Below, piece after piece: positions 1-64,000 of a DNA stretch of 64,000 nt. The notes beneath the pieces are model-generated. The model made no database searches, was not told where the DNA came from, and saw nothing but the letters and a program-made list of their open reading frames with translations. A program made the position numbers and the translations under genes. This stretch comes from a virus: the IMG/VR virus record IMGVR_UViG_3300044998_001357, positions 32,001 to 96,000 of that record. One strand, given 5' to 3'. How positions within the stretch are numbered: the first letter of the stretch is position 1; each line of letters begins with the position of its first letter.

Positions 1-444
1 GCAATCCGGAGCATCTTTTCCTGGCGTTAAACGCGCAGGATAGCCCGGAGGTGTCCGAAATTGTTGTGCAGCGATGGCTAATGTTTAGCCGATAACCATC
101 CACATGTCGATGCCAGAGAATGTTTGTCTTAAAAAACAACGAGCAGCCGACCTGGATTCCTTGTCGACCAGAAAAAACCCCTCCTGGAAAACTATCCTGG
201 AGGGGTTACGTTCAGTTTGTCCCATAAGGTCAACCTAAGCTCTTTGAGCATTCGGATGGCCTCGTTCCGACGGGCCGGCTCGCAATCCGCTCCGCCACAC
301 TCTTGGCGAATCGCAGGCGTCTTGCGAGGCACGATACCACGGTAAGGACCAACACAATTGCAACTGCCCACAAAACCAATTATCTGCCATGATGAACCCC
401 CTTTCCTGTGACCTGGGACACGGTCTAAAGGAGTATACGTACCT

Positions 445-823
445 TCAGATGGGATATTTTCGTTTCGCGGTTTTTCGACCCGGCCTATATCCTTTACCCG
501 GAACGTCCTGCTTTTTCGGTCTTGGTGGCGTGTGATAGTGGTCTTTTTGAATGGCCTGATTAGCCCTTTCCCAAGGCCTCGGGCGGTGGGTTGGCAGGGA
601 TAAGACAATCGCAGCCGTTGCCGATGAGGTCTGCTCGTCCCGCCTCGATGAGAGCCCGTCGCACCTCGAAATAGTTCTCGGGCTTGAAAAACTGAAGCAT
701 CGCCCGCTGCATCTTGCGGTCTTTAAGTTGTTTGGCCACATAGACTTCCGCGCCGGTGAAGGAGGCCCGGTTTGTATAGTAAAGTGTCGTAGCGATGTCG
801 AACGGGTAGACACTTTGCTGTTC
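445..823 (-). pseudogene. ygiQ: 3' fragment of a YgiQ/UPF0313 radical SAM gene (DUF3362-like C-terminus), no 5' part, frameshifted tail
   Basis: Minus frame 823..560 (absent from the ORF track) reads YPFDIATTLYYTNRASFTGAEVYVAKQLKDRKMQRAMLQFFKPENYFEVRRALIEAGRADLIGNGCDCLIPANPPPEAL. The tail ERANQAIQKDHYH...GYRPGRKTAKR continues in another frame to 445. Recognised from memory as a YgiQ C-terminus. Confidence 0.8.
777..820. other. Candidate attachment site (attP-like) for the adjacent serine recombinase
   Basis: Perfect inverted repeat AAAGTGTC (781-788)/GACACTTT (809-816), extendable to 12 bp with 2 mismatches and centred on TC 798-799. It lies where ygiQ similarity ends, about 40 bp before the recombinase start. 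Confidence 0.6.
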
Positions 824-856
824 TCATGGTACGTTCTCCTTTCAGGAGGATTTGCC

Positions 857-2443
857 GTGCGTGCCTACAGCTATATCCGGTTCTCGAACCTCAAACAACA
901 ACGAGGCGAATCGTTTCGCCGACAGTCGGAATTCGCAGCCAACATCTGCCGCGAAAATGGCTGGCAGCTGGACGACACCCTCACACTCCACGACCTGGGT
1001 GTGTCGGCCTTCCGTGGGAAGAACGCCAAGGTTGGTGCCCTGGCAGAGTTCCTCGATGCGGTCCGCAGCGAGCGCGTGCCGGCCGGGTCCGTGCTCATTA
1101 TCGAGAGCATCGACCGGTTAAGCCGGAACAAGGTGGGCGAGGCCCTCCAACTGTTCATCTCCATCCTCAATAGCGGCGTTTCCATCCTGACCCTCGAACC
1201 AAGGCGGCACTACACCTCGAACTCCATCAATGAAATCGCATCCCTGCTTGAGCCGATTATCTATATGAGTCGAGCCCACGAGGAGTCGGCCACCAAGTCC
1301 TACCGGCTGAAGGACGCCTGGGCCAAAAAGAAACAGCGTGCCGCCTCTGCCCGAACTCCCATCAGTCGAAATTGCCCTCGTTGGCTGGAACTCACCGAGA
1401 ACGGCTACGTCATTATCCCCGAACGGGCAGCCACGGTGGTCAAGATTTTCGAACTATGCCGGGATGGGTTAGGTATTCAGCGAATCCGAAACTACCTGAT
1501 TGCAAACCAGGAAGTTCACAAGCCATTTGGGGACTCGGGCAAGTGGCGAAGTAGTTACGTTGAAACCATCCTGAAAAGCCGTGCGGTCTTTGGGGAATAT
1601 CAGCCTGGTGCGCGCGACGAACAGAATCAAAAAAAGACCTGCGGTTCACCCATTGAGAACTACTTCCCGGTGGTGGTGTCCCAGGAACTTTTCTTTGCCG
1701 CCCAGTCAGCCATGCAATCCCGCTACCGTTCAGCAGGAAGGCCCGGAATGCGGGAAGCCAACCTCTTTACCGGGATTGTCTGGTGCGCCCGAACCAAGAC
1801 CAGGATGTCGGTCATCTCTTTTCGGTCCTATCGCTACCTGACCTCCGGAGCGGTTGCCCAGGGCAAGGTGCGTCGGGGTAACCCCTACAGCTTCCCCTAT
1901 AAAGAGTTTGAGCAAGCGATGCTACAAACGCTCTCGGAACTCCCCGTCGACGACACCCAGGAGGACGAACTGTCTCAGCAAGTGCAGTCCATCCAGGGAA
2001 GAATTGAAGTTATCGATAAACGTATCGAGGAGGCGGAGAAACGGGTGGTCGACCCAACCGAGGAACAGCCAGGGGTTTACATTAATATCATCAAAGCACT
2101 TAACATAAGCAAGTTAGACATGGTGCGTCAGCTAGAAGAAGTAAAGGGGAAGCAAGGATTGAAGCAATCTAATAGCTTTGATTCTCTTTTACATAAGCTT
2201 GAGAGTCTGCCGCTTGATGAGCTCGAGCCGGCTCGGCAAAAGTTGAAAAGCAGGATTCGAAGCATCGTAGATGCCATCTGGGTCCATATTTCAATAATCA
2301 ATAACAAAACACGAGTTGCGCAAGCTCAGGTTTTTCTCAAAAACGGTAAAAGGAAGCATATTCTTTTTTACAGTCATCCCGGCAAGGGACGCCTTCCCAC
2401 GCCCATCGAGGACTTCTCTCAGGCCGATTTGCGGGAGATGTAG
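857..2443 (+). CDS. Large serine recombinase (integrase)
   Basis: GTG after AGGAGGA. Resolvase motifs AYSYIRFS (catalytic Ser), D.GVSAFRG and ESIDRLSR, then a recombinase domain (ENYFPVVV), a degenerate Zn ribbon (LFTGIVWC) and a coiled coil. Confidence 0.93.
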   Translation: MRAYSYIRFSNLKQQRGESFRRQSEFAANICRENGWQLDDTLTLHDLGVSAFRGKNAKVGALAEFLDAVRSERVPAGSVLIIESIDRLSRNKVGEALQLFISILNSGVSILTLEPRRHYTSNSINEIASLLEPIIYMSRAHEESATKSYRLKDAWAKKKQRAASARTPISRNCPRWLELTENGYVIIPERAATVVKIFELCRDGLGIQRIRNYLIANQEVHKPFGDSGKWRSSYVETILKSRAVFGEYQPGARDEQNQKKTCGSPIENYFPVVVSQELFFAAQSAMQSRYRSAGRPGMREANLFTGIVWCARTKTRMSVISFRSYRYLTSGAVAQGKVRRGNPYSFPYKEFEQAMLQTLSELPVDDTQEDELSQQVQSIQGRIEVIDKRIEEAEKRVVDPTEEQPGVYINIIKALNISKLDMVRQLEEVKGKQGLKQSNSFDSLLHKLESLPLDELEPARQKLKSRIRSIVDAIWVHISIINNKTRVAQAQVFLKNGKRKHILFYSHPGKGRLPTPIEDFSQADLREM

Positions 2444-2637
2444 GCAACAGAAGAATTGCGTCCGCTCACCGTGAAGGCTCGCAGGGCCTCGCGCTCGCAT
2501 CGCTCGTAGGCATCTCCCTGCCCCGGGAGATGACCGCGAAACTGAAGGGCCTCGGTCCAGGAGTTGACCCACTTCTCCCCATCCCAAGACTCGCCATCTT
2601 TGTTCACAACCACAAAGCAATCACCCATCGCTAACAC
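2419..2637 (-). CDS. Small hypothetical protein
   Basis: 72-aa ORF with protein-like composition, convergent with the integrase; GAGGTG near its start. Confidence 0.4.
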   Translation of the reverse strand: MLAMGDCFVVVNKDGESWDGEKWVNSWTEALQFRGHLPGQGDAYERCEREALRAFTVSGRNSSVAYISRKSA

Positions 2638-2724
2638 CTCAATAGGATGGCACCTAGCTTAATCGCCAGTAGGGTGTAGTCAATTGGTTGAGGCGTGCTA
2701 TGATTTGTCAAAAGGGGTGACGAA

Positions 2725-3186
2725 ATGGATGCCGTTCTGGTTCGATATATCGACTTTGCTGACCTGGCGGATATCGTTCGGTGCGAAAGAGCCCGGGGGA
2801 TTAAGTGCTGGGACAAGGAAAGTTTAAAGACGCTTATTAACAAACCCAGGGTGCGTGGCCTTGTGGCCGAGACCATCCTGGACAATAATGCGATTTGGGT
2901 CTGTGGCGCAATGATTTTCGCCGTTGAGTCCGATGGCTACGAAATCCTGTTGCTGTCGCACCATCCCGAAGCACCCGAAGAAACCAAAATTGCCCTCCTG
3001 CGAAAACTCTATACCCGGTCGGAAATGAATGATAAGAAGAATTTAAGGGTCACTATCCTCGACGGGGATTATTCCACGGTCCGTTTTTTCCAGGACCAGG
3101 GATGGGAAGTAAAACTCAGGCCCAATCCCGTCAGCACAGATATATGGGTGGGTACTTTTAAGCAAAAAGCATTCTTGGCCTATTGA
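2725..3186 (+). CDS. RimI-like GNAT-fold protein (degenerate)
   Basis: VRYIDFADLADIVRCE..W...GLVAE..GAMIF...VRFFQDQGW follows the RimI pattern; the acetyl-CoA motif RxxGxG is absent. Confidence 0.55.
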   Translation: MDAVLVRYIDFADLADIVRCERARGIKCWDKESLKTLINKPRVRGLVAETILDNNAIWVCGAMIFAVESDGYEILLLSHHPEAPEETKIALLRKLYTRSEMNDKKNLRVTILDGDYSTVRFFQDQGWEVKLRPNPVSTDIWVGTFKQKAFLAY

Positions 3187-3258
3187 TTAAGTGATTTTTC
3201 TGGATATCATTGTAGGTCGCCCAAAAGGCGACCTTTGGCTATTTACTCAGGTGGGAAA

Positions 3259-4140
3259 ATGTTTAATGCCTTGCTGCCGTACTATGGCTGTAAACGACAG
3301 TCCGCTCTCCGAATCGGGGCCTTTTTGGGAAAACACACCGCCTACTGGGATGTTTTCTGTGCTTCCTGCTCGGTACTCTTTGCCAAGGAGCCCTCGCGCA
3401 TTGAAGTGGTGAACGACCTTCATGGAGGTGTCGTCAACCTTGCGCGTGTGGTGGCAAACGACAACCTGGCACCGCTTCTGTTTGACAAGCTGTCCCGAAC
3501 CGCCTTTTGTGAACCGCTGTACCATGAGATGCGCTCCAGGCTCGAGGAAGGTATCTCAGACCCCCTAGAATGGGCGTATAGCTATCTGGTGGTCTCCTGG
3601 CAGGGGCAAAATGGATTCACCGGCACCCAGAAGGAAAACAGGACCAGTTTTTGCAAACGGTTTGGGACCGGTGGTGGCGACCCGGCGACCCGGTTCCGAA
3701 ATATGGTCGCCCATCTACCAAGTTGGTGGGAACGGCTACGAGGAGTTACCATTCTCCAGAGCAACGCCTTTGACCTACTGAAGCGTATCGCCGACGAACC
3801 TGGTACGGTGATTTACTGTGACCCGCCTTACTACGAGAAGACGCTTCAATATCGCCACGATTTCACCAAGGAGGACCACGAAAAACTTGCCAAGGCCCTG
3901 AACCGGTTCCAGAAAGCTCGTGTCGTGGTGAGTTACTACGACCATGAAATTATCGACGAATTTTATGTTGGTGGTGGATTCATGAAATTCGACATTGAAA
4001 CTCGTAAAACCCTATCCCTATCAATGGGTAAGACAGAATCTCGCGCCCCGGAAATCCTATGGGTGAAGAACTATGAAGAAGATAGTGGTGGTGGGACTCC
4101 TGCCCGGGCAGGCAAAAAAAGTAGAAAGTGGGTGTCCTGA
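3259..4140 (+). CDS. dam: DNA adenine methyltransferase (Dam/D12 class)
   Basis: PYYGCK N-terminus, EVVNDL, catalytic YCDPPY, HEKLA, EILW. Confidence 0.9.
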   Translation: MFNALLPYYGCKRQSALRIGAFLGKHTAYWDVFCASCSVLFAKEPSRIEVVNDLHGGVVNLARVVANDNLAPLLFDKLSRTAFCEPLYHEMRSRLEEGISDPLEWAYSYLVVSWQGQNGFTGTQKENRTSFCKRFGTGGGDPATRFRNMVAHLPSWWERLRGVTILQSNAFDLLKRIADEPGTVIYCDPPYYEKTLQYRHDFTKEDHEKLAKALNRFQKARVVVSYYDHEIIDEFYVGGGFMKFDIETRKTLSLSMGKTESRAPEILWVKNYEEDSGGGTPARAGKKSRKWVS

Positions 4141-4375
4141 GGCAAGCCTCACGTTCGTTCAGGCTGACAAGAAAAATCGTTTGCCACCCGGTGAACACGT
4201 CGTATTAGTAACCAAGTTCATCCGCCACGGATGGACCGAATCCGCCTATAAAAAGTTTGACCGAGAAAACATCCATTTTCACGATGGCGGCATTAGTGGC
4301 CTAATTGTCAAAATTAAGGGTATCTGCAAGGAGCAAGGCCGTGGATTTTTTAAATCTGCTGAAAAAAACACTTGA
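4073..4375 (+). CDS. DUF2325-like small alpha/beta protein
   Basis: KIVVVG...VVLVTKFIRH...GGISGL pattern. Confidence 0.5.
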   Translation: MKKIVVVGLLPGQAKKVESGCPEASLTFVQADKKNRLPPGEHVVLVTKFIRHGWTESAYKKFDRENIHFHDGGISGLIVKIKGICKEQGRGFFKSAEKNT

Positions 4376-4676
4376 TGACGTGAAAGAAGCCAATTTTGCC
4401 GAGGCGGGGATAGGTTTCGCCGAACTGGCACGTTTTTGCCGGCGCATCGACAATAGTGGCGTTGCGCCTCCAACCGAGACCGTGTTTTACTGTATCGTTC
4501 ATGGCGCTGTCTGGGAAGTGGACCTGCCAACCATTCAAACTATCCTGAGGCGTATTGCCAAGGGTCGAGGTTTCCAAATGGAAGGAAGGCTTCTCACGCG
4601 AGAAGCATTCTTTCTGGATACGATGACGCAATCAGAGGCACGAGCAGGACTTCTTGACCTACCGGAGGAATCATAA
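4305..4676 (+). CDS. Hypothetical protein
   Basis: 123-aa ORF continuing the operon; start uncertain. Confidence 0.4.
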   Translation: MSKLRVSARSKAVDFLNLLKKTLDDVKEANFAEAGIGFAELARFCRRIDNSGVAPPTETVFYCIVHGAVWEVDLPTIQTILRRIAKGRGFQMEGRLLTREAFFLDTMTQSEARAGLLDLPEES

Positions 4677-4787
4677 ACAGGACGGTCCATCCCGCGTTTT
4701 AGGGTATCTCGATGAACAAGACCGCTCTCCTGACACCAGCATCCAGGATGATAGGTGTGTTGACTACAACATAGCATAAGCAGAAGC

Positions 4788-4827
4788 AAAAAGAGGGTGG
4801 TGGTATAATCCACTACCCTTTTCTTTT
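4788..4827. terminator. Hairpin with TATAAT loop, flanked by A-rich and T-rich tracts (bidirectional terminator and/or extended -10 promoter)
   Basis: AGGGTGGTGG-TATAAT-CCACTACCCT (4794-4819) followed by TTTCTTTT. Confidence 0.55.
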
Positions 4828-4838
4828 GGTATATCACT

Positions 4839-4923
<85 letters not shown>

Positions 4924-5017
4924 TACGCCACCTTAACATCCTCTGCTTAAAAGTACTAAGCTAAGGTGGGGAAGCGACTACCAAAATCCGAACTTTTTTT
5001 TTGAAAGGGGCTTCGCC

Positions 5018-5248
5018 GTGGTGATTGTTGAAGTTCTCGACAACGAGGATAACATCATGGGCTTTTTCGTAACCGAACTCTCCGCACCGGAGTGTCAATC
5101 CAGACCGCTTCTGGAGTTTGAGGGGGTGCCGGGCCAGTGGTGGCCCTCGGGGGGCTTTGAATACCTCCAAACAGAAGGGCCAAACGCCTGGTTCAGACAT
5201 GCGGCAAGACTGGGAGAGGTTCACCTAGCCACTAGAAAATTTTTCTAG
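5018..5248 (+). CDS. Small hypothetical protein
   Basis: GTG after AAGGGG; 76 aa. Confidence 0.45.
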   Translation: MVIVEVLDNEDNIMGFFVTELSAPECQSRPLLEFEGVPGQWWPSGGFEYLQTEGPNAWFRHAARLGEVHLATRKFF

Positions 5249-5566
5249 TTCGAGCTATTGACTATACAGGGCAAGCTCCTAATTATTGAGTCAGAGAAAA
5301 CGCTAGCTTTAGGAGCGATGGATGACGTTGTTCTTGTCGGTAGCTGTTTTTCGTGGTTGCTTGCCAACCACCAGCCCTGTCGCTCAAGACCTCTCTGTGA
5401 CGCTTTGGGTGTTTGCCCAGTCCTCGGTGGTCACTGCTTACGTCAGCGGGCTAGGGTTCGCTGGGGGGAGGGGTACACGGGCCTCGACATCGCCGACATT
5501 ACCCCGGCGCACCGGCAGTACCGTTTTGGCCGAATTGAAGGATTAATTCACATTGTGAACTAGGAG

Positions 5567-6790
5567 ATGAAAATGATTTTGCGAGGAAATTCTGAACTTC
5601 TGGAGAAAGGCTCGTTCGTTCTCCAGCATCAGCCCCTGGCGACCAAGGAAGGTTTCCGGAACGTCGCCAAGAAATGGTACGACAAGACCATCTCCTTTCC
5701 CCAGGCGATGGAGAAACTGGAACAGGACCGCAGCCACACCACCGACCTGAATGCGACTCTGGACGAGATGGTGCCTGCAGTAAACGAAGCGGGTCGTTTT
5801 GTCTTTCGATATCAGGACGGACGTGAGTTTCAGCCCACCCGTTTTGCTTTGACTCAGCTGGCCGGCTGGGCCTCAACCAGCCGCTGGGTACTGGAAAGCC
5901 TCTCCAGCCCACAGCTGGACCGCAGGGGCCGAAAACAGTACGACCGCGACCGCCAGGACGCCGAGACGCTACTGACCATAGTCCAAAATGGTCTCAGGCG
6001 TACCAAACCGGGCAAGCTCTTTCTGTGGCGAATCCGGGACGACAATACGCTCCGGGCGATTCTGTCCGACCGCTACGCCGTCGTGGATAATCGCTGGTTG
6101 CTTGAGTCCATGGAGCAACTGATTCCTGGTGGACGGGTAAGCCACTGGCGTGGAAACAGCGATTCGCTATACACAAACATTTTGATTCCTGATAGTATTC
6201 GGGCCGAGAGCGACAGCGACTATGGCGGCATGTTCTTTGTCGGCAACAGCGAGATTGGCGAAAGCCGATTGTCGGTGTATCCCTCTCTTTTCCGTGCGAT
6301 TTGCTGGAATGGCTGCATCTGGGGACAAAAAAAGGGTGAGGCCCTTACTCGGATTCATCGTGGCCGAGTGGACCTGAACGCCCTGCAGGTAGCCATTCGC
6401 GAGAATCTGAACTCGCAGATTCCTCTGCTCAACAACGGCATCAACTCCCTGCTGCAGACCAGGATGCTTCGTTGGGAGAACAGTTCTGCCACACCGCTAC
6501 TGGCGCAGGTGGCCATGGACGCCCGGATGAGCCGCAAGCAGGTTAAAGAGTTTCTAGGGGCCTACGACACAGAAGCCGTGACCACTCCGGAATATCGAAA
6601 CACCCTGTTTGGCATCATCAACGCCATTACCCGAGCAGGACAGAATCTGGAAGACTCGGACTGGGTGAGGTTTGATGAACTGGGCGGACGCATCCTGGCC
6701 GAGGGAGAAATTGGTTGGGAGCGAACGATTAAGCGGGCTATGTCGTTGCGCACAAGCGAGATTGAGTCCGTTTTAGGTATGGCTGGATAA
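5567..6790 (+). CDS. DUF932/DUF945-family phage/plasmid protein
   Basis: LRAILSDRYAVVDN, NSEIG, LFRAICWNG, TLFGIINAITRAGQ; AGGAG RBS. Confidence 0.75.
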   Translation: MKMILRGNSELLEKGSFVLQHQPLATKEGFRNVAKKWYDKTISFPQAMEKLEQDRSHTTDLNATLDEMVPAVNEAGRFVFRYQDGREFQPTRFALTQLAGWASTSRWVLESLSSPQLDRRGRKQYDRDRQDAETLLTIVQNGLRRTKPGKLFLWRIRDDNTLRAILSDRYAVVDNRWLLESMEQLIPGGRVSHWRGNSDSLYTNILIPDSIRAESDSDYGGMFFVGNSEIGESRLSVYPSLFRAICWNGCIWGQKKGEALTRIHRGRVDLNALQVAIRENLNSQIPLLNNGINSLLQTRMLRWENSSATPLLAQVAMDARMSRKQVKEFLGAYDTEAVTTPEYRNTLFGIINAITRAGQNLEDSDWVRFDELGGRILAEGEIGWERTIKRAMSLRTSEIESVLGMAG

Positions 6791-6925
6791 ATTAATTTTT
6801 TCAGCTATTCTTCAGTCTCGTTACATACTAGAATGCAGGATGTCGCCAGCTAAGCTCAGGTTGGCGGCATCACTTCTGGGATGAGCTTGGCCCCTTTAGT
6901 GGGGATTTGGTGAGGTGACTGAAGC

Positions 6926-7180
6926 ATGGCAAAAAAACGAACGGAGTATGATGTAACTCCAGAGCAGTTTATCGAGGCCTGGCAGACCTCACAGAGTGCT
7001 CAGGAAGTGGCGACTCGTCTTAAGATGCCTAAACCAATTGTTCTTGCCAGGGCATCTTTCTACCGCCAGGCAGGAATCAATCTGAAAAAAATGCCACGAA
7101 AAACCAGCCGCGAACTTGATGTTGAGCGACTGAATAAACTAATTGAAGAATTGAGGCGCAAGGAATCACCCAGGAGGTAG
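6926..7180 (+). CDS. Small HTH-like DNA-binding protein (paralog 1)
   Basis: PEQFIEAWQTSQSAQEVATRLKM..ARASFYRQAGINLK; GAGGTG RBS. Confidence 0.65.
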   Translation: MAKKRTEYDVTPEQFIEAWQTSQSAQEVATRLKMPKPIVLARASFYRQAGINLKKMPRKTSRELDVERLNKLIEELRRKESPRR

Positions 7181-7195
7181 GTTTCTTTTTCTCTC

Positions 7196-7223
7196 AAGGC
7201 GACCTCATGGTCGCTTTTTTTTT
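7196..7223 (+). terminator. Intrinsic terminator
   Basis: AAGGCGACC-TCAT-GGTCGC followed by a long T-run. Confidence 0.8.
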
Positions 7224-7242
7224 GTTGTTGGCGTGCAAACTG

Positions 7243-7270
7243 TTGACCAAGTTATTTTGTAAACTATACT
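7243..7270 (+). promoter_or_regulatory. Sigma70-like promoter
   Basis: TTGACC-16 bp-TATACT directly after the terminator. Confidence 0.5.
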
Positions 7271-7441
7271 CTGTCCTAAGGTATTGGCGTCAATGAGCGA
7301 CAAGCCTTGACCGGTAAATTTGTACAGTTATCCTTGGGGAGAGTTGGTTACCGGTGCAGGTGGAAACATTCGCCGCAATCTGGAGGGAATCACGGTCCGG
7401 AAGAGCTATGTCCGCCGTAACGAGATTCTTTAGGAGAGCTA

Positions 7442-7978
7442 ATGGTCGATTTAGTTCCAATTTTCGAAGAACTAGCGAAGGGTCTGGGTCTTTCAGAATA
7501 TGATATTCTGATTGTTGGGGACGGCTCCGGAACAGTCGCGGACAAGTCTTGTGGTTGGTATTGTCTTTCGTATAATAAAAGTGCCCGGCAGGTAATCCCA
7601 TATTTTGGTGGTGTTAGTGGCGGCACCAATAATCTTGCCGAACTCGAACCAGGTATTTTTGGATTATGGAGCTATCGCCAGGTTTTGTGGAGCCTTTACG
7701 TTCGCTCCGGCGGAAACAAGGGTGATTTCAAGCCTCTTCGTATGGTGATTGTGTCGGATAGCGAAGTGACTGTTCGTTGCGGAAACAAGCAATACTCCAG
7801 AAATGCTAATGCTCCATTATGGGCGAGTATCGATTGGTTCGAGCGCAAAGGATATACTCTCACCTGGTTTCATGTTCCACGCAACAGCAATCCGCTAAAC
7901 GAACTATGTGATGCCAGGGCTGGAAAAGTGCGGCTCACTTTTCAAGGTATGAGGTTTACGGATGAGCAAGCAAAATAG
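7442..7978 (+). CDS. Ribonuclease HI-like protein
   Basis: IVGDGS, TNNLAEL, IVSDSE, WFHVPRNSNPLNELCDARA (D-E-D-D catalytic set). Confidence 0.85.
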   Translation: MVDLVPIFEELAKGLGLSEYDILIVGDGSGTVADKSCGWYCLSYNKSARQVIPYFGGVSGGTNNLAELEPGIFGLWSYRQVLWSLYVRSGGNKGDFKPLRMVIVSDSEVTVRCGNKQYSRNANAPLWASIDWFERKGYTLTWFHVPRNSNPLNELCDARAGKVRLTFQGMRFTDEQAK

Positions 7979-8228
7979 CTACAAATTTTCACCTGAAGAC
8001 TTTGTTCGAGCGTGGGAAACCTCTTCGTCGACAAAAGAAGTATCAAATAAGCTTTCGGCGATTTGTGGGAGAGACGTTCCAGTGCATCTGATTTCGGCTC
8101 GCGCTTCGAAGTATCGCGCACGCGGCGTGAGGTTAAAGTATATGAAGGGTGGTCGAGAGAGCCTTGATGTGGAACTGCTAAACCAGGTAATGCGTGACGC
8201 GAAGGGCGTGGCTCTTTCGGAGAGTTAG
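7962..8228 (+). CDS. Small HTH-like DNA-binding protein (paralog 2)
   Basis: PEDFVRAWETSSSTKEVSNKL..ARASKYRARGVRLK..LDVELLN aligns with 6926..7180. Confidence 0.65.
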   Translation: MSKQNSYKFSPEDFVRAWETSSSTKEVSNKLSAICGRDVPVHLISARASKYRARGVRLKYMKGGRESLDVELLNQVMRDAKGVALSES

Positions 8229-8435
8229 GATACATGTTTGTGAATACCTGAAGTACGCAGGGATACTGCAATCCAAAACTTCCCACCCGTCGCTTCCTTT
8301 GATTACGACTAAATGGAAGGATTATCACTTCTCCAAGGAAGATGGTAGCCTGCTAACCCTCTTTTGTTTTGAGGGGTAGCCACACGACAGCGTAGGTGTA
8401 TTCTCCTGGAGATAAAAAAACTCTGGGGGTGTCTT

Positions 8436-8780
8436 ATGCAGAAGGTGTGGGTAACGAGACTGTTTGGGGGAGCGGCCGCTCGCGGACGGATGAATCCGGC
8501 GGTGCATATGCAGGTTCGCCACGGCCAAGACCCGTTCTGGATTGTGGCGCTACAGTCGGGTAACTACACGGTTGACCTGGCGTTGACCTCGGGGGGCGCA
8601 CCGGTGCGTCGGGCCTATCCCAACGACCTCATGGTGGATGAGCCGGTGGCCAGCGGCTTTGGGTGGCCGACCACGGGCGGCAGCGTGATGACCCATCGCG
8701 TCGGCCAAACCCCGGTGGGTAACATCAATGGTGGGGCCTATCTGGGGCCAGATGGCAAAACAAAGACGTTCACTCGCTGA
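8436..8780 (+). CDS. Hypothetical protein
   Basis: 114-aa ORF with GGGGG RBS and an upstream GGTGTATT motif. Confidence 0.55.
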   Translation: MQKVWVTRLFGGAAARGRMNPAVHMQVRHGQDPFWIVALQSGNYTVDLALTSGGAPVRRAYPNDLMVDEPVASGFGWPTTGGSVMTHRVGQTPVGNINGGAYLGPDGKTKTFTR

Positions 8781-9000
8781 TTTAACCCTTCTTGTTCTTT
8801 GGCTTTTCTGGGTTACTAGTAATGGTCGTGAACATGGTCTTAGGCCTGTTTACGACCTTTAGCTGAGAACGCTCATCATTCGTGCCCACCTATGCCCCGG
8901 CGATGAGTAAAATCGCCATTGGCGCATGTAAGATTGTTTTGGTATTGATTCGGTGATGACTGGTCTTTGTGGATGTTTACTTGGCCTCCTAGGAGAAAAA

Positions 9001-10134
9001 ATGAAGTCGACACATCGCTCGGAAGTCGTACCAGTGGTTCTGCAGAAGCACCCCAACGCGGATAGCCTATCCATTGTTAAGGTATGGGGCTACACCTGCA
9101 TTGTTCGAACGGTCGACTGGCAGGGAAGGTCGCGTGGCGTTTATATTGTTCCCGATAGCTGCGTGGATGTACGCCGACCGGAGTTCTGTTTCCTGGCGGA
9201 TAAGGCCAAAGAAGATGGGACGTACCGTGTTCGGGTCACCCGGCTGCGCGGCGAACTGAGCTATGGTCTGCTCATTCCCGCCCCGGACTGGGCCGAACTG
9301 GGCCAGGACTTGGCTCCGTATCTGGGTGTGACCCGCTACGAGCCACCGGAACACTCACGTGGCTTCATCGCTTCGGGCGAGGAGGAGGAGGGGCCTGACC
9401 TCTGCACCGGTCCGGAAAAGTACGACGTGGAGGCGTTCGAGCGTTACCACCACCTGCTGGAGGTGAATGAGCCGGTGGTGGTTCTTGAAAAGCTTGACGG
9501 CACCAACATGCGGGCGGTTTACTGGGAGGGTCGTTACTGGGTCAAGACCCGTAATCGTTGGGTCAAGCGCGTGCCGACCTACTCACACATCACCCTAGAT
9601 TCCCTTATCGGTCGTGGCGTGGCGGAAGAGCAGGCCCGGGAAATTGTTGAGCGGATTGCCAATCGCTGCCCTAAACTGAACAGCCACTGGGAGGCTCTCG
9701 AAAATAGTCCGGCCACAATGAAGTTTCTCAAAGAGAATCCGGGGATGACCCTCTACGGCGAGGTGTTTGGCGCGACGAACCGAATTCGCTACTGGAAGCA
9801 TGGCAAGAATCGTTTGGCGGTTTTTGACATCTATGACCAGGGCGTTTTCCTGAATGCCGGCAACACCTGGCGTCTGGGCGTAGCCAACGACCTGGAGATG
9901 GTTCCTGCGTTCACCCCTTTCGCAGGAGGGCGTACCTCGTTTGCTTTTCATGGCACCCCCTACAAGTTCGACACCATCAAGCGGCTGGCCACGGGAACCA
10001 CTCTGGTGGAGGGTGCCGGCTGTGCAGTGATTCGTGAGGGGGTCGTGGTTCGTCCACTCCAGGAGCGTTACGACCCCAAGATTGGCCGGGTGATTCTCAA
10101 ATGTGTCAGTCCTGATTTTTTGGTAAAGGATTAA
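9001..10134 (+). CDS. ATP-dependent RNA ligase, DRB0094/Rnl5 type
   Basis: N-terminal HPNADSL OB-like domain; motif I EKLDGTN, GEVFG, FDI, REGVVVRP, RVILKCVSPDFL. Confidence 0.9.
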   Translation: MKSTHRSEVVPVVLQKHPNADSLSIVKVWGYTCIVRTVDWQGRSRGVYIVPDSCVDVRRPEFCFLADKAKEDGTYRVRVTRLRGELSYGLLIPAPDWAELGQDLAPYLGVTRYEPPEHSRGFIASGEEEEGPDLCTGPEKYDVEAFERYHHLLEVNEPVVVLEKLDGTNMRAVYWEGRYWVKTRNRWVKRVPTYSHITLDSLIGRGVAEEQAREIVERIANRCPKLNSHWEALENSPATMKFLKENPGMTLYGEVFGATNRIRYWKHGKNRLAVFDIYDQGVFLNAGNTWRLGVANDLEMVPAFTPFAGGRTSFAFHGTPYKFDTIKRLATGTTLVEGAGCAVIREGVVVRPLQERYDPKIGRVILKCVSPDFLVKD

Positions 10135-10523
10135 GAAGCAATCGAGATTATGGAACAACTCGGTTGCAGGAGCACGTGATGCAATTTTCAATGTCGTCGA
10201 GCATCGCGAGGGGTACTACAGCCGCCTGGCAGAAGAGACTACGCACACCCACGATTGGTGTCGCAAAAAATACGTCTAGTTGGCAAAAAAGAATGAAGTC
10301 CTATTGATTTCAAGATATGACAATTGAAAAGGTTTTGCATGAGGTTTGATGTTCTGCGACGACGATGGTCCGGCCGAGTTTATCCAAACACTCAGAGCTA
10401 CCGACCCCGATGAAGCCATAGCGATGATTCGTTACCGAATCAAGAAGATTACCCGGCATCATTTTCAAGGGTAGACCCGACTTTTTAGGCTATTCCGGTG
10501 GCTGGGAGTCGTGCGTTTCTTTC

Positions 10524-10886
10524 ATGAACGATGCACTAAGCAAAATTATTATGACAACGAATGAGACTTTTGCCGAGATGGGAATCATCGTAGGAGCACC
10601 GCCTCGGCATCCGGACTGGCACAGAGTACGCAAGGCCTGGCTAAAACTTCAACCCGTTTGCCAGGCCTGTGGCGGAACCGATAAGCTTGAGGTTCACCAC
10701 ATTGTGCCGTACTGGAAAGAACCCCGGTTGGAGCTTATCGTTACTAATTTGATTACTCTGTGTGATGCGCCCTATCGGCACTGTCACTTCATTGTCGGTC
10801 ACCTTATGCACTGGGCCAGCTGGAACCCGGATGTTCGCGAGGACGCCCAGCGGCTGCTCGACAAGATACGTTCTCGACCCCGTTGA
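10524..10886 (+). CDS. HNH endonuclease
   Basis: CQACG..LEVHHIVP...NLITLC..CHFIVGH. Confidence 0.88.
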   Translation: MNDALSKIIMTTNETFAEMGIIVGAPPRHPDWHRVRKAWLKLQPVCQACGGTDKLEVHHIVPYWKEPRLELIVTNLITLCDAPYRHCHFIVGHLMHWASWNPDVREDAQRLLDKIRSRPR

Positions 10887-11006
10887 TGGGTTTTCATCTC
10901 GGTGTAGTATTGGTTTGTCCGCAGAGAGCATGGTCTTGGCCCGGTCGGGAAAACGACGGGTGCGACACCCCGGAGAGACGGGGACTTCTTTAACCGAGGA
11001 AACCTT

Positions 11007-11219
11007 ATGTTCTGGAACTTACTCATCGAACTGCTTATTCGACTGATTGCGATTCTGATTGAACGGCATCTTTCAGGAAATAAACTTTCATCCCGGGAGC
11101 GAGAACAGCTGAGTCGCGCCGTTGGATACATGGAGCAGGCGACGGAACTTGCCAAGACCAAGTTCTCGATTATTCCCACGGAGCCACCTCCTTATGAAAG
11201 TAGAAGAAGTAACGCCTGA
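11007..11219 (+). CDS. Small protein with hydrophobic N-terminus
   Basis: GAGGA RBS; LLIELLIRLIAILIE. Confidence 0.5.
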   Translation: MFWNLLIELLIRLIAILIERHLSGNKLSSREREQLSRAVGYMEQATELAKTKFSIIPTEPPPYESRRSNA

Positions 11220-11312
11220 ATTGTATGACGAAGTTGCTCACTTGTTTACTCTTTATAGATTCGTCGTTGCGGCAGTCGGCCATCGCGTTTGTGCGGTCAA
11301 GGGTGCAAAAAA

Positions 11313-11681
11313 ATGAGAACTGGATGGATTCTGTTGCTCCTGGTTGGGTTGGTATGGGGTGCTCCGTTGCCCTCGGAGCGACCCCGACCTTCTCTTACTG
11401 CCCACCGCTGGATGATGCGGCACGGTAGCAGTCTTTTTTGGGCGCGTTTCTATCCTTGTGGGCAGTATTACGCGGGGCCTGGAGATAAGTCGGCTATTTT
11501 GTGGCACGGCAACTGGGTTCTGCAGGGCGATATCTTGACCGTTGAAGAATTTTCCATCTGGGATACCGCTAAGGAGAACCGGGTTGTTTACTGGTCGGTG
11601 TGCCTGGATAAGTCTAGCTGGACCGGTGAACGCATTACCTGTTCAGGATTTGTTGATGAGTTTTCTCTTGAAGGAGACTGA
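11313..11681 (+). CDS. Putative exported protein
   Basis: Signal peptide MRTGWILLLLVGLVWGA-P. Confidence 0.5.
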   Translation: MRTGWILLLLVGLVWGAPLPSERPRPSLTAHRWMMRHGSSLFWARFYPCGQYYAGPGDKSAILWHGNWVLQGDILTVEEFSIWDTAKENRVVYWSVCLDKSSWTGERITCSGFVDEFSLEGD

Positions 11682-11682
11682 G

Positions 11683-12448
11683 ATGACCGCGAAAAATCGA
11701 ATCCCTCTTTCCCCCTCGGTTCAAACGCGACAAGACTGGCTTTGAGGACGCAACGGAAATTATTCTGGAAGTCCTCCACGGCGAGGGCGGGCAGGATGCC
11801 AAGCTTTTTGTAGAGCAGCTGGCCGACCTCTACCTCCGCTATGCCGCACGTCATTCGATTCGTGTTTTCGTTCTGGACAAATCGCCGGGTCATTGCGTTT
11901 TTCGGTTGCAGGGCAAGGGGGTGGGCCACCTTTTTGCTCGCGAGGCCGGAAAGCACTGCATTCAACGTATCCCCTCCAACGACCGTTCGGGTCGTCCGCA
12001 AACCTCGTTTGTGAGCGTGGCGGTTCTCCCCTTACCTCCCGAAAACACGGTGACTCCTCTGCCCGAAAACGAACTGCAGATTACCGTCCAGACCGGAAAG
12101 CAAAGGGCCGGTGGCCAAAACGTCAACAAGGTGGCCAGTGCCGTGCGGATGAAACATCTACCCACGGGTTTGTCGGTCTTTATCCATGGTCGAGACCAGG
12201 GCCAGAACAAACAAGAGGCCCGACGCATTCTGACCGCCAAGGTCAATCAGCTACGAAACGCCCAACGACAGGAAGATTACTCCCGACTCAAAAATGGGCA
12301 ACTGGGCGAGCGCGGCCGGGGCGGGAAAATCCGGACCTATAACTTTATCGATGGTCGGGTAACCGACCACCGGAGCGGTCAGACCACCAATAATCTGAAG
12401 GGTCTTATGAAGGGCAACCTCGAGCTTCTTGCAAATCTGTCTGATTAA
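11683..12448 (+). CDS. Class I peptide chain release factor homolog (RF1-like, lacks domain 1), probably translated via a +1 frameshift at CTT-TGA (11740-11745)
   Basis: AAGGAG RBS and ATG 11683 open 20 codons ending CTT TGA. The +1 frame gives EDATEIILEVLHGEGGQDAKLF..LYLRYA..EAGKHCIQRIP..TSF..AGGQNVNKVASAVR..KIRTYNF..RVTDHR. Confidence 0.85.
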
Positions 12449-12610
12449 CGTATTCTCGGTCCATCGCCCGGACCGTGGCAAACCAAGAGAATCGACGAAT
12501 GGCTCTCGCTGAGATGTATTCCTCGCCCTGTTCGCTGCACGAAAGGTATCGCCGAATTCTGTTTTTTGCCTTTGCTGGACTGGAGCGTACTTAATCTTGG
12601 AGGTGGTAAA

Positions 12611-12979
12611 ATGTCAACGCTAGAACATGTGCAGATTTGCCTCAGTCAGGCACTTGGAATGCCTATCGACGAAATCTGGGAAGATACTCTGCTGCATGAA
12701 CTGGGGGCCGATAGCCTGGATTTCCTCGATATCACCTTTCGTCTAGAACGTCGTCTGGGAGTCTCCCTGCAAACCACGGCACTGTTCCCGGAGTGGCTTC
12801 TGGAGACCAATTCGGAATACGTGCATCGGGGCAACTTAACCAGCAAGGGTGTCCAGCGACTGACAAAGGAGCATCCCCAAGTGCCGGCCAGGGAAGGGAT
12901 GCCGGCAGGTGATGTGTTAACCGTCGGCTTCCTGGTCCAGGTTCTGGACCGCCTGCTGGTTCCATCGGGAGCAAAATAA
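12611..12979 (+). CDS. acpP: Acyl carrier protein (long planctomycete-type insertion)
   Basis: LGADSLDFLDITFRLE phosphopantetheine site; GGAGGT RBS. Confidence 0.85.
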   Translation: MSTLEHVQICLSQALGMPIDEIWEDTLLHELGADSLDFLDITFRLERRLGVSLQTTALFPEWLLETNSEYVHRGNLTSKGVQRLTKEHPQVPAREGMPAGDVLTVGFLVQVLDRLLVPSGAK

Positions 12980-13387
12980 ACAATCAGGGTCGTGGTCCCA
13001 ACTCGGACGCCCACAGTGAATACACAGTGGGCAGTCCTGGGTTGCCCACCGGGCTTTTTGATGGAGATTGCAACCGCACAGTTTGCAACCACCCTTATTG
13101 TAAAAACCACAGGATTGACATGTGGCCATGCGCTGTTGAAATACCGCTTCTGAAACCAGGGGCGCTCCCTGTAGCACGTGTTGCGCCGCCGCCTGTACAA
13201 AGCGGCCGACCTTGTCCAGAAAGGTGGGCTCGGTCCATAGTTGACGATAGGCCGGATTATAGTGGAATAGCCAGCACAGTCTGCACTGGTCGGAGGTGTA
13301 GGGTGCTCCAGTCACTCGCTCGCAGGTGCAGGGACGATTACTGGGTGATGGTAAAGTTGAAGCTTCCATTGTTGAAGATATTCCCAT
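12917..13387 (-). CDS. Cys-rich protein (DUF6171-like)
   Basis: RMATCQSC...CKLCGCNLHQKARWATQDCP; start uncertain. Confidence 0.6.
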   Translation of the reverse strand: MGISSTMEASTLPSPSNRPCTCERVTGAPYTSDQCRLCWLFHYNPAYRQLWTEPTFLDKVGRFVQAAAQHVLQGAPLVSEAVFQQRMATCQSCGFYNKGGCKLCGCNLHQKARWATQDCPLCIHCGRPSWDHDPDCLFCSRWNQQAVQNLDQEADG

Positions 13388-13778
13388 TTAAGCATCGATA
13401 TCTTGCGAACAAAGGCGAGCAAACTGGTGGCGAAAATGGATGGAACGGACTTAGCGGATTGCTATCACCGGGAGTTCCATTGATGGTAAAGGAAAGCCAC
13501 CAACAAAGAGCTGCGGACATGTTCACAGTAAAAGACATGGATATGCCGCAACCTATACCGCTGAAGCGCCAGCCGAAAAATCCGTAGGAATCACTTGGAG
13601 TCCATTCCATTGGGATGGTCAGGCCATTCAGGCAGCCCATATCGACCCCGAAGAATCCCTCGACCTCGGAAAAGGTGCCGTAAATCGTTGGCGGTAGCGG
13701 CCCTGGACAGCAACCCGGCGCGGATATATAAGATATACAACAGGGCCGACATGGATTAAATAGAAAAGGCATTGCCAC
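13338..13778 (-). CDS. Cys/Gly/Pro-rich hypothetical protein
   Basis: FNPCRPCC...GCCPGPLPPTIY; apparently co-transcribed with the preceding gene. Confidence 0.55.
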   Translation of the reverse strand: MAMPFLFNPCRPCCISYISAPGCCPGPLPPTIYGTFSEVEGFFGVDMGCLNGLTIPMEWTPSDSYGFFGWRFSGIGCGISMSFTVNMSAALCWWLSFTINGTPGDSNPLSPFHPFSPPVCSPLFARYRCLNGNIFNNGSFNFTITQ

Positions 13779-13809
13779 GACTCTTCATTAAGGTATGTGG
13801 TCAACCTTC

Positions 13810-14008
13810 GAGAAATACCCCGGACACCCGATACGGTCGCAACCCCTGCAGCATTCCCAATGTCCCCTGTCCGGTTGGTGCCGCTTACCCCAGGCGTTAA
13901 TGGAAGCCCTGTGCTCCCTGGTGTGTCTGTCGCAATCGATTATGCGGTAGAGAAGGGTCTGCCGGTGATTCGTGGTTGCTCTATCGCTCCTCGGGGTATT
14001 TACCTGGA
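13810..14008. promoter_or_regulatory. Divergent pair of GGGGTATTT motifs (candidate phage-specific promoters)
   Basis: Minus-strand GGGGTATTTCTC at 13821-13810 and plus-strand GGGGTATTTACC at 13993-14004, each about 40 bp upstream of a gene start. Confidence 0.5.
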
Positions 14009-14029
14009 TAGTTTATCCAGGAGAAGACC

Positions 14030-14485
14030 ATGTCGACCAAGATTTCTTGCCTGCTGCTTGTTGATAGCAACGAATCCGAACGCTCGTTGACCCGCCGTAA
14101 ATTGGAAATCGCTCGAGTGAATATCGATACACTCTCGATAGCCACAACCCTCAGTGAGGCGATATCGCTGGTTCAGAAGTCCGACCCGCAGGTGATTCTG
14201 CTTGAGACCGACCTCGCCGATTCGCATGCTCTGGATACGCTCCGGGCGCTGCGACGAATAAGCGAGGCGGCGATTGTCGTTCTGTCTCACGGTGAGGATG
14301 ATTTTTCTGGACTTTGTGCCATCCGGGCCGGGGCCGATGACTATCTTCTCAAAGAGAAGCTAAGTCCCGCTGCCCTGCGACACGCCATCTATAACTCCCT
14401 GTCGCGACACGAATTGAGGCAGGCAACGCAGCGAATGACCGCGCGTATTGAACAACTAGCCATGATTCCTGGGGTGGCTCAATGA
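14030..14485 (+). CDS. Stand-alone response-regulator receiver domain (atypical)
   Basis: LLVDSN, PQVILLETDLADS (phospho-Asp position is Glu), IVVLS, AGADDYLLK. Confidence 0.85.
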   Translation: MSTKISCLLLVDSNESERSLTRRKLEIARVNIDTLSIATTLSEAISLVQKSDPQVILLETDLADSHALDTLRALRRISEAAIVVLSHGEDDFSGLCAIRAGADDYLLKEKLSPAALRHAIYNSLSRHELRQATQRMTARIEQLAMIPGVAQ

Positions 14486-14829
14486 TGTACTTGAACGAAG
14501 CCATCATTGCCGCCATTTTCACTGGTTTTGGTGTGTTACTACGAATCGGTATCGAATACGTAAGAACAAAATCAGATGTCCGGATGAAGGAACGAAAACA
14601 GCGTGAGGACAGCGGACGCTCCGCTGTGGAGCAGGCTGTTAAGATGTATCAGGATATTGCGATTGGGCTGAGAGATGACCTGAAGCAGATGGTTACCAAT
14701 CTCAACTCACTAGAAGCCGACCACCTCGCCTGCCGAGAAGAGAATGCCTTCTTGCGAGCAGAGATGAAGGGTCTGAACGAGCGTGTTCAAACCCTGGAGA
14801 AAGAACTAAGGAGTAGACGAGCCGAGTAA
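14482..14829 (+). CDS. Membrane-anchored coiled-coil protein (holin-like architecture)
   Basis: One N-terminal TM helix followed by a coiled coil. Confidence 0.55.
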   Translation: MMYLNEAIIAAIFTGFGVLLRIGIEYVRTKSDVRMKERKQREDSGRSAVEQAVKMYQDIAIGLRDDLKQMVTNLNSLEADHLACREENAFLRAEMKGLNERVQTLEKELRSRRAE

Positions 14830-14873
14830 ATCCGTTATATTGGGTTCTCGACATAAACCTGTGGAGAGAACCC

Positions 14874-15467
14874 ATGAAAGACTTTGAAGCACTTAAGCAA
14901 ACCTTTTTTCACCGTGTGGCGTGCGGTCCCTACGAGCATCCGACCAGCACCCTTGTCTTAAGCGACATTGTTCTTCATCTCCCCATCCTTGAATACTACG
15001 CCTCACAGTGCGAACATGTGACCGAACTAGGGGTTCGGGGCGGTCAGTCCACCGTCGCCTTGGTTTCGGGCTGTACAGGAGAAGTACATAGCTACGACAT
15101 CGAAAAAACCGACTTTGTTGATTTCTTTCAGACGCTCTACAAGCCCTGTTCCTGGTTTTTCCATCAGGGCGACACTGCCAATCCGTCTCTTGGAATTCAG
15201 GACACGGATTTGCTATTCATCGACACATTGCATACATATAATCATGTGAAGCAAGAGCTTAATCTTTGGGGCAGGAAGGCGCGAAAGTACCTCATCTTCC
15301 ATGACACTTTCACCTGCGGGTATCTCGATATCAGTGGTCCTGACCCGACCCAGCCGGGCATTCTCAAGGCGATTGAGGAGTTCCTGGCGAGCTATCCAGG
15401 AGAATACGAAACCGTTTATCAAACCAAATGTTGCAATGGGCTATGGGTGCTGAAGCGATGCAGTTAA
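14874..15467 (+). CDS. Class I SAM-dependent methyltransferase (Methyltransf_24-like)
   Basis: VTELGVRGGQST, DLLFIDTLHTY, IFHDT. Confidence 0.85.
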   Translation: MKDFEALKQTFFHRVACGPYEHPTSTLVLSDIVLHLPILEYYASQCEHVTELGVRGGQSTVALVSGCTGEVHSYDIEKTDFVDFFQTLYKPCSWFFHQGDTANPSLGIQDTDLLFIDTLHTYNHVKQELNLWGRKARKYLIFHDTFTCGYLDISGPDPTQPGILKAIEEFLASYPGEYETVYQTKCCNGLWVLKRCS

Positions 15468-16285
15468 TTGTACGGACGCATGGGGGGTTGGGAAATCGAA
15501 TGCGTGCCCTGGTGGCCGCTCGACGAGCCGCACTCCTTCTGGGTCGTTCTCTTTTGGTGTGCTGGGACCAGAATCATTATCATTTATGTTGCGATTTCTC
15601 GCGACTGTTCGCCAACCGGATAATCCAGGTTGGCTCGGATTACTGGTACGCCCAGCGCGAGAAGCTGTTGTGTTTCGGCGTTCAAAAACAGCCTGTTGTT
15701 TTGCCATCCACCCAAGCGCCGGTTTTGCTAGTGGAAGAAGAGAATTTTTTCTGGGTCGCGCAAGACAAGCGGGTGGTCTGGGGGCAGTATGGTCCCCACC
15801 GGGTCGCTTTGGAACCCTGGCGAGAGGAACTTCTGGAGGCGTTTGCCTGGCTTCAGCCCGCGCCCGCCATCCTTCGGGCGGTGGAGGCTTACCGGCAGGC
15901 TTCTTTTGGCCCCCGGGTGCTGGGCGTGCATATCCGCCACGGGGATAATCTCTGGTCCAATACCCATACCAGCGACCCGCTTTTTGCCGAGGTGATTGCC
16001 GCCGAACTGGAGCGTCTGGACGCGCAGCTATTTGTTTGCACCGACGACCCACAGACCAATCAGCGGCTGCAGTGGTGGTTTGGCAAGCGGGTGCTAACCT
16101 ACCCGGTGCGGAGTCTGGAGCGAGGCCGAGACCCCGAGGCGATTGAGGATGCTCTGATTTGTATGCTTCTGTTGGCTCGCACCCAGAAAATCATTCGCTC
16201 GTCAGGGAGTAGTTTTTCCCAGGTGGCCTCCTGGCTGGGAAATGTGCCAACCGTGGATGTGGGACCGCATGAGCACTCGTACTAG
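15458..16285 (+). CDS. Fucosyltransferase-like GT-B glycosyltransferase (NodZ/GT23/GT11-like)
   Basis: GGLGNRMR, LGVHIRHGD, LFVCTDD, SSFS. Confidence 0.75.
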   Translation: MQLIVRTHGGLGNRMRALVAARRAALLLGRSLLVCWDQNHYHLCCDFSRLFANRIIQVGSDYWYAQREKLLCFGVQKQPVVLPSTQAPVLLVEEENFFWVAQDKRVVWGQYGPHRVALEPWREELLEAFAWLQPAPAILRAVEAYRQASFGPRVLGVHIRHGDNLWSNTHTSDPLFAEVIAAELERLDAQLFVCTDDPQTNQRLQWWFGKRVLTYPVRSLERGRDPEAIEDALICMLLLARTQKIIRSSGSSFSQVASWLGNVPTVDVGPHEHSY

Positions 16286-16382
16286 ATGGAGATGCTAGTT
16301 TCAAAGCTATTGACCGAAAAATTTTTCCCCATATTATTCAGCTACCGAGGATTTTTCGTCGCTGAATAATAGGAGCTAGCAC

Positions 16383-17654
16383 ATGCCGACGCGTATTTTC
16401 TCAGGACCGGTCCATCGCTGGGAAGTCTTTGACCATGTACGACTGTTTAGCGAGATTACTCTGCCGTTCTGGGAAGCTCGGGAATACCTGATGCCCGTGC
16501 TGTACAACGCGATGACCGGCCGTGGTCAGCAGCGAGAGGTGAGTCCCGCCCACATACGGAAAATCAGAAGAGCGATGAGCGAGGGGAGTTTCACCCCCAC
16601 TCCGGCGTCGGCCAATCTGTCGCCCAATCATCGCAAAAGACTACAGATAGAGCAGGGGCGATTCACGCTGGAGGTCGATTCTGGAGACCCATTGCTGCAG
16701 ACCGATGCGGGGCACCGGTTTGAGGTGTTGTCTGCCTTTTTGCGTGACCTGCAACAGCAACTCGCGGCGGCAACCGACGAAGATAAGAAGACGAAGCTAC
16801 AAAGATGGATTCAGCAGGTACGTCAGGCTCCGATTACGGTTACCATTTATCTGGATGGCGACCCTCAGCTGGATTTTCTGCATCTGCAGTTGGGCAAGAC
16901 GGTCGATTCGGCTCATATGTTGTCCCTTCGGCTGCAACAGCAGGCCGTGGGTGACCCGGTGGTGGCGACCGCGTTTGAGGTTGCTCGACGCCTCAACAAG
17001 CACGAAGATTCTCCCTGGAGGGGCGAAATTCGTTTTGACTCCCGAGGAAAAGCGCGACTGCCTATTACCACCCTGTGTGCGCGTGGTTCTAGCGATATTG
17101 CCACCTCGCTCGTGGGACTGGCCCGGGTGGGGGTCGCCTTTGGGGTAACAGACGCCAATCAGCTGGCCGGCCTGCTTGTGGACATCTACTGCGAACTGGT
17201 CAATCACTTCGGCTCGGACGAGGACGGGCCGATGGTCGCCGGAAAGCCACTGGCCGGTCTGTCGGCAGGCGGGAAAAAGGGGCAGGCGACCATGCTGGTG
17301 GGGGTGGCCACCTGTATGGCCTACCGTGTTCTGGCGTCCTCTCGGCAGTCGCTAGAGAGCAACGATATCATGCGGATGGTAGCGGCGGTCGAACAGACCC
17401 TGAACTTTCCGGTGGCCGGCAACTTCTCCGGTCCGCTCAAGCGTGCCACCTTGGGGAAATTCGCCCGGCAGCTTTATCAGGACCGCGACGAGAGTACCCA
17501 GAACGGCGTGCCGCTTAAGCTCATTGACATCCTCTCGGCCTCGACGTTCAATCTGACTCGTCTGCCGACCTTGGAGGACTGTCCCAGTCCGCCCAGTTCC
17601 CCTTGGGACCAGATAGAACAACAGCCTTCCAGGGCCGGCTGGGAGGTTGCATGA
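16383..17654 (+). CDS. DGQHR/DndB-like (ParB/Srx-fold) protein
   Basis: QQREVSPAHIRKI, LLQTDAGHR (variant of DGQHR), PITVTIY..DFLHLQ. Confidence 0.6.
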   Translation: MPTRIFSGPVHRWEVFDHVRLFSEITLPFWEAREYLMPVLYNAMTGRGQQREVSPAHIRKIRRAMSEGSFTPTPASANLSPNHRKRLQIEQGRFTLEVDSGDPLLQTDAGHRFEVLSAFLRDLQQQLAAATDEDKKTKLQRWIQQVRQAPITVTIYLDGDPQLDFLHLQLGKTVDSAHMLSLRLQQQAVGDPVVATAFEVARRLNKHEDSPWRGEIRFDSRGKARLPITTLCARGSSDIATSLVGLARVGVAFGVTDANQLAGLLVDIYCELVNHFGSDEDGPMVAGKPLAGLSAGGKKGQATMLVGVATCMAYRVLASSRQSLESNDIMRMVAAVEQTLNFPVAGNFSGPLKRATLGKFARQLYQDRDESTQNGVPLKLIDILSASTFNLTRLPTLEDCPSPPSSPWDQIEQQPSRAGWEVA

Positions 17655-18760
17655 ATCTGAATTTACTCGCGCCGGTGAATCAGCTGGGCTACGGCTATGT
17701 TGGGCTCAACGTAGCCTTGGCCCTGGACAGGCTGGGCCATGAGGTTGCTCTCTGGCCCATTGGGGGAGTCCAGGCAGAACCCCGATACCACGCCCCGATT
17801 CAGAAAATGATGGAGCGGACCTTGACGTTTAACCCTGCTGCCCCATCGCTGCGTATCTGGCATCCCTTTGACCTGGCTCAGCACTGTGGTAGTCTCCGGG
17901 CCGCGTTCACCTTCTTCGAACTGAACCGGCTGAAACCAGTGGAGCGACACCACCTGCTAGCCCAAGACCTGGTCTTTGTCTCTTCAGAATGGGCACGGGA
18001 AGTTCTCGAGCGAGCAGGATTACCGAGGGAGCGCATCTATTTTGCCATGCCTGGCGTGGACCACAGCATCTTTAGTGTCCGTGAACTTCCCAAGGACTCT
18101 GTTACCACGTTCCTAAGCGTGGGGAAATGGGAGTACCGTAAGGGACACGATTTTCTGCTGCGAGCCTTTGAAGCGGCGTTTGGTAAACAGGATAATGTTC
18201 GACTGGTGATGCACTGTTATAATCCCTGTTTTCAAACGACCGAGCAGGCTAAAATCTACAACGAGCAGTGGGTCGCCTACTATCGCCAGTCGCCTCTAGC
18301 AGACAAGATTGTGATTTCTCCAGGACGACTGGAATCGCAGACTCAACTGGCAGACCTAATGGCCCAGGCCGACTGTGGGGTATTTTTGTCGCGTGCCGAG
18401 GGCTGGAACCTGGAGGCAATGGAGATGATAGCCCTGGGTCGTCCTGTGATTCTCACCAACTACTCGGCCCACACCACATTTGCCCACCCAACAAACAGTC
18501 ACCTGGTGGAAATTACCCAGACCGAACCGGCTGAGGATGGTGTCTGGTTTTCCGCCGGCGACAAACAGTGGAACGGCCAACCCGGAGAGTGGGCTCATCT
18601 GGGCGATACCCAGCTAGAGCAGACAGTCGAGCATCTTCGCTCGATTCATCGCCAAAAGCAATTAGGCACACTGGAACTAAACCATGTTGGTGCTTCTGTT
18701 GCCCGGCAATATACGTGGCATAGAACAGCATATAATATTGTGAGTGTACTTGAATCATGA
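17651..18760 (+). CDS. GT4 glycosyltransferase
   Basis: GYGYVG, VGKWEYRKGHD, SRAEGWNLEAME. Confidence 0.9.
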   Translation: MNLNLLAPVNQLGYGYVGLNVALALDRLGHEVALWPIGGVQAEPRYHAPIQKMMERTLTFNPAAPSLRIWHPFDLAQHCGSLRAAFTFFELNRLKPVERHHLLAQDLVFVSSEWAREVLERAGLPRERIYFAMPGVDHSIFSVRELPKDSVTTFLSVGKWEYRKGHDFLLRAFEAAFGKQDNVRLVMHCYNPCFQTTEQAKIYNEQWVAYYRQSPLADKIVISPGRLESQTQLADLMAQADCGVFLSRAEGWNLEAMEMIALGRPVILTNYSAHTTFAHPTNSHLVEITQTEPAEDGVWFSAGDKQWNGQPGEWAHLGDTQLEQTVEHLRSIHRQKQLGTLELNHVGASVARQYTWHRTAYNIVSVLES

Positions 18761-19584
18761 AATGTTGGTCTATCGAGCGGGTTCGCACCCCGGAAAACTG
18801 CGGGGTTGTGACCAGTGGTTACGGTGCGTATTTTCCAGGGGTGCAGTTGCTGTACTGCAGTCTTGTTTGGACCCACGAAAACCTGGAGATGCTGCTCTGG
18901 GAAATTCCGGATTGCCCGTTAACTGCCCAGCAGCGCGACTGGTGTGAGCGACAACCTCGTCTTCGGGTGGAGAAACTTACTGAATGTGTAGTACCGACCT
19001 ACTGGCGGCCGGCATGGCAAAAACCGGCCATGATTCGGCATTCCCCGTTTGAGCGAACGCTTTGGCTTGACGCGGATTGTCTGGTATTACGCTCCCTGTT
19101 GCCTGTATTGGAACACATACAACAGCATCCTTTGTTCTTGACGCCCAACACGATTTACACGCCCAATCATCCCCAGCTGGCCGCTCAATTGGGCATCACG
19201 GACCGCAAAGAGCTCTTCACGCTCAATACCGCCATTGTGGGCTACCACCAGGGACGAGAGGACCATCGCAAGCTGGTGGAACGCTGGTGTGAACTGACCC
19301 GCCGGATTGGTTCTCATCCCGACCATCTGGAGAAATACGTCAGCAACGCCGACGAGGGCGTTCTGCGAACCGTTTTGCAGCTGGAGTCGCAGACCCATAT
19401 CGTCTGGCCGGATTTACACTGGGCCTGGCCGGTGTGGCATGGCCATGACTATCGTCAGGGCAGTCTGGAAGACACGAATAATCTTCTGTCGCGATGGCCC
19501 CATGAATACGTGGTTCATTTTCTCGGTCAGCCCAAAATCTGGGCACCCTCTGAGTTGCTCGACATCGAACCCCACAGGATTTGA
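18757..19584 (+). CDS. GT-A glycosyltransferase (GT8-like)
   Basis: WQKP..SPFERTLWLDADC, NTAIV, DEGVL, HFLGQPKIW. Confidence 0.75.
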   Translation: MKCWSIERVRTPENCGVVTSGYGAYFPGVQLLYCSLVWTHENLEMLLWEIPDCPLTAQQRDWCERQPRLRVEKLTECVVPTYWRPAWQKPAMIRHSPFERTLWLDADCLVLRSLLPVLEHIQQHPLFLTPNTIYTPNHPQLAAQLGITDRKELFTLNTAIVGYHQGREDHRKLVERWCELTRRIGSHPDHLEKYVSNADEGVLRTVLQLESQTHIVWPDLHWAWPVWHGHDYRQGSLEDTNNLLSRWPHEYVVHFLGQPKIWAPSELLDIEPHRI

Positions 19585-19587
19585 AAC

Positions 19588-20073
19588 ATGAGTGATGTAA
19601 CAATTAGAGAGTTAGAGTATATTGATTTGAGTAATGGATTCATTGAAACACTATGTCGGTTGAGTCCAACCACCACCAAAAACATCGTTCAGTCCATGGA
19701 CATCATTAACAAGCTTCGTCAAACGGAGACGACCACGGTGCTAGTGGCCCAGAAACTCGATAGGGAGATTATCGGGACTGCCACTCTGGTGCTGATGCCG
19801 AAATTTATACATAACGGCGGGGTCGTGGGTCAAATCGAGGATGTTGTTGTGAAGGACGCCTGGTCCCGGCAAGGGATTGGCTCTGCTTTGGTGCGCCGGT
19901 GTATATCGCTGGCGAAAGAAAAGAAGTGCTACAAGGTGGTTCTCCACTGCAAGGAAGAAATTCAATATTTTTATACTTCGCTGGGTTTTCGGCCTCACGA
20001 AGTAGCACTACGACTTGACCTGGGCGGTGAAAATGAGTTTTCAACAGGCGAAGAAGTCAGGGAGGGTCGCTGA
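19588..20073 (+). CDS. Glucosamine-6-phosphate N-acetyltransferase (GNA1-type GNAT)
   Basis: KFIHNGGVVGQIEDVVV, RQGIG, CYKVVLHC, FYTSLGF. Confidence 0.85.
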   Translation: MSDVTIRELEYIDLSNGFIETLCRLSPTTTKNIVQSMDIINKLRQTETTTVLVAQKLDREIIGTATLVLMPKFIHNGGVVGQIEDVVVKDAWSRQGIGSALVRRCISLAKEKKCYKVVLHCKEEIQYFYTSLGFRPHEVALRLDLGGENEFSTGEEVREGR

Positions 20074-20539
20074 ACAAATCGTGGGCGAAATCCTCCGAAA
20101 GGCTGGGGTTGTTTGTAGACGACACGAAGGAAAAAACTCAGAATGGGATTTGCAATGCGTACTATCGACCGGGATTGTGTTTACCATTGAGGTGAAATAC
20201 GACCTGCTTGCATCGACTACAGGAAACATAGCCATCGAGTACGCCAATCCCCGCACAAACAAACCCTCCGGCCTATTCGCGACCAAGTCAAATCTATGGT
20301 TCATTGTTTTGGATAAGCCGTTGTCGGTATGGGTTGCCAAAACAGAAGACCTAAAGCTTTTTTTTTCGACTCAACCTCCACTGAAAATCATCGAGAAGGC
20401 TGGAGACGGCAACGCCGCCTTAAGACTTTATTCCAAGGACCACATTCTCGATTCTGTTTTTTCACGACTGGACGAGTTGCCTCCCTGGTCTATCTTCAAG
20501 GAGTTGGAAAACTTGTTGGGTTGCAATCCACTGGAATGA
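20033..20539 (+). CDS. PD-(D/E)xK nuclease-like phage protein
   Basis: WDL...IEVKYD...TGNIAIEY..PSGL..TKS. Confidence 0.65.
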   Translation: MSFQQAKKSGRVAEQIVGEILRKAGVVCRRHEGKNSEWDLQCVLSTGIVFTIEVKYDLLASTTGNIAIEYANPRTNKPSGLFATKSNLWFIVLDKPLSVWVAKTEDLKLFFSTQPPLKIIEKAGDGNAALRLYSKDHILDSVFSRLDELPPWSIFKELENLLGCNPLE

Positions 20540-20546
20540 GGTTAGG

Positions 20547-20957
20547 ATGATGAAAATTGAGGTCTTATTGGTTGCTTGTGCTCCAAATGTAACGTCTCCT
20601 GCTTATAGCGCGGTGCTTTGTTGTGATACTCCTGAGGGACTGGCCTTTCCTCGCCGTGAACTGGATGAGAACTGTTCTTCTTTAGAGACCGCTGCGAAGA
20701 TGCTTGAAGATTCTTTGGGTTTGCAGGCCCGAATTTTTGGACACGGCTGGGTGGATTTGCTTCCTCTGCCTGTTGCGGACCACGCTCTGCGAGTTCGCGA
20801 CGGAATTCGTTGGATTGGGCTGGCTTACAGCTGTATCATTCCGCAGCGAGTGAAGCCAAAGCAAGACGCAAAATGGGTGGAATTGGCTGAGATTGTTGTA
20901 TCGAGGATGGTTGAAGACCATCTCGATATTCTGCACACATCTTGTCAACGGAGCTAA
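20547..20957 (+). CDS. Nudix-fold protein (degenerate box)
   Basis: FPRRELDENCSSLETAAKMLEDSLGL. Confidence 0.45.
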   Translation: MMKIEVLLVACAPNVTSPAYSAVLCCDTPEGLAFPRRELDENCSSLETAAKMLEDSLGLQARIFGHGWVDLLPLPVADHALRVRDGIRWIGLAYSCIIPQRVKPKQDAKWVELAEIVVSRMVEDHLDILHTSCQRS

Positions 20958-20960
20958 GTC

Positions 20961-21296
20961 ATGTTCGGTTTCTTCTCTCGTGTAAACAATCAGCCAACTC
21001 TAACGATTAGCGTTCCTCCTGACCAGGATTATGTTAAACTTGATTTGAACCTTGGCAAATCCCCAACCCCTGAAGCTCTTCGCGACTTTGGACGGCTACT
21101 GTTTTATCTCAATCGAGGCGTATTGGTTTCTCTTATTATTAATACGCTCAAGCAGTTAGACCAAGAGCGCTCCGAAATTATTCTCAAAGAGTGGGACATG
21201 ATGGAGAAAAAAGGAAGCGCCATGATGTCTGTTCCGTTGATTCGGCCAACTCAGGTGTTTTCACAAAATAGAATGGAGAATAGTAAAGATGATTGA
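20961..21296 (+). CDS. Hypothetical protein
   Basis: GGAG RBS; operon context. Confidence 0.6.
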   Translation: MFGFFSRVNNQPTLTISVPPDQDYVKLDLNLGKSPTPEALRDFGRLLFYLNRGVLVSLIINTLKQLDQERSEIILKEWDMMEKKGSAMMSVPLIRPTQVFSQNRMENSKDD

Positions 21297-22155
21297 GGCT
21301 CGGATTGTGTGTGATTCACTTAGTAAAGCCGGCACTCGGCTAACAACTTTTGTGCTCACCTATCCACGCTTTATCCATTCGGAACTGATGACGCACCGGT
21401 GTTTTAGCCGCAATGCCGCCTCGAGTCGTGCGATTCCCATTAGCCGAATGCTGGCGTCGGTATTGAACAATCCCGCCGAGCCGGTTGAGTGGGGTGCCAA
21501 TAATCCCGGAATGCAATCCAAGACTCTTTTGACCGGCTGGCGAAAAGTTGCCGCTCGCCGGCTGTGGCGATTTTCCTCGAAAGTCGCCTGCGTGATATCT
21601 TGGGGTTTAAGCAAGCTGGGCACCCACAAGCAGATTGCCAATCGGGTGACCGAGCCTTATGCGCATATACAGACCATTGTGACCGCCACCGACTTTGAAA
21701 ACTTCTTCTGTCTGCGTGCCCACAAGGACGCTCAACCCGAATTCAAATATCTGGCATTTCTAATGCTTCGTGCCTACATTGAGTCTACGCCCAAAAGCCT
21801 GGAGGTTGGGCAGTGGCATCTACCCTTTGCCGATAAGTATATTCCTGAGGGATTGACCGAGGCACAACTACTCAAGATTACCACGGCTCGCTGCGCCCGG
21901 GTGTCGTACGCCAACTTCGAGGGTGATATCGACTTTCAGAAGGACTACAAGCTACACGACAGTCTGTTGGAAAATGGCCACATGTCTCCCTTCGAGCACG
22001 CGGCACGCTGTGAAGACAGTCTGGTTTGTTCGGGTAATCTACGTGGCTTTACTCAGTATCGTAAACTGTTCCATAACGAGTGTCGAACATTGAGTATGAG
22101 CGAGGCAAAGGTCTTGCTGGAACAGTGGCTTGCCGAAATGGGGGTGACTGCTTGA
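21289..22155 (+). CDS. thyX: FAD-dependent thymidylate synthase (Thy1/ThyX)
   Basis: YPRFIHSELMTHRCFSRNAASSRAIP, HKQIANR, AQPE, ARCARVSY, HMSPFEH. Confidence 0.9.
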   Translation: MIEARIVCDSLSKAGTRLTTFVLTYPRFIHSELMTHRCFSRNAASSRAIPISRMLASVLNNPAEPVEWGANNPGMQSKTLLTGWRKVAARRLWRFSSKVACVISWGLSKLGTHKQIANRVTEPYAHIQTIVTATDFENFFCLRAHKDAQPEFKYLAFLMLRAYIESTPKSLEVGQWHLPFADKYIPEGLTEAQLLKITTARCARVSYANFEGDIDFQKDYKLHDSLLENGHMSPFEHAARCEDSLVCSGNLRGFTQYRKLFHNECRTLSMSEAKVLLEQWLAEMGVTA

Positions 22156-22733
22156 GAATTCTGTGGCAGAAGTGGATTGACCCCATTGCGCCGCTGGTTA
22201 CCGGCTCTAAGCAGGACAGGGTCGATGAAGAGGGTGATGGCGATTCTTCGGTTATGGACCACGCCAGGGGAATACATTTTGGGCCTGGAATCATTGGTCC
22301 TCTCGGAATTGTGCCGCTTCACGAGAGCATCCTACCTAGCCGTCTTTACAACTTCTGGATGGCCAACTGCGACTTTGACCTTTCGGCTCGGGTCGTTGAA
22401 CTACTTGAGTGTGTGCGTGGTGTCGAGACGCTAGACATCTTTACTCGCTACCGTTTTCGGGTGGCGATTGGAAAGGTGTTCGACGAACACCTTGTGAAAC
22501 AAGAGATTGAAAAAATTCTTACCGGGCAAAGGGTTCTTCCCGGCAAGATTGATTTTTTGCGTTCGAAATTGCCTGAGGTTTACACGTTCTGGGCAATTCT
22601 GATTAACCATAAATATATCGATTTTGTTGTTGCTGATACCCCCGAAGGCCTCAGGCATCAAGTTGGCGTTAAGAAAGGCCCCGCAGAGGAAATCATTTGG
22701 TGCTGGGATGAGCAAACGAAGAGTAGTGACTGA
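22152..22733 (+). CDS. Hypothetical protein
   Basis: TTG overlaps the thyX stop; FWMANCDFDL..VRGVETL..TRYRF. Confidence 0.55.
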   Translation: MRILWQKWIDPIAPLVTGSKQDRVDEEGDGDSSVMDHARGIHFGPGIIGPLGIVPLHESILPSRLYNFWMANCDFDLSARVVELLECVRGVETLDIFTRYRFRVAIGKVFDEHLVKQEIEKILTGQRVLPGKIDFLRSKLPEVYTFWAILINHKYIDFVVADTPEGLRHQVGVKKGPAEEIIWCWDEQTKSSD

Positions 22734-23247
22734 TGCCGAGTTCAACAAGGCACTCTATGGCGTGCCTGGCGACGAGCAATCGATTCGCGATGCGTCAAAC
22801 AATAGAAATATCCTAAAATCTGTCAGTTCATCCTATCGGAGATTCCTGAGCCAGGATGTTCTTCTGGGATGTGAACTTCACGCTTTATGGCGCACGCTAC
22901 AGTATCATCGCGACGAGTATGGCCAGAAGTTCACAACATCGCTATACCGTTTTGCTCACTGGCAATGCAGGTGCGAGATACGAAAATTGTGCTTTTTTCT
23001 GCAGCAGCGCAACAAGGCCGGCTGTCGTCTACCGGTTCTTATGGTTGAGCGTGATAACTTAGTAGATAATATCAGAGATGCAATTACATGCTTAAAACAC
23101 GAGTGGATGCGCTCAATTATTGTTGATTACTATTTCTTTGGGTATTCATTGCGGCAAATCGCTGTCCGAAACGGTCTTTGCTACGAGGGTACACGCAAGC
23201 GACTGCGATTGGCCGAACGTGAACTAGGAAAAATTTTGGCTGACTGA
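22708..23247 (+). CDS. Sigma70-family (ECF-like) sigma factor
   Basis: Region 2 ALWRTL..Y...QKFTTSLYRF; region 4 HTH YYFFGYSLRQIAVRNGLCYEGTRKRL. Confidence 0.7.
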   Translation: MSKRRVVTDAEFNKALYGVPGDEQSIRDASNNRNILKSVSSSYRRFLSQDVLLGCELHALWRTLQYHRDEYGQKFTTSLYRFAHWQCRCEIRKLCFFLQQRNKAGCRLPVLMVERDNLVDNIRDAITCLKHEWMRSIIVDYYFFGYSLRQIAVRNGLCYEGTRKRLRLAERELGKILAD

Positions 23248-23312
23248 TAGTCAATTTGTTTCCTCGGTGAGTATTATTTTTGCCTTCCATTCCCTTGAAA
23301 ACTGGAGTTGAT

Positions 23313-23615
23313 ATGAAGAGCCTAGATTATGTGGTTGAGTTCGTAAACATGGACCAAAACAAGATTAAAGACACCTTTGAAGCTGTCCGTAAGGTCGTGA
23401 AGGTCGGCCGAATGCTTGCCAAATTGACTATCACCACAACGGTCGATGACGATGCACTGGAACGATTTGAGGCGATTCTGGATGTGATTGAACCCATCGC
23501 CAAGGAACCGGCTATCTGGGAGCTTATCAAGCTCGTGTTGAGCCTGCTCAGTAAGGACAACAATCCGGCGGGGCGTGCTGCTGAACTGACTTATCTTTTG
23601 GAAAAGGCTGATTAA
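23313..23615 (+). CDS. Hypothetical helical protein
   Basis: GGAG RBS; first gene of the exported-protein operon. Confidence 0.6.
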   Translation: MKSLDYVVEFVNMDQNKIKDTFEAVRKVVKVGRMLAKLTITTTVDDDALERFEAILDVIEPIAKEPAIWELIKLVLSLLSKDNNPAGRAAELTYLLEKAD

Positions 23616-24397
23616 TGAACCGGTTGCTTTTTTTCCTGGCCCTGACCTCGTTGGGGCCGGCTTTTGCTGCCGACTTTGTGATTCCGCAGCAAAAGATTGT
23701 CGGAGCCGAGCAGGTGATTTCGCCGGGTGAACTGGTGACCCTGTCGGTTAGTCCACCCGAGAAAACCCCAGGACTGACTTCTACCAGCTATAAGTGGAAG
23801 ATTCTTGAAGGCACCCAGGAACGCCGCTTTGCGGTGGATGTCAACGGAAACATCTTTTTCGGCGCGGGTATCAAACCACGGACGTTCACGGCGGTGGTGG
23901 CTATTACCCATCTCTTTACCGAACGAACCGGCGACAAGGTGACACGGGCTGCCACCCACACGGAAATTCTCACCGCGACCATTCGGGTGGGCGGCGAACT
24001 TCCGCCGCCGGATGGGGACAAGACCCCAGTGGTGCCCAAGCCCGATACCGATGCCTCCTTCCCTGCGGGAAAGTATCAGCTGGCTCGTTTTGCTTACGAA
24101 GCGGGTATGAAGGTTTCGGCTTCGGGGCGGACCAAAGGTAGGGCTCTGGCGGACTCGTTCAAGAACATCGCCTCGGCGATTGCGGCGGGCGGCCTCAAGG
24201 ATGCGCGAGCGATTTTGAAGCAAACCAAGGATAGTAACGACGCTGCTCTGGGCGACCAGGTCTCTGCCTGGGAATCGTTTAGTGATGCCCTGGAAGAAAA
24301 GCTGTTTACTCTTTACCAGTCGGGTTCGTTGCGCTCGGCTGCGGATTTTGCCACCGCCTGGAATGAACTTGCCCAGGGTTTGGAGAAAGTGAAGTGA
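23615..24397 (+). CDS. Exported protein (beta-rich domain, Pro linker, helical domain)
   Basis: Sec signal MNRLLFFLALTSLGPAFA-A. Confidence 0.7.
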   Translation: MNRLLFFLALTSLGPAFAADFVIPQQKIVGAEQVISPGELVTLSVSPPEKTPGLTSTSYKWKILEGTQERRFAVDVNGNIFFGAGIKPRTFTAVVAITHLFTERTGDKVTRAATHTEILTATIRVGGELPPPDGDKTPVVPKPDTDASFPAGKYQLARFAYEAGMKVSASGRTKGRALADSFKNIASAIAAGGLKDARAILKQTKDSNDAALGDQVSAWESFSDALEEKLFTLYQSGSLRSAADFATAWNELAQGLEKVK

Positions 24398-25377
24398 GCG
24401 AACTTATCCGCGCTTTTGAAAAAGGGGAACTTTCAGGCTGGTTGGGTGACAAGAACCCCGGACTGATTCGTTCGGAGTTCCGACTTCTGAGTCAGTCGGG
24501 ATATCTCAGTACGTTTGCGATTAGCGGCCGAGAAAAACGCGCCCAGAACGCGGGCCGCAAAACCATGCTGTACCTACTGGCCCGGAAGGTGCTTGGCAAG
24601 GACATTCCGCTTTATCGCCAGGAGATTGGCGACTGCGCGAGCTTTGGCGGAAAAAACGCTATCGAACTGTTGCAGTGCTCCCAGATTGCGGTGCAGAAGC
24701 AAGAAATTCGCTGGCGACCCGTCTTTCCGCCCTACACCTACGGAGCCAGTCGGGTCTACGTCGGTCGTGGTCGATTGCCACGCAAACCAGACGGTTCCTG
24801 GGGCGATGGTTCGACGGGGGCCTGGATTGCCCAGTCGTTTCTTCGCTACGGCTGCCTGTTTGCCGACGAGGCGGGTGTACCGGCCTACAGCGGCCGGGTG
24901 GCGACCGCGTTTGGCGACAGCGACCCCAGAAACGACCTGGATAAATGGCTTCCCACCGCCAAGGCCTACCTGACCGGTGCGGCGGCACTGGTTCGTACCT
25001 GGAAGGAACTGGTCGATGCTATTAGTAATGGCTATCCAGTCTTTTGTGGGTCTATGGTCGGTTTTGAGTGGCAGCCGCGCCGCGATGGGTTTCACTACCG
25101 TGGGGAAAAGTGGGCTCATCTGATGTGCTTTACCGGGGTCTGTGACGACCCCAGTAACCCCTATGCCATCCTGCAAAACAGCTGGGGGGATGTCCACGGC
25201 CGACTCAAAGATTTTGACGACGGACACCTGTTGCCACCAGGCAGTCTACGCATCCGCCGTGCGGATGCCGAGGCGATTCTGGCCGCTCGAGACAGCTATG
25301 CGGTCAGTCAGTTTCGTGGTTTTCCAGACCAGTCTCAAGAAATTCAGCGTCATATGTTTGACTTGATTGGGAAATAA
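24394..25377 (+). CDS. Papain-like (C1-type) cysteine peptidase
   Basis: QEIGDCASFG (Gln, Cys), AHLMCFTG (His), QNSWG (Asn). Confidence 0.8.
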   Translation: MSELIRAFEKGELSGWLGDKNPGLIRSEFRLLSQSGYLSTFAISGREKRAQNAGRKTMLYLLARKVLGKDIPLYRQEIGDCASFGGKNAIELLQCSQIAVQKQEIRWRPVFPPYTYGASRVYVGRGRLPRKPDGSWGDGSTGAWIAQSFLRYGCLFADEAGVPAYSGRVATAFGDSDPRNDLDKWLPTAKAYLTGAAALVRTWKELVDAISNGYPVFCGSMVGFEWQPRRDGFHYRGEKWAHLMCFTGVCDDPSNPYAILQNSWGDVHGRLKDFDDGHLLPPGSLRIRRADAEAILAARDSYAVSQFRGFPDQSQEIQRHMFDLIGK

Positions 25378-25392
25378 CTTTAAGGATTTGAC

Positions 25393-27021
25393 ATGTATCG
25401 ACTCATTTTAGTCTATCTGGTGTTGGCCTTTAGCTTCCCCTTGTTCGCCGCTCGTTCGGATGATGAGGAGTTGTCTGGAGATGTGCCGCCCAGTGCGGAG
25501 ACCGAACTGTACGCCGCACTGCGACACAAATACTCCGGGCGATTTGAGGCAGAAGACCTTAACCATATCTATTACTTTACGACCTATGCCATTCCAGAGA
25601 AGTGGAATCTCAATGGCGAAGAGGTCCAACTACGTCAACAGGCAGATTACGCTCTGTCGTTTGTGTTGAATAGCTGTGCCTCTCATAAGTCTGAGGGGCA
25701 TATTGAGAAGCCACGACGCGTCAATGGAAGCAAAACACTCTGGTGGGTTGATATCCGGGATTATGGCTGGTCTACGGAGGACATGAATACCATCTTCCGG
25801 ATTCAACCTTACTTTTTAGCTCCGCTGGTTACCTCGAAAGAAAACGCGATTATCTTTCGAGCGGACTGGTTTATCGTTAATGCGATGGATAGCACCAAGC
25901 AGGAAGACCGGGGCATCAAGGATATCGCATATTTTATCTTGCTCTACGGCAAGGGGAATGAGCCCAAGAACGCCGAAGAGTTTCGCAAACGCTGGAATGT
26001 GGACCTGAGGACGATTCGGGCACAGAAGCTGGAGACGGGTACGATTGTGGATTCGGGCGAGTCGGGCGTTTCGCAGCACACCCGACAACTGCGGCGAGGT
26101 CGCACGATTACCGGGTACTACTGGGAGACCCGGGACGTAAAATCTCATGACGCCGACCGGGACAAGGTCAAAGCGCGTGATTTCGTCGAGGAGATTTCCG
26201 CTGAACAATTTGATGCAGGTGAGTACATCGTCAGTCACAAAAACGGGCTGCAGGTCTATCTGCTCAGTGCCGGTGTTAACGAAGATTTCAAGGTTGTGAA
26301 TTTTGCCGACCCCACGCTGGTGGTCGACCGCCAGGACCGCCACGACCCCCGCGTGCGAACAGCTAAGGGGTGCATCATTTGCCACTCCATGGGAATTATC
26401 CCCTACACCAACACGGTACGCGACCTGTTTCGTTCCGGGATTGACCTCAAGGTCAAGAACAAAGACCTTGCTCGTGCTCTCAAGGCGTTTTACCTGAAGC
26501 ATGACGGCAGCGAGGTCGAGGACGATAACCGGATTTACGAGCGTGCCGTCAAGCAGGTCAACGGCCTGGACCCCCAGAGCAACGCCAAGGCCTACCAGCT
26601 GGTCTACGACTGGTACTGGAACAATAAGGTCACCCTTGAGCAGGCGGCACGAGAATGGGGTATGGAAACCGAGATGTTCCGCCAACAAATCAAAGGTACA
26701 ACCGGTGGTCGATTAAGCTTGCTATACAAGAACAAACCCATGCCTCGCGAAATTTGGGATGCTGTTCAGACGGGCGGATATATCCAGTCCGGCCTATTGA
26801 TTCGGCGTATCGCATCACCTTTCTCGGTTCCGACTGTTTCGGTTCCGCTTGCGGAAGTCGTCACAAAGACCAATTTGATTGATGGAAAAAAGGTACTGGC
26901 CGAACTAGACCCTGGGGCGAAGGTAGAAATTCTAAAAACATATGACGATGAATGGTTTTATGCCCGTTCTGGTTCTGTCGAAGGGTATATTCTTCGCGCA
27001 AATGTGAAGGAGCTAAAGTGA
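25393..27021 (+). CDS. Exported protein with CxxCH heme-c motif and C-terminal SH3b-like domain
   Basis: Sec signal; GCIICHSMG; C-terminal GAKVEILKTYDDEWFYARSGSVEGYI. Confidence 0.7.
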   Translation: MYRLILVYLVLAFSFPLFAARSDDEELSGDVPPSAETELYAALRHKYSGRFEAEDLNHIYYFTTYAIPEKWNLNGEEVQLRQQADYALSFVLNSCASHKSEGHIEKPRRVNGSKTLWWVDIRDYGWSTEDMNTIFRIQPYFLAPLVTSKENAIIFRADWFIVNAMDSTKQEDRGIKDIAYFILLYGKGNEPKNAEEFRKRWNVDLRTIRAQKLETGTIVDSGESGVSQHTRQLRRGRTITGYYWETRDVKSHDADRDKVKARDFVEEISAEQFDAGEYIVSHKNGLQVYLLSAGVNEDFKVVNFADPTLVVDRQDRHDPRVRTAKGCIICHSMGIIPYTNTVRDLFRSGIDLKVKNKDLARALKAFYLKHDGSEVEDDNRIYERAVKQVNGLDPQSNAKAYQLVYDWYWNNKVTLEQAAREWGMETEMFRQQIKGTTGGRLSLLYKNKPMPREIWDAVQTGGYIQSGLLIRRIASPFSVPTVSVPLAEVVTKTNLIDGKKVLAELDPGAKVEILKTYDDEWFYARSGSVEGYILRANVKELK

Positions 27022-27704
27022 AATCGGTCAATCGACTTGTGTTATTTGCGTTTGTTTTGTGTGCCACAGTACTGGTGGCACCTGGGGTGTGGGCTAGTTA
27101 TCCTCTGGTTACCCACAGTGCTGTGGTACAACAGGTTCAGCCGATTGTGATTGGGGTGCCGCTTGCGCCGGATTATTACTACTCGGTTGGCGATGGGCTT
27201 TATGCCGAGGAAAGAGAGCGTCGGATTGCCGAGGCGGTTATTCGGCGGTTTGGTCAGGAGTATCAGGTTGTCTCTCCCGGAGCAAAATCTGGGATGGGCT
27301 CCAAAGCCAAGGCCAAGGCCAAGGCCAAGGTAAATTCCGCTCCTGCCCCCTCGCCTCTAAACCGTGATTCGTTCCGACTGGTGGGGGTGATGCCTGTGGC
27401 GAAACAGTCGTTGCCGCCTCCTGCTCGTGATTCTGAAGATGTTGCTGCCATCAATCAAAAAGTGCAGCAGCTTTTTGAAGCCAGTTGCCTGAAATGCCAC
27501 AAGCCGGGCGCTTCCAAGCCTGGTAATATACAGATTTTTACATCTGAGCGAGAGTTGTTTTTTGACTCTGACCCGAAAAAAGAGTCACTTAGGCGTTTGC
27601 GGGTGTATGAATCTGTAGAGAGTGGCGATATGCCACGGGGAGCTCCGCCCTGGACCCCCCAAGAGCGAGCCATTTTGAAGCAATGGTACGAGATGTCCAA
27701 GTAA
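27018..27704 (+). CDS. Exported planctomycete-type monoheme cytochrome c (PSCyt1-like)
   Basis: Sec signal; LFEASCLKCH...VESGDMPRGAPPW..ERAILKQW (His/Met ligands). Confidence 0.8.
   Translation: MKSVNRLVLFAFVLCATVLVAPGVWASYPLVTHSAVVQQVQPIVIGVPLAPDYYYSVGDGLYAEERERRIAEAVIRRFGQEYQVVSPGAKSGMGSKAKAKAKAKVNSAPAPSPLNRDSFRLVGVMPVAKQSLPPPARDSEDVAAINQKVQQLFEASCLKCHKPGASKPGNIQIFTSERELFFDSDPKKESLRRLRVYESVESGDMPRGAPPWTPQERAILKQWYEMSK
27303..27329 (+). repeat. GCCAAG hexamer repeat encoding a (KA)n linker
   Basis: AAA GCC AAG GCC AAG GCC AAG GCC AAG. Confidence 0.85.
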
Positions 27705-27716
27705 TGGAGATTGATG

Positions 27717-28055
27717 ATGATGAAGTATGTGATGATTTTTCTGGCTCTGATTTGCATTGCGGCCGCTCCGGTGTTTGCCGGCTGCCCCACCGCGACGGTT
27801 TCAGCGCCTGTTGTGACGACTCAAATTGTGGCAACCCCACTGGTGGCTGTGGCGACCCCTGTGGTCGAGCTACGCCAGACCCAGACGTTTATTCCGGTGG
27901 TTACACAGCAAAAGGTTGTGCAACAGGAAGTGGTTGTCAAGCAAAATGTCGTGCAGCAAAAGGTTGTACAGCAAAAGGTTGTACAGCAAAAGGTTGTACA
28001 GCAAAAGGTGGCGCAGCAGAAGCGTAGGCTTGCGTTGCGGGCTCGCGGCCACTAA
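27717..28055 (+). CDS. Small exported Val/Gln-rich repeat protein
   Basis: Sec signal AAAPVFA-G; repeated QQKVV units. Confidence 0.7.
   Translation: MMKYVMIFLALICIAAAPVFAGCPTATVSAPVVTTQIVATPLVAVATPVVELRQTQTFIPVVTQQKVVQQEVVVKQNVVQQKVVQQKVVQQKVVQQKVAQQKRRLALRARGH
27954..28010 (+). repeat. 15-bp tandem repeat CAGCAAAAGGTTGTA, about 3.8 copies
   Basis: Read directly; encodes QQKVV. Confidence 0.95.
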
Positions 28056-28082
28056 GCCTACCATCCTGAAGAGCAACTTCTT

Positions 28083-28115
28083 ACGCCACGGAAAAACTCC
28101 GTGGCGTTCTTATTT
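28083..28115 (+). terminator. Intrinsic terminator closing the exported-protein operon
   Basis: ACGCCACGGA-AAAAC-TCCGTGGCGT then TCTTATTT. Confidence 0.8.
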
Positions 28116-28141
28116 GACAATCGACGTTTCTGAATTACCAT
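28114..28141 (+). promoter_or_regulatory. Sigma70-like promoter
   Basis: TTGACA-16 bp-TACCAT ahead of an AGGAGG RBS. Confidence 0.5.
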
Positions 28142-28163
28142 GGGCCCATCCCAGGAGGTGACG

Positions 28164-28739
28164 ATGCAAACCGTTCAACGATTAAATAATCTGTTGTGTC
28201 ACATATCCAATGTGCGAAAGGCATGTTTGATTATTGCTGCACAACTTTTGCGAAGGAACCAGGAACAGCTTGCCATCCGTTTAATACAGGCTTCGCAGTT
28301 CCACGATGTCTCCAAGTTTCAGGGTATGGAGTTTGAGTACTTGAACGACAACCAATGGCCACGACCTGAAAACGACCTTCGGAAAGCTGAATTCGACCGG
28401 GCGGTCAGTCTGCATGTCTACAACAATTCGCATCACCCGGAATACTGGGACGGCATCCATAACATGCCCGAGCTTTCGGTGGCGGAAATGGTCGCGGACT
28501 GGCAGGCACGCTCGTGGGAGCAAAACACCGACCTGGAAGAATGGATCAGAGCAAAAGCCACCAAGAGGTTTGGCTTCTCTGAAAAAGACCCAGTCTTTCA
28601 AGTTATTTTGAAGTACGTTGGTATGCTAAAAGGAGAGATTCCTGATGTGCAAGTGGGACTGGCGATTTCTGAAGCTGGCCCGGCAGGTCGCCTCGTGGAG
28701 CAAAGACCCCTCCACTCAGACCGGTGCGGTAATTGTTGA
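28164..28739 (+). CDS. DUF5662/HD-like phosphohydrolase
   Basis: HISNV, HDVSKF, H...NSHHPEYW, EMVADW. Confidence 0.7.
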   Translation: MQTVQRLNNLLCHISNVRKACLIIAAQLLRRNQEQLAIRLIQASQFHDVSKFQGMEFEYLNDNQWPRPENDLRKAEFDRAVSLHVYNNSHHPEYWDGIHNMPELSVAEMVADWQARSWEQNTDLEEWIRAKATKRFGFSEKDPVFQVILKYVGMLKGEIPDVQVGLAISEAGPAGRLVEQRPLHSDRCGNC

Positions 28740-29541
28740 TTCTAGTCGTCGAATTGTCTCGGTGGGCTACAACGGCTTTGCTCGTGGCGTGGACGACACC
28801 CCAGAGCGGTATCTGGAGCGCGAACTTAAGTATCGTCTCATTGTGCATTGTGAACGCAATGCTCTTCTGTTCGCGGACACCCACCGACTTAAGGGCGCGA
28901 CCCTGTACACCTGGCCGTTCATGAGTTGCTCGGTTTGTGCGGGTATGGTCATTCAGTCGGGAATCAGGCGGTGTGTGGCTCCTTTTATCCCCGAGGACAA
29001 GCGTGAGCGTTGGGAGGCGGATATGAAGCTGGCCACCCAGCAGTTCCAGGAGGCGGGGGTGGAGCTCTGTCTGCTTGATGGTCGATTCGAATTTGTTAGT
29101 GACTTCATAGACCACCACAACATGAAGATTGTTGCGAGTTCTGGCCATTTCGACCCCCTTCACGAGGGTCATCTGCGTTACCTAGAGGCGGCCTCACGTC
29201 TGGGGGATTTTCACGTGGTGATTGTCAACAGTGACGCTCAACTTTGTCTAAAGGGTCGTCAACCTTTGCTCAACGAACAACAGCGACTGGAAGTAATTCG
29301 CTCGCTCAAATTCGTCGATGCCGCCGTGCTCTCGGTCGACCAGGACCGCTCGGTCGCGCAGACACTACAAAATATTCGGCCTGCTGTTTTCGCCAATGGT
29401 GGCGATGTGGTTGACGAAAGCCAGTGTCGTGAAGCCATGACCTGCCGATTCCTGGGAATCCAGATGGTTTTTGGTGTGGGAGGTTCCCACAAAATCGCTT
29501 CCTCTAGTGAGCTCCTCGGACGGTTTGTCAAGTCCTCTTGA
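28645..29541 (+). CDS. dCMP deaminase fused to an HxGH cytidylyltransferase-like domain
   Basis: WSKDPSTQTGAVI, HCERNA, CSVC; then SGHFDPLHEGHLRYL, IVNSD, FANGGD, SSSELL. Confidence 0.85.
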   Translation: MCKWDWRFLKLARQVASWSKDPSTQTGAVIVDSSRRIVSVGYNGFARGVDDTPERYLERELKYRLIVHCERNALLFADTHRLKGATLYTWPFMSCSVCAGMVIQSGIRRCVAPFIPEDKRERWEADMKLATQQFQEAGVELCLLDGRFEFVSDFIDHHNMKIVASSGHFDPLHEGHLRYLEAASRLGDFHVVIVNSDAQLCLKGRQPLLNEQQRLEVIRSLKFVDAAVLSVDQDRSVAQTLQNIRPAVFANGGDVVDESQCREAMTCRFLGIQMVFGVGGSHKIASSSELLGRFVKSS

Positions 29542-29587
29542 TGGTGTATCTGACTGGGCTGTCTCAAGACTGTTCGGGAGAATGATA

Positions 29588-31501
29588 ATGAGTATTTTTG
29601 AGAAACGTACGGCTTTCAAGCCGTTCGAATACCCAGATATTGTCAAATTCAAGGAGGCTATTAACCATAGCTATTGGTTGGTGAGCGAGTGGACGTTCTT
29701 GTCCGATTTGGATGATTTTCATACCCGGCTCACCCCGGTCGAGCGTTCCGCCGTCAAGAACGCCCTGCTGGCCATTTCGCAGGTGGAAGTGGCCGTCAAG
29801 AAGTTCTGGGGGCGTCTGGGAGACCGAATCCCCAAGCCCGAGTTCGAGCAGGTAGGGGCGACGTTCGCGGAATGTTTTGCCGATGGTACGGAGGTGCTTA
29901 CCCCGACCGGATGGGTAGACCTGGCCGAGGTCGTGGTGGGAGACGAGGTTCTTCAGTTTAACCAGGACGGCTCTTTCTCTTTTGCTCGGGTGACTCATAA
30001 GGTAGACCGCGAGTACACCGGTCCGATACATCGTTTCCACAATAGAAACACAGAAATACTTGTTACTCCTAATCATAGAATGGTTTGCTTTAATAAAGCC
30101 GGCGAGTACATTGTGACCACTGCCGAAAACCTCTCTGTGCGAAACACCAATCTGTTTCTTCCCGAGGCGGGTCGGCTGGTCGGCGATGGCGCTACCGAAC
30201 TGTCGTTCGAAGAACGGTTGCGTGTGGCCATCCAGGCCGATGGTAATCGCCCAACGACGGGCCGGCGACCGCGATTGGGAGATGGGTCCGGGGTTGAATA
30301 CGAAATCCGTATTAGCGAGCCACGCAAGGTCGAGCGACTAGACTGGATTCTTTCCAATCTTCCTGCGATTGGGTCGTCCAAACGACCCATTCCTTCGCAT
30401 CCAGGCATGTTTTGTTACACGATTGGGATTGATGCAGAATACAACTACAAAGAATTTGACTGGGTTACTCTTGTCGGGAAAACAGCAGAGTGGTGCGAGG
30501 ATTTTATTCAAGAACTCGCGGAGTGGGATGGAACACGACCGGCTGGTAAGAAGGTGAAGTATTCCACTACCAATCGGGCAGCCGCCGACGTGGCTCAGAT
30601 GGTTGGGGTCGGAGCGGGTTACCGAGTTCACCTTGGAACCTACACGGATAAGCGCAAGGATGTGTATATCGTCTCTTTCACTTGCAATAGAGAGCGGGTT
30701 AACTTGCCGTCGCTTAAGAGGGAGGTGGTGGACTACTCGGGGTGGGTGCGATGTGTGACGGTTCCTTCAGGTGCCATCATTACCCGGTATAATGACCAGA
30801 CTTTTATTGCCGGCAACTGTGAGGTGCGCCATGCGGATGCTTATTCTCATCTCCTGGAAATTCTGGGCCTGAATACTGACTTTGAGTTATTACTCAAAAT
30901 TCCAGAGATGCAGGGACGGGTGGAATATCTAGGTGAGTCTGTTCGGAGTGGACCCACCAATTCTGATTTCGCTTCTACATTGTCACTCTTCTCTCTTTTT
31001 GTAGAGAATGTGTCGTTATTTGGACAGTTTCTTGTGGTGAAAAGTATCAACAAGCATCGAAACTTGTTGAAAGATATTGACAATGTCATTCAGGCCACTC
31101 AACAGGAAGAGACTATTCACGCTCGGTTTGGGGCGTTTTTGGTCAATCTTATCAAGGCTGAGCACCCCGAGTGGTTTAACGATGATTTTGTCGTCCGTGT
31201 GCGTGAGGCGTGTCTGCGTGCGTATAAGTATGAGCATGCAATCATAAATTGGATTTATTCCGGCGGTGACCTTCCCTACCTTCCTCGCGAGGACATTTTT
31301 ACGTTCCTGCAGCACCGCTTCAACACCAGCCTGGCGATGATTGGTATCGAACCTCTCTTCGAGGTGGACCAGGCCCGGCTCGATAAAACCTTCTGGTTTG
31401 ATGAGGAAGTCCTGACCGAAACCCGAACCGACTTCTTCCACAAACGACCTGTCTCCTATTCCAAGCACAATAAGCCCGTGAATGCGGAGGATTTGTTCTA
31501 A
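29588..31501 (+). CDS. nrdB: Ribonucleotide reductase class I beta subunit with intein
   Basis: FKPFEYP, W..SEW, SQVE, E|CEVRHADAY, VENVSLF, EETIH, DFFHKRPVSY. Confidence 0.93.
   Translation: MSIFEKRTAFKPFEYPDIVKFKEAINHSYWLVSEWTFLSDLDDFHTRLTPVERSAVKNALLAISQVEVAVKKFWGRLGDRIPKPEFEQVGATFAECFADGTEVLTPTGWVDLAEVVVGDEVLQFNQDGSFSFARVTHKVDREYTGPIHRFHNRNTEILVTPNHRMVCFNKAGEYIVTTAENLSVRNTNLFLPEAGRLVGDGATELSFEERLRVAIQADGNRPTTGRRPRLGDGSGVEYEIRISEPRKVERLDWILSNLPAIGSSKRPIPSHPGMFCYTIGIDAEYNYKEFDWVTLVGKTAEWCEDFIQELAEWDGTRPAGKKVKYSTTNRAAADVAQMVGVGAGYRVHLGTYTDKRKDVYIVSFTCNRERVNLPSLKREVVDYSGWVRCVTVPSGAIITRYNDQTFIAGNCEVRHADAYSHLLEILGLNTDFELLLKIPEMQGRVEYLGESVRSGPTNSDFASTLSLFSLFVENVSLFGQFLVVKSINKHRNLLKDIDNVIQATQQEETIHARFGAFLVNLIKAEHPEWFNDDFVVRVREACLRAYKYEHAIINWIYSGGDLPYLPREDIFTFLQHRFNTSLAMIGIEPLFEVDQARLDKTFWFDEEVLTETRTDFFHKRPVSYSKHNKPVNAEDLF
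29873..30817 (+). mobile_element. Intein (315 aa) with LAGLIDADG-type endonuclease in nrdB
   Basis: Starts CFADGTEVLT, block B VTPNH, QADG/EWDG blocks, ends FIAGN|C. Confidence 0.92.
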
Positions 31502-34092
31502 TGAGCGCAGAGTATATCTGGTACACTGAATATACGCATAAGTTCATGAATGCGGGGAGTGGCTACCTTCTGTCCGGTGAGAACGTGGATGAACGCGTTT
31601 GGGAAATCTGTAACACCGCCGAGAAGCGTCTGAAGAAACCGGGCTTCGCCAAGAAGTTCCGTTCATACTTCCAGAGGGGTTGGTACTCGTTTTCAACCCC
31701 CATCTGGGCCAACTTTGGCACCGACCGGGGTTTGCCAATCAGTTGTTATAATTCGCATATCTCGGATTCAATTGATTCGATTCTGGGACATGCGCACGCC
31801 GAAATTGCCATGATGACCAAGTTGGGTGGCGGCACTTCGGCTTACTACGGTGAGGTGCGTGGTCGTGGTGAACCCATTCAGGGAGGCAAAAACGGCCAGT
31901 CTTTTGGCTCGGTCCATTTCGCCAAACATCACGAGTCGCTGATTCAGACCTGCTCGCAGGGCAGTTGCTACGCCGAGGGAACGGAAGTTCTGACCGACCG
32001 GGGATATGTCGATTTTCGCTATGTGAGGCCGACCGACAAATTGGCTCAACTTGACGACCGGAACCGCGTCTCGTTCACGAGCGACTACGAGTTGGTCCGA
32101 AACCCGTTTCGCGGGAACCTGAAAGTTCTGCGACTGAAGAAGCAGGGTGATGTGGTTTGCCGGGTAACGCCGAATCACCGAATGGTGGTGACTCGGCTAA
32201 AGATGGAAGCGCAGCAGCGGTACTGGCCCAACAACACCGAAATCGTCGCAGCTGCTGACCTTAAAGTCCATAGAGGTAATCGCATCCCAGCCGCCGGACA
32301 TCTTGCACAAGGCTCTCGACCTTTCACCTTTGCCGACCGCTTCCGGGTTGCGTTCCAGGCTAATGGGAAAAACGACAGCAACACCATCCGCTTCCGGCTT
32401 AAGAAGACCGGCAAGGTCAAGCGACTATTGTGGATTGCGTCTGGTCTTGGGGTCGAGTGCCGCATGACCAAAACCAACAGCATCACAGACCTGGTTTTCG
32501 ACCACTCGCCCGACCTAAAGGTCGCCAAGTTCTCGGATTGGGTGTCGCTAGCCGACATCGACAAGCAGTGGGCAGTCGACTTCCTGGATGAGCTAGGGCG
32601 ATGGGGTACTCAGACGGGCGAACGGGTCAATTACTATAGCACCGACCGAGAGAATGTCGATTTCGTCCAGGCGGTAGCCTCTATTTGTGGTCGCAAGACC
32701 CGACTGTCCGTTCGTCCGGCTAACGGCGCTCGTCGTCCGCTCTATAAGCTGACCATCGTCGAACAGGACTACCGCTCGGGCGAATCGCTTACGATTGAAG
32801 ATGAGCTGTACGACGGAACCGTCTACTGCGCGGTTGTTCCGCATGGGCGGCTACTAGTGAGGACCAACGGCCAGGTTACGGTCTGCGGCAACACGCGACG
32901 AGGGAACTTCGCGGGCTACTGGCCCATCGACCACCCGGATATTATGGAGGTCTTGCGTATCAAGACCGATGGTTTCCCCATTCAGCACATCTTTTCCGGA
33001 GTGTGTGTGGGCGACCAGTGGCTGACCGATATGGTCAACGGCGACAGGGTCAAACGGGAAGTCTGGGCAGAGGTGATTCGGGCTCGCCAGAACACCGGCA
33101 TTCCCTACATCCTGTTTATTGATACGGTTAATCGCGCCCGGCCGCAGTGGTACAAGGACCAGAACCTGGTGGTCAAATCCAGTAATCTTTGTGTTGAGAC
33201 GACCCCCACCTCCAACGAGGAGGAGTCCTTTGTTTGTGACCTCTCCAGTATGAATGTTCGGTACTTCCTAGAGTGGAAAGATACCGACGCCCCTTATCTC
33301 ATGACCTACTTCCTGGATGCGGTCATGAGCGAGTTCATCGAGAAGGCGTCGAGCATTCCCTATATGGAACGCGCGGTGCGTTACGCCGCGAGACATCGTT
33401 CGCTCGGCGTTGGCTGGTTTGGTTGGCATCACCTGCTCCAAAGTCAGATGATTCCGTTTGAGGGGATGGAGGCCAAGAATCTCAATTCGTTGGTGGCACG
33501 AACCATCCAGCGGGGCTGTATCCAGGCCAGCGAGGATATGGCTCGCGAGTATGGCGAACCCGAGGTGACCAAGGGTTACGGTCGACGACATGCGCTGCTC
33601 CAGGCGATTGCTCCCACCACCTCCTCGGCGTTTATTATCAATCAAACGTCGGAGAGTATCGAGCCGTTGGTGAGCAACTATGAGGTCAAAGACCTTGCCA
33701 AGGGAAAGTTCACGGTTCGCAATCCCTATCTGACAGAGGTTCTCAAAGCCTACGGCAAGGACGACCGTGGAACCTGGCAGTCGATTCTGGAGCGCGGTGG
33801 TAGTGTGCAACACCTTTCTTTCCTGACCCAGCGGGAGCGAGAGGTGTTTAAGACATTCCCGGAAATCTCCCAGCTGGAAATCGTTCAGCAGGCAGCCCAG
33901 CGTCAGCAGTACATCGACCAGGGTCAGTCGCTCAATCTGTTCTTGACCCCCAATGTCCCCACCAAGGAGGTGAACCAACTGCTCCTGGAAGGCTGGCGCA
34001 GTGGGGTGAAGAGCTTCTACTACAACAAGGGCCTCAATGCCGCACAACAACTCACAAGAAGCGTTCTTTCCTGTACTTCCTGTGAGGCTTGA
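31501..34092 (+). CDS. nrdA: Ribonucleotide reductase class I alpha subunit (no ATP cone) with intein
   Basis: STPIWAN, LPISC, GGGT, QGS|TRRG, SNLCVE, IAPTTSS, QQYIDQGQSLN, C-terminal CTSCEA. Confidence 0.95.
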   Translation: MSAEYIWYTEYTHKFMNAGSGYLLSGENVDERVWEICNTAEKRLKKPGFAKKFRSYFQRGWYSFSTPIWANFGTDRGLPISCYNSHISDSIDSILGHAHAEIAMMTKLGGGTSAYYGEVRGRGEPIQGGKNGQSFGSVHFAKHHESLIQTCSQGSCYAEGTEVLTDRGYVDFRYVRPTDKLAQLDDRNRVSFTSDYELVRNPFRGNLKVLRLKKQGDVVCRVTPNHRMVVTRLKMEAQQRYWPNNTEIVAAADLKVHRGNRIPAAGHLAQGSRPFTFADRFRVAFQANGKNDSNTIRFRLKKTGKVKRLLWIASGLGVECRMTKTNSITDLVFDHSPDLKVAKFSDWVSLADIDKQWAVDFLDELGRWGTQTGERVNYYSTDRENVDFVQAVASICGRKTRLSVRPANGARRPLYKLTIVEQDYRSGESLTIEDELYDGTVYCAVVPHGRLLVRTNGQVTVCGNTRRGNFAGYWPIDHPDIMEVLRIKTDGFPIQHIFSGVCVGDQWLTDMVNGDRVKREVWAEVIRARQNTGIPYILFIDTVNRARPQWYKDQNLVVKSSNLCVETTPTSNEEESFVCDLSSMNVRYFLEWKDTDAPYLMTYFLDAVMSEFIEKASSIPYMERAVRYAARHRSLGVGWFGWHHLLQSQMIPFEGMEAKNLNSLVARTIQRGCIQASEDMAREYGEPEVTKGYGRRHALLQAIAPTTSSAFIINQTSESIEPLVSNYEVKDLAKGKFTVRNPYLTEVLKAYGKDDRGTWQSILERGGSVQHLSFLTQREREVFKTFPEISQLEIVQQAAQRQQYIDQGQSLNLFLTPNVPTKEVNQLLLEGWRSGVKSFYYNKGLNAAQQLTRSVLSCTSCEA
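31966..32892 (+). mobile_element. Intein (309 aa) with degenerate endonuclease in nrdA
   Basis: Starts CYAEGTEVLT, VTPNH, QANG/GRWG, ends TVCGN|T. Confidence 0.92.
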
Positions 34093-34204
34093 CGTTTCTT
34101 TATTTGCGGCGATAGTCAATTACCCCTAAGACCTTTTGGGGTACTTTATATGGGTTTCCAGGGGCGAAGGAACGCTCCTGGGGACCATCGAGGCCCCTTT
34201 CTTT

Positions 34205-35239
34205 ATGGACCCACAAAAACTACATTCGCTTCGACATCCCAATGTGCCTTTCACCGCTTCGCAGTGGTCTGAAGGCCAGACACTACACGTTGCGGCCGTT
34301 TACTCCAATCCGGTTCGCTGGCGTACCCGACGGCAACTCTTTCTGGATTTTCGCCGGCATATGGAGTCGTGCCCCAATGTGCGGCTTTACGTGGGCGAAA
34401 TCGCCTACGGTGAGCGACCATTTGAGGTGACGCGACCAGACCATCCCTATGATTTTCAGTTTCGCTCCACCCACGAATTATGGCATAAAGAAAATCTCAT
34501 TAATCTGGTGGTCCAACGCTTTGCACCCGACTGGCAGTACGGGGCCTATGTCGACGGCGACGTGGTGATGACCCGTTATGACTGGGCCCTGGAGTCCATC
34601 CATCTGCTTCAGCACTATGACTGGCTGCAGCTTTTTAGCCATTATTGCGACCTGGGCCCCAAACATGAGCCGTTGCGAATCACACCCAGTTTTATGCAGC
34701 GGTGGACCACGGGAGACCTAACCCGTGAGGAATCGAAACGGCTTTACCGTGGCGAACCATATGTGGTGGGGGACGGACCGGCCAAACGTCCCGGAGCGGC
34801 GGCAACGGGACTGGCCTGGGCCTTTCGTCGCAACTCTTTTGAGGCCTGTGGAGGGCTTCTGGATACCTGCGTGGTCGGTTCAGGAGACTGGCACATGGCC
34901 TTTGGACTGATTGGCCTGCCCGATGAACACCCCCAGACGCCCGAGCTCCAGCATTGCGGTAGGGCGTATGCCGAGTCGATTCGCATCTGGCAAAACCGTG
35001 CCTCGCGTGCGGTGCGCGGCAACGTCGGGGTGCTCGATTGCCTAGCGGTGCATCACTATCACGGCCGCAAGGACCAGCGTGGCTACAGCTGGCGCTGGCA
35101 GATTTTACGCGATAATGATTTTGACCCCCGTCAGGACATCTTTCGGGATTACCAGGGGTTGTGGCAACTCCATGACCACAAACCCCAGTTGCGCGATGCG
35201 ATTCGCGCGTATTTTCGTGGACGCAATGAGGACGTATGA
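34205..35239 (+). CDS. GT-A-fold glycosyltransferase-like protein
   Basis: LWHKENLINL, YVDGDV (DxD), VGSGDW, HHYHG. Confidence 0.55.
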   Translation: MDPQKLHSLRHPNVPFTASQWSEGQTLHVAAVYSNPVRWRTRRQLFLDFRRHMESCPNVRLYVGEIAYGERPFEVTRPDHPYDFQFRSTHELWHKENLINLVVQRFAPDWQYGAYVDGDVVMTRYDWALESIHLLQHYDWLQLFSHYCDLGPKHEPLRITPSFMQRWTTGDLTREESKRLYRGEPYVVGDGPAKRPGAAATGLAWAFRRNSFEACGGLLDTCVVGSGDWHMAFGLIGLPDEHPQTPELQHCGRAYAESIRIWQNRASRAVRGNVGVLDCLAVHHYHGRKDQRGYSWRWQILRDNDFDPRQDIFRDYQGLWQLHDHKPQLRDAIRAYFRGRNEDV

Positions 35240-35359
35240 TGACGCCGCAATAGAAGCTGATTCAGATTATCGCTCCGCCGGGGTGGTGTTTGCTCTTTTT
35301 CTTGGGTCAAAAGAAGCGGTTGCCGAGTAATACTCTTTAGCTAAATCCGGGAGTAACCG

Positions 35360-35788
35360 ATGCCGACCTATCCCTACCACTGCGAAGCCTGTGGAAAAGA
35401 GTTTGATGAATTTCGTTTCATGAACGAACCCGCTCCCGAAGTGTGTCCTTACTGCGGGGTCCGGGGCCGGCTTCGTCAAATTTTCCATGGCGGCGAGGTG
35501 GTGGGGATGGTTCGTGGCTACGAGAACGCCAAGACGTTCGGGCAGGTGGCCGAACTCAATGCCAAGCGTATGGGCAAGGAACAGCTGGACAGGATGCGGG
35601 AAGAAGCCAATCAAAAATCTCCCTTCACCGGAAAACTTCCCGATGGCGCTCGGGTTAACGAGCGCAAGTCCGAAGAGGTTCCCATCTGGCGGGACGGTTC
35701 GCTGGGCAACAAGCCTATGAGCAAGCCGCTGGATATGAAAAAAGTGAAGAATGTAGAGAAATATATTCATACAGGAGAAATGGGATGA
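35360..35788 (+). CDS. FmdB-family zinc-ribbon protein
   Basis: MPTYPYHCEACG..F.....CPYCG. Confidence 0.85.
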   Translation: MPTYPYHCEACGKEFDEFRFMNEPAPEVCPYCGVRGRLRQIFHGGEVVGMVRGYENAKTFGQVAELNAKRMGKEQLDRMREEANQKSPFTGKLPDGARVNERKSEEVPIWRDGSLGNKPMSKPLDMKKVKNVEKYIHTGEMG

Positions 35789-36009
35789 ACCTTCTTGAGC
35801 AGGTGGTGCAAGGAAGTGATGAGGCTCCTCACAAGGCGATTATCTGGATTCGTGCCGAGGTGTACGACCTAACCAGGACTGGCGAGTGTTCGGGGAATCC
35901 TCGCTATGGAATCAACCCCTTTGCCATTGAGATTGAGGGGTCCAACAAACCCGAAGTGATTCGGCGACTGAACGAGAGGCTTGAGCAAATCAAGACCAGT
36001 CATGGATGA
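35785..36009 (+). CDS. Hypothetical protein
   Basis: ATGA overlap, AGGAG RBS. Confidence 0.6.
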   Translation: MNLLEQVVQGSDEAPHKAIIWIRAEVYDLTRTGECSGNPRYGINPFAIEIEGSNKPEVIRRLNERLEQIKTSHG

Positions 36010-36304
36010 GTACATTAAGTGTTCATCTTGTAACGCAATTCTCATGCATATTCTTCGCACGCGTCCCCAGGAACCGGAAATCTGGAGACTGCGTGCAACC
36101 TGCCCTTTTTGCGGCGATAGGTCGTTTATCGTCGATATTAAGGGAGGGTTTTGTCCGGGTGGGTATGGTCGCCCGGTAGAAGGCAGTCCAAGCGATGATT
36201 ATCCCAGTACAGCCATCGACCACTGGGAAATCGAAGATTGTGTCATCACTTTCCACATAAGAAAGGCCGAGGAAAATGCAAAGCCCTGCTACCGAACCGA
36301 CTAA
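36002..36304 (+). CDS. Zinc-ribbon protein
   Basis: CSSC...CPFCG. Confidence 0.6.
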   Translation: MDEYIKCSSCNAILMHILRTRPQEPEIWRLRATCPFCGDRSFIVDIKGGFCPGGYGRPVEGSPSDDYPSTAIDHWEIEDCVITFHIRKAEENAKPCYRTD

Positions 36305-36608
36305 GACCAGTTATGGAATTGACGGTACTATCGCGCAGGATAAGGAGCTTATATTCGCACAGACTGTTGTGGACCAACACTCAGGCCGGAAAAGCTACTT
36401 TGTTCGGGTGTCTCGAACCCAGCATGGCTCTCTGCTTAATCCGTATGTCGATGGGTATCTGGAGAGCTACATGCGGGCGAATCATCCTGTGTACGGAGAA
36501 ATGTATCCGTTCAGGTCTGTTGATGAGAAAGTTTTCAACTGTTATCTTGACTTTTTGAGGACGAAAAATCCTCTTCTGTTTATTCACTTACAAAGGATGA
36601 TGACATGA
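36276..36608 (+). CDS. Hypothetical protein
   Basis: GAGG RBS; operon context. Confidence 0.6.
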   Translation: MQSPATEPTKTSYGIDGTIAQDKELIFAQTVVDQHSGRKSYFVRVSRTQHGSLLNPYVDGYLESYMRANHPVYGEMYPFRSVDEKVFNCYLDFLRTKNPLLFIHLQRMMT

Positions 36609-36919
36609 CCGAGTCGCAGAAGTACTACCTGAATCAGTTTGGCAATCAGCTTCCGCTGGAAGAAATCGTGAAGCACACCGGGCTGACGGCCACCCAGGTG
36701 AAACGATACCTTAAGAAAAACAAGCCGGCGGAAGCCGCTCAGTCTGAGGCAGTTAGTCAGGCCGGCTACCAGGTTCAATCAGGCAATCCCGATGCGCCGG
36801 AACGCTTTGGTTCGCTGGCGATGACTCAGGCCGCGTCTCATCAGGGGGATAATATCAGAAAAGGGAGTAATAATCCCAAGTATCATGATAGTGTTCATAT
36901 TATCAGGCAGAAAAAATGA
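36605..36919 (+). CDS. Hypothetical protein with N-terminal HTH-like segment
   Basis: LPLEEIVKHTGLTATQVKRYL. Confidence 0.55.
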   Translation: MTESQKYYLNQFGNQLPLEEIVKHTGLTATQVKRYLKKNKPAEAAQSEAVSQAGYQVQSGNPDAPERFGSLAMTQAASHQGDNIRKGSNNPKYHDSVHIIRQKK

Positions 36920-37338
36920 TTCATGGTGAAGATGACTACACCCGATGTCTGGAGTACGACCAGGGGGTGACCCTGTGGAGGGTTCAGCTGAGCGACGGTC
37001 GAATCATCGTGCAGGACGATGGACGACCCGGTGAGCAAGAGCCGTCTGCGTGGCTTCGGCTTTCTTCCTACCTGAAAGACAATCCTTTCTCGATTGAGCG
37101 ATTCTGGCTACAGTTTCGCTCCCATCATCTGCTCGACATCTTACCCTTGCGAGCTCCTGGCTATTTTTTTAGCAAGGGGCTTGCAGCCAATCTGTCTGGT
37201 TCCATGGTCTCGTTTTACCAACTGGGATTTATCCAGGAAGACCGGCTGATGGTGGGCCGCTGGGTCGTTCCCGATTTGGTGTTTCTAGGATGGGAATCGC
37301 GACCTATTCCAGAAGACTATATGATTTGGTCTAGCTAG
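36916..37338 (+). CDS. Hypothetical protein
   Basis: ATGA overlap. Confidence 0.6.
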   Translation: MIHGEDDYTRCLEYDQGVTLWRVQLSDGRIIVQDDGRPGEQEPSAWLRLSSYLKDNPFSIERFWLQFRSHHLLDILPLRAPGYFFSKGLAANLSGSMVSFYQLGFIQEDRLMVGRWVVPDLVFLGWESRPIPEDYMIWSS

Positions 37339-37407
37339 CAACCTAGCTCTCTTGTGCTTTTAGTGGGCCGGTGTATTTTCTGGTTCTTAGAAGCCAAGGG
37401 AGACACC

Positions 37408-37863
37408 ATGAGCCAAACAGAAAAGCGACCCTATCTCTCCCGGTTTGGTGCGGGGAATATCAGCCCGGTTCAGTGGCTGGCCGAGAGCATGTGCGACCGC
37501 CTGGCTCGCCGGGACAAGGTGACGCTACCCCATCATTTTTGGAATCTGCCACGCTGGGAGAAGCAGTTTGTCTTGCAGACTGTTCACGCAGCCAAGTTAC
37601 TGAAGAGCTACCCCATCGAGTTTATTCTCGCCGCTCTGCGAACCACGCAGGGAAAAACCATCTACAGCCTTGGATTTAGAAGTAAGCTTATTCCCTTAAT
37701 CGAGGAGGAGAAGCGTAAGGATGATTTGATTAAACAAATGGCACAGATAACTAAAGAAGATTATGTTTCTCAAGAGGATGTAAAAGAACTGGCTTCCAAC
37801 GAGGTTGGACGCCCGGGGTTTATTCCCAAGAAAACTCTAATCGGAAAATTGCGAGATGAGTAA
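37408..37863 (+). CDS. Hypothetical protein upstream of recA-like gene
   Basis: GGGAG RBS; upstream GGTGTATT motif. Confidence 0.6.
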   Translation: MSQTEKRPYLSRFGAGNISPVQWLAESMCDRLARRDKVTLPHHFWNLPRWEKQFVLQTVHAAKLLKSYPIEFILAALRTTQGKTIYSLGFRSKLIPLIEEEKRKDDLIKQMAQITKEDYVSQEDVKELASNEVGRPGFIPKKTLIGKLRDE

Positions 37864-38932
37864 AGACTCTTCGATGGATAGTTTTGTCGACCGGATTTAC
37901 GAAGAAGTTGGCAAGGACTTTGGCGAAGGTGTGATGATTAGTGGTCAGGATGCTTTACGTACCCAAGCCCAGGTGATTCCCTGGACGCCATCGCTTGATA
38001 TCATCACCTGCGGTGGAATTGAAGAAGGTTCGTGTGTTGGTATCACAGGAAATCCCAAGACCGGCAAGACCAGTGCCGCGCTATCTTTTTGCGCGAATGC
38101 CCAAAAACCGGAATACGGCTCCCGGCCCATCTACTACGCGAAAATCGAGGGTCGTCTTTCGCTGAAGCACCTGCAGGCCATTCAGGGGCTGAGCCTGGAG
38201 CGAGGGAAATTCAACATCATTCAGAGTGTCGAGGGGCGTATCCTCAGTGCTCAGGATTATTTAAGTATCCTGGAAAAGATTATCAAAACGGTCCCCGGGG
38301 CGGTCGTGATTCTCGACTCCATCTCGGCTCTGTGTGACGAGAAGGAGCAAAACGAGGGGGTTGGCACCGAGACGCGTGGCGGCGGTGCGAAAATCTTCTC
38401 TCAGTGGTGCCGGCTGCTCAATCAGGTGGTGCCCGTCAACCGAACCATCGTGCTCGGCATCACCCACCTGATTAGCAACACCTCGGGGATGGGCGCACAG
38501 TACGTGGAGCGCGCGGCAAGGATGTGGCTCTATCAGAAGGATTACGACCTGCGCACAACCATGAAATCCGCCTGGAAGGCGGGCAATGACCAGGTCGGCT
38601 TTATCATAAAGTGGGTGTGTAACACATCCAAGAATGGTCAGCCGGGCATGACCATTGATAGCTATCTTCGCTTCGGGATTGGTTTTGACCGTCTGTATGA
38701 AATCCAGGTTCTGGGCATGGCCGGCGGATTGATTCGCAAGACGGGTTCCTGGTTGCAGCTATCGTACCTGACTCGCGAGCCTTACCGCCACCTGCTGGAA
38801 ACTCCCGAGGCTCCCAAGTTCCAGGGCGGCGAGAAGCTCTACGAGGCGCTGCTTAAATACCCCCAGTGGGCCAATGCCCTGGAGCGCGAGGTGATGACTC
38901 TGGCCGGCGGTCTTGCCGGGGTGAGCGAATGA
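37856..38932 (+). CDS. recA: RecA/UvsX-like recombinase
   Basis: SLDIITCGGI, Walker A GNPKTGKT, Walker B VILDSISAL, IRKTGSW. Confidence 0.88.
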   Translation: MSKDSSMDSFVDRIYEEVGKDFGEGVMISGQDALRTQAQVIPWTPSLDIITCGGIEEGSCVGITGNPKTGKTSAALSFCANAQKPEYGSRPIYYAKIEGRLSLKHLQAIQGLSLERGKFNIIQSVEGRILSAQDYLSILEKIIKTVPGAVVILDSISALCDEKEQNEGVGTETRGGGAKIFSQWCRLLNQVVPVNRTIVLGITHLISNTSGMGAQYVERAARMWLYQKDYDLRTTMKSAWKAGNDQVGFIIKWVCNTSKNGQPGMTIDSYLRFGIGFDRLYEIQVLGMAGGLIRKTGSWLQLSYLTREPYRHLLETPEAPKFQGGEKLYEALLKYPQWANALEREVMTLAGGLAGVSE

Positions 38933-39354
38933 AAATCACCGGATTAGATGGCCAGGTTTACAACTGGAATCTGTCAGGACACCAGCCCCTGCGTAGCGAA
39001 GAGGTTGGGTCGAGTTACCACACGCGCTGCCGCGAACTTTTGGCAGAGTTGTTCCCCACCGAGAGTCGTCTGGAAGAGCTTCCTCTGCCGGGTAGCGGTG
39101 GTCTGACGGCCGACTTTTTCCTACCCTTGCGGCGCATGATTATTGAGGTTCATGGTCAGCAGCACTATGAATACGTCCAACATTTTCATCACAACCGTCT
39201 AGGTTTTTTAAGGTCCATACAGAGAGACCAGCGAAAACAGCAGTGGTGCGACCTGAACTCGATTCGCTTTGTGGAGCTACCCTGGAATGAGGGGGTCGAG
39301 CAGTGGCGGCTTCGAATTCTTTGCCGGGAGCAGACCGATGGCGGAAACGATTAA
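38929..39354 (+). CDS. Restriction-like (Vsr/DUF559-type) endonuclease
   Basis: ADFFLP..IIEVHGQQHY...RDQRKQQWC. Confidence 0.75.
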   Translation: MKITGLDGQVYNWNLSGHQPLRSEEVGSSYHTRCRELLAELFPTESRLEELPLPGSGGLTADFFLPLRRMIIEVHGQQHYEYVQHFHHNRLGFLRSIQRDQRKQQWCDLNSIRFVELPWNEGVEQWRLRILCREQTDGGND

Positions 39355-39832
39355 AGAGCGACTGGGTCAACTGGACCGCATTCTTGATGACTTTGAGCGA
39401 CCCCTGGGCATTTCCGTGGTCGGCGAGGACGAAATCACCCAAGAAGCGCGTCGGCTCTTGCAGTTACCCCCCGATGCGGTCCGCAAGTTTTCGGCACGGG
39501 ATTGCTGTGTCGCCGCTTACGTTTTGTCGCAGTACACCCACCGGCTGCAGCAGGCCATCAACAGGGAACAGTGCCGGGTGACGTGGGCTGAGAACAGTAT
39601 TCGGCGGTTAATTGCTCCACGAATCAACAACTATCGTGGGTATAGCTTTGAAGAGCGTCGACTTCAGGCGATTTACGACGACGAGGCGGCCCAGGAGTAT
39701 GAGTCGACCCGGGTCAGGTCTCAGCTGCGAATCGATAGAATCAATTATCTTGCTAATAAAACAGATAATATGATTAAATCTTTGTTAAGCATGAAGAATA
39801 TTAAGGGCAATGATACCGATGAGTCCACTTGA
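39338..39832 (+). CDS. Helical protein, possible UvsY-like mediator
   Basis: Coiled-coil composition; lies between recA-like and dnaB (inference). Confidence 0.45.
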   Translation: MAETIKERLGQLDRILDDFERPLGISVVGEDEITQEARRLLQLPPDAVRKFSARDCCVAAYVLSQYTHRLQQAINREQCRVTWAENSIRRLIAPRINNYRGYSFEERRLQAIYDDEAAQEYESTRVRSQLRIDRINYLANKTDNMIKSLLSMKNIKGNDTDEST

Positions 39833-40304
39833 ATTAATCCGAGAAGGAATTTTGTGTCGTGACTGGGAGATGGTCCATCAGGGATACCTCCAGTTTACCG
39901 GTGAGTCCCTGGCGATGCGCGATGCCCCAGAACAATCAGAGGCGTTTTTGAGGCGACATGCCCGGCTGGTTATCGAGGAGTTCTTCAAAACTCCCCTGGT
40001 GGGCGAGTCATTGCCAAAACCGGTGAAGTCTCCCCCACCCCAGACGGAAGCGCAAGCCGCAGGCGGCGGTTGGGTCGATGACGGCACCCTGGCAACGGAG
40101 GATATTCCCCTTAGTCTTGCTTTGTCTAAGGGGAAAAAAACAATCCCTCCTCGAAACCCGGAGCCAAAAGTCGAGGTTCAGTGTTCGCGATGCGGCAAGA
40201 AGGAGTTGGTTGCCCCTATTTTCTGTCCCATCAAATATGAAGATGGTGACAAAAGTAATTACGTCTGTAATAGTTGCATTACCAGAGGAGCTTCCCGTGG
40301 ATGA
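39810..40304 (+). CDS. Hypothetical protein with C-terminal Zn ribbon
   Basis: CSRCG...CNSC. Confidence 0.6.
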   Translation: MIPMSPLELIREGILCRDWEMVHQGYLQFTGESLAMRDAPEQSEAFLRRHARLVIEEFFKTPLVGESLPKPVKSPPPQTEAQAAGGGWVDDGTLATEDIPLSLALSKGKKTIPPRNPEPKVEVQCSRCGKKELVAPIFCPIKYEDGDKSNYVCNSCITRGASRG

Positions 40305-41799
40305 AATGAGGGATTTGGCGTCGGAGCGAGCCGTTCTGGCCGGCGTTTATCAATATGGTGGTTCAGCCTGGCTGGAGGTATCCGACCTGCTTTGTGCGGA
40401 TTCCTTTGTTCTGGAATCAAACCAGCATATCTGGCGATGCTTTCACGAGGTGTTTTTGGACAATCCCTCGGCTACCATTGACCTGCCCACCATCCTGACG
40501 GTTGCCGGCCGGCTGGGCATGAGCGACCGCTTTGAAAAACAGGAAGAAAAAACCTACCTGCGCTCGATTACGAATTTCCCGGTCAAACTCGATAACCTCC
40601 GGGCTTTTGCACGAGTCATCAAGAAGCTGGAAATTGCCCGTGAGGCCCAGCAACGATTGCTGGAGGCTGCCAATGAGGTGAGAAGAATCACCGGGAAGGA
40701 GTCCATTGACCAGATTCTGGGGATTACCGAACAACCTTACCTGAGTCTGGCGGAGAAACTAACCTCGGCGAACTCCGAGGGGCCAGAACCGATGTCTGAG
40801 GGTCTTGGGGATTATGTTGAGCACCTGGCGAATAATCCTCGGGACATGGTTGGTATTCGCTCGGGCTACCGAATGTTCGATGTTGCTATCGGGGGAGGGT
40901 TCCGACCCGGCACCGTTAATGTGATTGGAGCTCGTCCCAAGGTCGGCAAAAGCCTTCTGGCGACCAATATCGCGGCGCGAGTAGCCAGCGGTGCGGGTTA
41001 CGACTGGCCCCGCTTTAACCCGAAGTGCCACATTCCTGTTTTGCAATTAGACACCGAAATGACCAAGCAGGACCAGTGGCACCGACTTCTGGCCCTGGTC
41101 AGCCAGGTGCCCACTGAGGTTATCGAAACGGGCGTGTTTGCTAAAAAAGCCGCTACCAAAAAAGCTATTGATGAAGCTGTTGAAAAGGTGAATCAAATCC
41201 CATACGATTTCCTCAGCATTGCCGGACAGGCATTTGAGGAGACGGTTTCCGTCATTCGTCGCTGGCTGACTAAACGGGTTGGTCTGAATGAAGACGGCAC
41301 AGCGAAACCGTGCCTGGTGATATTTGACTATCTCAAGCTGATGAGCAGCGAGGGGATGCAATCTCAGAATCTCACTGAGTTTCAGCTGATTGGTTTCATG
41401 ATGACACAACTGCACAACCTTGCGGTGCGTTATGGTATTCCGATTCTTACATTTGTTCAATTGAATCGAGAAGGGGTTTCCGTCGAAGACACCACGGTCA
41501 TTGCACAGTCGGACCGAACGATTTGGCTATGTTCCAACTTCTCGATTTACAAGGCAAAAAGCGACGAGGAACTGGTGGAGAACCCCCAGTTCAATCGCAA
41601 GCTGATTCCGATTATTGGTCGTCACGGAGCGGGTCTGCAAAGTGGCGATTACATCAATCTGAATTCTCGCGGTGGTACAGGGACCATTCTTGAAGGACCA
41701 ACCCGTCATCAGTTGCAAAAGGGTGAGTATCAACCCGAAAAGAATCAGGGGTTTGTTATTGATGAAGCACAATCAGACACGCCCCTCTTCGCCGACTAA
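40297..41799 (+). CDS. dnaB: Replicative DnaB-like helicase
   Basis: ERAVLAG, GARPKVGKS, DTEM, FDYLKLM, QLNR; GAGGAG RBS. Confidence 0.93.
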   Translation: MDEMRDLASERAVLAGVYQYGGSAWLEVSDLLCADSFVLESNQHIWRCFHEVFLDNPSATIDLPTILTVAGRLGMSDRFEKQEEKTYLRSITNFPVKLDNLRAFARVIKKLEIAREAQQRLLEAANEVRRITGKESIDQILGITEQPYLSLAEKLTSANSEGPEPMSEGLGDYVEHLANNPRDMVGIRSGYRMFDVAIGGGFRPGTVNVIGARPKVGKSLLATNIAARVASGAGYDWPRFNPKCHIPVLQLDTEMTKQDQWHRLLALVSQVPTEVIETGVFAKKAATKKAIDEAVEKVNQIPYDFLSIAGQAFEETVSVIRRWLTKRVGLNEDGTAKPCLVIFDYLKLMSSEGMQSQNLTEFQLIGFMMTQLHNLAVRYGIPILTFVQLNREGVSVEDTTVIAQSDRTIWLCSNFSIYKAKSDEELVENPQFNRKLIPIIGRHGAGLQSGDYINLNSRGGTGTILEGPTRHQLQKGEYQPEKNQGFVIDEAQSDTPLFAD

Positions 41800-42952
41800 T
41801 CCCTATTTCGATTCTGACCGCCTTAGTGTTCTTCAGCGTCTTTTGTCCTTTCGAATCGACGACCTTCTGCGCGAACTGGGGGTTGACGGCTACAAGACAC
41901 GCAAGTTGTTTATTGGGTGCTGTCCCGTCCATGGCGGAGACAACCCCAGTGCGCTGAATTTGTATCTAGATGGAGAAGTTGCTCCGGGTCTGTGGCGATG
42001 CAATACACGAAAATGCCACGACCACTTCAAGCGGAGTCTCTTGGGTTTTGTACGTGGCGTGTTAAGTCGGCGTCATCACGCCTGGTCACGCCCGGGAGAC
42101 AAGCTGTACGGCTGGAAGGAAACCATCGATTGGTGCTGTCGCTTTCTGGAGTGCGATTATCTGAAGCTGGAGATTAACCGCGAGGAACTGGAAAAACGAC
42201 GTTTTGCCGAGGGGGTGTCTTCCATCACCCGCAATCCCGACCACAATCGGCATCCGGGCTGGTCTCGGCAGGAAGTGCGAAAAACACTGCAGATACCATC
42301 GTCTTACTACCTCCAGCGAGGTTACTCGGCCGAGGTTCTTAACCGCTACGACGTGGGAGATTATCTCCATCCCAACCGGCCCTTATATGGTCGGGCCGTG
42401 GTGCCGGTTTACGAGCAGTCTCACCTTTCGGCCGTTGGTTTTACCGGCCGTTCGCTCTATGAGCAGTGCCCCAACTGTTCGCGCTGGCATTCACCGGATT
42501 CTCCCTGCCCGACCAGGCAAGACCGGGTTCGCTGGGGACAATCGAGCAAGTGGTACAATCACAACCTCAACAAAGACGGTTATCTATATAATTACTGGTT
42601 TGCTCATAAATCGATACGCGAGCTCGGAAGCGCGATTATTGTCGAGGGGCCTGGTGATGTCTGGAGACTGGTCGAGGCCGGGTTGACCAACGTGGTGGGT
42701 CTTTTTGGTTCGGACCTGTCTGACGAGCAGCAGGTATGGCTAGAGATGTCCGGAGCGTTGAATTTGATTATACTAACAGATAACGATATAGCAGGCATGG
42801 AGGCAAAAGCAATGCTTCAAAAACGGTTGTGTCGGTCGTTTCGTCTTCATTTTCCCAGGCTGACTTCTAAGGACGTGGGTGAGATGCCGGTCGAGCGAAT
42901 TCAGAGCGACTTGATGCCTCACATTCAGCCGTTATTGTTGGGACGACCATAG
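41762..42952 (+). CDS. dnaG: DNA primase (DnaG-like)
   Basis: CPVHGGDNPS..C...C Zn domain; GFTGR; Toprim VEGPGD, DNDIAG, KDVGEM. Confidence 0.9.
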   Translation: MKHNQTRPSSPTNPYFDSDRLSVLQRLLSFRIDDLLRELGVDGYKTRKLFIGCCPVHGGDNPSALNLYLDGEVAPGLWRCNTRKCHDHFKRSLLGFVRGVLSRRHHAWSRPGDKLYGWKETIDWCCRFLECDYLKLEINREELEKRRFAEGVSSITRNPDHNRHPGWSRQEVRKTLQIPSSYYLQRGYSAEVLNRYDVGDYLHPNRPLYGRAVVPVYEQSHLSAVGFTGRSLYEQCPNCSRWHSPDSPCPTRQDRVRWGQSSKWYNHNLNKDGYLYNYWFAHKSIRELGSAIIVEGPGDVWRLVEAGLTNVVGLFGSDLSDEQQVWLEMSGALNLIILTDNDIAGMEAKAMLQKRLCRSFRLHFPRLTSKDVGEMPVERIQSDLMPHIQPLLLGRP

Positions 42953-42965
42953 AAGGAGAGACACA

Positions 42966-43466
42966 ATGAAGAAGCTACTAATCGTTGGTCATGGTCGTGC
43001 CGGCAAGGATACTGCGTGTGAGTATCTTTCACAGATTACCTCGTTACGAAATGCGGGCACCACGAGCAAGTACCTGTGCAAGCATGTTGCACAAGCCCTG
43101 GGACTTTCCGAGGAGGAAGCCTATCGTCGTCGCCACGAGAGCAACGAGATGCGTCAGACCTGGTTTAAGATTGGTAATCAGGTGCGCGAAAATAGTCCGA
43201 CCACTTTACTGCGCGAGGCTTTGATGCATGGCGAGATTACCGGTGGGGTTCGCGATATCGCTGAGATTGTCGGTGCGCGAGAGGAGAAGCTGGTTGACCT
43301 GATTATCTGGGTTGAGAATCGTCGTGTGCCGCCAGACCCCACGGTTACCTTTGGGGTAGAAGAATGCGATATTGTGATTCCCAACCACGGTAGCCTGGAC
43401 GAATTTTATTATCGGCTCTGGCGTCTTGCACAGTTCGCCAATCTTCCAGGAGTCAAGCCATTATAA
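42966..43466 (+). CDS. Deoxynucleoside monophosphate kinase-like P-loop protein
   Basis: GHGRAGKDT, GVRD..E, IPNHGSL. Confidence 0.75.
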   Translation: MKKLLIVGHGRAGKDTACEYLSQITSLRNAGTTSKYLCKHVAQALGLSEEEAYRRRHESNEMRQTWFKIGNQVRENSPTTLLREALMHGEITGGVRDIAEIVGAREEKLVDLIIWVENRRVPPDPTVTFGVEECDIVIPNHGSLDEFYYRLWRLAQFANLPGVKPL

Positions 43467-44524
43467 TTACCTTTTTTCGTTCGTCGAGCTTTAATACTTG
43501 GAGCTTTTGTCAGTTCCAATATTACTTAACGTATGTTTTAGGATTGAAGCCAGACAACGAGAACGGCTGGAAAATACCTAGCCCCCAGAAAAAGGCGGAT
43601 AAGGGCTCCATTGTTCACAAGGTTCTAGAACTGCTTGCTTCCAAAAAGTTGGCCCTACAGGAGGGTAAACCAACCTTTGGCAACGACGAGGTCCGAAAGA
43701 CCTGGGACGCCAACTCTTTTGATGTGGAAGACGCCATTGATGTTGCGTGGCATCATTATACCCAGACGCTACCTACTCCTTTTGAGTGGACGCATCTGGA
43801 CTACAAAGATGTCCGCAAGTGGACTTTTGCCGCCATGGAGTTTTCTAATGGACTATTTAACCCCCTGAACCGGACCATTATTCGCCCCGAACAGTACTTC
43901 GATTTTACCATCCGGGAGCCGTGGGCACACTACCGATTCGAAACTCCCAACGGAGAGAAAATCGAGGGTTATCTGGGCCTTAAGGGGGCCATAGACTTGA
44001 CGGTGGCGGTGGATGGCTCTGTGGATACGATAGAGCTCATCGACTGGAAAACGGGCATGCGTAAAGATTGGGCCTCGGGGCAGCCCAAGGACTGGAAGAA
44101 GCTCAGGCGAGACCCACAGCTTCGACTGTATCACTACGCACTATCACGACTGTATCCCGATGTAAAATACATCATTATCACCATTGTCTGGCTCCAGGAC
44201 GGTGGACCGTTCTCGCTCGATTTTGGTCCTCAAGACCTCGTCGAAACCGAAAAGATGATTAGGGAAAGATTCAATCATATCCGGGAGTGCGAGCGACCCA
44301 GGCGTATTCGGCAGGACGCGGTCAACCGGTGGAAGTGCGAACGACTTTGCGTGTTTGGCCTCAATAACTGGCAAAACACCGGTACGGCGGTTTGTGACCA
44401 CATCCACGAGGAGTTGTTACAAATCGGCCTGGATAAGGCAACGCTGAGGTTTGGCAAGAAGGACGCATACCGCTCCTACGGTGGGGGTGGTGGTGTGACT
44501 AACCGAGAAAAAGAGGGTGTCTAA
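43460..44524 (+). CDS. Cas4/RecB-like PD-(D/E)xK exonuclease, ATT start
   Basis: AGGAG 7 nt before ATT; (M)IITFFRSSSFNTWSFCQFQYYLTYVLG, GSIVH, GAIDL, IDWKTG, QLRLY, C-terminal Cys cluster. Confidence 0.85.
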   Translation: MIITFFRSSSFNTWSFCQFQYYLTYVLGLKPDNENGWKIPSPQKKADKGSIVHKVLELLASKKLALQEGKPTFGNDEVRKTWDANSFDVEDAIDVAWHHYTQTLPTPFEWTHLDYKDVRKWTFAAMEFSNGLFNPLNRTIIRPEQYFDFTIREPWAHYRFETPNGEKIEGYLGLKGAIDLTVAVDGSVDTIELIDWKTGMRKDWASGQPKDWKKLRRDPQLRLYHYALSRLYPDVKYIIITIVWLQDGGPFSLDFGPQDLVETEKMIRERFNHIRECERPRRIRQDAVNRWKCERLCVFGLNNWQNTGTAVCDHIHEELLQIGLDKATLRFGKKDAYRSYGGGGGVTNREKEGV

Positions 44525-45174
44525 TGGAACAGGTTCTGGTTATCCCGAGTTCAGAAATTTCGCCGTGGATGTTTTCCAAGCTCGAAAAGGGCATCTCTTC
44601 AGATGTCAACCTGCTGTTTGAGTTTGACGGCATCTTCAACACAAACAAGATGCGGTTTATGAACCGGGATGAGGCCGAGAAAGACGAGAATTACAAACAG
44701 TTGATTCCCTACTGCGTTCTGGCAAACCATGATGGGAAAGTTTTTGCCTATCAGCGCACCAAAAAGGGGGGTGAATCCCGGCTGCATCATCACTGGAGCG
44801 TCGGGATTGGGGGACATATCAATCCCGAGGATGCCGACAGTAACGCTTCGGACTGGTCGTATCGTCGCGGGATGATTCGCGAACTCAAGGAAGAGACCGG
44901 AATTGATTTGATGGCTCTTCCGGCGAATAAGCGGATTCTGTCAGAAATTTGGCGCGCGGTCATCTATGATTCTTCCAATCCGGTGGGGCGGGTTCATCTG
45001 GGTTTTGTTCATCTGGTGTATCTACCTAAGCAGCTAACGATTCAGTCTCCGGACCCGGCCATCGCTAATGGGTGTTGGTTGAGCAAAGAAGAGGTCTTGT
45101 CCGACCTCTCCCGGTTTGAGAACTGGTCACGCCTTATTTTGGAGGGCGACCTCTTATGGACATGGCTTTCTTGA
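44524..45174 (+). CDS. Nudix-family phosphoesterase (COG4112-like)
   Basis: AEKDENYKQLIPY, SVGIGGHIN, RELKEE, VGRVHLG, ENWS. Confidence 0.85.
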   Translation: MEQVLVIPSSEISPWMFSKLEKGISSDVNLLFEFDGIFNTNKMRFMNRDEAEKDENYKQLIPYCVLANHDGKVFAYQRTKKGGESRLHHHWSVGIGGHINPEDADSNASDWSYRRGMIRELKEETGIDLMALPANKRILSEIWRAVIYDSSNPVGRVHLGFVHLVYLPKQLTIQSPDPAIANGCWLSKEEVLSDLSRFENWSRLILEGDLLWTWLS

Positions 45175-45350
45175 CGAAGTTGGTTCTTATCGTCACGATT
45201 GTTCTGCTGATTCTTTACAATCTAGTGGTATTGTATATCGCAGGACCAGATGCCACAATCAGTCGAGTAGCTTACCAAGCTGCACAGGAAAATCCTTTTC
45301 TTGTTTTTGCTCTTGGGTTCATTCTTGGTCACATCTTATGGCCACTGTAA
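45156..45350 (+). CDS. Small two-TM membrane protein
   Basis: GGAGG RBS; hydrophobic; ends GHILWPL. Confidence 0.6.
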   Translation: MDMAFLTKLVLIVTIVLLILYNLVVLYIAGPDATISRVAYQAAQENPFLVFALGFILGHILWPL

Positions 45351-45403
45351 ACTGGGCATAGCCCTGGCGGTAATGCCAGGGTTCTCCAGGTGCCCTGATT
45401 TCA

Positions 45404-45472
45404 CGGGGACGGACCGGAGTCCAGCAGAGTCTTCTAAACTCAGCATGCGGGGTTCGACACCCCGGTTCCCGG
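45404..45472 (+). tRNA. Atypical tRNA-Arg(UCU), 69 nt, short D-arm, no encoded CCA
   Basis: Acceptor CGGGGAC/GTTCCCG; anticodon GAGT-CTTCTAA-ACTC; T-arm CGGGG-TTCGACA-CCCCG. Confidence 0.7.
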
Positions 45473-45648
45473 CTGCCGATGCAAACGGTACGCATGAACG
45501 TGGTAGTTAGCGGTCGTTCCACGCGAGAACTCGGGCTGATACCCCAGCAGATTCGGGACGCCCTGAGGATTCGCCTGTTTCAAAGTACCACGCTCTAGAC
45601 AGCGACCAATCCCATGATACCCTCCTGGCACCAATAGGAGGTAGTTTG

Positions 45649-47589
45649 ATGTCCTGGTTTCCGTTACACTGCCACTCTCATTTTTCCTTGCTGGATGGTC
45701 TATCGAAGCCGGAGCAAATTGCTCAACGAATCGAGGAATGCGGCTACGAAGGGTCAGCTCTTACCGACCATGGTACGGTGGCCGGCTGTCCCGGCTTTCT
45801 GAAGGTGATGCAAAAAAAGAAGAAGAAGGCCATTCTGGGTTGTGAATTCTACATCTGCCGGAACGACGCTACCCAGCGAACAGCGGAAAATGCCTCACTA
45901 AGCCATCTTTGCGTTTTGGCACGGACCAAGCAGGGTTGGAAAAATCTGATGCGTGCCTCGTCGGCGTCCTGTCGACCGGAGGTGTCGTATCGCAAGCCCC
46001 GCCTGGACCTGGAACGGCTCGCGAGCTACTCCCAAGGGCAGTTTATTGTTTTCTCCGGGCACCTGGGAAGCGACCTGGCCAATATCTGTTTCGAGCAACC
46101 CAAGGCGGCTTACAGTGTCCGCGACTACGAGTCGGCGCGGAGTCTGGTTCACAAGGATTGGAAGAATCGGGTGATGACAGAGATTCATCGCTATCAAACA
46201 CTCTTTGGCAAGGAAAATTTCTATCTGGAAATCCAGCTGGTGGACCAGAAGAACCTACCCGCCTCGTTGGTGGTCGCCCGAATTTTGCGTCACTGTGCTC
46301 AGCAGACCGGAACGCCGACCGTGGCCACGGCGGATAGTCACTACTGTCGCAAAGAAGACGCGGCTGACCAGCGTGTCTTGCTGTGTTCGGCCCTGGACAC
46401 CACCATGAAGGAAGTCTATCGCCGGCTGGAGCGAGAAGAGGATGTTCAGCTAGGTGCCTTTTTTCGTTCCAACAACTACCACATCCCCAGCCTGGAGGAA
46501 ATGCGTGACCTCCACGGCGACCACCCTGAGGAACTAGAGAACGCCTGCGAGATTGCTCGTCGCTGCGAAGATTACACCATGGGAGGCAAGCCACTGTTTC
46601 CCAGTTTTGTCTGCCCCGATGGGCTGACTCCCGACGCCTATCTGGAACAATGGTGTCGCGAGGGATGGAAAGAAAAAATTGCAGGGAAGGTTTCAAAAAC
46701 CGACCTACCCAAATACGAGGAGCGACTCTGGAACTTGGAGATGCCGGTTATTCGCGGTACCGAGGGTTTTCTGGCGAGCTACTTCTTGGTTAAGGCGGAC
46801 ATCATTCGTTATGCCAACCGCGACCTAGGAGTTATCACCGGCAAGGGGCGTGGTTCGGCCGCTGGTTGCCTGGTCTCCTACCTGACGGGTATCACCCGGG
46901 TCGACCCCATTCGCTACGACCTGATTTTTGAGCGATTCTACAACGCAGGTCGAAACTCCCCTGGACGTATCGCTCTGCCGGATATTGATTCGGACTTTCC
47001 CTTATCTGCCCGGGATAAGGTCATCCAGTACATTCGCGACAAGTACGGCTCGGACCGCGTGGCGCAGATGGTCACCTTCTCCCGCATGCAGGGTCGTGGG
47101 GCCTTAAAGGACGTTCTGCGGGCTCATGAGCGGTGCTCTTTTGATGAAATGAACCGTATCACCGAGCATATCCCCGACGAGGCGGAAATTGCCGACCAGC
47201 TACAGGAAATGCGTGAAGAAACCGGTGAAGCCAGTATTATTCAGTGGGCCTTGTTGCATAATGGCGACGCCCTGCGAGAATGGGTGACTCTCCGGGAAGA
47301 CGGCACGCTAGATGGCCCCCTGGCTCTGGATTTTGCCCAGGCAATTCGGCTGGAGGGGACCAAACGAAATATGGGCAAACACGCGTCGGGACTGATTCTC
47401 TGCTCAGAGCCTCTGGCGGACATTTGCCCGATGGTTTACGACAAGTCAACAGAAGAGATGGTTGTGGGGCTGGATATGCGTGATGCAGAGGAGGCTGGGT
47501 TGGTAAAGCTTGACCTTTTGGGTTTGCGGACACTGGAGTGTTTGAAGACCGCCACACAAATTGTTCGCACAGGGAAAATTGAAGAATGA
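45649..47589 (+). CDS. dnaE: DNA polymerase III alpha, N-terminal part (PHP, palm, thumb)
   Basis: LHCHSHFSLLDG, LTDHG, GRGSAAG, FERF, PDIDSDF, KHASG, ends KLDLLGL. Confidence 0.93.
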   Translation: MSWFPLHCHSHFSLLDGLSKPEQIAQRIEECGYEGSALTDHGTVAGCPGFLKVMQKKKKKAILGCEFYICRNDATQRTAENASLSHLCVLARTKQGWKNLMRASSASCRPEVSYRKPRLDLERLASYSQGQFIVFSGHLGSDLANICFEQPKAAYSVRDYESARSLVHKDWKNRVMTEIHRYQTLFGKENFYLEIQLVDQKNLPASLVVARILRHCAQQTGTPTVATADSHYCRKEDAADQRVLLCSALDTTMKEVYRRLEREEDVQLGAFFRSNNYHIPSLEEMRDLHGDHPEELENACEIARRCEDYTMGGKPLFPSFVCPDGLTPDAYLEQWCREGWKEKIAGKVSKTDLPKYEERLWNLEMPVIRGTEGFLASYFLVKADIIRYANRDLGVITGKGRGSAAGCLVSYLTGITRVDPIRYDLIFERFYNAGRNSPGRIALPDIDSDFPLSARDKVIQYIRDKYGSDRVAQMVTFSRMQGRGALKDVLRAHERCSFDEMNRITEHIPDEAEIADQLQEMREETGEASIIQWALLHNGDALREWVTLREDGTLDGPLALDFAQAIRLEGTKRNMGKHASGLILCSEPLADICPMVYDKSTEEMVVGLDMRDAEEAGLVKLDLLGLRTLECLKTATQIVRTGKIEE

Positions 47590-47870
47590 ACACAATCTGG
47601 ATTATTTCTCTAGGTGTACTGGTCGGAATGTGGTTCTGGTCCTTGATGACGATACTGTCGACTGGTTCTCTCGAAGAACACATCCTGGAACTGGTCGAGA
47701 AAGGTTTTGAAGTCACTCGTAATCACCAGCATATTTACAAAGATGCATACTCAAAGTACATTGTGCTCGTTTTCGATGTGAAATCAGAAGATTACACCCC
47801 GGATTGCTACAAATTTCGGGACGCAAAGCGGGCAATCAGACTTTTCATGATGCTATCTAAGGAGAACTAA
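47586..47870 (+). CDS. Small membrane-anchored protein
   Basis: ATGA overlap; N-terminal TM helix. Confidence 0.55.
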   Translation: MNTIWIISLGVLVGMWFWSLMTILSTGSLEEHILELVEKGFEVTRNHQHIYKDAYSKYIVLVFDVKSEDYTPDCYKFRDAKRAIRLFMMLSKEN

Positions 47871-47872
47871 AA

Positions 47873-48136
47873 ATGTACGCATGGCTCAAAAGTCTATTTT
47901 TCGGTAGCAAACCCGTGCCGGTCGAACCCGAGCAAGAGCGGGAGTTGTCGCTCATTTTTGATGCGTTTTGTGCGATTGTCGCCGAACGAGGACGAGACAA
48001 CAAGATGTTCGTCAGCTACAACTCACTTCACAAAATCATTGATAAGCAAATGTCAATTGGTTTTAGTGCTGTTGAGGACGGGTTGTGGGTTCGCGTTTTT
48101 GAAAGCGATGAATCATCGGAAGAGAATCAGATATGA
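47873..48136 (+). CDS. Hypothetical protein
   Basis: AAGGAG RBS. Confidence 0.55.
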   Translation: MYAWLKSLFFGSKPVPVEPEQERELSLIFDAFCAIVAERGRDNKMFVSYNSLHKIIDKQMSIGFSAVEDGLWVRVFESDESSEENQI

Positions 48137-48217
48137 TTGGTGTTCAACTGTGGTGTGGTTACAAGCCGGTCCTGTTTTTCTTTTGGGGGAACGGCTTGTT
48201 CACTGAGATTCTTTGTA

Positions 48218-48886
48218 ATGAACAAGGCTGATATTATCGTTTTTGACTTCGAAACAGGCGGCCTGGACCCCAATTTCCACGAAGCGATTCAGATTGCCGG
48301 TAAGGCGTATAATTGCCGCACTCTTGAACCCTACCCGGCAGAGGAGGGTGGTGAGTTCTGCTCACTGATGAAACCGCTCTACTTTGACCGTCTCAACGAT
48401 AAGGCGCTTGCGGTCAACGGTAAGACGCGCGAGATGCTAAAGGCCGCTCCCGACCAGAAGGTGGTCTGGAACCATTTTGTTGAGTGGGTCATGCGGTTCA
48501 ACAAAAACCGCAATACCTTTACCGCTCCCTTAGCAGCCGGGAAAAACATCCGGAACTTTGACCTTAAGTTTGTGGAGGTGTTGAACAGGCTACATTGCCC
48601 AAAAAAGGAAAAGACCATTCTGTTTAACCCCCGAATCCATGTGGAGCTTGAAGATATTATCTTTATGTGGTTTGAGAATGAAAAAAATCCTGAGAAGTGG
48701 AACATGGATGCGCTTCGAGACTACTTTGGGATGTCGAAGAACAATGCTCACGACGCATTGCAGGACTGTCGCGATACTGGAGAGGTTATTGTCCGCTTTT
48801 TGAAGCTTCACCGCAAGCTGCAATCAATGAAAGCAAAAGACGGAAGTCCAATGATTAAGTTTAAGGGGTCGCTAGCCAAGGCATAA
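48218..48886 (+). CDS. DEDDh 3'-5' exonuclease (DnaQ/epsilon-like)
   Basis: VFDFETGG, KNIRNFDL, AHDALQD. Confidence 0.88.
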   Translation: MNKADIIVFDFETGGLDPNFHEAIQIAGKAYNCRTLEPYPAEEGGEFCSLMKPLYFDRLNDKALAVNGKTREMLKAAPDQKVVWNHFVEWVMRFNKNRNTFTAPLAAGKNIRNFDLKFVEVLNRLHCPKKEKTILFNPRIHVELEDIIFMWFENEKNPEKWNMDALRDYFGMSKNNAHDALQDCRDTGEVIVRFLKLHRKLQSMKAKDGSPMIKFKGSLAKA

Positions 48887-48925
48887 TGCGATTTGTTGTA
48901 TATCTAAATTAATTTGGAGTTGGCG

Positions 48926-50584
48926 ATGCAATACTTTCAGTTTCCCTGTGGCTGTCGCTGGCCGGTGATTGGTCCCCCTGCGGTCGAAGGGGGCCTTCCC
49001 TTGCTTGATTTTGATGCCGAAAAAATCCCGGAGGACTGCTCAGCTACATGGGCGCTTCTGGGACGTGGTGAAACCAAGGGGGTTTTTCAGCTGGAAAGTC
49101 AGCTGGGAAAGGTTTGGACCAAGAAACTGGCACCAGAAAACCTTGAGCATATCACAGCCCTGGGGGCTATTCTCAGGCCGGGATGCCTCAAGGCCATGGA
49201 CAAGGACGGCATCTCCATGACGGAGCACTACTGCCTGCGCAAAAAAGGGCAGGAAGAGGTGAAGTCCTACCACCCGGCCATCGACCCCATCTTGTTTCCC
49301 ACCTACAACATTCTGGTCTACCAGGAACAGGCCATGGCCATTGCCCGGGCGGTTGCCGGCTTTGACATGCAACAGGCCGACACACTCCGGAAAGCCATCG
49401 GTAAAAAATTGCCCGAAGAAATGGTCAAATGCAAGAAGCTATTCATGGAAGGGGCGCAAAAGGCCGGAATCATCTCGCAGGAGATGGCCCAGGAGGTATT
49501 TGGTTGGATTGAGAAATCGCAAAGGTACTCCTTCAACAAATCACACGCATGTTGTTATGGGCTGACGGGTTATGAGTGTGCCTACATCAAGGCACATTTC
49601 CCGCTCGCTTTCTTTACCTCATGGCTCTACAACGCCCGGCACAAACAAGACCCCCGTCAGGAGATTGCCGAGCTTGTTTCGGATGCCAAGCTCTTCAAAA
49701 TCGAGGTGGAAGGCCCCGACCTGCGCTCCTTCGAGCAACACTTCCATACCGATGGCAAGGTGATTCGCTTTGGCATTTCCGACATCAAGGGCGTGGGGCC
49801 GTCTGGGGCAACAAAGATTCGCGAGGCCATCGAGACAGCAACCCAACGCCTGGGTAAACCGATTTCGCAGTGGACCTGGTCTGACTTTCTTTATCACTGC
49901 TCGTCATCCATCTACAGCAGTGTGATGGTTCGGCTCATTGAAGTGGGGGCTCTGCGCTGGTTGGGTCGAGCCCGACAGGAGCTTCTGGCCGACTACCGGG
50001 TGTTTAACGAACTCACCGACAAGGAGAAGGAATGGTTTACCAACCCAGGGACTCCCGACTGCTTTCTTGAGGCGCTTACTCTCGCAGCCCGGGACAAAAA
50101 GCAGGGGGGTGCCTGCAGTACCAAGAAGCGCGTGGAGGTTCTCCAGAGTCACCTCAGCATGCTCAAGAACCCGCCTAGCCGTTTATGGGATAGCCCCCAG
50201 TGGGTTGCTTACTGCGAGGAGGAACACCTGGGTTTGAGTCTTAGCTGCTCCCGGATGGATTCCTGTGATATCTCGGCAGTGAACTGCTCGCTGAGCGAGT
50301 ATATCTCGGGACGAACCGGCTTTATGGTCTTTGGGGTGGAGGTACGGGCAGTCCGAGAGATTACAACCCGCAAAGGCAAAAACCCCGGACAGAAGATGGC
50401 CTTCTTGACGCTGGCTGATAGTAGCTGCATGTTCGACGAGGTGGTGTGCTTCCCCGAAGAATGGAAGCAGTACTCCCATCTGCTAAATCAGGGAAATCTG
50501 GTGATTTTGCAAGCAGAGCGAGACCACAAGAAAGGCTCTTCGACCATGCTGGTGAAAAAAGTCTGGCAAGCAGTACAGAAGTAA
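48926..50584 (+). CDS. dnaE: DNA polymerase III alpha, C-terminal part (fingers, HhH, OB)
   Basis: TKGVFQLES, LRPG, LVYQEQ, ADTLRKAIGKK, YSFNKSHA, IRFGISDIKGVG, OB-fold MAFLTL.D. Confidence 0.93.
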   Translation: MQYFQFPCGCRWPVIGPPAVEGGLPLLDFDAEKIPEDCSATWALLGRGETKGVFQLESQLGKVWTKKLAPENLEHITALGAILRPGCLKAMDKDGISMTEHYCLRKKGQEEVKSYHPAIDPILFPTYNILVYQEQAMAIARAVAGFDMQQADTLRKAIGKKLPEEMVKCKKLFMEGAQKAGIISQEMAQEVFGWIEKSQRYSFNKSHACCYGLTGYECAYIKAHFPLAFFTSWLYNARHKQDPRQEIAELVSDAKLFKIEVEGPDLRSFEQHFHTDGKVIRFGISDIKGVGPSGATKIREAIETATQRLGKPISQWTWSDFLYHCSSSIYSSVMVRLIEVGALRWLGRARQELLADYRVFNELTDKEKEWFTNPGTPDCFLEALTLAARDKKQGGACSTKKRVEVLQSHLSMLKNPPSRLWDSPQWVAYCEEEHLGLSLSCSRMDSCDISAVNCSLSEYISGRTGFMVFGVEVRAVREITTRKGKNPGQKMAFLTLADSSCMFDEVVCFPEEWKQYSHLLNQGNLVILQAERDHKKGSSTMLVKKVWQAVQK

Positions 50585-50640
50585 AGTCAGAACCGGGAGT
50601 AGAAACGTATAGTACGTAAACATCATTTGGCGGAGGTTTT

Positions 50641-51066
50641 ATGAATCAGTGTCACTTCATGGGCTATCTGACCGGCGACCCCGAGCTTCGAAATCTAAAG
50701 AACGACAAGAAAGTGGTCAGCTTCACCGTCGCGGTAAACCGCCGCTATAAACGGGGTGAAGAGACGGTCCAGGAGACCGCCTTTCTTCCCTGCGAGGCCT
50801 GGGATTCCGGGGCAACCCTGATTGTTAATAGCTTCAAGAAGGGCGACCCTATTATTGTCCATGGCAGCATCAAGCAGGACAACTGGGAAACCGCCGATGG
50901 GGAGAAGCGTTCCCGTCTGAAGCTCCGTGTGGTGAGTTTTGAATACCTGCCCCGCTCCTCGGAAAAGAACCAGAAAACCAAAAAGGAATCGGCAAAGTCT
51001 GAGTCCAAACTGGACGATGAGCCCGGCGTGTCGTTTGAGGGCGGCGAAGACGACATTCCTTTCTAA
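50641..51066 (+). CDS. ssb: Single-stranded DNA-binding protein
   Basis: GYLTGDPELR, FTVAVNR, C-terminal DDIPF. Confidence 0.95.
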   Translation: MNQCHFMGYLTGDPELRNLKNDKKVVSFTVAVNRRYKRGEETVQETAFLPCEAWDSGATLIVNSFKKGDPIIVHGSIKQDNWETADGEKRSRLKLRVVSFEYLPRSSEKNQKTKKESAKSESKLDDEPGVSFEGGEDDIPF

Positions 51067-51080
51067 TCTGGGTGGGTTTG

Positions 51081-52712
51081 ATGAAAAGGATTCTCTGGTG
51101 TGGCGAAAGCTCGTTCCTAAACACGGGCTTCGCCACGTATTCACATGAGATACTTACACGATTGCATAATACAGGTAAGTATGAGATTATGGAACTGGGA
51201 AGCTATGGGCCATTCGGCGACCCCAGGGCGCACGAACTACCCTGGCTTTACCGAAGCGTGATGCCCGACCCCGGTCAGCCCGCTTTGGTGGAATCCTACT
51301 ACTCCCAGCCAACCTACCAGTTTGGCGAGTGGTGTTTTGAGCAAACCTGTCTGGATTTTTGTCCGGATATCGTGGCAGATGTGCGTGACTGGTGGATGTG
51401 TGAATATCAAGCACGTTCACCGTTTCGCGACAAGTTTTTCCATGTTTTGATGCCGACCGTGGATGCGCTACCCCAGGATGAGCAGTGGATGGCCACCTAC
51501 CTGTCTACAGACGCTCTGTTGACCTACTCCGACTGGGGGGCCGAGGTTCTGCTGAGCCAATCCAACGGGCTGGCTCCGATTCGTGGTTCCGCACCGCCGG
51601 CCGCAGACATGGAGGTGTTCTCGCCGGTTCCCGACAAAAGACAGCACCGCACCCAACTGGGGATTGACCCGGACTGCTTCATTATTGGTACGGTGATGCG
51701 CAATCAGAAGCGAAAGCTTTATCCCGACCTGATTGACGCCTATGTACGGTTTCTGAAAAACGCTCCGGAGTCCATTGCCAGGAAAACCTTTCTTTATCTG
51801 CACACCAGTTTCCCGGACGTGGGCTGGGATATACCACGACTGATTCAGGAAAATGGCGTCGCTTCTCGTTGTGTGTTCACCTACCACTGCCGTTCCTGTA
51901 GAGCCACCTTCCCGAGTTTTTATCAGGATGCTCGTACCTACTGTCGTCGTTGTGGCCGGCAAACCGCCACGCTTCCCAACTCGCACGAGGGAGTGAGTCG
52001 AGAAACGCTGGCGAAGATTCTGAACCTATTTGACTGCTACGTGCAATACGCCAATTCTGAGGGGTTTGGTATGCCTCAGGTGGAGGCAGCCGCCTGCGGA
52101 GTGCCGGTTTTCGCGACGGACTACTCGGCCATGAGCGATGTGGTTCGAAAACTGGAAGGTTACCCGGTCAGGCTACTTCATCTTCTCCGGGAAAGTGAAA
52201 CGCACTGCCTGCGTGCGATTCCCGATAACGCGCATTTGGCCGAGCAACTCATCGCATTTTTCTCCCTGCCGCTGCCGGTTCGTAGCGCCAAGAGGTATGC
52301 AACCCGGAGGGCAGCCGCCAGACACTTCAGCTACGACCGCTCGGCTCAGGTATGGATGGAGGTTTTTGATGGTGTCCAACCCACACGGATGTGGCAAGAA
52401 CCAATAATGCTGTCCCAGGCGGAGCCCTTTGCCCCCCAGGCCGACAACGCCTCCTTTGTTCGCTGGGCCCTAACTCATGTGGCCCGGCGACCCGACCTGG
52501 TGTCGAGTTTTCTGGCTATGCGAATGGTGCGCGACCTCAACTGGGGTTCCACCATGCCGGGAATGGGCGGTCTGTACTTCAACGAGTCCTCAACCCTGGG
52601 CACCCAGCAGCGATTTCAGACCTTCACGCAAGAAGATTGTTATAACGAGTGTCTAAATATGCTGACACTCAAGAATCATTGGGAAGCCAAACGTATGGAG
52701 GCTAAAAATTAA
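51081..52712 (+). CDS. GT4 glycosyltransferase with inserted Zn ribbon
   Basis: RNQKRK, CRSC..CRRC, SEGFGMPQVEAAACG. Confidence 0.88.
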   Translation: MKRILWCGESSFLNTGFATYSHEILTRLHNTGKYEIMELGSYGPFGDPRAHELPWLYRSVMPDPGQPALVESYYSQPTYQFGEWCFEQTCLDFCPDIVADVRDWWMCEYQARSPFRDKFFHVLMPTVDALPQDEQWMATYLSTDALLTYSDWGAEVLLSQSNGLAPIRGSAPPAADMEVFSPVPDKRQHRTQLGIDPDCFIIGTVMRNQKRKLYPDLIDAYVRFLKNAPESIARKTFLYLHTSFPDVGWDIPRLIQENGVASRCVFTYHCRSCRATFPSFYQDARTYCRRCGRQTATLPNSHEGVSRETLAKILNLFDCYVQYANSEGFGMPQVEAAACGVPVFATDYSAMSDVVRKLEGYPVRLLHLLRESETHCLRAIPDNAHLAEQLIAFFSLPLPVRSAKRYATRRAAARHFSYDRSAQVWMEVFDGVQPTRMWQEPIMLSQAEPFAPQADNASFVRWALTHVARRPDLVSSFLAMRMVRDLNWGSTMPGMGGLYFNESSTLGTQQRFQTFTQEDCYNECLNMLTLKNHWEAKRMEAKN

Positions 52713-53814
52713 AGTTCTCTATATTGGTGTCTATCGGGACAATACAGGTTGGGCTCAAGCCGCCCTGGATAACATTCATGCCTTAGACCGCTCGGGTGCC
52801 CAGGTCGTGCCGCGAGCGGTTAAGCTCAACCGCGAAAAGCCCCAGTTGCCGGCCCGGGTCGCTGAGCTTGAGGGTCGCTCCTCGCGGGGGTGCGATGTCG
52901 TCGTCCAGCACCTATTGCCCCACCAGATGGATAGAAATGGTCGGATGCGCAACATCGGACTGTTTTACAGCGAGACCAGCGATTTTCGTGCTTCAAGCTG
53001 GACGGAACACCTCAACCAGATGGACAAGGTGCTTGTTGCGAACCGCCAACAAAAGGAAGCCTGTCTGGTCTCGGGTGTTCGTGCGCCCATCGAGGTGGTT
53101 CCCTGTGCCTTTGATATGGAAAAGTATGCCCGGGCTTACTCCCAGCTAACGGCCCTGCAGCCCTACAAGCAAAGAGGCGATTTTTTGTTTTATACGGTGG
53201 GTGAGATGGTCAGACGCAAGAATCTCAGCGCGCTTCTTAAAGCGTTTCATCTGGAGTTCGAGGTTTCCGAACCGGTTCAGCTGGTGATTAAATCCAATGT
53301 TCCAGGAGAGGGCGAACAAGAATCAAAGAAACATCTTGAGGCGTTTTGTACCAAAATACGAGAAGGTCTCAAGCTGCACCACACCAAACCGGAAATCCTT
53401 TTGCCCCAGCGGTTTACCACCGAAGGGATGATGCGGCTGCACGCCACTTGTGATTGTTTTGTTTTACCCAGCTACGGCGAGGCTTGGTCCCTGCCGGCCT
53501 TTGACGCCATGGCCATGGGCAAAACCCCCATTGTGACTGCGTGTACCGGCTTTCTGGATTATCTGAGCGACTCAGAGGGATGGATGGTGCCCTGGCAGGC
53601 TGAACCGGTGTTTGGCGAAAAGGGTTTTGGCGACCTGTTTACCGGTCATGAAACTTGGTGTAGTGTGAACATTCCCGAATTACGCCGAGCGATGCGAGAA
53701 GCCTACGAAAACCGGGATTTACGAGCAAAGAAGGCGGCGGCAGGGAAGCGGCGGCGTTACGATTTCGCTTACGAGACGGTTGGGCCACGCCTATTACGCG
53801 CGATGGGTGTATAG
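52708..53814 (+). CDS. GT4 glycosyltransferase, ATT start
   Basis: GGAGG 6 nt before ATT; (M)KVLYIGVYRDNTGWAQAA; RRKNL, GEAWSLPAFDAMAMG. Confidence 0.85.
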   Translation: MKVLYIGVYRDNTGWAQAALDNIHALDRSGAQVVPRAVKLNREKPQLPARVAELEGRSSRGCDVVVQHLLPHQMDRNGRMRNIGLFYSETSDFRASSWTEHLNQMDKVLVANRQQKEACLVSGVRAPIEVVPCAFDMEKYARAYSQLTALQPYKQRGDFLFYTVGEMVRRKNLSALLKAFHLEFEVSEPVQLVIKSNVPGEGEQESKKHLEAFCTKIREGLKLHHTKPEILLPQRFTTEGMMRLHATCDCFVLPSYGEAWSLPAFDAMAMGKTPIVTACTGFLDYLSDSEGWMVPWQAEPVFGEKGFGDLFTGHETWCSVNIPELRRAMREAYENRDLRAKKAAAGKRRRYDFAYETVGPRLLRAMGV

Positions 53815-53853
53815 GCGATTGGTTCGAAATCACCTCCTGGTCGGGAGCGTACT

Positions 53854-54798
53854 ATGAGTAAGCGAGAACGTGAACGGCACTGGACCCACCTGCGTGATGA
53901 ATCTATTACCGGGCTTTTTAAGTCAAAAATCACCCCCAAAACAACCAATCAACAACGATACATAAAAGCGCTTGAGAGTTCCACGGTAACGATTTGTACC
54001 GGCCCGGCAGGAACAGGAAAAACCTACCTGGCCTGTGCGATAGCCGCCAACCTCTTTCGGGAACATAAAATCGAGCAAATCATTCTCACTCGACCCATTG
54101 TGGGTTGTGATGAGAAAATGGGCGACCTGCCCGGCTCGTTGCTCGAAAAGGTTTCCGAAGATATGCAGCCCATGCTCGATGCCATGCGAGAGTTTTTTTC
54201 CAAACAGGAGGTCGAGAAGATGCTCCTGGAAGAGAAGCTTCTGGTCGTCCCCTTCAGCAAGATGCGCGGCCGGACCTTCAAGCGCTCCTTTGTTGTTCTC
54301 GACGAGGCTCAGAACACCACCTTTCGTCAGATAAAGATGTTTCTCACTCGACTGGGTGAGAAAAGCCGGATGGCGATTTGTGGCGACCATACGCAGAGCG
54401 ACCTGCCCAATCGTGGTGAGAACGCCTTGCTTGAGGTGATTCAGCGTTTCCGGGACCGTTGTCATGCGAGCATCTCGATTGTGGCCCTGGGACGCGAGGA
54501 TATTGTTCGCCACGAACTCATTCGGTGGATGGATGAGCGATTGAGCGATTCGGTAACCTACGCGCCTCAACAAGAGCTTCCCAAAGAAGCTTCTGAGGAA
54601 GATGAGTGTCTGGTCAAGTGCCCCGAGTGTCATAGCACCCTTGCCTGCGACCCTGTTGTTCAGGAGCATCCAGACCCCCTAGTGGAGTGCTGGAATTGTC
54701 AGGTCTGTATCCAGTTGCTGGATGAAGAGGGGGAGTATGACCCCCTGGCTGTGGATGAGGTTCCTCAGTTTATCTCGCGAGTACCCAAAGATGTCTAA
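53854..54798 (+). CDS. phoH: PhoH-family ATPase with C-terminal Zn ribbon
   Basis: GPAGTGKT, RGRTF, LDEAQN, TRLGE, GDHTQSD, DIVRH. Confidence 0.93.
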   Translation: MSKRERERHWTHLRDESITGLFKSKITPKTTNQQRYIKALESSTVTICTGPAGTGKTYLACAIAANLFREHKIEQIILTRPIVGCDEKMGDLPGSLLEKVSEDMQPMLDAMREFFSKQEVEKMLLEEKLLVVPFSKMRGRTFKRSFVVLDEAQNTTFRQIKMFLTRLGEKSRMAICGDHTQSDLPNRGENALLEVIQRFRDRCHASISIVALGREDIVRHELIRWMDERLSDSVTYAPQQELPKEASEEDECLVKCPECHSTLACDPVVQEHPDPLVECWNCQVCIQLLDEEGEYDPLAVDEVPQFISRVPKDV

Positions 54799-55204
54799 CT
54801 GGTTTCGTCCCGCCCCGGCACCCACACCACCTGGGCCTCAGGTTCGAGCGGAACTGGTTTTCGCTCACAATCTTCGACGACGCACCCCCCTGGTGGAGAA
54901 TCAGCAACTCCATCAGGCAGCCCAGAACCACGCCACACAAATGGCTCGTCTGGGCCGGCTGAGCCACATCGGCCCTGGCGGTAGCACTGTACGCTCTCGA
55001 GCAGCCCAGGCGGGCTACATTGGACAAATGCTGGGAGAAAATATCGCATTTGGACAAAGGACAGTTAGCGAAGTTATGGCTTCGTGGATGGGAAGCCCCG
55101 GACACCGAAGAAACATCGAGGCGGACTTCCGTGATATCGGCGTAGGTATCGCATTTGATGCTAACGGAAGAATTTACTGGTGTGTTGTTTTTGGAAGGAG
55201 ATAA
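54791..55204 (+). CDS. CAP/SCP domain protein
   Basis: AHNLRR, AAQNHA, LSH, GENIAFG, WMGSPGHRRNI, YWCVVFG. Confidence 0.88.
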   Translation: MSNWFRPAPAPTPPGPQVRAELVFAHNLRRRTPLVENQQLHQAAQNHATQMARLGRLSHIGPGGSTVRSRAAQAGYIGQMLGENIAFGQRTVSEVMASWMGSPGHRRNIEADFRDIGVGIAFDANGRIYWCVVFGRR

Positions 55205-55309
55205 TATACAACGAGGCTCCTTGTTTTTCAGCATTGGTCTGCCCTCGCTCGTATGTGGACCTGCTTCCGGCGTTTAATCTATGACAACCATATTTAATTG
55301 AGTGATGTA

Positions 55310-56359
55310 ATGGCAAATGTTGTTGGCACCCTCACTCGCGCCGCCACGCGTCGAGACAATGAACCGCTAAATATCCTCACTTTTCCGACCCACGAGCGCT
55401 ATCAGTCGCAATTTGCCGAGATGTCCGCGAACTTTTACCTGGTGCGAGCCCCCCAGGTCAAGGACTGGAACCCGACCTACGCTACAGTGCCCGACAATCA
55501 TATCCTGCTCGACCCGGCCCTGGGCGAGAAGCAAATTCCTGCCCATGTCGATTTTGATTTGGTGCTTAGCCAGAACAAGTTTGGTCAGTATCAGCTAGCT
55601 CAGCAGATTGCTCGCTCGTTGCAGCTACCGCTGGTGAGCCTTGAACACACTTTGCCTCACCCGGACTGGTCCCGAGCCAAAATTGAAGCCATGAAGCAGC
55701 TTCGCGGAGACATCAACGTCTTTATCAGCGAGTATTCGGTGGAGCAGTGGGGCTGGAGACTCGATGACCCCAGTGTCCAGGTTGTTCATCACGCAGTAAA
55801 TACGGATGTCTTCTCTCCAAAAATTGAAACATCCAAGAATAGGCATATTTTATCAGTTGTTAATGATTGGATTAATCGCGACTGGTGCTGTGGTTATTCT
55901 CTCTGGCGTGAGGTTGTTGATGGGTTACCCACCCATGTCCTAGGAGATACGCCGGGGCTTTCCTCGCCCGCTCCCAACGTCGCCGGACTTGCGCTTGCCT
56001 ATGCCATGTCCGCCGTGTTCCTCAACACAAGCCTGATTAGCCCGGTTCCCACGGCCCTTCTGGAGGCTATGTCGTGCGGGTGCGCCGTTGTTTCCACGGC
56101 CACTTGCATGATTCCATCCATCATCGAGAATGGGGTCAATGGATTTATCTCCAACGACCCGGCGGAGCTTCGCAGGTACTGCGAGCTTCTTCTGGACGAC
56201 CCAAAACTCCAAAAGAAGCTCGGGCAGGCGGCACGAGAAACCATTACTCAGCGATTTAGCATCAAACAATTTCTCGGCAGGTGGGAAGCCATTTTTCGTC
56301 ACGCTGCCGAGATGGCCTGGACAGGAGAAAAACATGAAAATTCGCATCAATGTTCGTGA
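55310..56359 (+). CDS. GT4 glycosyltransferase
   Basis: FLNTS..SPVPTALLEAMSCG, IENGVNG. Confidence 0.85.
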   Translation: MANVVGTLTRAATRRDNEPLNILTFPTHERYQSQFAEMSANFYLVRAPQVKDWNPTYATVPDNHILLDPALGEKQIPAHVDFDLVLSQNKFGQYQLAQQIARSLQLPLVSLEHTLPHPDWSRAKIEAMKQLRGDINVFISEYSVEQWGWRLDDPSVQVVHHAVNTDVFSPKIETSKNRHILSVVNDWINRDWCCGYSLWREVVDGLPTHVLGDTPGLSSPAPNVAGLALAYAMSAVFLNTSLISPVPTALLEAMSCGCAVVSTATCMIPSIIENGVNGFISNDPAELRRYCELLLDDPKLQKKLGQAARETITQRFSIKQFLGRWEAIFRHAAEMAWTGEKHENSHQCS

Positions 56360-56771
56360 TGGTAATGTAGTATCTCCTGGATATGTTGCCGTATCACTGG
56401 ATGAGCTTGGTATGGCGGTGGACGACGGAGAAGCTACGGAAATCATCGCATATAATGTAATTGATTGTATTTCACACAGGACTGTGGATGATTGTTTGGA
56501 TGCCATCTTGCGCAAGCTTGCACACGGCGGACTGCTGGTTATCAGTGCCTGCGATTACCAGGCAGTTGCTCGTGCCATCACACAAGGAAGGCTCAATCCC
56601 GAAGAGGTCAATGACCTACTGTATGGACCCCAGGATGCGGGTTTCTGGAGTACGCGCAAATCGGCTTACTCTATGGATATGTTGGTAAATTACTTTAAGC
56701 ATAAAGGATACACAATTGAATCAGCGCGTTTCGATTTATATCAGGTGGTTCTATCTATTCGGAGGCCATAA
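56334..56771 (+). CDS. Methyltransferase-like protein (truncated or degenerate)
   Basis: EIIAYNVID..LRKLAHGGLLVI; AGGAG RBS. Confidence 0.55.
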   Translation: MKIRINVRDGNVVSPGYVAVSLDELGMAVDDGEATEIIAYNVIDCISHRTVDDCLDAILRKLAHGGLLVISACDYQAVARAITQGRLNPEEVNDLLYGPQDAGFWSTRKSAYSMDMLVNYFKHKGYTIESARFDLYQVVLSIRRP

Positions 56772-56974
56772 TGGCTGTATCTCTAAGACCATTACCAAAC
56801 AACCAGCATCCGGCGTTTGAAGAAACTATCTACAACCTGTATTGCGATATCTGTCAGGGATGGTTCGGTCGAAAACCCGATGGAACATGGCCGGACCGAT
56901 GCCCAGTTTGTGAACCAAACAAGGAACTAAAAAAGAATGAACGAGCTATCTCCCGTCCACACGAGTTGCAGTGA
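56771..56974 (+). CDS. Small Zn-ribbon protein
   Basis: CDIC...PDRCPVC; GGAGG RBS. Confidence 0.55.
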   Translation: MAVSLRPLPNNQHPAFEETIYNLYCDICQGWFGRKPDGTWPDRCPVCEPNKELKKNERAISRPHELQ

Positions 56975-57752
56975 GTGTATCTTTGCCCAGTATCATGAGA
57001 AGTCTCAGATTGGCTGTAACTTTCCCACCGATGAGGGGAGCCGACTTTCCGTTTTCTACAAACAAAACAAGGTTCTGGACGCCACCAACAACAAGCTCAA
57101 CTTTGCGATTATCAACGGTCGCTATTGTGTTGCCAAGCGTGAGTCGCACTGGGGTTCCCAGCGACCTCAGGAAACCTGGGTTTCGACCGTTCAGAAAGAG
57201 CTTGAGCAAAAGGTGGATATTCTGATTCCGGTTCAATCTCACGTCGATACTCTGCGGTTGCCCGAGACCCTGCGAAGCCTTAGGGAGCAGGAGCTTGCGC
57301 CGCACAGCCTGGTGGTGGTTAACAACCAGACCGACGTTCCGGTAGAAACGCTTCATCAGACCATTCAGCAGATGGCCGGTGACCTGAACTGGTTTACAAC
57401 CACCATTGCCGAGCGTACCGAGGAAAATCGTCCGGTGTCGCTGGGACGGGCTCTGGATATCGCCATCCGAAATCTACGGGGACACTTCTACGGCTTTTTC
57501 TTTGCCGGCACAGTGATTCCCAAAAACTATGTCTCAACCATTAACCGCAAGGTTCTCAACCTGGAACAGTTCGCCGTCCTTATAAGCAAATTCATTCCTG
57601 GTCACATGACCGTGGCTCTGTCGTTTCACCGACAGGTGGGTGGATTCCAGCCCACGGAAATCGCCGATGATGTGCTGGCCAAAGCCAGGCATCTGGCCAT
57701 GGTCCACGAGACACCCTGGCTTGTTGGTGAACTGGAGAATCTATGCGTGTAA
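56937..57752 (+). CDS. Cys-rich N-domain plus degenerate GT2-like domain
   Basis: HTSCSEC..C; ILIPV..TLRSL..Q...VVVNN. Confidence 0.5.
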   Translation: MNELSPVHTSCSECIFAQYHEKSQIGCNFPTDEGSRLSVFYKQNKVLDATNNKLNFAIINGRYCVAKRESHWGSQRPQETWVSTVQKELEQKVDILIPVQSHVDTLRLPETLRSLREQELAPHSLVVVNNQTDVPVETLHQTIQQMAGDLNWFTTTIAERTEENRPVSLGRALDIAIRNLRGHFYGFFFAGTVIPKNYVSTINRKVLNLEQFAVLISKFIPGHMTVALSFHRQVGGFQPTEIADDVLAKARHLAMVHETPWLVGELENLCV

Positions 57753-58522
57753 TTGCTATTGTTCCGTGTCACAACCACGAACAATGGGTGGGAGATGCCC
57801 TCGAGTCTCTGTGGAGGCAGCAGGAACCTCCGTGTGGGGTGGTGGTGGTCAACGATGGCTCCACCGACAATTCGCGTGCTGCGGTTCTAGGAGGTCTGGT
57901 TCAGCACCATCCTCTGAAACTGCCGCTGAGCACCCCGCCTGGGGAGTCGGTACTCGGATTCTGGAAGAGATTGCCGGTGTTGTATCTGGGTTACCTCCAT
58001 GCTCGCGGCCCCTCGTTCGCCCGAAACCGGGGACTGGAGGTTGGGCGGATATTCCCCGATTTTGACAGCGATATTGTGGCATTTCTGGACTCAGACGACA
58101 TCTATGAGTTTGGGAAAATCGCTCAAAGCGCTTCGCTTTTGCGTCAGTACGAGGGTGAGGTGGGGGTGGTCTATTCGGACTACGACACCATTCGCCCCGA
58201 TGGGTTGCGCATCCGCCACTTCAAGGAGCCGTTCTCTCGTCGTCGTCTGCTTCAGGAATGTATTGTCAATTGCGACTCTCTGGTGTTGCGCAGTGCCCTG
58301 GAAAAGGTAAATGGTTTTGACGAAGAACTTCGGGTCTGCGAAGACTACGATTTGTGGCTTAGAATTAGCGAGCATTATGCCATTATGCATGTAGCCCATT
58401 CGCTGGTAACCATTCGGGTTGGACCTCATAGTTCGACCACCAAGGTTCGCTCGGAGATTTGGCAGAGGTGCTGGCAGCGAGTGGCCGAAAAAACAAATCA
58501 GCGAAACCAAAGAATATGTTAA
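57743..58522 (+). CDS. GT2 glycosyltransferase
   Basis: IVPCHN, VNDGSTD, ARNRG, FLDSDD, EDYDLW. Confidence 0.92.
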   Translation: MRVIAIVPCHNHEQWVGDALESLWRQQEPPCGVVVVNDGSTDNSRAAVLGGLVQHHPLKLPLSTPPGESVLGFWKRLPVLYLGYLHARGPSFARNRGLEVGRIFPDFDSDIVAFLDSDDIYEFGKIAQSASLLRQYEGEVGVVYSDYDTIRPDGLRIRHFKEPFSRRRLLQECIVNCDSLVLRSALEKVNGFDEELRVCEDYDLWLRISEHYAIMHVAHSLVTIRVGPHSSTTKVRSEIWQRCWQRVAEKTNQRNQRIC

Positions 58523-59214
58523 CCCAGAAAGAGATACCATTCTATGAGTGGTTAGATATTATCATTCCTGTGGCGGGTTCTCGCCTAAGTTCCTACGGCG
58601 GGGTGGGTTCTATTTGGTTGGGTAAAGAGACGGTCCTTCAGCGTCAGATTCGTTTATTAGACGGGGTCTTTCCCGGTGCGAGATTTTGGATTGTGGTAGG
58701 AAAGGGGGTGGAATTGCCCCCGCTTCCTCCCTCGGTGACGGTCCGGGTGGTTCGCAACAACGACCCCAACAGCAATGTCTCTCATAGTATTCGGCTGGCC
58801 GCAGAGCAAACCCAACCCCCCAATACGTGCTTAATCATCTATGGGGATTTGGTCTTTAGTCGGTCCTTTCTAGACCGCTTGGATATTCGGCGTTCCATTG
58901 CCGTCTGCTCCAGAGGGAGCGAAGAATCCGACCACATCGGTATCACCAATCTAGAGGGGCCCATCGAGATTTTCTCCTACGGGTTGCCCCATCGCTGGCT
59001 ACAGATTTGTGTTTTGCAGCCGCGAGAGAAAAAGCTTTTCGTCAAAGCGGCGTCGGAATCCTACCGCAAACGGTTTTTGGGACATGAGATTCTTAACGAG
59101 GTCATCGAGGCCGGAGGTAGTCTCGATGCGTGGACCCCCTCTATTTCTTTGGTCGATATCGACAGTCCTCGGGATATCCCCCGTGCGGTGAGACTGACAA
59201 ACCGCGAGGATTGA
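58516..59214 (+). CDS. Nucleotidyltransferase-like protein (LicC/NTP_transf_3-like)
   Basis: IIPVAGSRL, TVLQRQI, IIYGDLVF, DIDSPRD. Confidence 0.7.
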   Translation: MLTQKEIPFYEWLDIIIPVAGSRLSSYGGVGSIWLGKETVLQRQIRLLDGVFPGARFWIVVGKGVELPPLPPSVTVRVVRNNDPNSNVSHSIRLAAEQTQPPNTCLIIYGDLVFSRSFLDRLDIRRSIAVCSRGSEESDHIGITNLEGPIEIFSYGLPHRWLQICVLQPREKKLFVKAASESYRKRFLGHEILNEVIEAGGSLDAWTPSISLVDIDSPRDIPRAVRLTNRED

Positions 59215-59264
59215 CTACCTGAATTTCCGGGTGATACTCCGTCCTGGAATTCAGGAGAAGCACC

Positions 59265-60305
59265 ATGCGAGTTTTGTGTGAATTCACGCCGTGCGGACCA
59301 TCGTATGTTCGCTCGGGGTGGGGTCGAGTTTTTCAAGCTCTTGGTCATGAGTTTGTTTTTTGGAATCCGCAAACCAAACCAGCCTTTGATATGTTTGCAG
59401 AGTTTGAACCCGACCTTTTTCTGGGTTGTACCTACTCGGTTGACCGCGCAGTTTACAAATGTATTGCCTCCCGACCTCAGATGAGGGTCGCCCTATTTGC
59501 CAGTGCGTGGGGTCATTACCTCCGGGATGTTAATTTGGAGCAGTACCCTCTGGTGGTGGTCACCGAGCAGGAAAAGCGCACCATCGAGCAACTCAAGAAG
59601 CAAACCGGCCGACCGGACTTTGTGTTTATCCACGCTCACGGCCCCTGGCTGGAGGGGACACTCTCCGGCTGGAAGGAAATTGGTGTCGATACCTGCGGCA
59701 TCCTCAACGCGGCGGATGTCTTTGTTTACGCCAACAGCGTGTCGCGACCCGAGTTGGCCTGCGACATCGGTTTTGTGGGGGGTTACTGGCCCTACAAGGC
59801 CCGTAATCTCGACCGCTATCTGTTGCCTTTGTGTCACCCGCAGAAGGGTCTCAACATCCGAATCTTTGGTAATCAGCCCTGGCCGGTCCATTCCTACCTA
59901 GGTACTTGCGACGACCGTATTGCTCGCGACCTGTTTGCCTCGGCCACCGTCTGCCCCAATATCTCCGAACCCCACAGTACCGATTTGGGCTGGGATGTGG
60001 TCGAGCGAGTCTTCAAAGTGCCCGCAGCGGGTGGGCTTCTGGTTTGCGATGCGGTCCAGGAGGCAATCGACCTCTTTGGGGATGATTTGTTGGTGGTGAT
60101 TAGCCCCTTTGAACTGGAAGAGGCTGTTCAACATTTCAAGAAAAACCCCCATCTGCGGCAACACTATATCAAGCGAATGCAAGAAAGGGTTCTGATTGAG
60201 CACACCTATCATCATCGTGTTGCGACCATGCTCAACAAGCTGGATATGCCGGATGAAGCCGAGAAGTGCATTTTACACCTTAAATCCATGATTGGGAGTA
60301 TCTAA
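59265..60305 (+). CDS. CgeB/Glyco_trans_1_2-family glycosyltransferase
   Basis: DIGFVG, CPNISE, ERVFKV..GG, HTYHHRV. Confidence 0.8.
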   Translation: MRVLCEFTPCGPSYVRSGWGRVFQALGHEFVFWNPQTKPAFDMFAEFEPDLFLGCTYSVDRAVYKCIASRPQMRVALFASAWGHYLRDVNLEQYPLVVVTEQEKRTIEQLKKQTGRPDFVFIHAHGPWLEGTLSGWKEIGVDTCGILNAADVFVYANSVSRPELACDIGFVGGYWPYKARNLDRYLLPLCHPQKGLNIRIFGNQPWPVHSYLGTCDDRIARDLFASATVCPNISEPHSTDLGWDVVERVFKVPAAGGLLVCDAVQEAIDLFGDDLLVVISPFELEEAVQHFKKNPHLRQHYIKRMQERVLIEHTYHHRVATMLNKLDMPDEAEKCILHLKSMIGSI

Positions 60306-60307
60306 AA

Positions 60308-60622
60308 ATGGAGATGGAAACAGTTCGTCAGTACGACCAAGACCGCTGCCTTCTTCGGTTTAATAACGGCTATGTGGTGGAGGCGGCCGTTCTTATCTGC
60401 CGGGACGAGCACGGCAATCCGGATGTCGACGAACGCCGAATTACCCTGGTCGACCCGTGTGATGGTCAGCCCAATATGCGGGTGGTTGTGGAAGCTACCG
60501 TATCCCGAAGCAAAATCCGGCATGTGGGAATTGCGCTCATTGGCACGCGAATACTCTCGATGAGGGTTGGGGTAAGTGCACGTCAGTCACCAAAATCGAT
60601 ATGTACGAAAACCCCAAGGTAG
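60308..60622 (+). CDS. Hypothetical protein (3' part uncertain)
   Basis: ATG after GGGAG; an alternative frame looks more gene-like from about 60500. Confidence 0.35.
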   Translation: MEMETVRQYDQDRCLLRFNNGYVVEAAVLICRDEHGNPDVDERRITLVDPCDGQPNMRVVVEATVSRSKIRHVGIALIGTRILSMRVGVSARQSPKSICTKTPR

Positions 60623-60701
60623 GCGCGCTCTTCCATATTCGTACTCATAAAACGGAAGACGAAACCAAACGAATTTTTGGTGCGCGGCATTCACACAAGC
60701 C

Positions 60702-60944
60702 ATGACACGCTCGGATGCCGTGAATTTCCAGGAAATGCTCTTCGGTCGGGCCATGCTCACCGATATCTGCATGGCCCTACGTAGTGCCTGCAACGGCTCC
60801 GCAGACCCCTGGACGGATTACAAGAAGAGTCAGACTATTCGCTTGCTGAAGGCACGTCTGGCCACCTGGCAACTACCCAGCAACGAGGTGGACGAGGCGG
60901 TGAAACAACTGGTTTGTGCAACCCTGAAAGAGGTGGGTGCGTGA
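60702..60944 (+). CDS. Hypothetical protein
   Basis: 80-aa ORF coupled to its neighbours. Confidence 0.5.
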   Translation: MTRSDAVNFQEMLFGRAMLTDICMALRSACNGSADPWTDYKKSQTIRLLKARLATWQLPSNEVDEAVKQLVCATLKEVGA

Positions 60945-61135
60945 TGAGTGGTCAAGAACTTCTTCCTCTGGATAAACAGTGGTGTGTGGTTCGCACCACC
61001 GGTGGTCAAATTTATACCGGAACCATCCATGTTCAGGGGGAGCAAATTCTATTGCTGACGCCCGTGAGTCATGTCATGTTCCCTTGCGAGGCCATCGCCT
61101 TTGCCGAGGCGGTCGCATCCCTCGCTCCTGGTTGA
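60944..61135 (+). CDS. Small Sm/LSm-like beta protein
   Basis: CVVRTTGGQIYTGTI...ILL; GAGGTG RBS. Confidence 0.45.
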   Translation: MSGQELLPLDKQWCVVRTTGGQIYTGTIHVQGEQILLLTPVSHVMFPCEAIAFAEAVASLAPG

Positions 61136-61347
61136 GTGAAACTCATCGGGATACTTTTGGTTGTCTGTTTTAGGAGAAAACATGAAGTTAGAACGACTCT
61201 CAGGAAGGAGACCGTGAATCGTCCGACCAGGACCAGCAGGTCGTCGACGCCGGCGGTGGTCCTTACCCAGCGATGGGCACTCAATCTTGAAGAGATTGAC
61301 GCGTTTGCAGATAGGCTAAAAAGGTTAATCAAAACAATCGATGTAAT

Positions 61348-62220
61348 ATGAAAGTAAAAGCATCAATCTTGATTAGTTCGTATAATCGAATTAACCTGTT
61401 CAGGCGTACACTCGCGTCCATCGCGCGTTATGGGCCTGGGGTGCCTTTTGAGGTGGTGGTGGTCGATGACGGCTCCTCCGAGGATATCCTAGGTCTTTTG
61501 TCCGAATTTTCCTCGCGGTTCTGGTGGAAACTAGTTCGGTTTGACGCCCGGGTCTTTGAGCAGACGACCGGATTAACAAAGTTTCACAACAACCCCTGTG
61601 TGACCAATAACATCGCCTTTCGTCATGCTGAGGGCGACTGGCTCTTCCAGCAGGGCAACGAAGTGATTGCCCAGCCTGGGGCTTACGACAAGCTGATTGC
61701 CGACATTCCCAACGGCCCTTACTGGATGGTGATGTCGACCACTTACGACATCCCTAAGAGTGTGGTGGACCATCTGGGTCCGTATGGGGAAAATATCACC
61801 CGGGGGCTGGTGGCTTACCTAGAACGCTTTCCGTTGCAGTCGGCGAGTTACCGCAGCGACGTGACCAACTATCTGAGCCTAGCCTCACGAGAGCTCTGGC
61901 AGGAACTGGGGGGTTACGACGAGCGATACTACGGCGGGATTAGTGCCGAGGACTCAGACTTTGTTCGCCGGGCACGGGCTATTCCGGGATTCACCCAAAT
62001 CATCAGCACCGCCACCTCGTTGCATCAGTATCACCAGGGCAAAACCTGTTACTACGACCCACCGGCCGACATCATCACTCCGGAGCGCTGGGAGGAAGGG
62101 GTACGTCTCAATCACGCCATTTACCACCAGTGGGACGGCACGCCGCGCAACCCACAGGACTGGCCAATGGGGTTTTTTGGGGTGAGTCAAGTGATTACCA
62201 ATCGTTCGGAGGTGCGATGA
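61348..62220 (+). CDS. GT2 glycosyltransferase
   Basis: ILISSYNR, VVVDDGS, GGYDERY..AEDSDF, HQYH. Confidence 0.88.
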   Translation: MKVKASILISSYNRINLFRRTLASIARYGPGVPFEVVVVDDGSSEDILGLLSEFSSRFWWKLVRFDARVFEQTTGLTKFHNNPCVTNNIAFRHAEGDWLFQQGNEVIAQPGAYDKLIADIPNGPYWMVMSTTYDIPKSVVDHLGPYGENITRGLVAYLERFPLQSASYRSDVTNYLSLASRELWQELGGYDERYYGGISAEDSDFVRRARAIPGFTQIISTATSLHQYHQGKTCYYDPPADIITPERWEEGVRLNHAIYHQWDGTPRNPQDWPMGFFGVSQVITNRSEVR

Positions 62221-63110
62221 AACGGATTCTAGTGACCGGTGCGACCGGGTTTTTAGGTCGGCACCTGATGCAGCTGTTGCGACGGGAACATTGTCTGTTG
62301 GTAGGGATGTCTCGCCACCGCAACGCCACGGGCCGGAGCGATATCGAATCTCTGGATATCACCAGCCCGATGGATGTACGTAACCTGCTTTATTCCTTCC
62401 TGCCGGATGTTATTTTTCATCTGGCGGGCAACCCTCTGGTCAAGGAAAGTGGTCCGGAGGTGATGCGAGTCAACACTCTGGGGACCAACCATCTGCTGGA
62501 GTACGCCCCCAAAGGCTGCCGGTTTGTCCTGGCCTCCAGCGCCACGGTTTATGGCGCACACGCTAGCGGTCTTCTGGCCCACGAGGGCTTTCCCTGCGCG
62601 GCGACCTCCACCTATGCCGCCAGCAAAATCGCAGCGGAGAGCCTAGTGGACGCCTATACCTTCACCGGTCGGGTTCGGGGTATCTCGCTGCGCTACGTCG
62701 CCAATGTCGGTCCTGGGGCCACCCACGGATTGTTACGCGATATCGTTCGCAAGCTTCGTGAGGATAGCAAAAGCCTGGAACTCCTGGGGGATGCACCCGG
62801 CTCGACAAAGCCGTTTATTCACGTTGCCGATACTGCGAGGGCCACGCGGTATTTTGGGCTTGATTGTGATTATATTGGTCATGTGAACATTTCTAATTCC
62901 GATTCGCTGAGCGTTCTGGAAGTCGCAACCATGGCGATAGATGCTCTTGGTATCCACAAGCCCATCGTCTGGAGTGGACAGGATTCTCTTTGGCCGGGCG
63001 ATATAAAGACCGTTCGTATTTCTCCCCGTAAGATGCAGGGGTTGGGTTTTGAGTTGACTTATAACACCTCGGTCAAGGCCGTGAAAAAAGCGCTGGAAGA
63101 AATGGAGTAG
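62217..63110 (+). CDS. NAD-dependent epimerase/dehydratase (extended SDR)
   Basis: LVTGATGFLG, ASSATVYG, YAASK, RYVANVG. Confidence 0.92.
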   Translation: MKRILVTGATGFLGRHLMQLLRREHCLLVGMSRHRNATGRSDIESLDITSPMDVRNLLYSFLPDVIFHLAGNPLVKESGPEVMRVNTLGTNHLLEYAPKGCRFVLASSATVYGAHASGLLAHEGFPCAATSTYAASKIAAESLVDAYTFTGRVRGISLRYVANVGPGATHGLLRDIVRKLREDSKSLELLGDAPGSTKPFIHVADTARATRYFGLDCDYIGHVNISNSDSLSVLEVATMAIDALGIHKPIVWSGQDSLWPGDIKTVRISPRKMQGLGFELTYNTSVKAVKKALEEME

Positions 63111-63112
63111 GG

Positions 63113-64000
63113 ATGATGGCACAAAAAACCATTGTGGTGACGGGCTGTGCGGGTTACATCGGCAGCGTGCTGACCGAGTTGTTGCTACGCGAACGCTACC
63201 GCGTTATTGGGATAGATAATTTTTTCCATAGAGCCCAGCAGATTCAAAGCGTACTGCCTTTTCTCAATCATGCGGCCTACCGCTTTGTTTGTGGGGATGT
63301 TCGCGACAAGAACGACCTGCTGCGTTTTCTCATTGGTGCCGATGCGGTGGTGCCGCTGGCGGCGCTGGTGGGAGCGCCTTTGTGCGAAGAGCATCCCTTG
63401 ACCACACACGAGGTGAATTTTGACGCCATCAGGGACATGATGAATCTGCTGGGGTCCGGCGTTCGTGTGATTTACCCCAACACGAATTCCGGCTATGGCA
63501 AGATGGGTGAGCGTCCCTGTCTGGAAACAGACGAGATGCGGCCCCTATCGCTCTACGCACAAAGCAAGTGCGATGCCGAAAAGGTGGTTCTGGACCATCC
63601 CAATGCGGTGGTCTTCCGGCTCGCGACCGTCTTTGGCATCAGCGCGCGCATGCGTTTTGACCTTCTGGTTAATGACCTGGTTTCCCAGCTGGTCCTGAAG
63701 CGCAAGGTCCGTCTCTACCAGCCGCACTTCCGGCGAAACTACGTGGGTATTCGCGATGTCGCGCGAGCCATTCTCTGGGCGATTGAAGGGGAGCAAAAAG
63801 GGGTGTTCAACCTGGGACACCCTGAGGTCAATCTCACCAAACTTGAACTAGCCCGGCGGATTTGCGACCTACTGCAGCTAAACCCCGCCAAGACCATCGA
63901 ATTGGTCGAGGGCGAGGACCACGACAAACGCGACTATTTTGTTTCCAATGAGAAAATTCTCCAGGCGGGCTTCCGGTTCGAACACACCCTAGAACAGGGA
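63113..64000 (+). CDS. NAD-dependent epimerase/dehydratase (partial, runs off the window)
   Basis: Not in the ORF track. Reads MMAQKTIVVTGCAGYIGS, PLAALVG, PNTNSGYG, YAQSK, RLATVFG..RMRFDLLVND. Confidence 0.9.
   Translation, partial: MMAQKTIVVTGCAGYIGSVLTELLLRERYRVIGIDNFFHRAQQIQSVLPFLNHAAYRFVCGDVRDKNDLLRFLIGADAVVPLAALVGAPLCEEHPLTTHEVNFDAIRDMMNLLGSGVRVIYPNTNSGYGKMGERPCLETDEMRPLSLYAQSKCDAEKVVLDHPNAVVFRLATVFGISARMRFDLLVNDLVSQLVLKRKVRLYQPHFRRNYVGIRDVARAILWAIEGEQKGVFNLGHPEVNLTKLELARRICDLLQLNPAKTIELVEGEDHDKRDYFVSNEKILQAGFRFEHTLEQG

What the first reader, a model, noticed from the sequence alone, without database searches (positions are those of the whole stretch)
445..2443. Integration module: serine integrase, symmetric att site and an adjacent ygiQ 3' end
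Seen: a minus-strand frame absent from the ORF track (823..560) encodes what I recognise as the C-terminus of a YgiQ radical SAM protein, with no 5' part. Similarity stops at the PFD codons, where an inverted repeat AAAGTGTC-N20-GACACTTT centres on TC 798-799, about 40 bp before the integrase GTG. Known: serine-integrase att sites are roughly 40-50 bp imperfect palindromes around a 2-bp crossover, and integrating elements often carry a replacement 3' end of the target gene. Inference: this integrase targets ygiQ at the Asp codon of PFD. The fragment is either a phage-borne replacement or the displaced host remnant; its frameshifted tail fits decay or a deliberately shortened C-terminus. I know of no described ygiQ-targeting integrase.
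Basis: partly seen in the sequence, partly recalled or inferred. Interest (0 to 1): 0.8.

Follow-up and report, generated by a model that had tools for sequence, protein, structure and literature searches.

The report
Phage integration module targeting ygiQ
A 149-kb phage of Gemmata-like planctomycetes carries a serine integrase, its attachment site and a spare 3' end of the host gene ygiQ, so that insertion into ygiQ leaves the gene whole; it is a well-supported but ordinary kind of integration module with a target gene I found no paper describing.

Summary

- **Parts:** window 563-820 (minus strand) is a 3' piece of ygiQ (Pfam DUF3362, E 1e-19) with no 5' part. Window 857-2443 is a large serine integrase.
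- **Site:** an imperfect palindrome at 775-822, centred on TC 798-799, sits exactly where similarity to ygiQ stops.
- **State:** the record is a near-complete phage genome with terminase, portal and capsid genes to the left of the module. This is therefore the unintegrated attP state, and the ygiQ piece is the phage's own replacement 3' end, not a displaced host remnant.
- **Relatives:** all 19 close integrase relatives (58-78% identity) with upstream DNA, from Gemmataceae genomes and metagenomes, lie next to a ygiQ 3' fragment. None of 27 paralogs at 28-50% identity does.
- **Integrated copies:** two genomes show both junctions on one contig, 88.7 and 98.9 kb apart. A whole chimeric ygiQ lies at one end; the integrase and the displaced host 3' end lie at the other.
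- **Crossover:** older remnants resemble ygiQ only from the GA of the Asp codon onward, which fits a crossover there.
- **Spread:** about 24 of 81 Gemmataceae genomes carry such remnants.
- **Literature:** I found no paper on ygiQ as an integration target.

Earlier notes from this scan describe ygiQ 3'-end stubs without a recombinase in other, unrelated genomes.

The parts
1..95 (+). 3' end of a gene for a protein with two HNH_3 endonuclease-like repeats (whole gene at record 31370-32095). It lies tail to tail with the ygiQ piece and is a conserved neighbour of the module.
   Evidence: Pfam HNH_3 E 1.7e-13. PHROG HNH endonuclease families, E 6.5e-41. Apart from the integrase and the ygiQ piece, it is the only W protein with a homolog in the G001 element (54% identity). 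A homolog also sits next to the element-borne ygiQ end in G002, G003 and G030, but not in L058 or L016.
167..207 (-). Hairpin followed by six U, terminator-like, downstream of the ygiQ piece.
   Evidence: RNA fold gives -24.7 kcal/mol, z -2.8, with a stem CCCCUCCAGGA...UCCAGGAGGGG followed by UUUUUU. The simple terminator scan missed it.
445..571 (-). Out-of-frame remainder of the YgiQ basic tail (ERANQAIQKDHYHT...GYRPGRKTAKRKYPI).
   Evidence: Translation in the second frame aligns with the tails of six element-borne copies that are uninterrupted.
560..820 (-). Phage-borne replacement 3' part of ygiQ (DUF3362 region). It has 86 codons and ends at TAA 562-560. There is no start codon at its 5' end, so it is readable only after fusion to a host ygiQ 5' part.
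   Evidence: Pfam PF11842 E 1.2e-19 and TIGR03904 positions 521-558. TGA at 823-821 lies directly upstream. GC3 is 0.65, phage-like.
775..822 (.). attP, an imperfect palindrome. Each arm carries AAAGTG 13-18 nt from the centre. The predicted crossover dinucleotide is TC 798-799, which is the GA of the Asp codon on the ygiQ strand.
   Evidence: Inverted repeat 778-788 / 809-819. The same motif sits in the same register in 19 distinct P arms and 10 of 13 P' arms of relatives.
792..805 (.). Block identical in attP and host attB: GCGATGTCGAACGG, the reverse complement of CCGTTCGACATCGC.
   Evidence: Comparison of attP, attL, attR and unoccupied attB sequences.
844..850 (+). Ribosome-binding site AGGAGGA of the integrase gene.
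   Evidence: Read from the sequence, 6 nt before GTG 857.
857..2443 (+). Large serine integrase, 528 aa.
   Evidence: Pfam Resolvase E 3.7e-14 and Recombinase E 5.1e-13, with a weak Zn_ribbon_recom match at E 0.023. PHROG 95 integrase E 1.7e-56. Ser10 in YIRFS is invariant. Foldseek's best matches are full-length serine integrase-att complexes, E 6e-8, on a low-confidence model.

Best explanation
Window 445-2443, together with the gene end at 1-95, is the integration module of a temperate 149-kb phage, caught in its unintegrated (attP) form.

Proposed mechanism:
1. The large serine integrase (857-2443) binds the roughly 48-bp palindromic attP (775-822). It also binds an attB inside the host gene ygiQ, at the conserved codons Pro-Phe-Asp-Ile-Ala that open the DUF3362 region.
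2. It exchanges strands at the central GA of the Asp codon (TC 798-799 on the plus strand).
3. After integration the host's ygiQ 5' part (about 580 codons) is joined in frame to the phage-borne 3' part (820-560) and its terminator-like hairpin, so ygiQ stays whole.
4. The host's own last roughly 140 codons are pushed to the other end of the prophage and come to lie next to the integrase gene.

The hosts are Gemmataceae-like Planctomycetota. The same integrase, attP and ygiQ' module, often with a double-HNH gene, also serves elements that are not phages.

Shown by sequence comparison: the parts, the attP state, both junction types in bacterial genomes, the chimeric make-up of occupied ygiQ genes, and the limits of the exchange region.

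Inferred from what is known of large serine integrases: the 2-bp staggered cut at GA, subunit rotation, and the need for a separate directionality factor for excision.
For: 1. Parts: DUF3362 and YgiQ match of the fragment. Integrase domains. Palindrome.

2. attP state: the record is a phage genome that CheckV rates 99% complete. TerL, portal and capsid genes lie at 83-6332, and an HNH gene lies directly left of the fragment. The record holds no other ygiQ piece.

3. Linkage: 9 of 9 genome contigs and 10 of 10 metagenome contigs that have a 58-78% identical integrase and upstream DNA show a ygiQ 3' fragment on the opposite strand, about 100 bp upstream. In a sample of 81 Gemmataceae genomes, the 3 close homologs all have the fragment, and 27 paralogs at 28-50% identity have none.

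4. Both junctions on one contig:
   - G001: remnant plus integrase at 1,378,613 and whole ygiQ at 1,467,301, same strand, 88.7 kb apart.
   - G002: the same arrangement, 98.9 kb apart.

5. Junction anatomy:
   - The integrase-side junction is a P arm (ATGCAAAGTG...CCG), then TTCGACATCGC, then host TGCATGT.
   - Occupied whole genes are a host arm, then TTCGACATCGC, then a P' arm (CACGGCACTTT).
   - Unoccupied genes read PAPFDIATCM[YW]Y; occupied ones read ATAL, ATTL or ATCL.

6. Composition: in occupied genes GC3 drops from 0.96-0.99 before the site to 0.72-0.86 after it. The displaced remnants keep 0.94-1.0.

7. Crossover: in at least 10 independent old remnants, similarity to ygiQ begins exactly at GAC and the preceding codon is not TTC. 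The palindrome centre is the same GA.
Against: - No recombination has been observed, and the exact crossover is inferred.
- No integrated copy of this particular phage and no host genome for it was found. Its closest integrase relatives are only 58-78% identical.
- The phage-borne ygiQ tail is frameshifted. A fused YgiQ would therefore lack about 40-50 basic C-terminal residues, unless the shift is an assembly error.
- The zinc-ribbon match is below Pfam's cut-off, and no Cys quartet is conserved.
- The structural model is poor, with mean pLDDT 57.
- Most relatives come from metagenome-assembled genomes.
Confidence: 0.9

Rival explanations
1. The ygiQ piece is the displaced host remnant. On this reading the record is an integrated prophage with host DNA to the left of window 820.
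For: In bacterial genomes the integrase gene also lies next to a ygiQ 3' fragment. The first 25 kb of the record are richer in G+C than the rest.
Against: - The G+C-rich left part encodes terminase, portal and capsid proteins.
- The fragment begins with the P' half of the palindrome (GACACTTT). Host remnants carry TGCATGT there instead.
- No ygiQ 5' part exists anywhere in the record.
- The fragment's GC3 (0.65) is phage-like.
Confidence: 0.03
2. The module is a decaying relic. The frameshifted ygiQ tail would mean that this phage no longer restores ygiQ, or no longer integrates.
For: The frameshift after Leu 574-572 is absent from six relatives. No integrated copy of this phage was found.
Against: - The integrase frame is intact with its catalytic Ser.
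- The attP arms are the best-matched pair of all seven attP sequences examined, 16 of 30.
- The shifted tail frame is still open and conserved over 41 codons, which points to a very recent change or a sequencing error in the run GGGAAAGGG.
Confidence: 0.05
3. The serine recombinase is an invertase or resolvase that acts on the local inverted repeat, and the ygiQ piece is an unrelated captured pseudogene.
For: PHROG 125 (DNA invertase) gives a weak second match, E 1e-8.
Against: - The protein has 528 aa with a Recombinase domain and a long C-terminal region, as in integrases.
- There is only one site in the record.
- Relatives show attL and attR junctions 89-99 kb apart.
Confidence: 0.02

Closest known systems
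Streptomyces phage phiJoe integrase and the SCO2603-type elements (Fogg et al. 2017, PMC5311408)
   Same: - It is a large serine integrase whose attB lies near the 3' end of a radical SAM gene.
- The locus is occupied in many genomes by elements with very different cargo.
- The integrase gene and a second conserved gene end up at attL and attR, and flank attP after excision.
   Different: - The paper calls the phiJoe target a B12-binding-domain radical SAM gene (SCO2606-like). I could not check whether it is related to YgiQ.
- The phiJoe site is 74 bp from the gene's end and no replacement end is described. Here about 140 codons are replaced.
- The host phylum is different.
- No Streptomyces phage appeared among the 58 phage records that match this integrase.
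YbcK-type (lambdoid E. coli phages), Bcep22/JC1 and Xanthomonas phage Rb1 serine recombinases
   Same: They are the closest sequence relatives among deposited phage genomes, at 29-39% identity over 53-78% of the protein.
   Different: The identity is low. I know of no att sites or targets defined for them, from my own knowledge, which I did not check. They are not linked to ygiQ.
Serine-integrase prophages and elements inside genes: A118 in comK, SPbeta in spsM, skin in sigK (own knowledge)
   Same: A large serine recombinase with an attB inside a protein-coding gene.
   Different: Those elements split the gene, and it is restored only by excision. Here the element brings a replacement 3' end, so the gene stays whole while occupied.
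Tyrosine-integrase islands and phages at tRNA or tmRNA 3' ends, and 3'-end replacing prophages in general (own knowledge)
   Same: The element carries a copy of the target's 3' end. Repeated use of the site leaves arrays of displaced 3' stubs, as seen here in G082, G040 and G002.
   Different: The recombinase family and chemistry differ. The target here is a protein-coding gene, and the attP half-site has to double as coding sequence.

Membership tests
Large serine recombinase (phage serine integrase) | N-terminal resolvase-type catalytic domain with the nucleophilic serine | tested here: met
   PF00239 scores 53.5 bits against a cut-off of 23.3, E 3.7e-14, over residues 3-161. Ser10 in YIRFS, Arg8 (7 of 8 sequences) and other positions are invariant among 8 sequences.
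Large serine recombinase (phage serine integrase) | Recombinase domain (PF07508) after the long E-helix | tested here: met
   PF07508 scores 49.6 bits against a cut-off of 21.1, over residues 188-289.
Large serine recombinase (phage serine integrase) | Zinc-ribbon domain with four Cys ligands | tested here: inconclusive
   PF13408 scores 15.5 bits, below the cut-off of 25.3. No four conserved Cys are present in residues 300-360 of the alignment. The model is unreliable there, with pLDDT below 50.
Large serine recombinase (phage serine integrase) | Coiled-coil motif inserted in the C-terminal domain | tested here: inconclusive
   AlphaFold2 predicts two long helices, 367-398 and 405-437, at pLDDT 73-86. 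Foldseek's top hits are full-length integrase-att complexes at E 6e-8 but with TM about 0.2. A PDB sequence search found nothing.
Large serine recombinase (phage serine integrase) | attP of about 50 bp that is an imperfect palindrome, a distinct and shorter attB, and identity limited to a short core around a non-palindromic central dinucleotide | tested here: met
   The attP arms carry AAAGTG at -18..-13 on both sides in 7 of 7 attP sequences. attB is weakly symmetric about the same centre. The shared block is 14-18 bp and the centre is GA.
Large serine recombinase (phage serine integrase) | Catalyses attP x attB recombination with a 2-bp staggered cut | not testable with these tools
   Only natural recombination products were examined.
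YgiQ / UPF0313 radical SAM protein (for the fragment) | C-terminal DUF3362 region | tested here: met
   PF11842 scores 71.4 bits against a cut-off of 27.6. The fragment is 56-70% identical to Gemmataceae YgiQ C-termini.
YgiQ / UPF0313 radical SAM protein (for the fragment) | Full-length protein with the N-terminal domain and radical SAM core (TIGR03904 cut-off 462 bits) | tested here: not met
   Only model positions 521-558 match, at 22.9 bits. It is a fragment by design, not a whole gene.
Integrative element that replaces the 3' end of its target gene | In occupied genomes the target's 5' part continues in frame into an element-borne 3' part, and the original 3' part lies at the other end of the element | tested here: met
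   G001 and G002 show both junctions on one contig. The chimeric genes are open over 695-721 codons. GC3 switches at the site.

The most novel reading that the evidence does not exclude
The double-HNH_3 protein, whose gene ends at window 95, may be the recombination directionality factor of this integrase clade. It sits across attP from the integrase gene and travels with the module between a phage and non-phage elements. If so, it would be a new type of directionality factor, and the module would be a portable cassette exchanged between phages and conjugative or mobilisable islands.

A second open point concerns displaced remnants that themselves carry a P'-type arm (G082, G040). They suggest serial integration into already chimeric ygiQ genes, meaning these integrases would accept a hybrid site as a target.
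Probability: 0.15. Interest if true: 0.6.

Novelty: new member of a known kind. Interest (0 to 1): 0.38.

Why it matters
- It gives a sequence-defined attP/attB pair, with natural attL and attR products, for a serine integrase clade from Planctomycetota. Genetic tools are scarce for this phylum, and the target site is conserved across Gemmataceae.
- It points to ygiQ as a recurrent insertion point in that family. About 24 of 81 sampled genomes carry displaced 3' stubs, and the DNA between stub and gene holds diverse cargo. This offers an explanation for ygiQ-end scars that have no recombinase next to them.
- It shows one integration cassette shared by a 149-kb phage and an 89-kb island that carries a relaxase-helicase and metal-efflux genes.
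- It assigns the phage to a host group.

Tried and rejected
- **Viral contigs:** searches of IMG/VR with the integrase and with an 8-sequence alignment found no relatives.
- **Solved structures:** a PDB sequence search with the alignment profile found nothing.
- **Structure model:** the AlphaFold2 model from the shallow alignment is poor (pLDDT 57). I use the Foldseek result only as weak support.
- **Terminator:** the consensus terminator scan did not list the hairpin at 167-207; folding shows it.
- **Relatives as prophages:** I first took the integrated relatives for prophages. The G001 element shares only three genes with this phage. Its large genes are a TrwC/TraI-like relaxase-helicase, an SNF2-like protein, P-type ATPases, RND pumps and a CusB-like protein. 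It looks like an integrative island, so I write 'elements'.
- **Integrases at old remnants:** I looked for integrases next to the old ygiQ remnants that lie 1-6 kb from ygiQ. There were no W-type integrase hits. The neighbouring frames are ordinary, diverse genes or have no Pfam match.
- **HNH gene:** it is not universal to the module. It is absent left of the fragment in L058 and right of ygiQ in L016.
- **Inverted repeat:** on its own it is not statistically strong.
- **Literature:** searches for ygiQ with integrase or prophage gave nothing relevant.
Full report
**What is in the sequence**

The minus-strand frame 820..563 is open, with TGA at 823-821 just upstream and TAA at 562-560 at its end. 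It reads QQSVYPFDIATTLYY...CLIPANPPPEALGKG.
- It matches Pfam DUF3362 (71.4 bits, E 1.2e-19, profile positions 10-88) and the last 38 positions of the YgiQ equivalog model TIGR03904.
- Nothing else in the 148,783-bp record matches YgiQ.
- Similarity starts at the codons CCG TTC GAC.
- The rest of the YgiQ tail (DHYHT...GYRPGRKTAKRK) is present but in another frame, down to 445. Six related element-borne copies have an uninterrupted tail, so this phage has a frameshift just after Leu 574-572, within the run GGGAAAGGG.
- An inverted repeat, AGTAAAGTGTC (778-788) and GACACTTTGCT (809-819), has 20 nt between its arms and centres on TC 798-799, which is the GA of the Asp codon on the ygiQ strand.
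- The integrase gene starts at GTG 857, behind AGGAGGA at 844-850, and ends at 2443.
- The integrase has Resolvase and Recombinase domains, a weak zinc-ribbon match and a strong PHROG integrase match. Ser10 is invariant among relatives.

**Which state is this?**

The window is bases 32001-96000 of an IMG/VR virus record that CheckV rates 99% complete.
- Record positions 83-6332 encode a gpA-type large terminase, a lambda-type portal and a capsid protein.
- An HNH endonuclease-like gene ends at window 95.
- The ygiQ piece therefore lies inside phage DNA, with attP intact.
- The higher G+C of the first 25 kb belongs to the structural module, not to a host flank.
- A hairpin followed by six U lies at window 207-167 on the minus strand, downstream of the ygiQ piece, and looks like its terminator.

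**Relatives**

Nine contigs of Gemmataceae and other Planctomycetota genomes encode integrases 59-71% identical. All nine have a ygiQ 3' fragment on the opposite strand about 100 bp upstream. One of the nine is labelled Alcaligenaceae, probably a binning error.

Eleven metagenome contigs encode relatives 58-78% identical. All ten with upstream DNA show the same fragment.

In a sample of 81 Gemmataceae genomes, three have a close homolog and each has the fragment. Twenty-seven paralogs at 28-50% identity have none within the fetched flanks. The link is therefore specific to this clade.

**Both junctions**

- In G001 (LR594585.1) the remnant and integrase lie at about 1,378,613. A whole 720-codon ygiQ has its Pro-Phe-Asp site at about 1,467,301 on the same strand, 88.7 kb away.
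- In G002 the same arrangement spans 98.9 kb.

Read in the ygiQ direction, the sites are:

| Site | Sequence |
|---|---|
| Integrase-side junction | ...ATGCAAAGTGCCAAGCCG TTCGACATCGC GACG TGCATGT... |
| Occupied whole gene | ...GACTTCATCCCGGCCCCG TTCGACATCGC CACG GCACTTT... |
| This phage | ...CAGCAAAGTGTCTACCCG TTCGACATCGC TACG ACACTTT... |
| Unoccupied genes in 20 or more genomes | ...CCCGCCCCG TTCGACATCGC SACS TGCATGT... |

The unoccupied genes encode PAPFDIATCM[YW]Y. This is the pattern expected for attL, attR, attP and attB.

The AAAGTG motif lies 13-18 nt from the centre on both arms of all seven observed or rebuilt attP sites. Among distinct arms it is present in 19 of 19 P arms (allowing one variant base) and in 10 of 13 P' arms. 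The bases next to the motif differ between lineages and partly match between the two arms of one site.

The P' arm must also encode YgiQ residues. This explains why occupied genes read ATAL, ATTL or ATCL instead of ATCM.

GC3 gives an independent check. Occupied genes fall from 0.96-0.99 before the site to 0.72-0.86 after it, and the displaced remnants keep 0.94-1.0.

**Where the exchange happens**

Within one genome, attL and attR share CCGTTCGACATCGC, so the exchange lies inside that block.

About 24 of the 81 Gemmataceae genomes carry extra ygiQ 3' fragments that start at residues 560-607 of the 720-residue protein (this is my count from that table). In at least ten of these older remnants, similarity to ygiQ begins exactly at GAC, and the codon before it is not TTC: it is ACT, GAT, AGT, CCC, GCC, GAC, CCT, CAT, CCA or CTG. 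Their former partners had a different P arm, so the left limit of host-derived DNA is the G of GA. That is also the centre of the palindrome.

I therefore take GA (TC 798-799) as the crossover dinucleotide with about 75% confidence. The right limit is not resolved, because coding constraint keeps CATCGC the same in both partners.

**What the relatives are**

The G001 element is not a relative of this phage. Only the integrase, the ygiQ piece and the double-HNH protein have homologs there. Its large genes are a TrwC/TraI-like relaxase-helicase, an SNF2-like protein, two P-type ATPases, two RND pumps and a CusB-like protein. The module is thus shared by a phage and an island that looks mobilisable or conjugative.

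The HNH gene lies tail to tail with the element-borne ygiQ end in G001, G002, G003 and G030, but not in L058 or L016. In phiJoe, the integrase gene and the directionality-factor gene flank attP in the same way (PMC5311408). This makes the HNH protein a weak candidate for that role.

**Spread**

The old remnants have no integrase of this type beside them. The DNA between them and ygiQ holds varied genes:
- a photoproduct-lyase-like radical SAM protein
- a HEAT-repeat protein
- an esterase
- a deaminase
- a histidine kinase
- a TPR protein
- polysaccharide lyase and glycosidase genes
- a protein kinase
- a sulfatase

.

G082 has at least five stubs spread over 100 kb downstream of ygiQ. In a phylum-wide sample, 74 other genomes have one ygiQ 3' region each and none has two. 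Among the genomes sampled, the hot spot therefore appears confined to Gemmataceae.

**Comparison with what is known**

The protein is a large serine recombinase by its first two domains. The zinc ribbon is doubtful and no Cys quartet is conserved. The structural model is poor, but its best matches are full-length serine integrase-att complexes.

The closest deposited phage proteins are YbcK-type, Bcep22/JC1 and Xanthomonas Rb1 recombinases, at 29-39% identity.

The nearest published parallel is phiJoe and the SCO2603 elements, which sit near the end of another radical SAM gene. Samy targets yet another one.

I found no paper that names ygiQ as an integration target. Earlier notes of this scan describe ygiQ 3'-end stubs without a recombinase in unrelated genomes. 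I did not test whether those have the same cause.

**Verdict**

The fragment is the phage's replacement 3' end. This is a new member of a known kind, of moderate interest: mainly as a defined att pair and possible genetic tool for Planctomycetota, and as an explanation for the stub arrays.

Noticed in passing
window 1-95 (gene at record 31370-32095, L004:13370-14092): A protein with two HNH_3 repeats travels with the integrase and the ygiQ piece. It is 54% identical in the otherwise unrelated G001 element, and it always lies tail to tail with the element-borne ygiQ end in G001, G002, G003 and G030. It is a possible excision factor or homing nuclease.
   Followed up: partly
L067-L071 (G001:C2:1376001-1471000): The 88.7-kb element inserted in ygiQ of this Gemmataceae genome carries a TrwC/TraI-like relaxase-helicase, an SNF2-like 1870-aa protein, two P-type ATPases, two RND pumps and a CusB-like protein. 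It looks like a metal-efflux island rather than a prophage.
   Followed up: partly
L072-L074 (G082:C1:7583001-7688000); also L079 (G040) and L024 (G002:C5:288898-289029): These loci hold arrays of several displaced ygiQ 3' stubs downstream of one whole ygiQ. Some stubs (L074 at 14031, L079 at 4299) carry a P'-type arm (GCACTTT), which suggests a later element displaced an earlier element's replacement end.
   Followed up: partly
window 857-2443 and alignment A1: This integrase clade has no conserved set of four cysteines where the zinc ribbon is expected. A profile of the clade finds no PDB sequence at E 0.01.
   Followed up: partly
P arms of relatives, e.g. L006, L011, L059: The conserved P-arm motif ATGCAAAGTG supplies an in-frame ATG (MQS..PFDIAT) to the displaced host remnant. 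This phage has CAGCAAAGTG and a TGA just upstream, so it lacks that start.
   Followed up: no
window 4839-4924: A heptanucleotide tandem repeat, TCTTCTG, is present in 12 copies at 98% match.
   Followed up: no
record 24819-25652 (L004:6819-7649), outside the window: An ISL3-family transposase gene lies inside the phage genome, 7 kb left of the integration module.
   Followed up: no
window 3235-4140: A DNA methyltransferase gene (PHROG 56, E 1e-55) lies 0.8 kb right of the integrase.
   Followed up: no

Follow-up and report, generated by a model that had tools for sequence, protein, structure and literature searches.

A short RF1-type phage release factor predicted to be expressed through a prfB-style programmed +1 frameshift

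The phage described here encodes a short RF1-type release factor (domains 2-4) that belongs to a widespread accessory family. We are confident, from comparative sequence evidence, that it is expressed by a programmed +1 frameshift and that the UGA codon gating the frameshift most likely reports on host RF2. CUU-UGA +1 programmed frameshifting is the textbook case of a release factor that controls its own synthesis. The device is regarded as RF2-specific, and to our knowledge bacteria use it only for RF2.

The window that we analyzed is a stretch of 64,000 nucleotides, bases 32001-96000 of a 148,783-bp IMG/VR virus record with a CheckV completeness of 99%. All coordinates below are those of the window.

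The release factor locus and its product

The release factor gene is preceded by an ORF of 130 amino acids on the plus strand (11289..11681) with no Pfam match, whose TGA stop (11679-11681) lies just 5' of an ATG (11683-11685). Embedded in the 3' end of this upstream ORF is a Shine-Dalgarno (SD) sequence, AAGGAG (11671..11676, plus strand), spaced 6 nt from the ATG. The ATG opens a leader ORF in frame 0 (11683..11742, plus strand) of ATG plus 19 codons, with the sequence MTAKNRIPLSPSVQTRQDWL and a net charge of +2. Its 20 sense codons end with CTT (11740-11742), followed by TGA (11743-11745) and a G (11746). The putative shift cassette TGG CTT TGA G (11737..11746, plus strand) would place UGG in the E site and the slippery CUU in the P site, with UGA as the gate stop and G as the next base.

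The release factor itself is encoded in the +1 frame, which is closed by a TGA at 11684-11686 and then open from 11687 to a TAA at 12446-12448 (253 codons). According to a frame scan, the first canonical start codon (ATG, GTG or TTG) in this frame is the TTG at 11906..11908 (plus strand), leaving no start 5' of the GEGG motif. Initiation at this TTG would yield a 180-aa product without 54 conserved domain 2 residues, which align to T. thermophilus RF1 104-160. The original prediction had rested on these features, namely an AAGGAG ribosome-binding site with an ATG at 11683 opening a 20-codon frame that ends CTT TGA (11740-11745), a release factor frame open from 11687 with no ATG, GTG or TTG until 11906, and the loss of a conserved helix upon initiation there. 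All of them are found at these positions, and the slipped product that it put at about 254 aa is indeed 254 aa long (P0001).

After the +1 slip, the release factor frame (11744..12448, plus strand) would encode residues E21-D254, followed by TAA 12446-12448, and comprise RF1 domains 2, 3 and 4. The junction reads ...QDWL-EDATEIILEV, and the predicted junction peptide is QDWLEDATEIILEV. Release factor homology sets in precisely with residue 21, which is the first to be decoded past the slip. Pfam recognizes the C-terminal half of PCRF (profile positions 97-194) and a complete RF-1 domain in the slipped product. The NCBIfam prfA (RF1) model aligns to residues 21-249 over positions 101-334 of 347 with 197.5 bits, compared with 142.9 bits for prfB (RF2), 49.8 for PrfH and 26.1 for ArfB. 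The product stays below the RF1 equivalog cutoff of 400 (TIGR00019 / NF001859) and, as domain 1 is absent, is not a full-length RF1. It is likewise below the cutoffs for PrfH (TIGR03072, 166.65), with no adjacent RtcB, and for ArfB (NF006718, 100), and it possesses a PCRF decoding domain, whereas ArfB consists of a GGQ domain with a basic C-terminal tail and has no domain for codon recognition. Solved RF1 structures match with an E-value of 3e-40 (RF1 residues 104-333) and RF2 structures with 4e-28, in line with the original assignment as RF1-like rather than RF2-like. The 40% identity to solved RF1 over 225 residues fixes the fold.

The catalytic GGQ (G143 G144 Q145; 12110..12118, plus strand) is intact and occupies an invariant alignment column. 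The decoding loop Pro-Ser-Asn-Asp (PSND; 11972..11983, plus strand) occupies the position of PxT, the RF1 tripeptide, and its adjoining Glu. It reads Q-R-I-P-S-N-D where RF1 has Q-R-V-P-x-T-E, so that the window departs from the PxT motif (PSN-D), while most relatives have PPT-E. By sequence, the predicted product is an RF1-like factor of domains 2-4 that retains GGQ and is missing domain 1. In passages quoted in PMC1586002, RF1 without domain 1 is described as capable of peptide release in vitro and functional in vivo (Mora et al. 2003), and stimulation by RF3 as requiring RF1 domain 1.

The window site lacks two elements of the prfB cassette, as the original prediction had cautioned. There is no SD-like run in the 15 nt 5' of the CTT (acgcgacaagactgg; caagactgg directly precedes CTT), and the base after UGA is G rather than the C of the weak prfB-type termination context. 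No significant stimulatory RNA structure was detected at the site (fold z = +1.0). A local hairpin begins within the stop codon and is too close to act as a stimulator. Slip efficiency in the window may be low, given the missing internal SD and the G rather than C after UGA. By analogy with mutational work on prfB, slipping is probably inefficient unless termination is slow.

An alternative genetic code was considered and rejected, since the two frames differ, tRNA genes are absent and TGA ends 47 of the 105 long ORFs in the 149-kb phage genome (TAA 44, TAG 14). ARAGORN identified no tRNA (0) and no tmRNA (0) in this genome, its GC content is 54.8%, and the phage uses the standard code. The genetic neighborhood upstream of the factor gene includes an Rnl-type RNA ligase with a PHA02142 OB-fold (8953-10134), 1.6 kb away, and a free-standing HNH endonuclease (10524-10886). 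Downstream are an acyl-carrier-like protein (PP-binding, 12611-12979), a DUF6171-like Cys-rich protein on the minus strand (12917-13387) and a stand-alone response-regulator receiver domain (14030-14485), all three of which are unusual phage cargo.

Conservation of the shift cassette in a family of short factors

A protein search identified thousands of short (about 200-290 aa) RF1-like relatives. Gene calls that extend upstream carry, some 13 residues ahead of GEGG, a conserved Phe-Asp/Glu or Phe-Ser. This is the expected footprint of TTT-GAN or TTT-AGN, which corresponds to NTT TGA or NTT TAG in the -1 frame. DNA was retrieved for 125 loci, of which bacterial and archaeal genome assemblies contributed 22, IMG/VR 23 and metagenomes 80, and the 111 distinct ones, including the window, were analyzed by script. 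They comprise contigs of phages (33-533 kb) and of metagenomes as well as bacterial MAGs, at 40-63% identity. One locus is a true prfB (L021). It was picked up by the same scan and, as its canonical site was detected at codon 25, acts as an internal positive control; the counts below are over the remaining 110 distinct loci.

CTT followed by a stop in the leader (-1) frame, inside an open release factor frame, occurs in 92 of the 110 loci, mostly 9-17 codons before GEGG. The same scan of the control frames returned 1 case (other frame) and 0 cases (release factor frame), so the arrangement is, on these sequence counts, far beyond chance. In all 92 loci the site is at the same domain-1/2 boundary, and about 85% of the diverged relatives thus keep the device at the same spot. 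Three further loci have P-site variants, GTT TGA in L079 and L125 and ATT TAG in L122. All 95 +1-type loci keep NTT-T, which would allow the P-site tRNA to re-pair on TTT.

The surrounding features are shared to varying degrees. The release factor frame has no ATG, GTG or TTG before GEGG in 53 of the 92 loci and none upstream of the site in 74. An ATG leader with a recognizable SD is present in 59 loci, with a median length of 20 codons that equals the window leader. The leader peptides are not conserved in sequence, are hydrophilic and are net positive in 51 of 57 cases; a composition test based on Lys+Arg content failed to separate the leader frame from others. In 31/92 loci, CTT is preceded at a distance of 3-4 nt by an SD-like run (GGAG, GAGG or GGGG), compared with 4.5% at random positions of the same genes. 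The gate stop is followed by C in 63 of the 92 loci, by G in 20, by T in 7 and by A in 2, and the TGA-G context of the window is found at 18 of 50 TGA sites. The E-site codon is TGT, TGG or TGC in 52/92 loci, and the window's TGG is of this family type.

Together, the CTT-stop in 92/110 loci and the leader SD and ATG provide comparative support for the programmed +1 frameshift that had been predicted from the single locus. These sequence comparisons strongly support a prfB-style frameshift as the gate of an RF1-like phage factor. The alignment of homologs that had been proposed as a check revealed no continuous-ORF pattern; the same break recurs at the same codon.

The remaining members of the family have other arrangements. 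In four loci (L089, L094, L111, L120), the leader is in frame with the factor and ends in TGA-AGR immediately 5' of domain 2. Six others (L034, L084, L098, L109, L113, L117) have a plain SD and ATG start, with an internal TGA (5) or TAG (1) 24-28 codons after GEGG and past the 'KYA' helix. These ten relatives with in-frame stops may represent either readthrough gates or recoded genomes. In L106 (about 2490-2527), the TGA of an 11-codon leader overlaps the GTG start of the factor (GTGA), a termination-reinitiation arrangement, and four loci have an ungated plain start. What the gate designs share is a stop codon that would have to be bypassed before the factor is made.

Two explanations would dispense with programmed frameshifting altogether. 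The gene could be broken by an indel introduced in assembly or by a frameshift mutation that arose recently in the phage, which we consider highly improbable. The window derives from a single metagenomic assembly, and our search found no near-identical second assembly in which the base count could be checked; a 99% match (P0003) was rejected as such because it is the protein of the window itself, annotated from an internal start. A broken gene does not account for the same break, codon and hexamer in 92 diverged relatives, for a 253-codon open release factor frame with GGQ and all family-invariant residues intact, or for a leader with a consensus SD and ATG. The break, the SD and ATG leaders and the startless frames shared across relatives make a sequencing error or recent mutation very unlikely. 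Alternatively, the leader could be a regulatory upstream ORF and the factor could be produced by termination-reinitiation or internal initiation, either from the non-canonical ATT ATT CTG at 11759-11767 (with GAGG 11 nt upstream) or from TTG 11906. The GTGA overlap in L106 is a classic coupling arrangement, four relatives have plain in-frame starts 7-15 codons before GEGG, and gene callers begin many homologs at an internal Met or Val. Reinitiation leaves unexplained both the invariant CTT (or GTT/ATT) before the stop and the fixed -1 phase of the leader in 95/110 loci. Further arguments against it are the 53 loci without any canonical start before GEGG, the release factor homology and conserved residues that start directly past the site, and the 54 conserved residues that initiation at TTG 11906 would cost. 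We regard it as improbable.

The short factor is not tied to a particular gene neighborhood. A conserved operon partner comparable to that in the PrfH-RtcB pairing was sought and rejected, as the nearest neighbors are diverse across loci. HNH endonucleases occur in 5/119 neighborhoods, RRF and a poly(A)/CCA polymerase are single cases, and an RlaP nucleotidyltransferase is within 2 kb of the factor in 7 loci. An RNA ligase of the type in the window recurs in one other locus only (L108, 2 kb from the factor), and the RNA-repair link is loose and not conserved. In 17 loci (L002:564-2342 and 16 related ones), the gene directly upstream of the factor combines a Hint/intein splicing domain with an HNH endonuclease. 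Of the 18 distinct IMG/VR loci, 15 carry the +1 gate, with contigs reaching 533 kb. The short factor coexists with full-length RF1 and RF2 in three bacterial genomes, and in the order of one Melainabacteria MAG (L016) it was found in 6 of the 41 genomes sampled. This coexistence and sparse occurrence indicate that it is an accessory, third class-I factor whose distribution is patchy and looks mobile.

Gate codon, decoding loop and the reader of the gate

In the proposed mechanism, ribosomes would initiate at ATG 11683 behind the strong SD, translate the 20-codon leader and pause while CUU (Leu) occupies the P site and UGA the A site. Host RF2 would terminate the majority at this gate and release the 20-aa peptide. 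In a minority, the peptidyl-tRNA-Leu would re-pair from CUU to UUU, GAG would be read next, and translation would proceed to TAA 12446. In the resulting 254-aa factor, domain 1 would be replaced by the former leader, now a short, basic N-terminal tail. Because slipping would compete with termination at this gate, slower UGA termination should increase output. Consistent with a gated supply, unregulated overexpression of RF2 has been reported to be toxic (PMC12421855). Slipping itself, its efficiency, its RF2 dependence and the codon specificity of the factor are all inferred from sequence.

Given the RF1-like decoding elements of the factor, the UGA gate would be read by host RF2 and most likely reports the activity of RF2 rather than that of the factor itself, as the original prediction had proposed. 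If the factor is RF1-specific and recognizes UAA and UAG, TAG gates in the family could be autoregulatory, and TGA gates, including that of the window, would be read by host RF2.

The choice of stop codons lends this reading indirect support. The gate stop is TGA in 50, TAG in 41 and TAA in 1 of the 92 loci. The true terminator of complete short-factor genes is TAA in 64 of 89 (72%), compared with 33% in flanking genes. For TAA usage, Fisher tests yield p = 5e-11 at the terminator and p = 5e-13 at the gate, over loci that are not phylogenetically independent. The gate is thus almost always a codon of one bacterial release factor only, whereas the real stop is the codon of both. In a maximum-likelihood tree, TGA and TAG gates alternate repeatedly among close relatives. 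Eleven TGA/TAG sister pairs (46-80% identity) have the same alpha-5 tip and decoding loop and no consistent coupled substitution, and the idea that the gate stop is coupled to decoding residues was rejected because these pairs show no coupled change. As the gate swaps between sisters with identical decoding loops, at least one gate class would be unreadable by an RF1-specific product. Gate stop identity was linked neither to GC content (p = 0.41) nor to the stop usage of neighboring genes (p = 0.17).

The loop itself is variable in a subset of the family. The consensus is PPTE, and Asn occupies the third loop position in 6/48 TGA-gated and 0/41 TAG-gated genes. A double change from Thr-Glu to Asn-Asp recurs in L047, L062, L036/L044, P0009, P0013 and P0058, and the informative cases are all TGA-gated. 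On the tree, Asn arose in at least 5 separate places, usually together with the Glu-to-Asp change and always within TGA-dominated clades, so the association between a PxN loop and a TGA gate (6 vs 0) is suggestive and phylogenetically confounded. At two other decoding positions, the family replaces the alpha-5 Glu of RF1 with Asp and the His that precedes Thr-Ser mostly with Gln.

These variations raise the question of whether the product could regulate itself as in prfB. The PSND loop in place of PxTE means that the specificity of the factor could include UGA; a switched or omnipotent short factor would then terminate at its own gate and keep its level steady, and host RF2 would only be a co-reader. 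The confinement of third-position Asn to TGA-gated genes, its repeated origins, mostly with Glu-to-Asp, and the two further departures of the family from RF1 are consistent with this reading, which we nevertheless deem unlikely. The Asn lineages all fall in TGA-dominated clades and offer no phylogenetic contrast, most TGA-gated genes keep PPTE, the 11 sister pairs have identical decoding elements, and the Pro at the first loop position is RF1-like. Moreover, a factor that reads all three stops would leave the near-absence of TAA gates in need of another explanation. It is also rather unlikely that the slip is a fixed low-level attenuator without any sensing, by which a strong start would yield a potentially toxic factor in small and constant amounts. 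The window lacks the SD and 3' C that make prfB responsive and efficient, and stop identity drifts between TGA and TAG, as might be expected of such an attenuator. An attenuator could use any slow codon; the zero-frame A-site stop is kept in 95 of 95 +1-type loci and TAA is nearly excluded, which indicates competition with a single release factor class.

Monitoring of host RF2 by the UGA gate could be taken one step further. As a possible, if doubtful, extension, the locus may be a cross-wired homeostat in which an RF1-derived, RF3-independent phage factor is made in proportion to the slowness of host RF2 at UGA. If so, the phage would top up termination capacity, or bypass a shortage imposed by the host or by a defence, only when needed. 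In a sharpened form of the idea, the recurrent PxND loop would be a natural switch of the RF1 scaffold to UGA reading and the gate would be truly autoregulatory.

Related systems and significance

The arrangement resembles bacterial prfB in its short zero-frame ORF with its own start, CUU in the P site, a stop in the A site and a +1 slip into a class-I release factor. The bacterial site consists of an SD, 3 nt and CUU UGA C (PMC12421855; GeneTack logo in PMC3711429), and the SD-like run 3-4 nt upstream in a third of the relatives and the C after the stop in 63/92 follow this pattern. Of the hallmarks of the prfB cassette, the window has the slippery CUU before an in-frame stop, a main frame that is +1 to a short ORF with its own start and a site that is conserved across diverged homologs (92/110). 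The product is RF1-like, whereas prfB encodes RF2, the reader of its own gate codon. The leader takes the place of domain 1, with the site at the domain-1/2 boundary; the prfB site is around codon 25 of a full-length protein. The gate of the family is UGA or UAG about equally, whereas TAG was undetected in the prfB motif (PMC12421855). The family prefers UGU or UGG in the E site, the window has no SD and a G after UGA, and the setting is phages and accessory bacterial genes.

Other systems share single aspects. Mimivirus R726 and Megavirus mg280 are also viral termination factors that need recoding at internal stops, which has been read as autoregulation, and their frameshift stop likewise varies between relatives, being UAG in one and UAA in the other (PMC3521657). 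They are of the eRF1 (eukaryotic/archaeal) type, belong to giant viruses of amoebae and require two recoding events; the factor described here is of the bacterial RF1 type, belongs to a tailed phage and would require one +1 event. PrfH (RFH), which is paired with RtcB2, also has no domain 1, keeps GGQ and is accessory and patchy (PMC1586002, PMC9304027, PMC6514570). It differs from the short factor, which has conserved RF1-like decoding elements and no RtcB partner, and no frameshift has been described for prfH. Recoded phages (Lak, Jade, Agate; bioRxiv 10.1101/2021.08.26.457843) also encode bacterial-type class-I release factors, but these are full-length RF1 or RF2 accompanied by suppressor tRNAs and a changed code, with neither a frameshift gate nor domain 1 loss reported, whereas the phage here has no tRNA genes and uses all three stops. 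A truncated E. coli RF1 with domain 1 removed is reported to be active and unstimulated by RF3 (Mora et al. 2003, as quoted in PMC1586002). That protein was a laboratory construct, and the truncation in the phage factor is natural, conserved and combined with a putative recoding gate.

A literature search that covered few subscription journals found no published description of the device for RF1-type or phage genes. According to a 2025 survey of 12,753 genomes, autoregulatory frameshifting has been shown for prfB and not for prfA; the pseudogenes of prfA included no compelling case of programmed frameshifting, and TAG was not detected in the prfB motif (PMC12421855). A 2016 review of recoding called a UAG/RF1 counterpart unknown and mentioned only the giant-virus eRF1 case (PMC5009743). 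The words phage and frameshift are absent from a 2019 survey of release factor evolution (PMC6514570), and RF2 is the sole release factor listed in the GeneTack study (PMC3711429).

Gene callers systematically mis-annotate the family, producing 5'-truncated proteins or arbitrary N-termini. As predicted here, the family would extend the CUU-stop device to an RF1-type factor in which UGA and UAG gates are interchangeable and a leader replaces domain 1. It provides natural material for testing which release factor reads the gate codon, what makes a stop without an SD prone to slipping and why phages with the standard code carry a termination factor.
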